The notes under the pieces: generated by a model
Database searches by the model: none
What the model was told of the DNA's origin: nothing
Seen by the model: the letters and a program-made list of their open reading frames with translations, nothing else
Translations under genes and position numbers: made by a program
In this document: in pieces, positions 1-36,551 of the stretch
Position numbering within the stretch: the stretch's first letter is position 1
How the letters are laid out: each line of letters opens with the position of its first letter
Assembly (NCBI GenBank): GCA_002269645.1
Contig: NIVC01003927.1
Location: 1-36,551, forward strand
DNA length: 36,551 bases
Reading direction: 5' to 3'
From: Macrostomum lignano
Lineage: Eukaryota

Positions 1-262
1 TTGAGAAATTGATGGAATGACGGAGAGGAGAGGCGCCCGGCTGTTCCACGGCAGAGGGGGCCGAGAGTCGCGGGACTTCAGCCCTCGAATTTCCAGCATC
101 CTCCCTCAGCGCCCACGCCTCATCTGTCCGAGGGCACACGATGGGAGCGAAGCGAAAGCCCAACATACGGACGGATACAAACTGGGTGGGATTAGTGGTT
201 TCGCTTTTCCTGTGTGCTTGAGTTGCCACGGGCACAAAGACAAAAAGTTCCGCAGCAGCCTG

Positions 263-2256
<1,994 letters not shown>

Positions 2257-3110
2257 ATGATATCGCTTTATCCGCATTTTACTGTGATCTATCATTTATC
2301 AGAAATTTCAGAAACATCAGAAAAGGCTATGCTTGCAATCTGTCAAAAAAGATGCCAGCTATAAATCATCCGCAATGCCTCTCAGTCTCCGGCCCCATCA
2401 AAACCAGAGGGCGGAGCACTAAGGGGTCGCAGCGAGGCTGAGGCCCGGGCAAAAAATCGAGTTAGCAATGCAAAGCGCAACGCCTTCTAGCTCACGAGGC
2501 TCGGCCTAAATACGAGTAAGAAGCTGCGAGCGCCTTCGCCTTCATCATCTACTTTGCCCCCCCCTCTCCCCTGTTCTCAGCATCCCTTCAGTGCCCATTA
2601 TTTCTCTAATTATACTATAGGCCGCTCCCCACGTGGCCCCTCTGTTGCTAAGGCAGATGAAGCAAAGCAGATTTTCTCCGAGTTAGAAAAAAATAAAGTT
2701 GCGGAAGCAAGCGCTGAAGGCTCCTCCAAGGTGGAGGGCCTGGCGGGGAGCGGCACCCGATCCTAAGCCGATTAGCAAGAATTCTTTGCGAAAAGACTGC
2801 TTAAATTCTTCCTCACAAATTGGAACTCTTTGAAACTGATTTGCTAAATTTAAATGGTTCGAGACTGTACACCCTGTGTGAGCGTCTGCGTGCCTGCCTA
2901 CAGTATTGGCGCTTGTACGCTTTTATGTGATCAGAAGTCAGCGTAAAGGGCTGTGGACGATGTCATCCAGTCGTTGCGCCAGGTGCCCCACAGCCGTCTT
3001 GCAATTATTATTTTATTATTAAACATCTTTCAGCCTACTTCCAGTAGGAAGCAAGGAATATACTTTAAAGGAAGGAGCCTGACCTCAATTTTCAAGGAAT
3101 GCATGTAGAA

Positions 3111-3410
3111 CAGGGGTTGCAGCCTAGTGGTTAGAGCGTCGGACTAGCGATTTGAAGGTCGGGGGTTCGATTCCCGATCCCACTGGAAAAAATAGTGTCC
3201 TTGAGCAAGACACTTAACTCTGCATTGCTTCAGTTCACCCAGATGTAAAATGGGTGCCAGCATTAGCTGGGGTAATTGAGGGTGTTGGCGACCCCCAGTC
3301 CTTGGACTGAACAGCCGTACGCAGCCTTCAGATGCGCGCGCAATAGCTGCGGCTGAGCTGTCGGTTGCACAGCTGGCCCAAATAGGGCAGGTGTAATCAA
3401 TTATTATCAA
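3111..3410 (+). mobile_element. tRNA-derived SINE with CORE-like central domain
   Basis: The tRNA-like head has an A box (TAGTGGTTAGAGC) and a B box (GGTTCGATTCC). The central GTGTCCTTGAGCAAGACACTTAAC...CAGTTCACCCAGATGTAAAATGGG resembles the MIR/CORE consensus as recalled. The tail is ATTATT. An 8-bp direct repeat ATGTAGAA flanks both sides (3103-3110 and 3411-3418). Confidence 0.85.
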
Positions 3411-3987
3411 ATGTAGAAAGCTAATTTTTTTCGCAATTTAATCGTTAAACGTGCGAAGCTTGGTGCAAAATAAAAATATTAGGTATATATTCCAGTTTTA
3501 AAGTTACTGCTGTCCTCTTATTGACCACAAATATGAATATACACATTAACTTCAGAGCATTACGCCTACAAAAACAAACAGGCCTTGACAACGGGCTTGC
3601 CAGTCCTCATAAACCATTGAGTTGCTCTGTCAATGCTGCCTTAAATAGGAGCAATTATTGCACAACTGTTTCAGTTGTCAACAAGATAATTAGCTAATTA
3701 GCTAGTTAGAACACTTTGTTATGCAGAATTTTCCTGTCTCCAAAAGCTTCTAGCTAGCTTTAATTTTGATTAATATTACACAGGAAAACAGCGTACCATT
3801 GCCATAATTACAGTCTGCAGATTTGCTCCGTAGAAAAGGTTGGAAATCAGATGGAAGGCGAGGGCTGCCGACAGTCGGGACTTTAGCCCAACTAAATTCT
3901 TTCTGCTTTCTTTATTTCTTACTTTCCTTTCTAACTTTCTCCATGTTAATCCGAGTGGCGACAACGGTGGTGGTGGGTGTCATGGGG

Positions 3988-4321
3988 TGTAGCTGGCGCC
4001 CCTTCTGTAACTGGCGCCACCTCTGTAGCTGGCGTCCCTCTGTAGCTGGCGCCCCCCTCTGTAGCTGGCGCCCCTTCTGTAGCTGGCGCCCCTTCTGTAG
4101 CTGGCGCCACCTCTGTAGCTGGCGTCCCTATTTACCTCGCGACCTTTCTGTAGCTGGCGCCCCTCTGTAGCTGGCGCCCCTTCTGTAGCTGGCGCCACCT
4201 CTGTAGCTGGCGTCCCTCTGTAGCTGGCGCCCCTTCTGTAGCTGGCGCCCCTTCTGTAGCTGGCGCCCCTCTGTAGCTGGTGTCCCTCTTTACCTGGCGA
4301 CCTTTCTGTAGCTGGCGCCCC
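3988..4321. repeat. ~19-21 bp minisatellite (CTGTAGCTGGCGCCCCTT)n
   Basis: About 15 units with core CTGGCGCC, plus two related interrupting units TTTACCT(C/G)GCGACCTTT near 4131 and 4289. Confidence 0.95.
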
Positions 4322-4821
4322 GCCTGAAGGTAGGCGGGTAAAAGGCGTAGCGTATTGTAGACCAGAACACAAAGGAAAATTACTCGATCTGTCTATTGAC
4401 TTGATTGCGCATAACTCAATTAGATGTATTTGCACAGAGTTTCTGTCACAAATTGCCTCTAGATGGTTGCTAGGTTACAAGGCATAACAATAGGGCTCAT
4501 GACTGCCTCTGTTGTACTACGTACACTGTGAGGCCTGCACAGCCCAACTGGTCGACTGTTTGACAGCCAATAACCCCAGAATCCAATTAGTCGGTGCCCA
4601 GTTATTGACTTATCCGCAGCTGCCATGCATGGCCCAAACATGGCCTAATTGGCTGAGCATCGCGGTGGATAGGGGGAGAGAAATGGGAGCAGAATGTAAC
4701 GATACAGACTGCGATCCAGTATTTCAGTCACGAAAAAGACTGCGCATACTCCAAGATTGAATTCGAGAAAACTGATACCCAATACATAGGAAATTGAAAG
4801 TTATCGAAGCAGCGACAGGCA

Positions 4822-6946
4822 ATGAAACCACAGACACCACCAAATAGCGAAAATGAAGGAGACAATTTCTTTGGTTTTGAGCTGTCCAGCCGCCTGACTG
4901 AGTGCGTGCGGTGCGATGACGTGCAGCGGATGCTGGCGGTGCTGTCTGCAGCTGGCCTCGGACCCGAACACCTCAGCGGCCATCTAAGCACCGACGCTGA
5001 GATGCAGCGATCGACTGGCTGCTGGACGAGATCCTCATCGGGCCGCACTTCATCTGCTCAGCGCTGCAGCGTCAGCTTCAGCACAATCGTTCACCTCAGC
5101 GTGTTCAGGCAGAGCTCACGGGTGCTGAGCTTCATCTCTGCTGAACAGCCTCACCTGCTCATGATGCGAGACGATTCTGGCTCAGGTGTGCTGCACTGTC
5201 TGGCGGAGGCGAGCGTGCTGCTCCGGCGGAAGAGTGCTACCGGCGGAAACACTCGCCTCTCGAGCAGTTCGACGCGTTCCAGACTCGACTGCTCTCCATG
5301 CTGAGCGACGTCGAGAGTCCGTACTCGGAGCAGCAGTGAGTCCGATATTGTGACTCATGTGTGAGTGAGCTCGAGCACTGTCTCGCAGCTAGTCATGCAG
5401 TCTCGCTCCGTTTCAGATCTGCATCGAGTCTGCTGCACTCGCTGTGTCTCATGGAGAACTCGGACGGACTGAGACCGCTGGAGTTATCTGTTCTCATCGG
5501 AGCATACTCCACATTTCAGTGCATCCTGCACGTAAAAGGCTACATTCTCAGTAAGCAGGTGAGTCACGGCATTCGAGTTCGCAACACGTTTGACCTGCGG
5601 GAGTACGATCTGATGAAGGGTGAGCGGAGGGACAAGAATCCCATGCTCATGCTCACTCTGATCTCGGCGTCGGAGGCGGATCCACTGTCGGAGTCGGGAC
5701 TGCTCGAGTGTCCCGTCATCAAGAAGTGGATGAAAGCAATTTTCTTGACATGCGCGGCACTGTGATGCTGAAAAGCATGTTTCTACCAACAATAGTGACC
5801 TATATGAGTCCTCTGACTCCGTTCATAGTTGCGGTGGCCAGCTTTGTCCAATTCGGTCACTACCTGCAGGTTGGATATCGGGAACACATTGGCTACTTGA
5901 GGTCGCAACTGCCCAGAGGTGGCTTCGGTGCCTCAAATACCAGTGCTCAAGAGCTCGCGGTGGATTTTGTGCGGTCCAGTTGCTCCTCCCTGCAAATTCT
6001 GGCTTTCCTCTCCAACAGGTCCAATCCAGACAACAACGCCGTGGTCTGTGTTTCCCCCGTTTTTTTCAACGATGTGAAGCGCTACGAGATGTTTCGGCTA
6101 CCTCTCCTGATTCCGTTGATAGTTTTGGGGTATCTGCTAGTTCAGGCTGTCATCATTGTGCACCGGACAAGGATAGTCCTCCGCAGTCCCCGATGGATGC
6201 CTCGCAGATCGAATTATCTCGTGCAGAGTCGTTTCTATGACAACGTGTTCATAATGAGCTTCATCAGTGGCCTGGTGTATGTCAGTAGCACTTTGGTTAT
6301 GCTCTGGATGCTGGACTGTTCAGACTATGTGCTGGAGCCTGCTACTGAAAACTACCGACTGCAAGTATTGTCAAGTGTCTCAGAGTGCTCCGCTGTACTA
6401 TTCATTTTCTTCAATCTGTTCAGCATCATTGAAGTGTACGAGATGATACTTAAACACGTGGCCTTCTTAGCCATATGCTTTCGCTGGATGTTGGCCAAGT
6501 TTTTAAACTCCATTCCACTGCTGTTTATCTGGGCCTACCTGGTGTTTGGCACCCTTCTGTACCTTGCCGACGTTAATGGTACCGATTTTCAATCGCATTT
6601 CGCAGTATTCTACTCACCGATGCTGTTGATTGTCAACCTGCTCCAGCTGTCGCCAAGGCTGTCTGTAATGATTTTGCACACTCTATTCGCTCTCATCGTG
6701 ACCATTAACATCCAGAACCTACTCATTGCCTACATTTTGCATGCGTTCAGTCACGTGGCAGTCAATTTCGAATTGATCTACCAGCTATCCAGCCTTAACT
6801 GCTCCTTCAAGGCGTGGAAGTTCTATTGGTTTCTGACTCGAATGCTCCGCTACTGGGCAAAGGAGGAGCAGGAGCCAAGGTACGTCCTGACCGTTTGCAG
6901 CTTGCGGCCACCTCGCAGCCGATTTTTTGACACGAACCGAAGCTGA
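4822..6946 (+). CDS. TRPV-like 6-TM cation channel, paralog 1 (two 1-nt deletions in this sequence)
   Basis: Exons 4822-5335 and 5417-6946, with an 81-nt GT-AG intron at 5336-5416. TRPV hallmarks: ankyrin motif RDDSGSGVLHCL, NSDGLRPLELS, FDLREYD linker, six hydrophobic segments and S6 QNLLIA. Restoring a G near 5262 (present in paralog 2) and a T in the TTTT run at 5740-5743 gives a continuous ~681-aa ORF colinear with paralog 2. It is either a recent pseudogene or an assembly error. Confidence 0.78.
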
Positions 6947-7150
6947 AGCGGAATAATTTTGGAAATCAGCCCAGTCTTAAACTGCATGCATCGGTCATTT
7001 TTACAGCTAACAGATGAAAATGCGATGAAAAACATATGCGGCATCTTCAATCTTTAACCTTTTATTCTGAATTATAGTATGAATACTTACACTAAAGTCA
7101 GTTAGCCGATGAAGAGGACTCCAACTACTATAGCTATGTAAGTGGTATAA

Positions 7151-7156
7151 AATAAA
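7151..7156 (+). terminator. candidate poly(A) signal AATAAA of channel paralog 1
   Basis: First AATAAA seen, ~205 nt after the stop at 6946, in AT-rich sequence. Alternatives lie at 7610-7619. Confidence 0.35.
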
Positions 7157-8003
7157 AAAAAATAAGGGCGTAATGTTTGCTAAGAGTAATAACTTGGAAA
7201 ATACACAAATATTTCTGATTACTTCAGTACATGATAAGCAATGCATTTCGACTTGTCTATAATGGCAAGAGGTTTTAAATTTATTTTTTCAAGAAGGCAA
7301 CTTGGCCCGATTGGTTTTGGATAACACGCGACCTAGAGAGAAAAAAACTATTCATAACGTTTCCGCTTTGAGTATAAAACGATTAAATCTACGGGCTCGT
7401 ACATGTATATTTATTTATTTAAATCACTAGTAAATTTCTTCTCTTTCGTGAATCTTAAAACCTTAGAACCTTAGAAAATTTATGGCTTATTTTCATCTCC
7501 ATGCACGCTACCTTATGTTACTTAGAGTTTTTTGCACTTATTAGTATTATTATTAATATAATATTTTTGATATATTTTTCATAGGCACAGTGAAGTGTAC
7601 ATGCCTAACAATAAATAAAGTCAGGGCCGCTGTACACTCCTGTGTGAGTGTGTGCCTGTGCGTATGACTGCGTACGTATCCGCGCGCTTGTGTGCCTGCT
7701 CAGGGGAGTCGGCGGAATGGGCAGCAATGCCTCTCGCCGGTTGTGTGACAATGTCGCTTACTGCCTCTAATAAAAACGGTAAATGCCCGTTCGATGCAAT
7801 GTATCCTACAAAAATAGAAAAATTTGTTTAAAGAACACTAAGACTTACTTATCCTGCTTCTGCTTTGTAATAAGCAAAATGAGGCCTTCAAACGATTTTC
7901 AATTATCTGGCATCCCCTGCTACAACCAATGGTCCATAGAACCAGCCAAAAAGTCGATAAGACTAGTTAAGGTTGTAAAAAGAATGCTTAAATTTACTAC
8001 TCA

Positions 8004-8047
8004 AATTATTGATAACACACTGAGCAAGCAGTGTGTTATCAATAATT
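8004..8047. other. perfect 19-bp inverted repeat with 6-nt loop
   Basis: AATTATTGATAACACACTG (8004-8022), loop AGCAAG, then CAGTGTGTTATCAATAATT (8029-8047). The arms are exact reverse complements. Confidence 0.95.
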
Positions 8048-8165
8048 CTCAGAAATGTAATTAAGTCGATAACGCTTCCTGGATGGCTGTGCCAACTCTG
8101 TGTGAATCGACGAGTAGAGAGCGACTCAACAAACATTTGCACTTCGGAAGCAAGAGGCAATCATT

Positions 8166-8200
8166 TATAAAGAGAGGTGGGCGGTAGCTGAAATGTAGTC
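8166..8200 (+). promoter_or_regulatory. candidate TATA box + initiator of channel paralog 2
   Basis: TATAAAG at 8166-8172 and Inr-like TAGTC with the A at 8197 (31 nt downstream). The ATG is at 8235. Confidence 0.45.
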
Positions 8201-8234
8201 AAGGGATACTCTTGAGTGCTCAGTATCCAAGACC

Positions 8235-10322
8235 ATGCCTCAAGAAGATTCAGGATTTGTCTTCGACCCTGAGCTGTCTAATCGCCTGACGGAGTGCCTG
8301 CGGTGCGATGACGTGCAGCGGATGCTGGCGGTGCTGTCTGCAGCTGGCCTCGGACCCGAACACCTCAGCGGCCATCTAAGCACCGACGCTGAGATGCAGC
8401 GATCGACTGGCTGCTGGACGAGATCCTCATCGGGCCGCACTTCATCTGCTCAGCGCTGCAGCGTCAGCTTCAGCACAATCGTTCACCTCAGCGTGCTCAG
8501 GCAGAGCTCACGGGTGCTGAGCTTCATCTCTGCTGAACAGCCTCACCTGCTCATGATGCGAGACGATTCTGGCTCAGGTGTTCTGCACTGTCTGGCGGAG
8601 GCGAGCGTGCTGCTCCGGCGGAAGAGTGCTACCGGCGGAAACACTCGCCTCTCGGAGCAGTTCGACGCGTTCCAGACTCGACTGCTCTCCATGCTAAGCG
8701 ACGTCGAGAGTCCGTACTCGGAGCAGCAGTGAGTCCGATATTGTGTCTCATGTGTGAGTGAGCTCGAGCACTGTCTCGCAGCTGGTCATGCAGTCTCGCT
8801 CCGTTTCAGATCTGCATCGAGTCTGCTGCACTCGCTGTGTCTCATGGAGAACTCGGACGGACTGAGACCGCTGGAGTTATCTGTTCTCATCGGAGCATAC
8901 TCCACATTTCAGTGCATCCTGCACGTAAAAGGCTACATTCTCAGTAAGCAGGTGAGTCACGGCATTCGAGTTCGCAACACGTTTGACCTGCGGGAGTACG
9001 ATCTGATGAAGGGTGAGCGGAGGGACAAGAATCCCATGCTCATGCTCACTCTGATCTCGGCGTCGGAGGCGGATCCACTGTCGGAGTCGGGACTGCTCGA
9101 GTGTCCTGTTATCAAGAAGTGGATGAAAGCAGTTGTTAGCGAGATGTCCTGCGCCATGTACATGCACAGAGCAGCCATTGTCATATTCACTTTGATCTTC
9201 TCTCCCATTACATTTTCGTTCGGGACCATATCCGCGATGCTGTGCGGCGGCTACCAGCTTCAGTTGGGGTTCTCCGAGTTCACCCAATATATGCGGTCGC
9301 TGATTAATGGCTCGCTGTCCAACGGGTCCTCAACCGAGGAATTCATTCGGCATGGCTGCCAGCCAGAAAACCTATTCCGCTTCCTGATCACGGATCTAAA
9401 TCCCGCGAACAGCCGTGTGCTGCTCCGGTCTCCAGTTTTCTTTACGCGGGTCACCCGGTCCAACATCATTGCAAATCTCATCAGCGTCCTGATCCTCTTA
9501 GCAATATTTCAGGCCTTTAGACTGGTCACCATTGTTTACAACGTTGTCAAAGATCGACAGTTCTATTCATCCCGATGGATGCCTGCCTCCAAGTCCGATT
9601 TTGTAGTTCAGTCGCACTTCTATGACGCAGTGTACGCGCTGTGCTTTGCAACGGGTCTGATCTATATAGTCTTGGCCAGCTTGTTGAGCAGATTCCTAGA
9701 CTGCTCAGCTCTTGTCCTGGGCATTTCCAGCGGCACTTTCTGGCTGTCGGTGCTAACGCAGTCCGCTGAGTGCTCGGCTGTTTTGTACTTCTTCTTCAAC
9801 ATGTTCGGCCTATTTGAGGCCTACGAAATGGCAGTGAAGCAGGCGGCTTTTCTCAGCATCTGCTTCCGGAAGATGTTGGTGAACTTCCTGCTGGTACTGC
9901 CGCTGCTGCTAGTCTGGGCCTACCTGGTGTTCGGCACCCTGCTCTACATGACAGACTTTCGAGGCCAGGAGTTCAGCTCGCATCGTCACGTGCTGTACTC
10001 CCCGCTTCGGCTGATTATTAACACGGCCAACCTGCCGCACCGGCTGTCTACCAGCCTTCTGCACACGCTGTTCGTTATCAGCGTGAGCATCAGCGTGCAG
10101 AACTTCATCATTGGCTACATTGTGAGCGCGTTCAAAGAGGTTTCGTCAAAATTTGACATTGTATACCATTTGAGCGGCTTGGATGCCGCCTTGCGCACCT
10201 GGCGTCTCTACCCGGGTCTGCTCAGGGTGGTGCATCTGTGCAAGAGTAGCCGGAGTCCATTCTGTAAGAGACCGAGCAGCACTGCAATCCGGGTGTGGAA
10301 TCTTCGACCAACGGCCGGATAA
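8235..10322 (+). CDS. TRPV-like 6-TM cation channel, paralog 2 (intact, ~668 aa)
   Basis: Exons 8235-8728 and 8810-10322 total 2007 nt. The 81-nt intron 8729-8809 (GTGAGT...CTCGCTCCGTTTCAG) joins the two track ORFs in frame. Ankyrin repeats, the NSDGLRPLELS/FDLREYD linker, S1-S6, the S4-S5 motif YEM...FLSICFRKML and S6 QNFIIG align by eye to TRPV5/6, OSM-9 and Iav family motifs. Confidence 0.88.
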
Positions 10323-10583
10323 GATAGTAGATATTAAAGTGGTTTTTTGTGGTTTTTTATGCAATTCCTTTCTTCCTTTTTCGACCAGCATGACTGCTGT
10401 GTTCTTTGAAGATTTACCAAGAGAATGGCGTGTTCCGTTCATCAACTAAGCTCGCAGTGCCATGAAAAATGCATTGTGCATTCATGTAACCCATCAATGT
10501 TAACTTTAGCTCGTACCGACCTATTGATATCGTTGAAATTTCTGTAAGACCGACCGTCTGATCATTTTTTCCAGCCGTTCTAC

Positions 10584-10638
10584 AATAAATATTTGAGATG
10601 AATCGATTGTATCGTGACGATAACTTTGCTTTAATAAA
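10584..10638 (+). terminator. candidate poly(A) signals of paralog 2 (AATAAA at 10584 and 10633)
   Basis: Two canonical hexamers 260-310 nt after the stop. The second overlaps a minus-strand ATTAAA (10635-10630). Confidence 0.4.
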
Positions 10639-11345
10639 ATGAAAAAACTATATTATCCAAGAGTACTTATCGGTAGACATTACGGCACTACTTTCAATAG
10701 AGTGTGCAGTGTATTTACAGAAATCTATAAACGCAAAGCATATAGCAGCAGGGTTAGATAAGTTCCGGATTTTGCCACCAAATGTAGGCGTAACCGAGAA
10801 AACGAGTCGCAAGCGCATGCCCTTTAAAATAATTGCTTTTTCATAGCGGATAGAGGGATCGCGGCGTAATTATAAGTAATAATTGATGGATAAGTATTTA
10901 TGCGTATAGCATTATAGAAGTTTGCACGCAAGAGATATATAAACACTTATTAGCATCGATTTAGTGGTGGTTTCGCTACCTCTGTCGCAACTTTGCGACC
11001 AACCAGAGACAGAGACGCGAGCAGAAGTACATGATAAGGTCATTGTCTGCGTTGCTTTGGAGTGACTGCAGCGAAACAAGCGCTGAGACACTGCCCGGGA
11101 GGGGAAATAGAATCTGAGTTGCTAGACAAACGTATAACAAGTGTCGAATGAGAAAGGATATTACACAGGCGGGAACTGGTTTTGCATTGACAGACAAATT
11201 CATTGCTTTTCGCGGTAGCTCGGTTTGCTGCTTAATGTTTAACGGTCGATTTTTGAAACGCGCTGGCTTGCTTTTCTGACGAGTCAGTTTCTAGCACTTG
11301 CTTTAGAGTGTTTTAAGAGGAGTAACGCGGCCCTTTAAAGTGAGT

Positions 11346-11575
11346 TCCACCGGGGTGCCAGTGTCGAACAGTGTCAGTGTGTCTACCAGGGTGCCAGTGT
11401 CGAACAGTGTCAGTGTGTCCACCGGGGTGTCAGTGTGTCTACCAGGGTGTCAGTGTGTCTACCAGGGTGTTTGTGTCTATCAGAGTGTCAGTGCCTCTAC
11501 CGCGGCATGTCAGAATCTCTTCTGGAGTGTCAGCGCATCCACAGGAGTGTCAGTGCATCGGAAGGAGTGTCAGCG
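11346..11575. repeat. degenerate CAGTGT-based tandem repeat downstream of the Post2 stop (probable 3' UTR)
   Basis: Units such as CCACCGGGGTGCCAGTGTCGAACAGTGTCAGTGTGT are repeated and decay toward 11575. Confidence 0.8.
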
Positions 11576-11788
11576 TCTCCACAAGTGTTGGATAGATACA
11601 TGGGTACAGATTTTCCGGGACCAAAATGGGATACCAAAGGTCGCAGTCTCTCTAGAGTCTGACACCCGATCGATATTTTCAGCTTGGCTTCCCCTATGGA
11701 TTCCCTTCTGAGCAGCAAATCAAAGAAGCAGCAGCTTCCTCTGCGCGGATTCTGCTAGGAAGAATAATCGATTGATTCGGGTCGAGCG

Positions 11789-14198
11789 TCAAGAGCAAAT
11801 GCCGCCCTGCGGATGGACTACAAGCGAGGGATCCTTCAGGTCCACGCCTTGGTGGTGCATGTCCTCCTGCTTGAAGCTGCCCAGCTGCTCCATGTGGCCC
11901 ATCAGCATGGCTCCATGATGGTGCAGGCCGTGATGATGCTGCTGGTGAAGCTGATGGTGAGCCATGGCTGGACTGACTGACTCGGCTGACACGTTGTCCT
12001 CGGATGACCTTGTCCTGGTCTGCAGCTTCTTCTTCTTCATTCGACGGTTTTGAAACCAGACTTTCACCTGCGGGCGAGTGAGCGGGACAATCTCCATCAT
12101 AGTGAGTCTGGCGGACTTTTAGGACATTCCACATGATAAAAAAGTGTTCTTTTTAATAAAAGGTTCGCAATCAAAACAGGATAGATCTACTGGGGTATTG
12201 TGAGACAGACTTTTAAGGATTCTACTCTCATCGCCACTACAAGTAGTTGACCAACCCTTACGAAAGGGTAGCGATAGGGTCAGATTGGTTCGAGTAGATT
12301 CCCACAGTCACAATCACTTGTTACGGCTGGGGTTAGGGTTAGGGTTGCACACCCAAAGCACCCATATTATTCCCCGCGGTGAGTCCGAGGTTTATTGTCA
12401 GTTCTATCTATAGCAATGCACCACAGAATCGCGAAAGAAGTTCCTGATTAATCTGAAAATATGATGATCCACTCGCTTTCCATAAATAATGAACTGTGTT
12501 TTTTAGACTACGTTCTCCGGTCTGTCATAGACTAATTTTTTTCGAATAAGTTGTATAATATAATTAGTAGTCTACTTCCTAGGGTGACTATCAATAGTAT
12601 GAAACGAGCATGGCTTACCTGACGCTCAGTCAGATGCAGTTGGCAAGAAATTTCCCATCGTTTTTGCCGGGTGATGTAGGCGTTCATGAGGAACTCGCGC
12701 TCCAGCATGGCCGTCTGGTAGCGAGTGTACGGCTTGCGCTTCTTGCGGCTGCGCACTGCGGGGGCGGCGGTGGGGGAGAATCAGGTGAGGCCGGGTGGGG
12801 AATCACGTGAGAAGGGGTGGGGAATCAGGTGAGAGCGGGTGGGGAATCACGTGAGAAGGGGTGGGGAATCAGGTGAGAGCGGGTGGGGAATCACATGAGA
12901 AGGGGTGGGAATCAGGTGAGGGCAGGTGGGGAATCACGTGAGAAGGGGTGGGGAATCAGGTGAGAGCGGGTGGGGAATCATGTGAGAAGGGGTGGGAATC
13001 AGGTGAGGGCGGGTGGGGAATCACGTGAGAAGGGGTGGGGAATCAGGCGAGAGCGGGTGGGGAATCAGGTGAAGGCGGGTGGGAAATCAGGTGAGGGCGG
13101 GTGGGGAATCAGGTGAGGGCGGGTGGGGAATCAGGCGAGAGCGGGTGGGGAATCAGGTGAGGGCGGGTGGGGAATCAGGTGAGGGCGGGTGGGGAATCAC
13201 GTGAGAAGGGGTGGGGAATCAGGCGAGAGCGGGTGGGGAATCAGGTGAAGGCAGGTGGGGAATCAGGTAAAGGCGGGTGGGGAATCAGGTGAGGGCGGGT
13301 GGGGAATTGTGTGAATTGCAGGAGGATAATCAAGGGGAATTGCGGGAGGGGAATCAGGGGAATTGCGGGAGGATAATTAGGGGAATTGCGAGAGGATAAT
13401 CAGGGTATTGCGGGAGGATAATCAGCAGGGGAAGTGCGGGAGGTGAATCAGGGGAATTGCGGGACGTAAATCAGGTGAATTGCAGGAGGGGAATCAGGGG
13501 AATTGCGGGAGGTGAATCAAGCTAATTGCGGGAGGTGAATCAGGTGAATTGCGGGAGGTGAATCAGGGGAATTGCGAGGGGGGATCACGTGAATTGCGGG
13601 AGAGGAATTGGGTGAATTCTTCTTAATAAAAAACAGACGGACGAGTTGGCCTCTTTCCTCTAGGATAGGGTCTACAAACAGAAATTTTTGCAAAAAAGAT
13701 TGCGCTAAAAGCCACACTTCCCCTTAGACAGTTTAGGATCAATTAGTAAAATGCGCAGATTAACCATAAATTTTCTTTGATAATCATCAGACTCCGCGCA
13801 GACGCCAGTAGCAACTGTCAAAAGGCCAGCACGCTATTTCTTGTCTCTTGGCTTTTAAAAGGTGAGGCGCTCTCAGCAACAGGGCAGATGATCGGTCAAA
13901 TTTGGGTAGCTGCCTGGAAGCTGCTAATGGATTTTTCGGTTTTTAAGTGCCGCTAAGAGAGCACAGGTGACCCCCATTGACCCCCCCTCCGTGGACCCCG
14001 AAGCCCCGTGGGATGCACGTACCGCCGGCTGCGGAGTCTGGATCAGCGAACTCGTCCAGCCGGGGCAGCATCATCTCGTGCGGAGCAAACAGGTACGAGC
14101 CACCGCCGACGCCACCGCCAGCGCCGCCGACTCCGACGACACCTCCGCGAAGCTGCTGCTGCTGCTGCTGCTGCTGTTGTTGTTGCTGTTGTTGCTGA

Positions 14199-14230
<32 letters not shown>

Positions 14231-14803
14231 ATGATGATGACTGTGAACTGCTGCAGCGGCCGCGGCCCCATAGAAGTCGGTGGGCGAGTGCAGGCCGGGG
14301 CGGCCGTGCCCGAAGCTGTGCGGGAAGCCGCCGCCAGTGGCAGCGGCCATGTGGCTGAGGAGGCCCTGCGACTGGGCCGCCTGCATGAAGTCCGGCGGGC
14401 CCGGGTACGCGCACGGGATCGGCGTGCCGCACTTGCCGACGCCGCCTGAACCCGGATGACCCGGCATGCCGCCGCCTCCGCCGCATCCGCCGTTCACCGC
14501 CTGGGCGCTGCCGTAGTGAACTCGCGGATCGTACGGCCACATGTTGGCCGCGGCCTGCAAAGCTCCGTACCCGCCGCCGCCGCCGACGCTCCCGCCGCTG
14601 CTGTTGCCGTCGCTGTTGCGGCCGTCTTGAGGAAGCGAGCCGACGCAGCCTCCACCGCCGCCGCCACCGCCGCCGCCGCCAGAGCCCGACATTGCAGCGG
14701 CTGCGGCTGCTGCTGAAACTGCCGGCCCAGCGATTGCGGCGTAGGACGGTAGGCGGGAGCCGGGCGGGAACAGCCCGCTGCCGCTGGTTTCCATGGATAC
14801 CAT
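11789..14803 (-). CDS. Post2: posterior (Abd-B class) Hox protein Post2, 398 aa, 3 coding exons
   Basis: Exons (minus strand) 14803-14023, 12755-12619 and 12067-11789 total 1197 nt. The introns are GT-AG: phase 1 (GTACGT...CCCCGCAG) and phase 0 (GTAAGC...CCCGCAG). The spliced homeodomain [43 protein letters not shown]|[15 protein letters not shown] carries the lophotrochozoan Post2 signatures ([25 protein letters not shown]). The second intron lies between homeodomain residues 44 and 45. Confidence 0.95.
12777..13612. repeat. G-rich compound minisatellite in Post2 intron 1
   Basis: ~21-bp GGGTGGGGAATCA(G/C)GTGAG(GGC/AAG) units run to ~13300, followed by related GGAATTGCGGGAGGTGAATCAG units. 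Confidence 0.95.
14153..14239 (-). repeat. coding polyHis/polyGln trinucleotide tract in Post2 exon 1
   Basis: A CAG/CAA/CAT run encoding approximately HHHH-Q9-H-Q15. PolyAla and polyGly tracts occur in the same exon. Confidence 0.95.
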
Positions 14804-14867
14804 GCTGTGCTCACCTGATTTAAGAATATAATTACGGATTCGATTTTTTTAATGCTCGACCCGTTTT

Positions 14868-15646
14868 CCAGGCTATGACTCATTCTCCAATCTATGACTC
14901 ATTCATTGAGCAATAACCCATTCTTTAGGCTATGACTCATTCTCCAATCTATGACCCGTCCTACAAGTTATGACCCATTCTCCAGGTTATGACCCTTTCT
15001 CCAAGTCATGACCCAGGCTATGACCCAGACTATGACCCATTCTCCAGGCTATGACCCATCCTTCAATCCATCTGTATGCTATGACCCATTCTTCAATCCA
15101 TCTGTACGCTATGACCCATTCTTCAATCCATCTGTACGCTATGACCCATTCTTCAATCCATCTGTATGCTATGACCCATTCTTCAATCCATCTGTACGCT
15201 ATGACCCATTCTTCAATCCATCTGTACGCTATGACCCATTCTTCAATCCATCTGTACGCTATGACCCATTCTTCAATCCATCTGTATGCTATGACCCATT
15301 CTTCAATCCATCTGTACGCTATGACCCATTCTTCAATCCATCTGTATGCTATGACCCATCCTTCAATCCATCTGTACGCTATGACCCATTCTTCAATCCA
15401 TCTGTACGCTATGATCCATCCTTCAATCCATCTGTAAGCTATGACCCATTCTTCAATCCATCTGTACGCTATGACCCATCCTTCAATCCATCTGTACGCT
15501 ATGACCCATTCTTCAATCCATCTGTACGCTATGACCCATCCTTCAATCTATCTGTACGCTATGACCCATTCTTCAATCCATCTGTACGCTATGACCCATC
15601 CTTCAATCCATCGGTACGCTATGACCCATTCTTCAATCCATCTGCT
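14868..15646. repeat. 30-bp minisatellite (GCTATGACCCATTCTTCAATCCATCTGTAC)n immediately upstream of Post2
   Basis: About 20 homogeneous units at 15047-15646, preceded by shorter degenerate CTATGACCCATTCTCC units. Confidence 0.97.
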
Positions 15647-16276
15647 CATGCCAGCTGTCAAACCAGCGAGCAGTTTTGAGTGCAGAGCCAGAGCTGAAGT
15701 CAAACCCCAAACGGAGGGATTTCAAAAACTCCCCCCCAATGCTCCATCCGATCCATCCCCAGGCCGGCCGGACCCTCCACTGCTCCCCAAGTCGGCAATA
15801 AAGTCGCAATTAATAATTGAGGAAAGGAGAGGGAGAGCGAGAGGCGGAGAGGAGAGCCGCTGGGCAGAGTAATAAAAACTAACTTTTATCGCTTTTCAGT
15901 CAAACAAAAGAAGCAGCCATGAGGGCAAAAGGATGTAAAAAGCGAAAGGCGGATGAGGTGGATGGTATGGGAGATTTCTAAGGGGATATCGGCCGGGGCG
16001 GGGATCGCAATTCTGCTGTTGTTATAGGCTTGACCATCTGATGGGAGATTTTCTTTGGGATTTCAGCAGCGCTGTGTGCTGATTGGGAGCCACCTGACGG
16101 GGCATTAATTCGTAAGTAGGGGGATCTGGATGTCTAGCAGGGGATTGGGGCTGGTGCTAATTGGGGGGATATAAAATTTGCCGAGCTAATTATTTTGTAC
16201 TTGCTATCTAATCTGACTCGTTTGGAATTCAGTTTCTGTGCCGCGCTCCAGGGTATTTTTCGGGATCGGAATTTTT

Positions 16277-17390
16277 GAGATTGTGAAGCGTGGAGATTGT
16301 GAAGCTTAGGGGTTGTGAAGCTTGGGGATTGTGAAGCTTTGGGATTGTGAAGTTTGGGGATTGTGAAGCTTGGGGATTGTGAAGCTTTGGGATTGTGAAG
16401 TTTGGGGATTGTGAAGCTTGAGGATTGTGAAGTTTCGGGATTGTGAAGTTTGGGGATTGTGAAGCTTGGGGATTGTGAAGCTTCGGGATTGTGAAGCTTG
16501 GGGATTGTGAAGTTTGGGGATTGTGAAGCTTGGGGATTGTGAAACTTGGGGATTGTGAAGCTTGGGGATTGTGAAGCTTGGGGATTGTGAAGCTTGGGTA
16601 TTGTGAAGCTTGGGGATTGTGAAGCTTGGGGATTGTGAAGCTTGGGTATTGTGAAGCTTGGGGATTGTGAAGCTTGGAGATTGTGAAGCTTGGAGATTGT
16701 GAAGCTTGGGGATTGTGAAGCTTGGGGATTGTAAAGCTTGGGGATTGTAAAGCTTGGGGATTGTGAAGCTTGGGGATTGTGAAGCTTGGGGATTGTGAAG
16801 CTTGGGGATTGTGAAGCTTGGGGATTGTGAAGCTTGGGGATTGTGAAGCTTGGGGATTGTGAAGCTTGGGTATTGTGAAGCTTGGGGATTGTGTAGCTTG
16901 GGGGTTGTGAAGCTTGGGGATTGTAAAGCTTGGGGATTGTGAAGCTTGGGGATTGTGAAGCTTGGGGATTGTGAAGCTTGGGGATTGTGAAGCTTGGGGA
17001 TTGTGTAGCTTGGGGGTTGTGAAGCTTGGGGGTTGTGAAGCTTGGGGATTGTGAAGCTTGGGGATTGTGAAGCTTGGAGATTGTGAAGCTTGGAGATTGT
17101 GAAGCTTGGAGATTGTGAAGCTTGGAGATTGTGAAGCTTGGAGATTGTGAAGCTTGGGGATTGTGAAGCTTGGGGATTGTAAAGCTTGGGGATTGTAAAG
17201 CTTGGGGATTGTGAAGCTTGGGGATTGTGAAGCTTGGGGATTGTGAAGTTTGGGGATTGTAAAGCTTGGGGATTGTGAAGCTTGAGGATTTTGAAGCTTG
17301 GGGATTGTGAAGTTTCGGGATTGTGAAGTTTCGGGATTGCGAAGTTTCGGGATTGTGAAGTTTCAGGATTACGAAGTTTCGGGATTAAGA
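16277..17390. repeat. 17-bp minisatellite (GATTGTGAAGCTTGGGG)n
   Basis: About 65 units, with diverged units at both edges. Confidence 0.97.
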
Positions 17391-17947
17391 AAATGGGTAT
17401 TTAAAGCTTGGGTATTCAGAGCTTGAGTAGGCTAGAGCTGGAGTAGTTACAACCTAGTCAACCATTACGGTCTCAGTTTAGGTTTCAGGCGCAGAGGTCA
17501 GATTGGGGGCACAAGTGTACCTACAGAAATTGTCAATCGTAAATTATTCTATTCTGAAACAGTCACTGGGTGGTGGCACAATACAAATCAACTCTGATGG
17601 GTTTTATTGCTAATCAAGCCAGCCAGTCCTGTGGGCCCCCCATTCGCCTATCGATATCTCTGTAGTCAGGTGGGTGCTGTTTCGGTTGACAATTGAAATT
17701 CCGCGCGTTGGCAACAAGGGCTTGTAAATCATGGCTGAGCAACCGAGCCAACATTTATATAGCGGCTGAAAGAATTCTGCCTGTGCGGATGGCTAACTTC
17801 GGCGGCAATAGGAACTGCAGGCTCGCTTCAGTGGAGGTGTCGGCTTGGAGACTAAATACACACCTGGGTCATTGACCCCCCATAGATCGATGCGACATGA
17901 CTACTGCTGTGCCTAACGTCATTTAAACTCGCGGTAGATAAATACAT

Positions 17948-18323
<376 letters not shown>

Positions 18324-18807
18324 GTAGTGCCGAGACTGATTGGCTGGGCAGCTATACGCATGCGCGGTCACCCCAGCCTCTATCGCTGCTGCCGGCGCTG
18401 CACCCCCTTCTCACTGCCAAGTCATGGATGGAAGACATCTTTGCACTTGTCCCAGAAGTCAGGCCATGCAATTTGCTCCCCATTTTCCCCTCCTCGCCCC
18501 TTGGGAGGCAGCGGGTATCCCCAACTGACCGACAGAGCGCTTGTAAATTTATTTATAAGCGGAGTGAGATTTCGTATACTCCCTTAGGCTTTTAGGAAAT
18601 GAGAGATTTTATTTCGCAATTGAATTCCAGAGGGACACAGTGGCTTGCTGGTGTGAGCTGTGAACTGGGGCGGCAAAGGGAGGGTTGGTCTTCTGAATGC
18701 CTCTAGCTCCATCCTCTGACCCTCAGGGAGTGACAATAGGGACAGGGAGTGACAGTGACAGTAGTAGTGACAGTACTCTCAGTCTGCCGAGAGCTCCCAT
18801 GACTAGA

Positions 18808-19266
18808 CCTGAGGGAGTGACATTCTCCTGAGGGAGTGACATTCTCCTGAGGGAGTGACATTCTCCTGAGGGAGTGACATTCTCCTGAGGGAGTGACATT
18901 CTCCTGAGGGAGTGACATTCTCCTGAGGGAGTGACATTCTCCTGAGGGAGTGACATTCTCCTGAGGGAGTGACATTCTCCTGAGGGAGTGACATTCTCCT
19001 GAGGGAGTGACATTCTCCTGAGGGAGTGACATTCTCCTGAGGGAGTGACATTCTCCTGAGGGAGTGACATTCTCCTGAGGGAGTGACATTCTCCTGAGGG
19101 AGTGACATTCTCCTGAGGGAGTGACATTCTCCTGAGGGAGTGACATTCTCCTGAGGGAGTGACATTCTCCTGAGGGAGTGACATTCTCCTGAGGGAGTGA
19201 CATTCTCCTGAGGGAGTGACATTCTCCTGAGGGAGTGACATTCTCCTGAGGGAGTGACATTCTCCT
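18808..19266. repeat. 19-bp minisatellite (GAGGGAGTGACATTCTCCT)n
   Basis: About 24 apparently identical units. Degenerate precursor-like copies (CAGGGAGTGACA) occur at 18725-18760. Confidence 0.98.
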
Positions 19267-19721
19267 AAAATTGCTCCTATAGAAGCAGGCTAGCAAGATA
19301 TGAAGCCATAGAGAGTCTTGCTAGGGGCGCAAAAGCAGCTGGATTCGCCGACTTGCTTCTATTTTTATTATTGCCGGCTTTTTAGGCTCACATTTTACTG
19401 GCCGCCGCTGCTTCCGGCGCTACTGACAATCCGACAAACCTCTTGGAACATTCTCTACACTTGCAGCAAATCTTCTTTTCTTCATAGCCAAACAGACAGG
19501 GGCGGGCGCTGCCCCCTTGTTATGCCCGAGACGGGAGGCCTCCCCTCTGCTTTATGGCTCAGCGCCGCGATACAGCGAGTGGTTGGGGGAGCGGAGCGCC
19601 ATAAACTCGGATCATTTCAAATTCCTCCTGCATTTTTCCTTTTTTCGCGCTTCTTTTTTTCTTTTTGGGCATTTGCTTTTAGTCTGCTTGTCTGTTCTCC
19701 TGTCTGCCTGCCTGTCATTCT

Positions 19722-20084
<363 letters not shown>

Positions 20085-21206
20085 TCTCTAACTTCCTTTT
20101 GTTAATCTTTTCCCTCTTCTCGCAAGTAAAAAGCAGCATCTAAAACAGCAAGCACAATTAATCAAAGCAATCGCTCACCTGTTCACTCAGAGATGGTGTC
20201 AGTCAGTAAGCTTCAGTAAGGACAGACTGCTTGCAGTTTGTTGCAAGAAACTTTGCTCGGGAAATCTGCGACAAAAGATGGTAGTGTAGTCACTTGAATT
20301 AGCAGATGCTCCGTAACGCTGCCCCCTCATGGTGCAGTCATTCCTACAACTGGGACAGGCAGAGCTAATTTAACTCTAAATTTATCTGTTATACACAAGC
20401 TGCTGCTGCTGCTGATGTGTGGGTGTTTTTACACAGAAAACAATACCTTAGTTGAGCATAAGCAAGCAGTTGGGAAGCGGGCATCAAGATATCCAATATA
20501 GCGCTAGAAACAGTCTGCTTGGGAAAGTGGGAAGGGCAGAGGCACAGGGGAGCGGGGGAGAATGAGGTGGGGCTTAGCCAATTGGAGAGTTAAAAAACTT
20601 CGGGGTTAGGGTTGTGCAAGGCTAGACAATGAATGAGCAAGCAGCAGCATGCGTATACGCCCGTCCTTTGATCTTTGCCGCCACATTCTGGCATGCAGAG
20701 GGCCAGAAGGGTGTGATTGCGCCCGTCCGTGCACCCATATTGGAGCGGGCAAAGTGTAAAACATTGCACTGCCCAACTGGTTAAACCTACGAGCTAACAA
20801 CCCTCCAAAAAGCCTACTAGAATTACTAGTACTACTCGCTATTATACTACTGTAGGGATAGGCCTGCAGCAGCTGGTGGTGCTGGCCACCCACACCCATA
20901 GGCAAACCCAGTTTACTGCAGTCGAAGCTCACCCACCATGTAACTTGTAATAAAACAACTAAACATGACCCACAGAGTAAATTCATTGCTATTTTTTCGA
21001 TATTTTAGATTTTCTATGATCGCTCAGACTGCATTAATTTGGCACGGGAAACCATCTTGATGTTTGGTCTCACACCTGCTCCCCCCCCTGAATTCGCACA
21101 TCATTTGCTCCTGAGAGCTCAGGTTTACAACTTAGAATTATCCTAATAATGAGTATAGTTTTCTACAGTCGGGAATGAAATTCGCGCTAATGTTTTACAC
21201 TCATTT

Positions 21207-21806
21207 TAGCACTCATTTCTGGCACCAACTCAACACTTTTTTATGGCGCCAATTTAGCACTTATTTCTGGCGCCAATTTAACGCCCAATTCTGGCGCCAA
21301 TTTAACACACATATCTGGCGCCAATTTAGCACTCATTTCCGACGCCAATTTAGCGCCCAATTCTGGCGCCAATTTAACGCCCAATTCTGGCGCCAATTTA
21401 ACACACGTTTCTGGCGCCAATTCAACACTCATTTCTGGCACCAATTCAACACTCATTTCTGGCACCAATTCAACACTCATTTCTGGCACCAATTCAACAC
21501 TCATTTCTGGCACCAATTCAACACTCATTTCTGGCACCAATTCAACACTCATTTCTGGCACCAATTCAACACTCATTTCTGGCACCAATTCAACACTCAT
21601 TTCTGGCACCAATTCAACACTCATTTCTGGCACCAATTCAACACTCATTTCTGGCACCAATTCAACACTCATTTCTGGCACCAATTCAACACTCATTTCT
21701 GGCACCAATTCAACACTCATTTCTGGCACCAATTCAACACTCATTTCTGGCACCAATTCAACACTCATTTCTGGCACCAATTCAACACTCATTTCTGGCG
21801 CCAATT
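21207..21806. repeat. 24-bp minisatellite (TTTCTGGCACCAATTCAACACTCA)n
   Basis: About 25 units, diverged at the 5' end and homogeneous at the 3' end. Confidence 0.97.
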
Positions 21807-22235
21807 TCGCAACTTTCGAAAAGTCTATAGGACAGAGCATCTGCCATCGTAGCGGTGTCCATCGGTATGCACTCGCGATGCAGCTGCAAGCAGCTGGGGA
21901 AAAGAAGATTGTCCATCTGCTTCTGCGGCTGCATGGATGCATGCGGGGAACAGAGATTTTCTTAGGATCCCAGATCCCGGCCCCAGAGTTGGAATATCTA
22001 TCTTTCATCTGGGCCCCTCCAACAATAAGAGGCTGCATGGACAACTAAACTAGATTTGTTGGCTGGTTTGAAACATTTTCATGTCGCCTTTGAAAACCTG
22101 TTAGTCCTGTGATCCCCTATTCCTCTTGAGTGTTTGAATTCGTTAAGAAACTTATTAGAAAATGACGCACCTCATGCGGCATTATATGACAGAAAATCGA
22201 AGACTTTGGGTATAGTTCAAAACTTCTTTTGGAAC

Positions 22236-23268
22236 TGAGAGATGCCATTTTGATCTGAAAGGTGTCATTTCAGGTCTGAGAGGTGCCATTTTTGGCTCTG
22301 GGAAGTGCCATTTTAACCTGAGATGCCATTTTGGATCTTAGAGGTGCCATTTTGGATTTGAGAGGTGCCATTTTGGATCTGAGAGGTGCCATTTCAGGTC
22401 TTGAGAGGTGCCATTTTTGGCTCTGGGAAGTGCCATTTTTAACCTGAGATGCCATTTTAGATCTGAGTGGTGCCATTTTGATCTGAAAGGTGTCATTTCA
22501 GGTCTGAGAGGTGCCATTTTTGGCTCTGGGAAGTGCCATTTTTAACCTGAGATGCCATTTTAGATCTGAGTGGTGCCATTTTGATCTGAAAGGTGTCATT
22601 TCAGGTCTGAGAGGTGCCATTTTTGGCTCTGGGAAGTGCCATTTTTAACCTGAGATGCCATTTTAAATCTGAGTGGTGCCATTTTGATCTGAAAGGTGTC
22701 ATTTCAGGTCTGAGAGGTGCCATTTTTGGCTCTGGGAAGTGCCATTTTAACCTGAGATGCCTTTTTTCAATCTGAGTGGTGCCATTTTGAATCTGAAAGG
22801 TGCCATTTTTAAATTCATATTGCTATTTGAATCTGAAAGGTGCAATTTTGAATCTGAGAGGTGCCATTTTGAATCTGGGAGGTGCCACTTTTAATCTGAG
22901 AAATGTCATTTTTAATTTCATGTTGCCATTTGAATCTGAGAGGTGCCATTTTAGATCTTAGTGGTGCCATTTTGGATTTGAGAGGTGCCATTTTGGATCT
23001 TAGAGGTGCCATTTTGGATTTGAGAGGTGCCATTTTGGATCTGAGAGGTGCCATTTTTAACCTGAGAGGTGCCATTTTTAACCTGAGAAATGCCATTTTG
23101 GATCTGAGAGATGCCATTTTTAACCTGAGAGGTGCCATTTTGGATCTGAGAGGTGCAATTTTGGATCTCAGAAGTGCCATTTTGGATCTGAGAGGTGCCA
23201 TTTTGGATCTGAGAGGTGCCATTTAAGATTTGAGTGGTGCCATTTTGGATCTGAGGGATGCCATTTTT
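22236..23268. repeat. ~21-bp minisatellite (GAGGTGCCATTTTGGATCTGA)n with 103-bp higher-order unit
   Basis: The variant ATCTGAAAGGTGTCATTTCAGG recurs at 22481, 22584 and 22687. Confidence 0.95.
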
Positions 23269-23389
23269 GTCGTGTGGAGCCACTTTGTATTCGGTTATTA
23301 ATGCCAATTTGATTTTGGATCTAACAAGAGCAAGAACTAAAACTACACGGTATTCTATGGGACATGCATCTTAAATGCATGAGTACGAT

Positions 23390-23672
23390 GGATGAATACC
23401 TGGAACCACGAAGCGGAGCCTCGACATAAGGAGTTGCTGCAATTTAAATTGCGACTGAAGAGACGGTCTGAGGAGCTAGAGCAGCGCCAGTCTGAAGGAT
23501 GATTTTGAATTGCAGACTGCGCATCTGCTTCCATGGCGACCATGGGATCGGGTTCGCGGAAGTCGAAAGTATACATTGCATCGACAGAGTCGCAGAATCC
23601 TCACACCGCTGCTTGAGGACGCCAATGGCACCTACAAACGAGGTTACTCTCGATACACCGGAGAGGTTCTGA
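23390..23672 (+). mobile_element. possible degenerate MULE (FLYWCH-type) transposase remnant
   Basis: Frameshifted peptides NHEAEPRHKELLQFKLRLKRRSEE, AHLLP, KYTLHRQSRRILTPL and TLDTPERF resemble by eye the HNH..LK.RA, A.LLP, TLYRRRR..LPPLP and T.DGERFL segments of MULE transposases. Stops and frameshifts are present. Confidence 0.33.
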
Positions 23673-24446
23673 ATTAGGCATTGAAGGTGTCAATGTAATC
23701 CAAGGACCAGTGGCCACCCCAGATGGTGAGGTGACTGCCGTCAGAATTGTCTGCGCGTTTGTGTCCTTGCCGTGTTTGCGCGCTTATGTCAAATATTGTA
23801 AAAACATACACATGCGCGCTAATGTCACGCGCGCTTATTCCATAGTCTATCTCAGCTGAACTGCGTTAATTCGCACTCTGTCACACTTCATTCATCAAGC
23901 AGCAACTCCGTCTGCAGAGAGGGGAGGCCATGAATATGGATGCCAAGGTCTTGCGAGCTTGAAGTTTTGTTTAAACAAAAACTCGCGCTTACACGAACCA
24001 GTGCGCAAGTTGCGCTCCCGCTAAATATGAAGAGGCCTTATTCACAGATGCGGATTGAGAGTGCGCAGATTATGAAATCAGCAGCTTCACATGCAACTGC
24101 GGGTTAGACACGTGGTTATATTGTCAACAAAAAACTTGCAAAACTGATCTGAAATTGGGATTTTTATACGGGGGCCCTCTTCACTTGATCCTGTTCTCCC
24201 ATATAAATAGGCCAAATCTTGATCGCTTTGTTGAATTTAGTTTGCCAGGGTTTATGGCACCTCACATGGCAACTAATTATAACAATGCTGCTATACTGCT
24301 GCTGCACTGACTTTGATTCTGGTCTGCTGCTGCTGCTGCAGTTAAAGGTAACTATGCAGTTATCTGCTGTGCGAATCTTGACCTGCTTTTTGTACATGCC
24401 GGTTAAAATACTTGAACAGAATAAAGAACCCAATGCCGACCTTCCA

Positions 24447-24552
24447 CTTGAGTCTCTGACGCTTAACCCCAGTGGTTGTTGCTTAAGTCTCTGGCGCTTA
24501 ACCTCAATGGTTGTTGCTTAAGTCTCTGGCGCTTAACCCCAATGGTTGTTGC
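24447..24552. repeat. 35-bp tandem repeat, 3 copies
   Basis: CTTAAGTCTCTGGCGCTTAACCYCAATGGTTGTTG at 24447 (diverged), 24482 and 24517. Confidence 0.9.
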
Positions 24553-26561
24553 CTGAATCAGTCTTTACCACAATTACCCACAAGGGGCGACTCCAGTGGT
24601 CAGCTGCCCTCCCCATACCGGAGAAATTGGGGGAGGTCATGACACTCTAGCTCGGAACAATGAACTTAACCCCTTTTTTACAAGGAGGGGGGCGGGTGGG
24701 GGCATCTGACCCCCCAGAATTAAAGCTAAGCAATAATCTCAAATGTCAGGAGGGGGCAGCTGCCCCCCCCTGTTTCTGCTGTGCCTGCGTACGCACTAGC
24801 GGGCACCCAATTCCTGGAAATCTCGCAGAGATTTGAGAGACGACGCTGACAATAAAAAATGCCAAACATTTCCAGGCCACACGTCCGTTGAGTAAAGCTG
24901 GCCGCATGCCCGTGGGGGAAGTGGGGAAGAATCTAATAGGGGATCTAACAACTCCCCCAAAACGGTCAAGGCGCGTTGATCCATTCTTCCTAATAATATT
25001 CTTCCCTTTATTTCCTTCTCGATTCTTCGGCTCTGCTTCCTCTTTTTGCCCATATTCCCCATTGCCCGGTCGTAAAAATCTCTTATATTTAGGCATATTT
25101 AGGCTGTTGTATGGGGGCGGGCGAATGAATGGGCGCGGTCGGTTTGGGGAAATGAGAAGAAGGCGGCATGGGAGATAAGCTCAAAGATTTAGAGAGAGAG
25201 AGAGCTACAGAGCCGGCTCCGCCGACAAAGCATTATGAAAAAGGAAATGCGTGGAAAGCTGAGATGCAGCTTGAGTGCTCTGAAGCTACTGTCAATGGAA
25301 GATTCTGCAGTTCATTCCATGCAGATGCAGCCTTCTCTGTGGTCCAAGTCTAATATGTGAGGATAAGGGATAATTAAACCAAATGGCCAGAGGAAGCGGG
25401 AGGGAAGAGATTGGGGCAGAGAGGCTGCTCGAATGCAGATTAAAGCTCGGCGAGGGTTGAGCAGTGTGGGCGACTCCATCTCCATTTCTTGCTTCCTTGC
25501 AGAGCGATAAGGAAATTCGAATAGCAACTGCAGGACGGCAAGCAGGCTGTCAGCCTCGCGGCCCACCCGCGCGTTAATTGCATTCGTGTGCGGAGAAAAA
25601 TATGCTTTATGACACCAGCAATTATCTCTCATCTCTCTCGGCCCCTCTCACGTGGCGTGGCGCAGTCTCCGCTGCACCTCCTTCCCTCCATCAGCGTCCC
25701 GTGTTGACAATAGCAACCAACAGTAAAATCCCGAGCAACGCTAAGTGGCCGAAGATTTACTGTTTCTGCCTGACTGACCGCTCTAGCGAATACGCCAGCG
25801 GATATCTATACTTAATCGAGGGGATCCGATGGGATATTGATAGCTAATTGCACCTTGCGCAAGGTGGCTTTTTTTGGTCGCCGAAACCCCCCTCAGAGGT
25901 CGCCGCCCCAGCAACTCGCTGGGTGGAATATATAGCAAGGCCATGCAGGCCTGCTTTAGGGTAATAAAATTGCGCAATCAACCAGGACCTCCGCCCCAGC
26001 CGCCCGCCGCCGCCGCCCCATCCGGAGCCAACCCTCGTGCGGTCCGCTCGATTTTTCGAATTTTTATTGGATCTATAGGGGGGCTGCATTGTTGGTGCTG
26101 CAATATCTAACCAATATCTATAACCCTCCCTGTCTCCCTCCCTAATGCTCGCTGGGCACGTGGCCCGAGATACCGCCTGCCTTTCTGCTTTGGCATTTTT
26201 ATATCAAGGACGCTGAGTCGCTGACAGACACTGCTGGCGAGCTCGGTCGGGCGGCTATGGAATTGGTGAAACAGACAGCAATAAAAATGTCCCCCCCATT
26301 CGTCAGACTAATCGACAATGGCGGTACGGGGCCGAACTTGTGGGGGTGTATACTCAGTGTTCACTGCTCTGCTGCTCCCATGGATATTCAACCGTCTGCT
26401 CAATGCTGTCCTAAAGGACTCCTTGCATTGCTCGATAGTTGAGTAAAATTCATGCATAATGTTTTACATCAGCTGTTTAGGTTCAGTTTTAAACTTTTGG
26501 TATCTTATTCGGCATCTAAAGACTCAATAAACACTCGGTTTTTAAGCTATAAATGTTTAAC

Positions 26562-27933
26562 TAGGCATCTAAACACCCAGTTTTGTAGCTAAAATGTTCT
26601 ACTCGGCATCTAAACACCCAGTTTTGTAGCTAAAATGTTCTACTCGGCATCTAAACACCCAGTTTTGTAGCTAAAATGTTCTACTCGGCATCTAAACACC
26701 CAGTTTTGTAGCTAAAATGTTCTACTCGGAATTTAAACACCCAGTTTTGTAGCTAAAATGTTCTACTCGGCATCTAAACACCCAGTTTTGTAGCTAAAAT
26801 GTTCTACTCGGCATCTAAACACCCAGTTTTGTAGCTAAAATGTTCTACTCGGCATCTAAACACCCAGTTTTGTAGCTAAAATGTTCTACTCGGCATCTAA
26901 ACACCCAATTTTGTAGCTAAAATGTTCTACTCGGCATCTAAACACTCAGTTTTGTAGCTAAAATGTTCTACTCGGCATTTAAACACCCAGTTTTGTAGCT
27001 AAAATGTTCTACTCGGCATCTAAACACCCAGTTTTGTAGCTAAAATGTTCTACTCGGAATTTAAACACCCAGTTTTGTAGCTAAAATGTTCTACTCGGCA
27101 TCTAAACACCCAGTTTTGTAGCTAAAATGTTCTACTCGGCATCTAAACACCCAGTTTTGTAGCTAAAATGTTCTACTCGGCATCTAAACACCCAGTTTTG
27201 TAGCTAAAATGTTCTACTCGGCATCTAAACACCCAATTTTGTAGCTAAAATGTTCTACTCGGCATCTAAACACTCAGTTTTGTAGCTAAAATGTTCTACT
27301 CGGCATTTAAACACCCAGTTTTGTAGCTAAAATGTTCTACTCGGCATCTAAACACCCAGTTTTGTAGCTAAAATGTTTAACTCGGCATCTAAACACCCAG
27401 TTTTGTAGCTAAAATGTTCTACTCGGCATCTAAACACCCAGTTTTGTAGCTAAAATGTTCTACTCGGCATCTAAACACCCAGTTTTGTAGCTGAAATGTT
27501 TAAGTGGGCATTTAAACACCCAGTTTTGTAGCTAAAATGTTTAACTCGGCATCTAAACACCCAGTTTTGTAGCTAAAATGTTTAACTCGGCATCTAAACA
27601 CCCAGTTTTGTAGCTAAAATGTTCTACTCGGCATCTAAACACCCAGTTTTGTAGCTGAAATGTTTAAGTGAGCATTTAAACACCCAGTTTTGTAGCTAAA
27701 ATGTTTAACTCGGCATTTAAACACCCAGTTTTGTAGCTAAAATGTTTAACTCGGCATCTAAACACCCAGTTTTGTAGCTAAAATGTTCTACTCGGCATCT
27801 AAACACCCAGTTTTGTAGCTGAAATGTTTAAGTGGGCATTTAAACACCCAGTTTTGTAGCTAAAATGTTTAACTCGGCATCTAAACACCCAGTTTTGTAT
27901 AGCTAAAATGTTTAATTTGAGCATCTAAACACC
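26562..27933. repeat. 41-bp minisatellite with 8-unit and 4-unit higher-order structure
   Basis: Unit ACTCGGCATCTAAACACCCAGTTTTGTAGCTAAAATGTTCT, ~33 copies. Variant units recur at 328-bp and 164-bp spacing. Confidence 0.98.
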
Positions 27934-28271
27934 AAATATGGAGAAAATTGTGCAAATGTAGACACAGGTTATAAAACTAAAGTATTGGTATAGTACCGCC
28001 TGTTACTTGGGTGAAAAATATTTAGCAAAGAGTTTCAAAGATTGCGTAATACCCTGTGAGAATTGAGAAACTTTCAATTTTCCTGCCTTCATGTATGAAA
28101 TATAGGTGCGAAATTCTACAAATTTGCAGCGTTAGTTTCAGGTCCAACCGTTTCCTGCTAGCAAAGTCGTTTTAATAACGAAATTAATTACAAAATAATT
28201 ACAAAACCAAATTTTGCTTTAAAAAATATTTGAGCAAAAAGGAATGTTTGAAGCTATACAAATAATAGAAA

Positions 28272-28722
28272 GGGCGACACGGGGGAGAGGGAGACACGGT
28301 GGGAGAAGAAGACACGATGAGAGAGGGAGACACGGGGAGGGAAGGAGACACGGTGGGAGAAGGAGACACGGGGAGAGAAGGAGACAGTGGGAGAAGGAGA
28401 TACGAGGAGAGAGGGAGACACGGGGAGGGAAGGAGACACGGTGGGAGAAGGAGACACGGGGAGAGAAGGAGACACGGTGGGAGAAGGAGACAGTGGGAGA
28501 AGGAGATACGAGGAGAGAGGGAGACACGGGGAGGGAAGGAGACACGGTGGGAGAAGGAGACACGGGGAGAGAAGGAGACAGTGGGAGAAGGAGATACGAG
28601 GAGAGAGGGAGACACGGGGAGGGAAGGAGACACGGTGGGAGAAGGAGACACGGGGAGAGAAGGAGACAGTGGGGGAAGGAGATACGAGGAGCGAGGGAGA
28701 CACGGTGGGAGAGGGAGACACG
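28272..28722. repeat. purine-rich compound minisatellite (GGAGACACGG core)
   Basis: Strong G/A strand bias, with units such as GGGAGAAGGAGACACGG and AGGAGATACGAGGAGAG. Confidence 0.95.
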
Positions 28723-30582
28723 AGGGCGGCATCCGGCATGACAAGTAACAACCCAGAGGGAGTGCATATTTGTCAAAAGCAGTGTATAGTGTCAGTCCCA
28801 GCTGCCAATTAAGTCTAAAAGCTCTATCCCTCAACAGCAATTTCCGCTGCCCAACATCAACCTCAATTTCGCCCCCCCCCTTAATTCCTTGTTAGCGCCG
28901 CCGCTTTTGTCGCCTTGCAGTATAGAATTTAACGACGAGGAATTATAATGGTGCTATAAATGGCGCGCAGGCTGCAGCGGCGGGCTTCAATTACAGTTCC
29001 TCAATCCGCTGCCCCTAACCCTTCCCTATTTTCATTGCAATGGTCGCTTAAGCCTTGTTACCTTTTTTATGGGAGGCCTCTCCGCGCTTTAGGATGCCGT
29101 GAGTGGAGCGAGTGTGCCAGCAGTGCGTCGCGTCCGCTAATAATAATGTATTGGCGCTGTGGGTTCCTCTCCCAGCCACCGCTTTTTTAATGAGAACTAT
29201 ATTGCCGGATTTTATGGAGTCCAACCCGCGGCTGAGAAGATTATATAAAGGGGGCCTTGGGCGGAAAAGAGGGGAAAGCGGGTTTGGACCCTGGGAGGGG
29301 GGAGGGGGACACACTGGGGGAGGCCCTCCCAGCTTCCTTGGCCCTCTCCCTGCCTCTGGGGCCTAGCAGCCAGTTGGAGCTGTCCCCGCTCAACGCAGGC
29401 CTCTCTCCATTGGCTGCACTCGATGCCCGCCTCGCCGCTCCGCCAGCCCCCGCCCTCCTCCCTCCCGTCTTTCCGCTCTGGCTGCCAGGGGGGGGAGGGT
29501 AGGCGGCCGGCGGTGTGACTCGCCTTCTTCTAAGCGCTAATCCCAGGCTGCCCACAGCCCCTTCCGCATATTGATCCGGGGGGCTCTCGGTGAGATTTGC
29601 TCTCTTCTTTAATTTAGGCAAGGAGTAGAAACAGGCTTGCCCGGAAAAGTTGAGAGATCTATCCCGATCCCCCCCCCCTGACCGGAGACTGGGCCATGGC
29701 CTCCTGAGACCAGTAAAAATATTTTTGGATTTTGTGCGGCTGCCTTGACTGACGGCTTGGGATGAGAGAGGAAGGCGGCGGGTGGCGAGGGGGGTTGAGG
29801 GAGAGTCGAGCGGAGGCCGGTCGTAAAACCTTGGCCCCGGGAGCCATAAACCGGTATCCAGAGGTCTGATTACCATTTACCCCCCCCCCCTCAACTCAGC
29901 CATTGCTCACTCTTTGCTGTGCTGGGTCTTCTACTCACTGTCTCTTGCGCGCTGTGCTCAAACCTATACTGAGACAGACAGTGAGAGACAGTATAGGTAT
30001 AGGGGGCCGCGGGTGTGAGAACTATCCTATATAGTGTCATATTATAAAAGTTTTTATGTCGATTCTTCACTCGGCCTTGCCCCCAATTGTTTGTCTGTTA
30101 ACCAAGGCTCGCCAGATTTTGTCCCATATAGACAGTAGATCTTGTGACTCCACTATCGAATACGATTAACATAAAATTATAGAAAATACATATTTGCTTA
30201 ATTCTTTCATCCAGAGAACTGAATGATTCAAGAAGTATTGAGAAGCGTCCAGTACATATTACTAAAGTTTTTTGTGCCAAGTTTTTTACAGCGACACACT
30301 ATAGGGTGTCGAATTTACCATACAAACTTTTATTAGCGTTTATGGCAGGGGCTACGAACAGTTTAGCATTAAATAAGCCTAATTAAAGGGTCCTACAGTT
30401 TGTGCATGCATCTAAAAAGGTGTTGCTCATTCATATGCCCGCGCCGTCTGCAGTCAGTGTGTTTATGATATGCGAGCTTCTCAATTAGACAAGAGCCGTT
30501 GGCTTATAGCTTGAATAGAAATGATCAATCCCTGCAGCTAAGACGGTGTTTTAGCAGGAGAAAAAGAATGCTGGAAAGTGTG

Positions 30583-31156
30583 GTGCTGGCGCCCCTGGTG
30601 CTGGCGCCCCTGGTGCTGGCGCCCCTGGTGCTGGCGCCCCTGGTGCTGGCGCCCCTGGTGCTGGCGCCCTGGTGCTGGCGCCCCTGGTGCTGGCGCCCCT
30701 GGTGCTGGCGCCCCTGGTGCTGGCGCCCCTGGTGCTGGCGCCCCTGGTGCTGGCGCCCCTGGTGCTGGCGCCCCTGGTGCTGGCGCCCCTGGTGCTGGCG
30801 CCCCTGGTGCTGGCGCCCCTGGTGCTGGCGCCCCTGGTGCTGGCGCCCCTGGTGCTGGCGCCCCTGCTGCTGGCGCCCCTGCTGCTGGCGCCCCTGGTGC
30901 TGGCGCCCCTGGTGCTGGCGCCCCTGGTGCTGGCGCCCCTGGTGCTGGCGCCCCTGCTGCTGGCGCCCCTGCTGCTGGCGCCCCTGCTGCTGGCGCCCCT
31001 GGTGCTGGCGCCCCTGCTGCTGGCGCCCCTGGTGCTGGCGCCCCTGGTGCTGGCGCCCCTGCTGCTGGCGCCCCTGCTGCTGGCGCCCCTGCTGCTGGCG
31101 CCCCTGCTGCTGGCGCCCCTGCTGCTGGCGCCCCTGCTGCTGGCGCCCCTGCTGCT
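30583..31156. repeat. 15-bp minisatellite (CTGGCGCCCCTG[G/C]TG)n
   Basis: About 38 units, with a G-to-C variant increasing toward the 3' end. Confidence 0.98.
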
Positions 31157-31800
31157 GAAGACTGTCAGCTCAAATGAAATGTTATTTCCCATAGAATTAC
31201 GAGTAAATACTTTCTATTTTTAATCTTTCTCTTACGAGTAAACCATCCATCCATCCACTTGGAAACAAACAATAATTCTTCACTTTATGCCAGTCCTCGG
31301 ATGTTGCCTGCGCTTCGTGGCATGCACAAAAAACTGGGGCACTGCAGAAATATAAAAATATGAAAACGCCGCATCCACCTACATTTGAGAGAAGCGGCGG
31401 CGGCGGCAGCTGACACAGTCGAGGCCGGCATTTGGTTGGAGTGGGGAGAGGAAGTTTTATAGCTGGGCTGCTTGAAGCATTTGTTGGCACATGATGGCAG
31501 CTGATTCTGCAGGAGACATCAATAAAATATCAGGGATTAGCATGCATGTGGGGCGGCGGTGTCCGCAGCAAGTTTTATTGTACAGTTTCGAATGCTTTGC
31601 CCCCCTCATTTAGCATATTTTGCAGCTCCATGCAGAATTGAATTTCTGTTTCACATTTAGTTAGACGCATGCTTTATGACGGCATCCATCCATGTTGACT
31701 TGGCGTGCCGTCGCGCGCATGGCAACCCGCTACTCTTTGGACTCGAGCCGAAGCTTGAAATGCAGTTCCGGTGATTTATAATCGCTATGGATTTGCTCTG

Positions 31801-32265
31801 GAACACAGGGATGTGATTGCGGTATGTGTATATGAACACAGGGATGTGATTGCGGTATGTGCATGTGAACACAGGGATGTGATTGCGGTATGTGTATATG
31901 AACACAGGGATGTGATTGCGGCATGTGCATGTGAACACAGGGATGTACAGGGATGTGATTGCGGCATCTGCATGTGAACACAGGGATGTACAGGGATGTG
32001 ATTGCGGCATCTGCATGTGAACACAGAGATGTGATTGCGGCATCTGCATGTGAACATAGGGATGTACAGGGATGTGATTGCGGCATCTGCATGTGAACAT
32101 AGGGATGTACAGGGATGTGATTGCGGCATCTGCGTGTGAACATAGGGATGTACAGGGATGTGATTGCGGCATCTGCATGTGAACACAGGGATGTACAGGG
32201 ATGTGATTGCGGCATCTGCATGTGAACATAGGGATGTACAGGGATGTGATTGCGTCATGTGCATG
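31801..32265. repeat. 32/43-bp minisatellite (GAACA[C/T]AGGGATGTACAGGGATGTGATTGCGGCATCTGCATGT)n
   Basis: Short 32-bp units are followed by longer units carrying an internal ACAGGGATGT duplication. Confidence 0.95.
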
Positions 32266-32862
32266 TTAATATGTACATACTAAATAAATTATGTGAACGC
32301 ATAATAGATGCAATATGTGAACAGGTGAACGCAGAAGCTTGAACTGATGCCTAGGTGGGTTGGTAGAACTTAAAAAAAATTCACACGATGGAACAGTTCA
32401 TTAAAATGTGAGCATGCAGGTGAATTTTGGCGCAAAAAATGTAGCCAATCCACTCTGTTTGGCTCTCTAACATAACTTTAAAATCAGGCCATGCTACTCG
32501 AACGCAGTCCTTTCCTTCGCCTGCGATTATAACTTTTCTGCTCTCATGGAATTTTTTTCGGGAATGTTGCTTTTCATCTCAAGCGCTCTGCAATAACGTT
32601 AACAGTTTCAAAATTATGCAGAAACAACAGCAACAGGTGTAAAAGGCGCTCCTGCTGGGAGCTTCTGCAGCTACGGCAATCTTTTGCTGGCTTTGTGTAG
32701 CGAAATTGCTGGGAGAGACGGAGTGGAAGGCGAGAAGGAACCGAGAACCGCAGTCTGCTTTAATTAAGATCTGTAGCAAATCAGTACTCCCTGTGGTTCT
32801 CACTCTGTCCTGACACTGGAGCGGCTGCAAATTATATCCACATTATGCTAATGCTGCCTCCC

Positions 32863-33425
<563 letters not shown>

Positions 33426-34118
33426 AAATCATGCAGTAGAGCTGCAATGGAGGACATAACTCAGTTAAGTATTTTTGTAACCAACGGGGACTTGTCGATG
33501 TTTGCGTCAGAGGCCCTCAGCGAAGCGTCAGTGAAGTGCGCAGCCGCGAACCCCCTCCACGCTAGCGCTTCAACATCCACTTGGGTTGCGAAAGCAGAAA
33601 AACGCAAGCTCTGCTTCTGGCTCTTCTACAAGCGGAGGGCTTGCTGATTGTCTCTCTTTTTCTCTCCCTCTTTCTGTTTGCGCCATGGCGTCCTATAAAA
33701 CTTTTACGATCAAACAATAAAACACTCCGCCCTCAACTTCTGCAAATGCTCCGGCTCTCTTCTCTACCCTCGTTCACTCTCTCTTTCTCTCTGTCTATCT
33801 CGCTCCTCTTCATCCGACAAAAGCCTCTCTTCGGTTTGCCCGACTGTTTTGTTTCTTTTCCAACGCGAGAGGGGGCGTCGGCGGTGCCTTTGACTCGACC
33901 TGCCCGCTATCCCCCAACCCCGACTCAGCCCCCTGCTGTTTTATCTGCTTCTGGGAAATGCCCCACCCCACAGACAGGCGGGTTTTTCAACACAGACGCT
34001 TTTTCTCTAAGGAAACAAGAATCAAAGATCGGTTTCTCAAGCTGCATTATCAATATGCCAATTGGCTGCAGATATCTGTATATCTGCAGATCTAGCGCAG
34101 CAATCCAGTGAGGATTTA

Positions 34119-34414
34119 CCATAGACATGCGCGATTATCATCAAGACTACCAATACTAATAGGCTGCAGGGCGATGAAACTAGATAAAAACGTCGAGACA
34201 CGTCGAAACGTTGAGTTTTTTGTCTATGGCTGAGAGTGTCTGACCTAAAACCTCACTTGGTGAGAATGTCTTATGGTAAAAACAGAGAAATCCACGCATC
34301 TGAATCCACGTGCTGTGTGCTTATGTAAAGAAAAAAGACAAGAGAGGAGATATGAGAGAGAGAAGAGAGAAAAGAAAGGGAGCTGAGAAGAGACACAAGC
34401 CATATTGTCTATGG
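34119..34414. mobile_element. MITE-like element with CCATAGACA termini flanked by TA
   Basis: TTTACCATAGACA (34115-34127) is the exact reverse complement of TGTCTATGGTAAA (34406-34418), giving TA|CCATAGACA...TGTCTATGG|TA. Further copies of the 9-mer occur at 34221, 34526 and 34579. Confidence 0.5.
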
Positions 34415-35456
34415 TAAACCCTCGCTCTGGTGCTATGCTAACTACAGTATAGGTTATGTAAAGCATGTCTCAGTATTGGTATAATTAGTTGACTTTTAAA
34501 CTACATTCAATCAATAGAATTCTAGCCATAGACACCCACCAAATGGGTGGCCACACTGTTATGTGACTTCGGCATAAATGTCTATGGTTCAATGCCTAGC
34601 CTATAACATGGCATGGATACCCGCTGGCATATTGTGTTTTACTCATTTATTTCTTCCTCCATAACCTATGCAATCAGATTTGGCTATCTATACAATATTG
34701 TTTTTTTGTTGTCTTTTTGTCTGGTTTCCTTAATGCTGATAATGCAATGGTTGCGGTTACACTGTACTCTGCAGGCTGTTGAAGGTCACTCAGACTGTGC
34801 AGCCAGCGCCCCCCCCACCCCAGCTTGGCTCACTGATTTCACTTCAAAGGGACGCCGCCGCCCTGTTTGTAGGCAGGATTAACAAAGATGCCTTTGGCGC
34901 GCTGTTGGGATAGCAGCCGCAGGAGGCATATAAATTCTGCGCTAAAATCTCTGGGTAAAGGGGGTGCGGGGTGTTCAGGTGCAGGCGCAAACTTCTGCGG
35001 CGATATTGCAACTAAACTTACCCCCCCCCCCCCTCTATGTAGCGCGGCTATCTGCTATACAGTAATTGTTATTAACGCAAATTTTACTTTCCCTGTGCAA
35101 CTTAACATAAGCTTAAAAAATACACTAAACCTGCGGAATTCAATGGAATGCTTTCAACTAATATTTAGCGACGCAATTTTCTTGAATTTTTGGAAGCAGT
35201 TTGTTAAATCTTAATCTGTAGCCACGCAGGCTTACCTTGGAATTTGAGTATTCGTTTGAAAATAATTACTTTATGCAAGATATTTCAGTGAGTGAGTGAA
35301 TCGCTGCCCCCTGGAAGAATCGATACAAAAAAGAGCTAGTTGCTACTAGCAGTAACAATGCTTGAAGTTAGAATATAACCGCTTTCGTATGTCTGCGTTT
35401 TAACAAACCTTAGCTCAGGTCAGCTCAGGAGTTTGACGCATGAGGGTAGGCAGACG

Positions 35457-35670
35457 GTACAGGATGGTAAAAATGGTACAGGATGAATTATAGGTTAGTA
35501 CAGGATGGTAAAAACGGTACAGGATGAAATATAGGTTAGTACAGGATGGTAAAAACGGTACAGGATGAAATATAGATTAGTACAGGATGGTAAAAATGGT
35601 ACAGGATGAAATATAGGTTAGTACAGGATGGTAAAAACGGTACAGGATGAAATATATATTAGTACAGGGT
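35457..35670. repeat. 41-bp tandem repeat, ~5 copies
   Basis: GTACAGGATGGTAAAAAYGGTACAGGATGAAATATAGGTTA. Confidence 0.95.
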
Positions 35671-35971
35671 GAAATATTGATTGATAAACGATGGAAAGGA
35701 CGCTGCAATAAATGGTCAAAGAAATTTTACTTTCGTCGCCCACTTTTATATCTGCATGCCTAATTTGCTACTAGTAGTAATACTTGCAGATTTCTATTAC
35801 TATGGAATTCGAACCTAGAAATTTCAGGCCAAATGAGGTCCTTGTCTTATACGATATATAAGTTCAGAGAGCGTTATTTGGTAGAGTACGACTGAGTAGA
35901 GCCCGTAATCAATTGAGGACGAGTGACTTGTACAAGACTGTACGCAGAAAGCCGAGAGAGGACCAGATTTG

Positions 35972-36410
35972 TACAGGATTGTAGAGACATTAGTACAGGA
36001 TTGTAGAGACATTAGTACAGGATTGTAGAGACATTAGTACAGGATTGTAGAGACATTAGTACAGGATTGTAGAGCCATTAGTACAGGATTGTAGAGACAT
36101 TAGTACAGGATTGTAGAGACATTAGTACAGGATTGTAGAGACATTAGTACAGGATTGTAGAGACATTAGTACAGGATTGTAGAGACATTAGTACAGGATT
36201 TTAGAGACATTGGTACAGGATTTTAGAGACATTGGTACACGATTTTAGAGTCATTGGTAGAGGATTTTAGAGACATTGGTACACGATTTTAGAGACATTG
36301 GTACAGGATTTTAGAGACATTGGTACACAATTGTTGACATTGATACAGGGTTTTAGAGACATTGGTATACAATTGTAGAGACATTGGTACAGGGTTGCAG
36401 AGACATTGGT
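35972..36410. repeat. 22-bp minisatellite (GTACAGGATTGTAGAGACATTA)n
   Basis: About 19 units decaying toward the 3' end. Confidence 0.96.
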
Positions 36411-36551
36411 ACGGCATTGCAGAGGCATTGGGGAAATATATGCTGTTGCTGGCCAATGGCAGGCAGGTATTCTGTAGATACGAGCTTCTGCTTTTGAGGT
36501 GTGAAAACTGATACAGCCATTTCGAAGTCAGCAAAAAGCTTGCATGTACAG

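What the first reader, a model, noticed from the sequence alone, without database searches (positions are those of the whole stretch)
4822..10322. Tandem TRPV-like channel pair: homogenised cytoplasmic N-terminus on deeply diverged transmembrane halves
Seen: 4907-5738 and 8299-9131 differ by only 7 substitutions and 1 indel by my hand comparison (~99% identical), and this includes the intron. Identity stops abruptly after IKKWMKA, just before S1. The S1-S6 halves are then roughly 30% (S1-S3) to ~53% (S4 to TRP helix) identical in protein, and the first ~20 codons also differ. Inference: this is an old duplication with recent gene conversion confined to the ankyrin/linker region. Known: TRPV ankyrin/linker regions mediate subunit contacts and ligand regulation, and invertebrate TRPVs such as OSM-9/OCR and Nan/Iav work as heteromers. 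A plausible undescribed system is therefore a pair of subunits kept assembly-compatible by conversion while their pore and sensor domains diverge.
Basis: partly seen in the sequence, partly recalled or inferred. Interest (0 to 1): 0.75.

Follow-up and report, generated by a model that had tools for sequence, protein, structure and literature searches.

The report
Partly homogenised tandem TRPV-like channel genes
Two neighbouring, anciently duplicated genes for a divergent TRPV-type ion channel share a recently copied 0.85-kb N-terminal segment, an ordinary partial gene conversion, and the upstream copy is broken by two one-base deletions as assembled.

Summary
Positions 4878-5741 and 8270-9134 are 98.4% identical. 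The core, 4907-5738 vs 8299-9131, differs by exactly 7 substitutions and 1 indel, and it includes an 81-nt GT-AG intron. Identity collapses within a few bases after IKKWMKA. The transmembrane halves are 40% identical in protein, with synonymous sites saturated (dS about 1.9, against about 0.02-0.04 in the tract).

The genes are TRPV-like. Neither Pfam nor PDB matches them directly. Distant relatives from flatworm, nemertean and metagenome sources carry Ank and Ion_trans domains. A family profile hits TRPV6/5/3/4/2 at 6e-44. An AlphaFold model of copy B (pLDDT 78, pTM 0.79) matches only TRPV structures over its full length.

The best explanation is an old tandem duplication followed by a recent non-reciprocal transfer (gene conversion) of the ankyrin-linker-pre-S1 module.

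One 1-nt deletion lies inside the tract (5262). A second lies 2-5 nt past its 3' edge (5740-5743). As assembled, only B (668 aa) is intact, so A is either a freshly disabled copy or carries assembly indels.

The "heteromer kept assembly-compatible" idea has no support here. This is a new member of a known kind, of modest interest.

The parts
4822..6946 (+). Gene A, the upstream TRPV-like paralogue. ATG at 4822, exon 1 to 5335, intron 5336-5416, exon 2 from 5417 to the stop at 6944-6946. It is not translatable in one frame as assembled.
   Evidence: tblastn of protein B hits A in three frames: frame 1 for 4870-5262, frame 3 for 5262-5756 and frame 2 for 5807-6877. ORFs are listed.
8235..10322 (+). 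Gene B, the downstream TRPV-like paralogue. It is intact: exon 1 8235-8728, 81-nt intron 8729-8809, exon 2 8810-10322, giving 668 aa.
   Evidence: The spliced translation is open. The exon-1 frame and the exon junction are validated by alignment to 44 family members. AlphaFold model: pLDDT 78.4, pTM 0.79.
4878..5741 (+). Homogenised tract, copy in A (core 4907-5738).
   Evidence: 98.4% identical to 8270-9134. Differences are listed. GC is 0.58, against 0.49 in the TM half of A.
8270..9134 (+). Homogenised tract, copy in B. It encodes residues about 13-273: helical ankyrin-like repeats, the linker beta-hairpin and the pre-S1 helix up to IKKWMKA.
   Evidence: dS 0.037, dN 0.007 over the whole tract.
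5336..5416 (+). 81-nt GT-AG intron of A, inside the tract. Its counterpart in B is 8729-8809. The two differ at 2 positions (5353, 5391).
   Evidence: Donor CA|GTGAGT and acceptor TTTCAG|A are read. An in-frame TGA at the intron start makes splicing obligatory.
5261..5262 (+). Frameshift 1 in A: a 1-nt deletion (GG in B, G in A) inside the tract, within otherwise identical sequence.
   Evidence: gap opposite 8654. In one search the reading frame changes from 1 to 0 and the ATG frame stops at 5302-5304.
5739..5743 (+). Frameshift 2 in A: one base is missing in the run ATTTT, 2-5 nt beyond the last tract-identical base. Frame 0 stops at 5763-5765, and the S1-S6 ORF continues in frame 2.
   Evidence: Sequence read; frames. 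Both copies have 23 residues between 'KA' and 'SP' once a single base is restored.
5741..6946 (+). Diverged S1-S6, TRP helix and C-terminal half of A: an open 401-codon frame.
   Evidence: 40% identical to B. NG86 gives dS 1.92 and dN 0.62.
9135..10322 (+). Diverged S1-S6, TRP helix and C-terminal half of B.
   Evidence: family alignment of S4 to the TRP helix; helices 264-311, 381-418, 433-459, 464-496, 501-545, 577-611; TRP helix 613-631; C-terminal strand 657-663.

Best explanation
Two same-strand tandem genes, 3.39 kb start to start, encode divergent members of the TRPV/TRPV-like branch of TRP channels. They have a short ankyrin-type N-terminus, a linker with a beta-hairpin, six TM helices with a pore loop, a TRP helix and a C-terminal beta-strand.

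The duplication is ancient. Much more recently, a segment of about 0.83-0.86 kb was copied non-reciprocally from one gene into the other (gene conversion in the broad sense). The segment runs from codon about 13-22 to three residues after the conserved pre-S1 Trp, and it includes the only intron.

Shown:
- The tract exists, with sharp borders.
- Synonymous and intron sites in it are as identical as the rest.
- The flanks are saturated.
- The fold is TRPV.

Inferred:
- The transfer was probably B to A, because the 3' junction is in frame in B but one base short in A. This suggests an imprecise, microhomology-type resolution in sequence that was already too diverged to pair.
- Copy A therefore became, or has since become, a non-functional chimaera. 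It also carries a second 1-nt deletion inside the tract.
- I put about 0.55 on A being truly disrupted rather than mis-called by the assembly.

Copy B is the only demonstrably intact channel gene.
For: - Tract and borders.
- The intron is included, with 2/81 differences.
- Divergence contrast: dS is 0.037 for the whole tract (4 synonymous differences in the core) against dS about 1.9 and dN 0.62 in the TM half.
- Only one such pair exists in the window.
- The tract joins both genes at homologous, colinear positions. The N-terminal tails (GDNFFGFELS vs DSGFVFDPELS) still look anciently homologous. This argues for a whole-gene old duplication plus a patch, not a chimeric assembly.
- Tract GC is 0.58 against 0.49/0.53 in the TM halves, compatible with GC-biased conversion.
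- Third-position identity rises from 31% (random expectation 28%) in S1-S3 to 52% in pore-S6-TRP. This is a weak hint that older exchanges also occurred.
- TRPV identity: the exhaustive HMMER search finds 93 distant relatives, which carry Ion_trans and Ank domains. The family profile hits TRPV6 at 6e-44, with all top hits TRPV. The AlphaFold model's top 50 Foldseek hits are all TRPV1/2/3/5/6 over about 670-700 columns.
- Frame disruptions of A. No credible splice rescue.
Against: - No reads are available, so neither the tract junctions nor the two 1-nt deletions can be verified. Both deletions are in homopolymer runs (GG, TTTTT), the typical place for long-read or polishing errors. Polishing errors also concentrate at repeat borders, which could explain where the second one lies.
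- No orthologues exist in any database searched, so the classic phylogenetic signature of conversion could not be obtained.
- The direction of transfer rests on a single coincidence. The chance of a random frameshift within about 5 nt of a tract edge is roughly 0.5-2%.
- A still has a 401-codon open TM frame, so if it is a pseudogene it is very young.
Confidence: 0.7

Rival explanations
1. Both genes are functional subunits of a heteromeric channel. Recurrent gene conversion, favoured or tolerated by selection, keeps the cytoplasmic ankyrin/linker module identical while the sensor and pore domains diverge. Under this model the two frameshifts in A are assembly errors.
For: - Both frame changes are single-base deletions in homopolymer runs.
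- The TM half of A keeps a 401-codon open frame, and dN/dS across the TM halves is well below 1.
- Mismatches are denser at both tract edges, with 5 in the first 29 bp and 3 in the last 28 bp.
- There may be an intermediate-age stratum in S5-S6. Both points fit repeated events with variable end points.
- The tract ends at a structural domain boundary, the start of the pre-S1/S1 helix.
Against: - As assembled, A cannot encode a full-length subunit and splicing does not rescue it.
- The first deletion lies in sequence context identical to B over tens of bases, so a context-dependent sequencing error should have hit both copies.
- There is no evidence at all for co-expression or co-assembly.
- The inter-subunit contacts of TRPVs also involve the C-terminal strand and the TM domains, which lie outside the tract and have diverged.
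- A uniformly 71%-identical tandem pair of the same family in another genome shows no such mosaic.
Confidence: 0.13
2. The near-identical tract is an assembly or polishing artefact: one copy was overwritten by reads of the other, or there is a chimeric join.
For: The window is extremely repeat-rich, so the region is hard to assemble. An indel sits exactly at the tract border.
Against: - The two copies are not identical. They differ by 13 substitutions and 1 indel, spread along the tract.
- The tract is embedded colinearly and at homologous positions in two otherwise very different genes, with unalignable flanks on both sides. Cross-mapping needs pre-existing high similarity, and a mis-join would not restore gene colinearity twice.
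Confidence: 0.05
3. The N-terminal module is simply under much stronger purifying selection than the TM half, and no transfer occurred.
For: The linker region is the most conserved part of the family in distant relatives (best stretches 4-130).
Against: - Synonymous sites (about 4/190 in the core) and the 81-nt intron (2/81) are as identical as replacement sites.
- In the same genes, synonymous sites in the TM half are saturated.
- The identity ends within a few bases.
Confidence: 0.01

Closest known systems
Vertebrate TRPV channels (TRPV5/6 and TRPV1-4)
   Same: - Overall architecture and fold match: helical ankyrin-type N-terminus, linker beta-hairpin, pre-S1 helix, S1-S6 with pore helix, TRP helix and C-terminal beta-strand.
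- The family profile hits TRPV6 at 6e-44.
- All top 50 Foldseek hits are TRPVs, with TM-scores of 0.5-0.57 over the full length.
- The conserved S6 Asn and the 'LH..F' motif are present.
   Different: - Identity to any solved TRPV is only 11-14%.
- The window proteins alone match nothing directly in Pfam or PDB.
- The N-terminus is shorter, about 270 residues before S1.
- The pore loop is about 5 residues shorter, with Asn (B) or Gln (A) where the family and the TRPVs usually have the filter Asp.
- The TRP-box Trp is replaced by Tyr, and 'LQR' by 'LSG'/'LSS'.
- The genes are almost intron-less.
TRPVL (vanilloid-like) family and unclassified TRPV-related genes of lophotrochozoans
   Same: TRPVL is described as a sister clade of TRPV retained in invertebrates such as molluscs and annelids, with further unclassified TRPV-near genes in abalone (PMC12980990). 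The nearest relatives of the window genes come from a flatworm (Macrostomum lignano, 35% over linker-S1) and a nemertean (Lineus longissimus). The window itself is spiralian.
   Different: No TRPVL reference sequences were available here, so placement in TRPV, in TRPVL or in a separate clade was not tested.
Partial (domain-limited) gene conversion between tandem paralogues
   Same: A sharp-edged tract of near identity, including non-coding sequence, sits inside otherwise old paralogues. When one partner is disabled, the pattern is gene-pseudogene conversion. From my own knowledge, examples are RHD/RHCE, CYP21A2/CYP21A1P and the globin genes. Homogenisation alongside diversification in clustered spider silk genes is reported in PMC9779670.
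   Different: - The flanks here are far more diverged (unalignable DNA) than in the textbook cases.
- One border coincides with a 1-nt frame error.
- No case in TRP channels turned up in the paper searches.
Heteromeric invertebrate TRPVs (OSM-9/OCR-2, Nanchung/Inactive)
   Different: Those partners are ancient paralogues without homogenised modules. For the window pair there is no evidence of co-expression or co-assembly, and one member is out of frame.

Membership tests
TRPV-type TRP channel (TRPV/TRPVL clade) | Six-TM channel fold with a pore helix between S5 and S6, closest to TRPV among solved structures | tested here: met
   The AlphaFold model of B has pLDDT 78.4 and pTM 0.79. All top 50 Foldseek PDB hits are TRPV1/2/3/5/6, E 1e-9 to 3e-7, probability 1.00. 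The family profile hits TRPV6 at 6e-44. Caveat: the model's alignment consists of the distant family members.
TRPV-type TRP channel (TRPV/TRPVL clade) | N-terminal ankyrin repeat domain | tested here: inconclusive
   Pfam finds no Ank match in B, even at E<1. Six of 37 family members do have Ank hits. B residues about 84-122 fit the family motif P..LA...GS..V....L..G.D....D..G.N.IH.L. The model shows paired helices, and the Foldseek alignments span the TRPV ankyrin domain.
TRPV-type TRP channel (TRPV/TRPVL clade) | Linker beta-hairpin plus C-terminal beta-strand (the three-stranded sheet typical of TRPVs) | tested here: met
   DSSP on the model gives strands 209-215, 218-224 and 657-663. That they pair with each other is inferred, because coordinates were not inspected.
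TRPV-type TRP channel (TRPV/TRPVL clade) | TRP helix with a TRP box (I-W-K-L-Q-R type) after S6 | tested here: inconclusive
   The helix is present at 613-631. The motif is degenerate: B has DIVYHLSGL and A has ELIYQLSSL, with Tyr in place of Trp, against the family consensus I..LQ.L.
TRPV-type TRP channel (TRPV/TRPVL clade) | Acidic residue in the selectivity filter | tested here: not met
   At the 'MLNM.D' position of the family, B has Asn and A has Gln, and the loop after it is about 5 residues shorter. The position is variable in the family (D, E, N, S, T).
TRPV-type TRP channel (TRPV/TRPVL clade) | Phylogenetic placement inside TRPV or TRPVL with reference sequences | not tested
   No curated TRPVL/TRPV reference set was available. 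Named relatives are only 'uncharacterized' or 'ANK_REP_REGION' proteins.
Gene conversion between paralogues | A tract of near identity bounded on both sides by much higher divergence within the same gene pair | tested here: met
Gene conversion between paralogues | Identity extends equally to synonymous and intronic sites, which excludes selection as the cause | tested here: met
   The intron has 2/81 differences. Tract dS is 0.037 against about 1.9 outside.
Gene conversion between paralogues | Tree incongruence: the tract groups by species and the flanks group by paralogue | not testable with these tools
   No orthologue closer than 35% identity in 15 billion proteins.
Gene conversion between paralogues | Both copies and all four junctions confirmed by spanning reads | not testable with these tools
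   No read data.

The most novel reading that the evidence does not exclude
Suppose the two single-base deletions in copy A are assembly errors. The locus would then be a pair of functional TRPV-like subunits whose cytoplasmic ankyrin-linker-pre-S1 module is kept identical by recurrent conversion, bounded by selection, while the sensor and pore halves have diverged to 40% identity and both carry a non-acidic filter residue. This would be a modular 'shared cytoplasmic head, different channel bodies' arrangement not described for TRP channels.
Probability: 0.12. Interest if true: 0.6.

Novelty: new member of a known kind. Interest (0 to 1): 0.3.

Why it matters
- It gives a clean, well-delimited example of domain-limited sequence transfer between very old tandem paralogues. 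One junction looks imprecise, which bears on how conversion can occur, and can break genes, when flanks are no longer homologous.
- It documents an unannotated, nearly intron-less, highly divergent TRPV-related family in spiralians. This family escapes Pfam and direct PDB searches.
- For genome annotation, copy A should be flagged as a possible pseudogene or assembly-error site rather than merged with B or 'repaired'.
- It does not open a long-standing question.

Tried and rejected
- Direct Pfam, PDB phmmer and a window-only profile against PDB gave nothing. The family link needed the exhaustive HMMER search.
- The word-indexed homologue searches with B and with the 45-sequence alignment found no relatives, so no orthologues and no N-terminal versus TM trees could be made.
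- I looked for GT-AG introns that would restore a single frame in A. Only non-consensus combinations exist, and each deletes conserved ankyrin, linker or S1 residues, so I rejected them.
- I looked for further copies of the tract or of the gene in the window and found none, so the tract is not a dispersed repeat or transposon.
- I checked whether mosaic identity is a family habit. A tandem pair in another genome (L001) is uniformly 71% identical, so it is not.
- A retro-copy origin is rejected because the intron is included.
- An alternative reading frame for exon 1, which has ankyrin-looking stretches in other frames, is rejected by the family alignment.
- Paper searches for gene conversion in TRP or TRPV genes found no precedent.


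Full report
**Observation.** A self-comparison of the region gives one strong match, 4878-5741 against 8270-9134: 98.38% identity over 865 columns, with 13 mismatches and one gap. The only other match is weak, at 67.5% between 6383-6749 and 9768-10134. Between 4907-5738 and 8299-9131 there are seven substitutions (5104, 5190, 5303, 5353, 5391, 5714, 5717) and one indel (the G at 8654 has no counterpart after 5261). Five further mismatches lie in 4878-4906 and one at 5739. Outside these limits the DNA is unalignable. No other copy of the tract or of the gene exists in the 36.5-kb window.

**Gene models.**
- Copy B reads from ATG 8235 to 8728. It skips an 81-nt intron with good consensus sites (CA|GTGAGT ... 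TTTCAG|A, 8729-8809; an in-frame TGA at its start makes splicing obligatory). It then continues from 8810 to the stop at 10320-10322, giving an intact 668-aa protein.
- The exon-1 frame and the junction are confirmed by alignment with 44 distant family members. The motif P..LA...GS..V....L..G.D....D..G.N.IH.L and the block ENxxGLRPLELAA..G both match.
- Copy A (ATG 4822, stop 6944-6946) has the same structure, with its intron at 5336-5416. It cannot be read in one frame: tblastn with protein B finds A in frame 1 up to 5262, frame 0 from 5262 to about 5740, and frame 2 from there on.
- The second is one missing base in the run ATTTT at 5739-5743, 2-5 nt after the last tract-identical base. With one base restored, A and B have the same 23 residues between 'KA' and the conserved 'SP' of S1.
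- A scan of all GT-AG combinations finds no credible intron that rescues either shift without deleting conserved residues.

**Divergence profile.**
- Within the tract, Nei-Gojobori estimates are dS 0.037 and dN 0.007, with only four synonymous and one replacement difference in the core. The intron differs at 2 of 81 positions.
- In the S1-to-C-terminus half the proteins are 40% identical, with pS 0.69, dS about 1.9 (saturated) and dN 0.62.
- The contrast in neutral divergence is therefore at least 50-fold, and it switches within a few bases. Purifying selection cannot explain this, because the intron and the synonymous sites share the identity.
- Third-position identity is at the random level in S1-S3 (31% against 28% expected). 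It rises to 52% in the pore-S6-TRP helix part. The contrast gives Fisher p 0.0016 for all codons, 0.04 for conserved residues only and 0.14 for four-fold sites. This is only a weak hint of an older exchange.
- The tract is richer in GC than the TM halves, 0.58 against 0.49/0.53.

**What the genes are.**
- Neither protein matches Pfam at E<1 or any PDB sequence. The word-indexed search of 5.8 billion proteins found nothing.
- The exhaustive HMMER search of 1.84 billion representatives found 93 distant relatives, the best at only 76 bits.
- The named relatives come from the flatworm Macrostomum lignano (35% identity from linker to S1) and the nemertean Lineus longissimus. One metagenomic protein aligns over 536 columns at 25%.
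- These relatives are about 580-660 aa long and carry Ion_trans (14 of 37) and ankyrin (6 of 37) Pfam domains.
- A profile of the family hits TRPV6 at 6e-44, followed by TRPV5, V3, V4 and V2, from the ankyrin domain to the TRP helix.
- An AlphaFold model of B built on this alignment has pLDDT 78.4 and pTM 0.79. It shows helical repeats, a linker beta-hairpin (209-224), long TM helices, a TRP helix (613-631) and a C-terminal strand (657-663).
- Its 50 best Foldseek matches in the PDB are all TRPV1/2/3/5/6, aligned over the whole length.
- 'TRPV-like' is therefore supported, through intermediates and structure prediction rather than direct similarity.
- Departures from TRPV: the pore loop is about five residues shorter; Asn (B) or Gln (A) stands where most relatives and the TRPVs have the filter Asp; and the TRP box is degenerate, with Tyr for Trp.
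- I could not test whether the family belongs to TRPV proper, to the described sister family TRPVL (PMC12980990) or to neither.
- Relatives elsewhere are single-exon genes and also occur in tandem, but the pair I examined is uniformly 71% identical with no mosaic.

**Mechanism.**
- The tract is flanked on both sides by old divergence, so a single unequal crossover cannot produce it. A double exchange, that is a non-reciprocal copy of about 0.85 kb, is required.
- The tract joins both genes at colinear, homologous positions, and the two short N-terminal tails still look anciently related. An old whole-gene duplication with a recent patch is therefore the simplest history.
- An assembly artefact is unlikely. 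The copies differ at 14 positions, and cross-mapping would need pre-existing similarity that the flanks lack.
- The 3' junction is in frame in B and one base short in A. A random frameshift would fall within about 5 nt of a tract edge with a probability of roughly 0.5-2%.
- I read this as suggesting that A was the recipient, and that the copied strand was rejoined imprecisely in sequence already too diverged to pair. That would have disabled A at once, and the second deletion inside the tract would then be later decay.
- A competing reading is that both deletions are homopolymer or polishing errors, which do concentrate at repeat borders.
- The identical context of the first site in B, which reads GG, argues mildly against a systematic error.
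- I put about 0.55 on A being truly disrupted.
- The 401-codon open TM frame of A is compatible with very recent inactivation, since only a handful of substitutions are expected at this divergence.

The tract corresponds to the cytoplasmic module up to the start of the pre-S1/S1 helix, so the 'module' description is accurate. However, nothing shows that the two proteins co-assemble. One of them is out of frame as assembled. The other TRPV inter-subunit elements, the C-terminal strand and the TM domains, lie in the diverged part. I give that model about 0.13.

**Context and verdict.**
- The window comes from a spiralian animal absent from the protein databases. A Post2/Abd-B-class Hox gene lies convergent to B, 1.5 kb downstream. 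Its homeobox is split after codon 44, and its best named matches are Post2 genes of annelids, nemerteans, a phoronid and molluscs.
- The window is about one third micro- and minisatellite.
- The finding is a real, neat case of domain-limited gene conversion in a divergent TRPV-related gene pair, with a probable fresh pseudogene.
- It is a new member of a known kind, and interest is modest.

Noticed in passing
window 11789-14803, minus strand: An Abd-B/Post2-class Hox gene lies convergent with gene B. It has a Gly/Gln-rich first exon (14803 to about 13946), a homeobox exon 12755-12619, a 551-nt intron (12618-12068) that splits the homeodomain after codon 44, and a last exon 12067-11789. Pfam Homeodomain scores 2.4e-21. 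The best named hits are Post2 genes of annelids, nemerteans, a phoronid and molluscs, so the window is spiralian and the channel pair sits next to a posterior Hox gene.
   Followed up: partly
window 264-2252, 17948-18327, 19700-20083, 32863-33425 and about 25 further arrays: The load of micro- and minisatellites is extraordinary, roughly a third of the window. It includes a 2-kb (TATC)n array and many 15-44-bp minisatellites at 90-100% unit identity.
   Followed up: no
window 3988-4321 and 11349-11501: Minisatellites bracket the gene pair. An 18-bp unit repeated about 19 times lies 0.5 kb upstream of gene A. A 20/36-bp unit array lies between gene B and the Hox gene. Such arrays are often recombination-prone, but a link to the conversion was not tested.
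   Followed up: no
window 3113-3182, plus strand: A weak tRNA-like match (Rfam RF00005, 31.6 bits against a gathering score of 29) that ARAGORN does not call. It may be a degenerate tRNA or a tRNA-derived repeat.
   Followed up: no
window 6541-6790 vs 9927-10180 (pore, S6, TRP helix): Third-codon-position identity between A and B is 52% here, against 31% (random level) in S1-S3. This may be a much older exchange stratum or simply a codon-usage constraint. The statistical support is weak once amino-acid conservation is controlled.
   Followed up: partly
L001 1-1806 and 10001-11842 (ENA ERZ26052378 contig); L002 10001-12559 (Lineus longissimus OU342994.1): Distant relatives of the channel family are single-exon genes and occur as tandem pairs in other invertebrate genomes. 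They are annotated only as hypothetical or uncharacterized, with weak Ion_trans/YVC1_C Pfam hits, so the family as a whole appears undescribed by name.
   Followed up: partly
window 9135-10322 and 5741-6946 (pore loop): Both window proteins have a non-acidic residue, Asn in B and Gln in A, at the position of the selectivity-filter Asp of relatives and TRPVs. The turret after it is about 5 residues shorter. Ion selectivity may therefore be atypical.
   Followed up: no
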